This document shows positions 1-10,071 of a stretch of DNA of 10,071 nt, piece by piece. The notes below the pieces were generated by a model that was not told where the DNA came from, searched no databases, and worked only from the letters and a program-made list of their open reading frames with translations. Each line of letters opens with the position of its first letter. The stretch's first letter is position 1. Source of the DNA: Candidatus Hydrogenedentota bacterium (GTDB lineage Bacteria > Hydrogenedentota > Hydrogenedentia > Hydrogenedentales > SLHB01); NCBI GenBank assembly GCA_045863295.1, contig BTWA01000038.1, positions 48,327-58,397 on the forward strand. The letters run 5' to 3'. A program made the position numbers and the translations under genes.

Positions 1-1181
1 GGAAGTTCCTCCGGCACATCCACTTCGAGTATCACATTGGACTTGTCGAGCTTCTTTCGACTCAAAGACAAGACCACTTCCACAATGTCGCAGATCCGAG
101 CAGGACTGTGCCGCTCGCGGTCCTGACGAGAAAATGTCAAAAGACTATGCACAATCTTGGCAATGCGTTCCGCTTCGGACCGGATTAGCTTGGCAAATTG
201 ATGCTCTTTGGCACCGGAGTCCAATTCCTCAAGCAAAATATCTGCACAGTTGATTATGCCGTTAACAGGATTGTTGATTTCGTGCCCCACTCCTGCCGCA
301 AGCTCACCAATCGAAGCCAGCTTCGACGCCTGTATCACTTTGGTTTCCGCGTCGCGCCGCTCGATTGACTCTCCCAAGGCGCTGGCGACGGCCTGAACCA
401 AATCATGTTCCTCTTGGGAAAAGGCATCCTGGCCATTGGCAGGATCAACTTTGGAGTAGACTTCCACCGATCCGCGCTCGCGACCCGCAACAATTATCCT
501 GGAATTCAGGCGCCAGGGTGTCTGCTCCCAAGGATGGACAGTGAAAACCTCGCCGTCAAACGTCACCCGCGCGGTAATCGATTCGGGCTTGGAAAATGCA
601 GACATCAGCAACTCCACGACATCCTCAAAAATGTCAGACAGCATCTGCCTACCACGAATGCTCTCGCCAACCCGATAAAGACAGGTAACCTCAAGATTGC
701 GCTTATTCAGATCCTGCAGGAGACAATCTTTTTCTTCCTGAGCCTTCTTGCGGGCCGTAATGTCGTGCAAGATCCCGGTATAAACGCGCCGTTCACCAAG
801 TTGTACTTCACTTACTGAAAGTTCAAATGGGAACTGGGTACCGTCTTTACGCTTGCCTTCCAATTCGCGGATACTGCCAATAATGCGGGGAACGTGAGTC
901 TTGTGATACCGATCCAGATAGTGGTCATGGTCCCGACCATGTGGGTTCGGCATGAGCACATTGATTTTCTGGCCAATGAGCTCACCCGATTTATAGCCAA
1001 ACATACGATCCGCGGATGGATTCATATACTGCAATATACCGGTATCGTCAATGACGATAATTCCATCAACCGCACCTTCGACAATGGCAATAATCCAGGC
1101 ACCATCGTCCTTGGGAGAAAGGAATGGAAATGCCTCCCCCATCGACTTTTTCAAGCTTTTTGCCAGTTCTTCCGGACTCAA
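1..1181 (-). CDS. Sensor histidine kinase, FixL-like heme-PAS + GAF-like + HisKA (partial; 3' end with HATPase lies beyond the left edge)
   Basis: Not in the ORF track because there is no stop in the window. Manual translation of the minus frame is open from an upstream TAG (1197-1199) to the edge. Likely start is TTG at 1181 (AGGA 9 nt upstream); alternative is ATG at 1142. PAS ~1090-755: AVDGIIVIDDTGILQYMNPSADRMFGYKSGELIGQKINVLMPNPHGRDHDHYLDRYHKTHVPRIIGSIRELEGKRKDGTQFPFELSVSEV...TGILHDITARK. GAF-like segment ~710-350. H-box KLASIGELAAGVGHEINNPVNGI (His codon 282-284), then RIAKIVHSLLTFSR. Confidence 0.95.
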   Translation of the reverse strand, partial: MSPEELAKSLKKSMGEAFPFLSPKDDGAWIIAIVEGAVDGIIVIDDTGILQYMNPSADRMFGYKSGELIGQKINVLMPNPHGRDHDHYLDRYHKTHVPRIIGSIRELEGKRKDGTQFPFELSVSEVQLGERRVYTGILHDITARKKAQEEKDCLLQDLNKRNLEVTCLYRVGESIRGRQMLSDIFEDVVELLMSAFSKPESITARVTFDGEVFTVHPWEQTPWRLNSRIIVAGRERGSVEVYSKVDPANGQDAFSQEEHDLVQAVASALGESIERRDAETKVIQASKLASIGELAAGVGHEINNPVNGIINCADILLEELDSGAKEHQFAKLIRSEAERIAKIVHSLLTFSRQDRERHSPARICDIVEVVLSLSRKKLDKSNVILEVDVPEEL

Positions 1182-2211
1182 AATTGGAGTTCCTGTCTAC
1201 TAGGCCCCCTTGGACCGTGATCAAGCCCCCTGATCTCCGGTTCTTTTCCAAGGGTTCTGGGAGATATGAGTTAAGACACTATTGTACGCACAGCTATACA
1301 AAAGTGCAACAAGAATATTCAGAAAGCAGCGCCAGTGCGCTCCAAAGTCAGTACCTGTAACTGCATACAGGCGCGCAACTCATGTTATGTAAGTTGCACT
1401 TTGATTCGTCAGAACTCACCTGGGTTCAGCCCATGCAAACACAAAAGGAGATGGAAAACTCGGTATTTGCATTACAAAACTGGAAATTGTCAATGAATTA
1501 TTGTACGAAATACTACATTCTATTAGTATATATTTCGCTTATTTAATCAAAACAAAAAACGATGCACATTATACACTACATCGACTGGCCCTGAATCTGT
1601 CGTGCTGCTACTGTCTTGCTCAGTATAGTACCTAAAACACGATGAGTTATTTTTGTTAGGTATCATATAAAAACTCAATCAACAATACATCATGGTAATA
1701 ATATTATACATGTATTTTGGCACAAATTATCACTCAAGTGCCTATTATGTGCTGTCTCATCACACGGTAACCCCGGATGTCGAAGTTGTATCAGAGTCCA
1801 CACGGGGGTACGCCTGAGACCGGGTATGTCACACTGGATAATCGCCCCCCCATATCCTAACGGCTCAAATACATGTTTTATATAGTGTACCTACCGATGG
1901 TGCACTTCAATTCCGCTCGTAGAGCTCGAAGTCAAGTTGGCACCGCCCCGAAACTCTGACTGCCTTGCACTTGGTCACCAAAACCTTGAATAGGACCTGT
2001 CAAGTCGGACAAGAATTGTGTGGCTCTTGCACCAAAGTGAACCTGCGTCACGTGCGATTCGTAGCGCAGCTGAAAAGGAATAGTCTGTTGACAACCACCA
2101 AGTTCATCTCATGCGCTCTTAAGGCAGGCGCCATAGCGCGAACAAAATTCACCCAGACTATGATTTCAAGATTCCAGGCCATATTGAAACATAGAGAAAC
2201 GCATCTGTTGC

Positions 2212-2269
2212 GTGAAACAAAAAGAAGAGGCTCCGGCGATTCTCCCCCAAGAACCGCCGGAGCCTCTTC
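2212..2269 (-). terminator. Rho-independent terminator (minus strand)
   Basis: 20-bp stem 2224-2243/2250-2269 (19 Watson-Crick pairs plus one pair that is G-U on minus and A-C on plus), 6-nt loop UGGGGG, followed on minus by UUUUUGUUUC. Confidence 0.85.
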
Positions 2270-2352
2270 CAGAACCATCCCCGATTGCCCCCCAGCGAAT
2301 CGGGAACGATTGCGAACTCTACCGCGTCCCCCCAGATCACGACAAAGTCCGC
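2218..2352 (-). ncRNA. Candidate structured RNA: three tandem hairpins each capped by the hexaloop UGGGGG (sRNA or 3'-UTR-derived RNA; 5' end unknown)
   Basis: Hairpins at 2312-2352, 2278-2306 and 2224-2269, with loops at 2329-2334, 2289-2294 and 2244-2249 (ccccca on plus). Stems differ in sequence. The seven non-Watson-Crick stem pairs are all G-U on the minus strand. Ends in a terminator U-tract. Confidence 0.6.
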
Positions 2353-2361
2353 GAATGCCTA

Positions 2362-2549
2362 AACGGGGGTAGCTACGCTCAGTCCGAGACTCCCATTCAT
2401 CGGTCGTAGCTGCAAGGCTGTCCTGGTGACAAAGGTGGGATGTGAAGGCTCGGGTTGGTCGGACAGCGCTCTCGGACTGTAGTGGGTAGGGTTGGTCAGG
2501 CGTCCTACTGCGCTATCCTCGCCCCGGGTTGTGCGTCACTTCCCCCGTT
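2362..2549. repeat. 188-nt element bounded by 29-nt imperfect inverted repeats, with several competing internal stems (structured RNA or MITE-like remnant)
   Basis: 2362-2390 vs the reverse complement of 2521-2549: 21/29 identical, outer 8 nt perfect (AACGGGGG). Internal inverted repeats: cagtccgaga 2380-2389/2470-2479; gctgtcc 2417-2423/2461-2467; agctacg 2371-2377/2405-2411. Direct repeat gggttggtc at 2452 and 2489. Confidence 0.5.
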
Positions 2550-2559
2550 ATAAGGTGCG

Positions 2560-2922
2560 TTACGTTAAACTGTGGCTCAGCATACTATGCACGAGCTTGA
2601 TCAATTCGGGTCCATTTACCGGTTTCATGACGTAGGCACAATCATTCGCACCTAAGCCTGAAATCTTCGGGATGGCCCCTCCGGTCATTACGATGACCGG
2701 CATTTCAGGATACTCTCTCTTCAGAATCTGTACCGTTTGAAGTCCTGCCTGACCCGGCATCATTACATCCGTAATGACCAAGTCCGGCACCTTCGCGCGA
2801 CAGATGTCCACGCCTATACGACCATCTTCGGCGTCCCATACTTCATGTCCATCCCTTTCCAGGATGTGCCGAAAGGTCAATCGCAAGACGGGCTCGTCGT
2901 CGATCAACACGATTCGCGACAT
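2560..2922 (-). CDS. Single-domain response regulator (CheY-like receiver), 120 aa
   Basis: MSRIVLIDDEPVLR...PDLVITDVMMPGQAG...PVIVMTGG...YVMKPV: acidic pair, phospho-Asp, Thr and Lys-Pro all present, no output domain. Start set to ATG 2922 (GGAG 8 nt upstream) rather than the track's TTG 3009. Confidence 0.95.
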   Translation of the reverse strand: MSRIVLIDDEPVLRLTFRHILERDGHEVWDAEDGRIGVDICRAKVPDLVITDVMMPGQAGLQTVQILKREYPEMPVIVMTGGAIPKISGLGANDCAYVMKPVNGPELIKLVHSMLSHSLT

Positions 2923-3046
2923 GGGCGGCTCTCCATCCAGGGAAGCGTTCCACCATCCAGTGAGCGACTTGCTCGGGGCGCCTCTATTCCGTCGAAGGCT
3001 TTGATTCAATTTTTTAGCACCGTGTTACCGGGCATGCTCCTATTAA

Positions 3047-3063
3047 TACAGGAACCGTGCCAA
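3047..3063 (-). promoter_or_regulatory. Candidate sigma54 (-24/-12) promoter for the response regulator
   Basis: Minus strand TTGGCACGGTTCCTGTA vs consensus YTGGCACGRNNNTTGCW: perfect -24 element, correct spacing, variant -12 (GT instead of GC). Confidence 0.5.
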
Positions 3064-3102
3064 CTCACCCCAAGCACCCCATTATTCTTGTAAGCTATAC
3101 AG

Positions 3103-3115
3103 AATTAATAACTTA
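3103..3115 (+). promoter_or_regulatory. Candidate IHF site
   Basis: AATTAATAACTTA vs WATCAANNNNTTR (1 mismatch), in an AT-rich tract between the sigma54-like promoter and the candidate enhancer sites. Confidence 0.35.
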
Positions 3116-3194
3116 CACAAATACACCACATTCAGATTCGATTGACCGCCTGTGTTGCACCTGTATACTTGAACAGTTGCGACCATGACATAAG

Positions 3195-3210
3195 TGTCTC
3201 GAAAGTGACA
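3195..3210. promoter_or_regulatory. Candidate enhancer-binding-protein UAS (TGT-N10-ACA)
   Basis: TGTCTCGAAAGTGACA, a TGTC..GACA palindrome ~135 bp upstream of the -24 element. The motif is short, so a chance match is possible. Confidence 0.3.
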
Positions 3211-3402
3211 GATGGAATAGGCAACGGACGGGTCTGCAACGGACTGTCAAACCAATCAAACCATATCGCAATCGCCACAAGTGTTTGAGAACGAAGAGAT
3301 TGCAATGCACATACTTGCGGCTGACTGAAGGAATGAATACCCACTAGGATTGACGACAAGGAGTCACCAAGAACGATGGAGGCACTTCACCCCCGCGATA
3401 GT

Positions 3403-4791
3403 CTATTCATGCGAAAGCATTTGAATCTCGGTCTCTGTAAGCGCACGTGACCAAAGAGCCGCTTCCTCCAGTTCCCCATGAAAGTGTCTGACAACGGCTC
3501 CTTGGTCGGTTTCCGCCGCGATGAGTACCGGCTCTGCGTTCTTGATCAGGTTTCCTGTCCACGGGCTGGAGGCCATCATTTCACCGTTGCAGTAGAGGCT
3601 CAAAGTCTGACCGTCGTAGCGTCCAACCAAGTCGAGCCACGCATCGGACGCAATCCGGGATGCGGGAAAGCTCACCATGGTAAAGCCTCGATCCGTACAA
3701 ACTTCAAAACCGATATTGCCAGTCCCGTCGCCGTCCAGGTCGGTGCTGAAAAGATTGAAATGCACCTGGTCATGCGATCCACGTTTCGCAAAGAGCGCGG
3801 CATTCCACGTGCCGCTGGGATCGCGCGCCCGTAGATAGGCGGTTATTGCAGAACCATCGGCATGCAAGTCGGGCCCCGCATCAAAGTAAGCGCCATCCAG
3901 CAGGACGACCTTAGCTCCGGGCTTCGCCCCCGGGCCCGCGGCACGCACGTTCAGCTGAATCTGGTCAAAAGCGGGCGTATGGCGTAGCGGCACTTTCGCA
4001 CCATGCCCACCCTCATCCAAGGGCCACCACGCCATGGCTGACTCAACCAAGGCTTTCCTTATACCACTCGAGTCGGGTACCTCGACGGGTTCCGCCGGTT
4101 TGAGCACCTTGACACGAATGTTTCGGAACTGGACCAAGGTAGGCGGCCCGCTGTGCAGTTGCAGGGCGAAAATGCCCTGCGGCTCGGCGCGCCGCGCGTC
4201 GGTGTCGCTGATGCTGGCCGCCAACCGGCCGTCGACGCGTAACGTGATGGAACCGCCGATACAGGTGAGATGATACTCGTGCCAATTCTCGAGCGAAAAC
4301 CAAGGGTCGCCCACGGCATCCGCCAAGGGCGTAGCCGTACGGTTGCCGCGAAGGTCAAAATCGGCGTGTTCGCCGCGCATGGCGAGGGTGTGCCGGCCGT
4401 ACTCGTCATACAAACGCACCAACCACGGCGTCTCCAAGTTGTTGTCCACTTGATATCCGCAAATGTCATGATCAGGCAGCAACCGGCTGCGAAACTGGAA
4501 TCCGTTGTTGATGCCCCCTTCCCCAGTCAGGCGTGATTCCAACTTGAGTTCAAAATCAGCGAGTTCCCCGCCTTCCCATACCAGGTACTGGTTCACCGTG
4601 CACGGATGTTCTTGCGTTATCCGCCCCGTGATGGCTCCGTCTTCGACAGTCCAATAGGATGCGTCTCCCGGTTGCCAGCCGTTCAACGTGCGCCCGTCGA
4701 AGATGGAGATGAAGCCTTCCTCCGCGGACGCACCCTGGGACATCCATACCAGAACCAAGAACAAGATCCGCGCGGCTTTGGGTGTGTTCAC
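3403..4791 (-). CDS. Secreted DUF1080 (3-keto-disaccharide hydrolase-like) domain protein with C-terminal LamG/ConA-like domain, 462 aa
   Basis: GTG start with GGAG 8 nt upstream; signal peptide MNTPKAARILFLVLVWMSQGASA. DUF1080 motifs FISIFDGRTLNGW, WTVEDGAITG, DFELKLE, NNGFQFRS, GYQVD, WHEYHLTC, GIFALQLHSG, VQFRNIRVK. LamG motifs WLDLVGRYDGQTLSLYCNG and FHGELEEAALWSRALTETEI. Confidence 0.92.
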   Translation of the reverse strand: MNTPKAARILFLVLVWMSQGASAEEGFISIFDGRTLNGWQPGDASYWTVEDGAITGRITQEHPCTVNQYLVWEGGELADFELKLESRLTGEGGINNGFQFRSRLLPDHDICGYQVDNNLETPWLVRLYDEYGRHTLAMRGEHADFDLRGNRTATPLADAVGDPWFSLENWHEYHLTCIGGSITLRVDGRLAASISDTDARRAEPQGIFALQLHSGPPTLVQFRNIRVKVLKPAEPVEVPDSSGIRKALVESAMAWWPLDEGGHGAKVPLRHTPAFDQIQLNVRAAGPGAKPGAKVVLLDGAYFDAGPDLHADGSAITAYLRARDPSGTWNAALFAKRGSHDQVHFNLFSTDLDGDGTGNIGFEVCTDRGFTMVSFPASRIASDAWLDLVGRYDGQTLSLYCNGEMMASSPWTGNLIKNAEPVLIAAETDQGAVVRHFHGELEEAALWSRALTETEIQMLSHE

Positions 4792-4841
4792 GAAGACTCT
4801 CCAGATTTCCCTATGCGGCCAACTGCCTCAGCGCCTCCCTT

Positions 4842-7800
4842 CTATCTTGCGCCATGCGTTCGCGACTTGGCAATGAGGAGTGCGGCCATCAGCACGAAGA
4901 CTCCCAGTGCGCCGAGTGTCTGGGGAAGTGGCAGACCGGAGGGCGCGATTTCCGATCCGTCTCCAGCCAACTTCACTTGCGGCACCACCGAAAAGTACCC
5001 TCCGTGATACAACGTCATTGCCCAGTAATCTCCCGATTCGTCGTAAATGCGCTCGGGGTCACCGGCGAGCAGACCGGCCACGCTTTGGGCGGGGTACCAG
5101 CCTGGTCTGTCGCCCCCGGCCACAAAATACACAAGCACAGTGTCCGGATCGCCAACCGGGATGGGATAGATCGTGGGACTGGTTGCGGGTACGGGCACAT
5201 CTACCAATGTGATGTCCTGCATTCCGTCCAGCGCGGGTACACTGGCCGCAGCCTGCGGGTCGATGTCAAAGTACATTGTGGGCAGCGTCGTATCCGGTCC
5301 ATCTCGATGCGGAACCATCAACGTGACCTCGATGGTAGCGCCGTCAGGCCAACGGCTGGATGGCTTCACTACATACCAGCCGTCTTTGCCGTCGCCACCG
5401 GGCACCGGCACAAATTCAGTCGTGTACTCAGAATCCTTCACGCCCGCAACATTTGCTGCGATACCGGCCACATCAATGATCCACTCAGATCGAACCCGCA
5501 CCGAGAGTGCGTCTTGGGGTCTGGCCATGCGCCGGTTGGCCCCGGCCGGAATGGACGGCAACGCCGTTTCGAACGGCGTCAATCCGGCATCTTCGCTCTT
5601 GGCAACCGGACCGCGGTACCCTGTATCCCCGCCGCCCCAACTGCTTTGGAGGTTTCCCGGCGCCAGCGCCTGAATCCAATAGGTATAGACAACCGGCGTA
5701 ATAATCTGGGTCGTTTGCGGGGGACAACCGCCGCTGCTTTGGTTGGTTACGGCGGGCGCTGCCGCACCCATGTGATTTGCGACCAGATCCGCCGTGACAC
5801 CCAGTTCAGTCGCGCCGGTTTGTTGCCCCGTCGTTGAATAGAACACCCGGTACATGGTGGCGCCCGGCACCCCGCTCCACGTGATCTGCACCCGGTCGTT
5901 GAAGGTTCCATCCGACGCTTGCACATTCTGCGGTGTATCCAATTGTGCCCTCTGATACGTACCGCCCGTTGGCGAGTTGACGCCCGTCGATACCGTCACA
6001 TTCGCCGCACCCGGCGTTATCCACCCGTTGATGGGTTTGAAAGTGACTATGCGAGAACCCGGCGGTGCCGAAACCGTCGCACCGCTGTTGTTCCACGCCC
6101 CGCCGTCGATACACCATTGCGCCCCCGCGTTGCGCGCCTCCGCCGGCTCAAGGGTGCACTGGATGGAACCGGGTCCCGGCTGGTAGGTGCGAGTAATCGG
6201 CGAAGTCTGATTGGCAATGACCGTTACTGATTCCAGCGGTGGTTCGACCCATCCCGAAATAGTCTTGAACGACACATCATGCTGGCCTGGAGCCAGATTG
6301 GCCGCAATGTCGCCGCTGTTACGCCACGAGGCGTCCGTGGACAGTTTCCACTGTGCTCCGGCCGTCACCGCGGCCGGAGGGGCAAGAAAGACCTGGATAT
6401 CGCCCGTGGTGCGCTGAAGCGTGATTACCTTATCGAAAGGAATATTAGCGATTGCCCCGAGAGACGCATCCGAAGGTGCAAGAGAATAACCCGGCGCGCT
6501 TGCAGTTAACGTGTATTGACCAGAGTACCAATCCAGATTGAGAATGCCGTCCGGGCCCAATTGCTTGCCGAGTACTCTCTTGGCCGTCTCCCCTCCCAAT
6601 GGATCTAGACTCAACGTGACATTGGGTACAGGGGTTCCACCATACACGAACCGCAATAGAATCTTGGTGTCAATCGTGACGCCGGTTTCGCCCCAGACGA
6701 AGAGTTTGTATTCGCTGCCCTCCCCATGACCACTGGTCGCGTGACTTACTTTGATGAAATACCGCCCGTCATGCAGTATGATCATCGCCAGTCGGCTCGA
6801 CTTGTCGCCCAATTTGCGATTATCGTTAGAATCCAGCGGTGTCTGATTGTTCTCCTCAAAGATTTCGATCAAGGTATCGCAAGTCAGCCCCAACTCAATG
6901 GTTTCAATCGTGAGTATGTCTCCTGCTGCGGCATCGAAGAAAGCCCAATCCACATCGGATAGGACGTGAAAATTGTGGAAACTCACGGGTACTTCATTGA
7001 TGTGAATGCGTTTGGCACTGTCGCGCATGTTGTCTTCTTCAAAAATATCCGGTTGGATACCGGTGGGACTGGGTTTTCGCACGAGTGTCTGAGCCGGGGC
7101 AGAGGAAACTCCACGAAGATCGATCGCCGAAATACTGATAGGATAGTTTCCAAAAGCCTCAAACCCATTGTAAGTTGCCTCATACCGTCCATTGCCCATG
7201 TCCTGTAGCAGTATCTCTACGGGATCGCCTCCGGCAGGCGGTGTTATGAGGCCTACCACACCGTCTGGCAACAGGGTCAACAGCGTGGAAACGTTCTCAA
7301 TCCATATCGTGGCCGACGTATCGTTCTCGCCCAGCGTTTGTTCACCGACAATGGTGCCAATCAGCGGCTCGTCGCCGGCTAAGCCGATTCCTGTGCCGAT
7401 GCTGTATTGAAGCGCAAAATTTCCGTCCTGCGAAGGATTAAAAAATCCGTCGCCGTTATCGTCGATTTCGGCTTTCTGTCCAGTGGCAAAGCGCATGCTT
7501 TCCCTGGCCGAACTATACGCCTCCCCAACGCTCGCACCGAGGGCTGTCTCCACCCAGAAGAACCGGGAAAAACTAATCACTCCACCATTAACAAAACCGG
7601 CTTCTTGTCCCGCCCCAGTGCTTGCGACAAGAATTCGGGGCTCGCCTGAAGTTGGCACGAGCGACGGAATCATGCTGCCCGATGCCGTACTGTCGACGAT
7701 CAACGAAACAAGACCAGGAATATTTGCTTGCGCCGTGTCTAGCCAACCGTCCACGTCCGGCCAGGGAAGTACTTCCGAAGCGTTTGGTTGAAAAGTCCCG

Positions 7801-10071
7801 AGCCCCCCAGGACCAATGAACACTACGGTCAAATCACGTGTGTTCGTTACACCCCAGTCGGTAATGACGTTTTCAATGCTGGCAAGGGTTGGTTCGAAAC
7901 CCGGGTTTGAATGGGAAAGCATTCTTATATCAGCAGGCGTATACGATTGAATGAGCAATGCCGACTCAACCCATGCCGCTGCCCAATCGTACGCCGCCCA
8001 CTGAGGCGAAGCGGGGTCACCGCCAGTCACAATGATCGCTTTGCGGCTCGGCGGTGATCCGACGGTCACCGTCGTCCTGCGTGGACCTGCGATGCTGCCA
8101 TTGCCATCCTCTACGAAAACGTCGACTGTGTAGATACCTGGTTGCACAAACTCGTCATAAGTTCCCTCGTAGCGTTCGCCACCCACGGGAAGCATCTCAA
8201 CGGTGGCACGATTGATCACCGCCATCGTTGATGCCGCGGGCACGTACGTCGGCGGCGTCACAATGCCCCATACCCTCTCGATGCCCACATGTGCCGGATC
8301 GGACACTACATTCTCGGCCCAGATCGTCGCGCCGTTCACGCCGCTGTTCGCATTGCCTGGTGGGTCAGACTGAGGTTTCTGGATGTACTGTGAATTGCCA
8401 TGGCCGATGAGAAGTCCTTGAGCCGTTGTACGGTCGGAAACTTCGTTCGGCATGCCGTTGCCGTCAGCTTCGATGAGCGACGTCTGGCTAGTAAACCCGA
8501 GGCCATTTTCCGCAACCGCAAACGCATCGCCTACGGATTTGCCGTTCAGAATCTCCGGCCAGAAGAAGCTGGAAAAGGACAATTGCCCACTCAATACGAA
8601 GTGCGCCTCCTGACCTACAGAAGTACTGGTAATCACAATGCGACCCGGAGCGGAAATCTGATCCAAAAAGGTGCCCGATTCACACGCATCATAGACGACC
8701 ACCAGATTGCCTTGGATGTCGGTCTGCCATCCGTTCAATAGCGCCGCGAGGTCGGCTTCTTCCAAGATTTCGCCATTCCTGTCAAGCCGGAAATTGCCGT
8801 CCCCTCCATGATCCACCAGATAGACGACCAGATCGTCAACGGGCTCACCAGCGAAGATCCAAATGTGCAGCAAACTAAGTTCGTTATTTGTTGCACCAAA
8901 AGTTACATCAGAGTAAATATCAAGGTCTAGATTTGCGGGTGAGGCACCTAGAACGTAGATATTGCTTTCCGCGTATCCTTGCAGCGTCAACGCCCAGTAA
9001 GCCAGGCTGGCCGATGACACAGTAGCCGGCCAAAGCCGATTGTCTGGATAGGCGCCGCCGCCCAGTAAAATGATGGCCTTTGATTCCGCTTCAGAGATAA
9101 CCGGCTCTAAAGGAACATACTTCTCGATACGGCTGTTAAACGAATCTGAAATGTACACCGATCCGTTGGGAGCAATGGCAATTCCAGAACGATCGTTGAC
9201 AAACGGATGATAGCCAAGTGTGTACCATTCATTCAGGTAGACACCGTTGCCATCGAACTTCTGTATGCGATAGCCTCCATCCACGACATATACAAAGCCT
9301 TCGGAATCAATGGCCAAACTATGCTTGTCACCATATTGGGACTCATCGTCGCCACCCCATCGGGAAAGGTATACACCGTTTTCGTCAAACTTCTGGATCC
9401 GGTGGTTGTTCATATCCGCCGCGTAGACGGAGCCATCCGCGCCTACCGATACGTCACTGAGAATATCAAACTGACCGTTGCTAGTGCCAAAGCTTCCCCA
9501 TTGCCTTAAATAAACTCCATTCTCATCAAACTTCTGGATCCGGTGGTTGCTCATATCCGCCACGTAGACAGATCCATCTGCACCTACCGATACGCCGTAA
9601 GGGGAACCAAACTGGCCGTCGCCGGATCCTGGGCTTCCCCACTGAGCCGTATAGCCTCCGTTCGCATCAAACTTTTGGACACGATAATTGCCTCTGTCCG
9701 CCACGTAAACGGAACCGTCCGGGCCAATCGAAACATCGTAAGGATCATTAAACTGGCCATTTCCGCTTCCCAGACTGCCCCATTGGATTTCAAGTACCCC
9801 ATTTGAGTCGAACCTCTGGATGCGGTTGTTGCCCGTATCGGCTACGTACACGGTTCCAGATGAATTGACCGCAACGCCGGCAGGAGAGGCCAACTGATCT
9901 TTGTTATCACCCCACTGGGCTTGATACACGCCGTTCGAATCGAATTTCTGAATGCGGCGGTTGAGCGTGTCTGCCACGCAAACTGAGCTGTTTGCACCTG
10001 CCGAGATGCCCATGGGATAACTGAACTGACCAATGCCGATTCCGGGAGTACCCCACTGGGATAGGTATACG
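4842..10071 (-). CDS. Large surface protein: NHL repeats + C13/legumain-like cysteine peptidase + inactive duplicate + PPC/Ig/FN3-like modules + C-terminal TM anchor (5' partial)
   Basis: The 1723-aa ORF stays open upstream of ATG 10013 to the edge (VYLSQWGTPGIGIGQFSYP-MGIS..., a continuing NHL repeat), so the true start is outside the window. Peptidase motifs LVVYLVDHGG and VVYDACESG; PPC-like DVDWAFFDAAAGDILTIET...DTLIEIF; C-terminal LGALGVFVLMAALLIAKSRTHGAR. Confidence 0.93.
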   Translation of the reverse strand, partial: VYLSQWGTPGIGIGQFSYPMGISAGANSSVCVADTLNRRIQKFDSNGVYQAQWGDNKDQLASPAGVAVNSSGTVYVADTGNNRIQRFDSNGVLEIQWGSLGSGNGQFNDPYDVSIGPDGSVYVADRGNYRVQKFDANGGYTAQWGSPGSGDGQFGSPYGVSVGADGSVYVADMSNHRIQKFDENGVYLRQWGSFGTSNGQFDILSDVSVGADGSVYAADMNNHRIQKFDENGVYLSRWGGDDESQYGDKHSLAIDSEGFVYVVDGGYRIQKFDGNGVYLNEWYTLGYHPFVNDRSGIAIAPNGSVYISDSFNSRIEKYVPLEPVISEAESKAIILLGGGAYPDNRLWPATVSSASLAYWALTLQGYAESNIYVLGASPANLDLDIYSDVTFGATNNELSLLHIWIFAGEPVDDLVVYLVDHGGDGNFRLDRNGEILEEADLAALLNGWQTDIQGNLVVVYDACESGTFLDQISAPGRIVITSTSVGQEAHFVLSGQLSFSSFFWPEILNGKSVGDAFAVAENGLGFTSQTSLIEADGNGMPNEVSDRTTAQGLLIGHGNSQYIQKPQSDPPGNANSGVNGATIWAENVVSDPAHVGIERVWGIVTPPTYVPAASTMAVINRATVEMLPVGGERYEGTYDEFVQPGIYTVDVFVEDGNGSIAGPRRTTVTVGSPPSRKAIIVTGGDPASPQWAAYDWAAAWVESALLIQSYTPADIRMLSHSNPGFEPTLASIENVITDWGVTNTRDLTVVFIGPGGLGTFQPNASEVLPWPDVDGWLDTAQANIPGLVSLIVDSTASGSMIPSLVPTSGEPRILVASTGAGQEAGFVNGGVISFSRFFWVETALGASVGEAYSSARESMRFATGQKAEIDDNGDGFFNPSQDGNFALQYSIGTGIGLAGDEPLIGTIVGEQTLGENDTSATIWIENVSTLLTLLPDGVVGLITPPAGGDPVEILLQDMGNGRYEATYNGFEAFGNYPISISAIDLRGVSSAPAQTLVRKPSPTGIQPDIFEEDNMRDSAKRIHINEVPVSFHNFHVLSDVDWAFFDAAAGDILTIETIELGLTCDTLIEIFEENNQTPLDSNDNRKLGDKSSRLAMIILHDGRYFIKVSHATSGHGEGSEYKLFVWGETGVTIDTKILLRFVYGGTPVPNVTLSLDPLGGETAKRVLGKQLGPDGILNLDWYSGQYTLTASAPGYSLAPSDASLGAIANIPFDKVITLQRTTGDIQVFLAPPAAVTAGAQWKLSTDASWRNSGDIAANLAPGQHDVSFKTISGWVEPPLESVTVIANQTSPITRTYQPGPGSIQCTLEPAEARNAGAQWCIDGGAWNNSGATVSAPPGSRIVTFKPINGWITPGAANVTVSTGVNSPTGGTYQRAQLDTPQNVQASDGTFNDRVQITWSGVPGATMYRVFYSTTGQQTGATELGVTADLVANHMGAAAPAVTNQSSGGCPPQTTQIITPVVYTYWIQALAPGNLQSSWGGGDTGYRGPVAKSEDAGLTPFETALPSIPAGANRRMARPQDALSVRVRSEWIIDVAGIAANVAGVKDSEYTTEFVPVPGGDGKDGWYVVKPSSRWPDGATIEVTLMVPHRDGPDTTLPTMYFDIDPQAAASVPALDGMQDITLVDVPVPATSPTIYPIPVGDPDTVLVYFVAGGDRPGWYPAQSVAGLLAGDPERIYDESGDYWAMTLYHGGYFSVVPQVKLAGDGSEIAPSGLPLPQTLGALGVFVLMAALLIAKSRTHGAR
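9110..10071 (-). repeat. Intragenic NHL repeat array (about 47 aa / 141 nt period, at least 7 blades visible)
   Basis: Repeated P.GV.V..DGSVYVAD..N.RIQKFD.NG.Y..QWG..G...GQF units. DNA-level near-identity between 9385-9453 and 9526-9594. Confidence 0.9.

Follow-up and report, generated by a model that had tools for sequence, protein, structure and literature searches.

A candidate regulatory RNA behind a CheY-like response regulator gene in Hydrogenedentota, with a conserved 5' domain and a variable 3' module bearing G-runs

Results

The window, which is the whole 10,071-nt stretch of Candidatus Hydrogenedentota DNA analysed here, encodes on its minus strand a CheY-like response regulator of 120 aa (2560..2922, stop codon at 2562-2560). 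In line with the earlier note on this DNA, which had placed a single-domain response regulator upstream of a cluster of hairpins, the protein consists of a receiver domain only (Pfam Response_reg, E = 2.4e-21), and orthologues with 48-66% identity (E <= 2e-29) are present in 15 genomes of the same family. A sigma-54-type promoter-like element, TGGCACG-N4-CTGTA, lies 140 nt upstream of the regulator ATG (3047..3062, minus strand). Beyond the hairpins, 1 kb downstream of the terminator described below, a minus-strand gene (3-1181) encodes a kinase whose PAS domain matches the haem domain of FixL over 117 residues (E = 1.7e-27); the description of this kinase as a putative oxygen sensor is a fair one.

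On the minus strand, the region 2352-2215 reads as three hairpins with UGGGGG at every tip, just as had been noted. H1 (2312..2352, minus) carries its loop at 2334-2329, followed by GAC, and is placed by folding, and H2 (2278..2306, minus; loop UGGGGG at 2294-2289) is placed both by folding and by A1, a full-length alignment of 10 sequences and 370 columns. H3 (2215..2270, minus, including the U-tract) has a stem of 20-21 bp at about 2269-2224, its UGGGGG loop at 2249-2244 and a U-tract, UUUUUGUUU, at 2223-2215. With 20 pairs, 12 of them G-C, followed by UUUUUGUUU, H3 is a strong intrinsic (Rho-independent) terminator; a terminator occupies the same position in all homologues described below, and its stem shows compensatory changes. 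Folding of 2205-2400 gave a minimum free energy (MFE) of -99.4 kcal/mol on the minus strand, as compared to -72.1±4.4 kcal/mol for shuffled sequences (z = -6.2, 0 of 200 shuffles as good), and of -70.3 kcal/mol on the plus strand. Each hairpin folded alone is likewise more stable on the minus than on the plus strand (-20.7 vs -5.1 kcal/mol for H1, -15.0 vs -12.2 for H2 and -41.0 vs -34.9 for H3), which bears out the minus strand as the RNA strand. The energy gap of H1 is due to the five G-U pairs in its stem. In the MFE structure, the three stems hold 6, 2 and 2 wobble pairs, ViennaRNA shutting each UGGGGG loop by a U-G pair to leave a GGGG tetraloop; with those three pairs set aside, the count is 5+1+1 = 7, all G-U on the minus strand, as first reported. 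Folding also reproduced the 2-bp apical stem and the single 5' bulge that H1 and H2 share.

Comparison with related genomes shows the three hairpins to be the variable 3' module of one predicted non-coding RNA of ~335 nt, running from about 2549 to 2215 on the minus strand. The unit proposed in the earlier note, 2218-2352, was too small: the hairpins form the variable 3' third, and the conserved part lies upstream, at 2549-2359. Owing to this position of the conserved part, no homologue turned up in 40 relatives when only 2205-2400 served as the BLAST query. Homologues were reached by synteny, as the DNA downstream of response-regulator orthologues shares a long conserved block, which is most conserved upstream of the three hairpins. 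BLAST with 2375-2560 detected it in 10 of the 53 other genomes of the family and in none of 79 genomes elsewhere in the order, and a covariance model of the 5' domain (R1), run on 135 genomes of the phylum, returned 10 full-length matches including the genome of the window (E = 1e-37 to 1e-52) and none in the 81 genomes outside the family. Altogether, the 5' domain (~190 nt) occurs in 11 of 135 Hydrogenedentota genomes, from four genera of one family, and in two metagenome contigs. The member genera are that of the window and three others, here g6 (5 of 6 genomes), g9 (2 of 3) and g12 (3 of 5); the copy of G113 (g6) is interrupted by a contig end, and in G118 (g9) the contig stops at the regulator, leaving the RNA region out of view. 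The family sample thus comprises 12 sequences from four genera that are related to each other. An exact 20-mer from the RNA was found in eight public records, seven of them Candidatus Hydrogenedentota/-tes/-tales metagenome-assembled genomes (MAGs) and one titled uncultured Nitrospiraceae MAG, as well as in two metagenome contigs. A weak R1 match in G115 (E = 0.004) was dropped, its position reading as coding sequence. In L030 and L031 (genera g13 and g20), the orthologous regulator is followed by a shorter RNA that has P1 arranged on the same principle, along with a CCUUCAC..ACCC motif, but lacks the G-loop module; it was not counted as a member because R1 gives it no score.

The 5' domain (2359..2549, minus strand; R1 match of 152 bits, E = 2e-40) is a predicted multi-helix fold closed by the helix P1. 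The 5' strand of P1, which is the 5' G-run AACGGGGG (2542..2549, minus), pairs with 2369-2362, and this 3' strand, CCCCCGUU (2362..2369, minus), is the only run of at least five C in the RNA. P1 is the outer part of a long closing helix, the central pair of which is G-C in five and A-U in four of nine distinct sequences. Further inside, two nested helices are capped by a C-rich loop that is conserved as AACACCUACCU in 9 of 10 sequences and is longer in the genome of the window, and a UCCCA:UGGGA helix is invariant and hence offers no variation by which its pairing could be judged. The helices were derived from RNAalifold and a pair count on a second alignment (A2), in which 40 pairs have 93% of their cells paired, as compared to 85.3±1.0% in shuffles, and 16 pairs show double changes, as compared to 7.2±1.6, with 0 of 500 shuffles reaching either value; because the sequences are related, these shuffle statistics overstate the support. 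Control structures slid by one to three columns paired in only 37-50% of cells. The compensatory changes are spread over three separate helices. Between helices, and mostly unpaired, lies a near-invariant core, AGCCUUCACAUCCCACCUUUGUCACCAGGACAGCCUUGCAGCUA (2407..2450, minus), in which all 10 aligned sequences agree at 43 of 44 positions, with more near-invariant sequence on its flanks. This constancy across four genera contrasts with the flanking regulator protein, for which identity is no more than 48-66%.

In contrast to the 5' domain, the 3' module cannot be aligned across genera except for the terminator, and yet its G-runs are kept in the 12 sequences (including the two contigs). A GGGGG(G)A run, hereafter the G5A motif, stands just before the terminator in all 12 homologues; its counterpart in the genome of the window, according to A1, is the loop of H2, the 3' strand of H2 being a stretch unique to this genome. 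A G5 terminator loop is found in 10 of 12 homologues and is missing from both g9 sequences, and a G-run followed by AC or AGAC occurs in the central hairpin, at the position of H1, in 7 of 12. In the genome of the window and in g12, this central run occupies the loop; three g6 genomes have it at the edge of the stem. The number of runs of at least five G per RNA is two to five, vs 0.6-1.9 in dinucleotide shuffles, and an A directly follows 29 of 32 G-runs. In the g12 module, the outer stem that encloses the central hairpin has double changes at 5 of its 10 pairs while GGGGGAC is unchanged; the g6 module varies little, with three pairs showing double changes. The earlier expectation of conserved loops on covarying stems was therefore borne out for the G5A motif but not for the three-hairpin layout, which is particular to the genome of the window: only there do all three motifs sit in hairpin loops, and in other genera the motif occupies a loop, the edge of a stem or a linker. 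The g6 central run is largely within a stem, the g12 pre-terminator run may pair weakly with the U-tract, and g9 keeps one exposed G-run only. The suggestion that the loops form G-quadruplexes is partly contradicted, since one G-run forms part of a covarying helix in which a G has changed to A, and since g9 has too few runs.

Given these data, the ~335-nt RNA is very probably a real and novel structured RNA, and two readings that would deny this can be weighed against the comparative evidence. That the hairpins are a chance cluster of palindromes or a REP-like dispersed repeat is a possibility we consider negligible. It could draw on TGGGGG not being enriched in the window (6 matches, with 7.9±2.6 expected) and on the exact triple-loop pattern across the order, which has 10 matches in 7 other genomes vs 13 for a backward control, and none in the 53 other family genomes. 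The element is, however, single-copy in its genome, so that the REP-like repeat on which the earlier note would have given up its proposal is not what is seen; BLAST with the element gave no second copy in this genome (next best match, E = 2), and the triple pattern occurs once in the 6.3 Mb, at this locus (backward control, 0). Moreover, the hairpins end a covarying RNA family at its conserved 3' end and hold G-runs at matching positions. In the same genome, 41,143 hairpins have a 6-nt loop and at least six uninterrupted pairs; a TGGGGG loop is present in 15 of them, and among these 15 only H3 has a stem longer than 8 bp. The second reading, a small protein gene, of which frame 0 across the core would read QPKPSHPTFVTRTALQLRP, we regard as very unlikely. 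Frame 0 is open across the core in all 10 sequences, with an in-frame ATG in 7, but the other frames are just as open, and in three of the 10 sequences, that of the window included, no ATG, GTG or TTG stands in frame ahead of the core. The conserved loop of G011 lies in another frame, and the flanks vary in sequence and length. Furthermore, 43 of the 44 core positions are invariant without synonymous variation next to a protein of 48-66% identity, and the positions that do vary are compensatory RNA pairs.

As had been anticipated, the RNA belongs to no Rfam family, with no match at gathering score in the window (Rfam 15). In a permissive scan of 1100-2700, the leading match was Cyano-2 (E = 0.37), whose 15.8 bits fall short of the threshold of 40, ahead of three weaker matches. 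SRP RNA and 6S RNA in disguise were ruled out, each being encoded at another site of the genome. In the 1-kb spacer, the search for an extra copy gave only a weak P1-like match at 1798-1858 (E = 0.022), and the region 1700-2000 is not unusually structured (fold z = +0.7); a kinase leader hairpin with a G5 loop was not significant either (fold z = -1.4).

In the genome of the window, the RNA starts with P1 12 nt past the regulator stop codon, and in g6 and g9 the open frame of the regulator extends into the 5' domain. In the sigma-54 consensus, TGGCACG-N4-TTGCW, a GG at position -24 and a GC at position -12 stand at a fixed distance from each other. TGGCACG-N4-[CG]TGC was found in 8 of 9 loci examined, the locus of the window being the exception with TGGCACG-N4-CTGT (GT, not GC, at -12). 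The element lies 173-177 nt upstream of the regulator ATG in 6 of 6 g6 and g9 loci, and directly ahead of the RNA in both regulator-less g12 loci (G011 and G108). The pattern is rare, with 16 occurrences on both strands of the 6.3-Mb genome, and rpoN is present in this genome. In G011 and G108, the RNA is kept while the regulator orthologue is absent, with no remnant upstream of the RNA, and in a third g12 genome, G110, a regulator copy broken by five stop codons precedes the RNA. The RNA thus outlives the loss of the protein gene, and it therefore probably has a function of its own. The simplest reading of these arrangements is one predicted sigma-54-driven unit that comprises regulator and RNA and ends at H3. 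Upstream of the unit, pdxH is common to g9 and g12. Downstream of the RNA lie convergent genes that bear no relation to each other from genus to genus (URO-D-like in g6, MFS in g9, and in g12 either unknown or cytochrome-c-like), and for this reason the RNA is not a leader. The kinase adjoins the RNA in the genome of the window only, and so the oxygen-responsive circuit, of which the RNA had been proposed to form an arm, is not a property of the RNA family.

Discussion

As far as Rfam and literature searches show, the RNA family described here is undescribed so far, and its range is narrow. To our knowledge, Hydrogenedentota have no cultured model, and no regulatory RNA has been described from them so far as a literature search on the phylum together with small RNAs or RNA motifs shows, which found nothing relevant. 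From its sequence and setting, the RNA is a putative bacterial regulatory RNA co-transcribed with a signalling gene. It unites a ~190-nt covarying fold, a 44-nt near-invariant core and a conserved sigma-54-type promoter, which is an unusual combination, and the loss of the protein gene from g12, with retention of the RNA, amounts to a natural experiment. The narrow distribution, four genera, limits the immediate reach of the finding. Constraint of this degree suggests that the RNA has a specific molecular partner, and it makes the RNA a well-defined candidate for biochemistry in an unstudied phylum.

Several known RNA systems resemble the new RNA in part. The Qrr sRNAs of Vibrio, about 100 nt long, depend on Hfq and are transcribed independently, next to an NtrC-type regulator. 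They share with the present RNA a sigma-54-type promoter, a response-regulator neighbour and a long stretch that is invariant across species. The present RNA, by contrast, has ~335 nt and folds in a complex way; its neighbouring regulator is CheY-like, and no Hfq was found in the genome. 3'-UTR-derived sRNAs such as CpxQ are short, Hfq-bound seed RNAs. Like these, the RNA shares its terminator with an upstream protein gene and starts at or inside the 3' end of that gene; unlike these, it is a stand-alone unit in g12, and its processing is only putative. With CsrB, RsmY and RsmZ, it has in common a terminator-ended transcript of a few hundred nt, a short G-containing motif that is repeated (GGGGGA includes GGA) in loops or linkers on variable stems and the link to a two-component gene, whereas its large invariant, covarying 5' domain, the usually paired A of its loops and the lack of an Rfam match set it apart. 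Membership among the CsrA sponges, which carry GGA motifs at high density and mostly unpaired, was rejected, as GGA is not enriched (9-12 per ~320 nt vs 7.9-12.2 in dinucleotide shuffles; z between -0.99 and +0.83). The genome of the window does have CsrA, but so do most of its relatives (51 of 54 family genomes), a range far broader than that of the RNA, which counts against a Csr reading. So does the position of csrA in the genome of the window, where it adjoins fliW; in the CsrA-FliW arrangement of Bacillus, the antagonist is a protein.

Repeated C-rich loops are a feature of sX13 and the cuckoo RNAs, and the 6C sRNA likewise repeats a C-rich loop motif (PMC6486639). The common trait is one short, homopolymer-like motif in several hairpin loops on unrelated stems, and the difference is that the loops here are G-rich, a mirror image, and that the RNA has no Rfam match. 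Being G-rich, these loops would not pair with Shine-Dalgarno sequences. We know of no match for a G-rich repeated loop motif among the known sRNA classes. The ANTAR target RNAs carry dual hexaloop hairpins before a terminator, with loops that have A as their first and G as their fourth base (PMC3369931). Their second hairpin shares sequence with the 5' strand of the terminator and controls the downstream gene. The tandem small hexaloop hairpins just upstream of an intrinsic terminator and the G at loop position 4 agree with the RNA of the window. Membership was nevertheless rejected: loop position 1 is U rather than A in all three hairpins, H2 (2306-2278) and H3 (2270-2224) do not overlap in the genome of the window, and there is no controlled downstream gene. 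The adjacent regulator, moreover, has a receiver domain only, which differs from ANTAR systems. A search for the ANTAR domain (PF03861) was negative in the genome of the window and equally so in all 14 control genomes.

We tentatively favour, as a possible reading somewhat short of an even chance, that the RNA is a regulatory RNA displaying G5A motifs to a protein. It would be made as the 3' part of the regulator mRNA from the sigma-54 promoter, may then be processed from that mRNA, and would exert a regulatory function independently. Its folded 5' domain would serve as a specific binding module, and the G5A motifs would be exposed, repeated contact sites for a partner, most likely a protein which the RNA titrates or scaffolds. 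In the genome of the window, all three G5A motifs would have moved into hairpin loops. The repeated and mostly exposed G5A motifs on changeable scaffolds, together with the highly constrained folded domain, argue for this display of motifs. Against it speak the near-invariant core, which is atypical of a sponge RNA, the placement of all three motifs in hairpin loops in this genome alone, the lack of GGA enrichment, the adjacency of csrA and fliW, and the departure of the promoter copy in the window from the consensus at -12. A protein-binding role is favoured because no Hfq was found in the genome of the window, which is 96% complete (control genomes were positive), and because no long antisense match of the core was found elsewhere in this genome, the best matches to its 78-nt form being of 12-14 nt and at chance level (E >= 1.3).

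The same two results weigh on an unlikely but serious alternative, in which the RNA would regulate by base pairing, either with its G-loops as several seeds against C-rich sites or with its C/U-rich core against purine-rich ribosome-binding regions. The loops and the long unpaired invariant stretch would be exposed for pairing, the RNA ends in a terminator with a U-tail, and known sRNAs with C-rich loops use repeated identical loop motifs in this way (PMC6486639). But besides the missing Hfq and the chance-level antisense matches, G-rich seeds would lead to C-rich sites and not to ribosome-binding sites, and the near-invariant block, at 44 nt, greatly exceeds the length of a seed. We see a still smaller chance in a sensing RNA or conformational switch, in which the 5' domain would be aptamer-like and the single C-run would swap the 5' G-run of P1 for a 3' G5A motif, thereby altering the shape or stability of the RNA. 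A P1-closed multi-helix junction with invariant unpaired nucleotides does resemble riboswitch aptamers, and every 3' G5A motif matches the 5' strand of P1 in sequence, which makes it a potential partner of the C-run. However, no regulated gene lies downstream, the main terminator stem is free of overlap with any alternative pairing, and the swap lacks covariation support: in three g6 genomes, P1 is GGGAGG:CCUCCC, and the 3' runs have not changed in step.

About equally improbable, in our estimate, is that the region acts in cis only, as a 3' UTR of the regulator mRNA made up of a terminator and protective hairpins with incidentally shared loops. The start of the RNA so close behind the stop codon, the regulator frame that enters the 5' domain in g6 and g9, and H3 as the sole terminator of the unit would all suit such a role. 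It is at odds with promoter and RNA being kept where the regulator is lost or broken, with the covariation and the near-invariant core, and with G5A motifs that are conserved while their stems vary. Returning to the display of G5A motifs to a protein, a more specific version, which we put forward as doubtful, is that the RNA represents a new class of large structured RNAs limited to Hydrogenedentota and controlled by sigma-54, whose 5' domain would bind a specific cellular partner or small molecule and whose G5A loops would recruit a protein recognising G-runs and without relation to CsrA. If true, the RNA would constitute a hitherto undescribed system, linked to two-component signalling, for the titration or scaffolding of a protein by an RNA.

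A minor observation concerns the other end of the unit. The regulator start codon is not preceded by a C-run. In g6 and g9, the 5' UTR of the regulator carries G5-6A motifs 32-57 nt before the ATG, whereas the 5' UTR in the genome of the window is without them; where present, these motifs would fit one factor acting at both ends of the unit.

A shorter RNA in two further genera

At L030 (genome G012, genus g13) and L031 (G019, g20), two loci in genera that have a regulator orthologue and were not counted as members of the ~335-nt RNA, we observed a shorter RNA of ~230–250 nt 3' of the orthologue. It follows the same logic for P1, the helix that closes the conserved 5' domain of the ~335-nt RNA, with GGGGGGAC paired with GUCCCCCC, leaves a CCUUCACCACCC..ACCGGAACAG stretch unpaired, and has its own terminator and no G-loop module, the 3' part with the G5A motifs. 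Model R1, the covariance model of the 5' domain, gives no score to the shorter RNA at either locus. We consider it to be probably a distant relative.

Some 300–440 nt 3' of the L030 regulator lies a very long, near-perfect hairpin of GAACGAAG/GAACGAGG repeats, which model R1 matches on both strands; these matches are spurious. Short tandem repeats of the AAATCCGAAAT or GGATTTTGGATTTTCG type are present directly 3' of the RNA terminator in several loci of g6 and g9, two of the genera carrying the ~335-nt RNA (L053, L052 and L029/L058).

Regulator and kinase leaders

The g6 and g9 regulator leader is conserved 3' of the sigma-54-type element, and runs of five to six G (e.g. ACGGGGGAAUU, CACGGGGGGACU) occur 32–57 nt 5' of the regulator ATG in these genera (loci L051, L052, L053, L055, L057 and L058). 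The regulator leader of the present genome has no G5 runs and contains CUGGAUGG twice.

The histidine kinase gene (window 3–1181, minus strand) encodes a PAS domain followed by HisKA, its frame continuing past the window end. The haem-binding domain of FixL (1dp6) aligns with the PAS domain (E = 1.7e-27), and a receiver-like match is found just outside the window (G000:C38:47549-47875). The protein is probably a hybrid oxygen-sensing kinase. TGGGGG occurs six times in the window, five of these on the minus strand within 1136–2334. The kinase leader and start region (1136–1240, minus) contains three further G5 runs, GAUCAGGGGGCUUGAUC, CAAGGGGGCC and AUGGGGGAGG, the first of which forms a small hairpin; folding of this region is not significant (z = -1.4).

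Between the RNA terminator and the kinase, ~1 kb (1182–2214) is devoid of a convincing ORF, with an A+T-rich core (GC 0.36 at 1401–1800). An Rfam scan of this spacer returned no matches, and folding at 1700–2000 is not unusual. A G7 run (~1852–1846) and a C5 run (~1808–1804) could pair, and model R1 gives a weak P1-like match there (E = 0.022).

Other loci in the genome and window

On contig C13, a possible further small RNA is a G-rich plus-strand stretch (G000:C13:27685-27878) that carries four TGGGGG copies and then a terminator-like hairpin, GGCCGCAGCC...GGCTGCGGCC, followed by TTTTT. At L071 (G000:C46:29822-32977), fliW and csrA show the flagellar partner arrangement: fliW (PF02623, E = 5e-33) lies directly 5' of csrA (PF02599, E = 5e-26), which overlaps it. 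Contig C88 carries a second CsrA-like frame, a weak one. Two adjoining genes lie on the minus strand of the window. The product of 4842–10013 (1723 aa) combines NHL repeats with a PPC domain and a peptidase C13-like stretch, and that of 3403–4791 (462 aa) has 3-keto-disaccharide hydrolase (DUF1080) and LamG-like domains.
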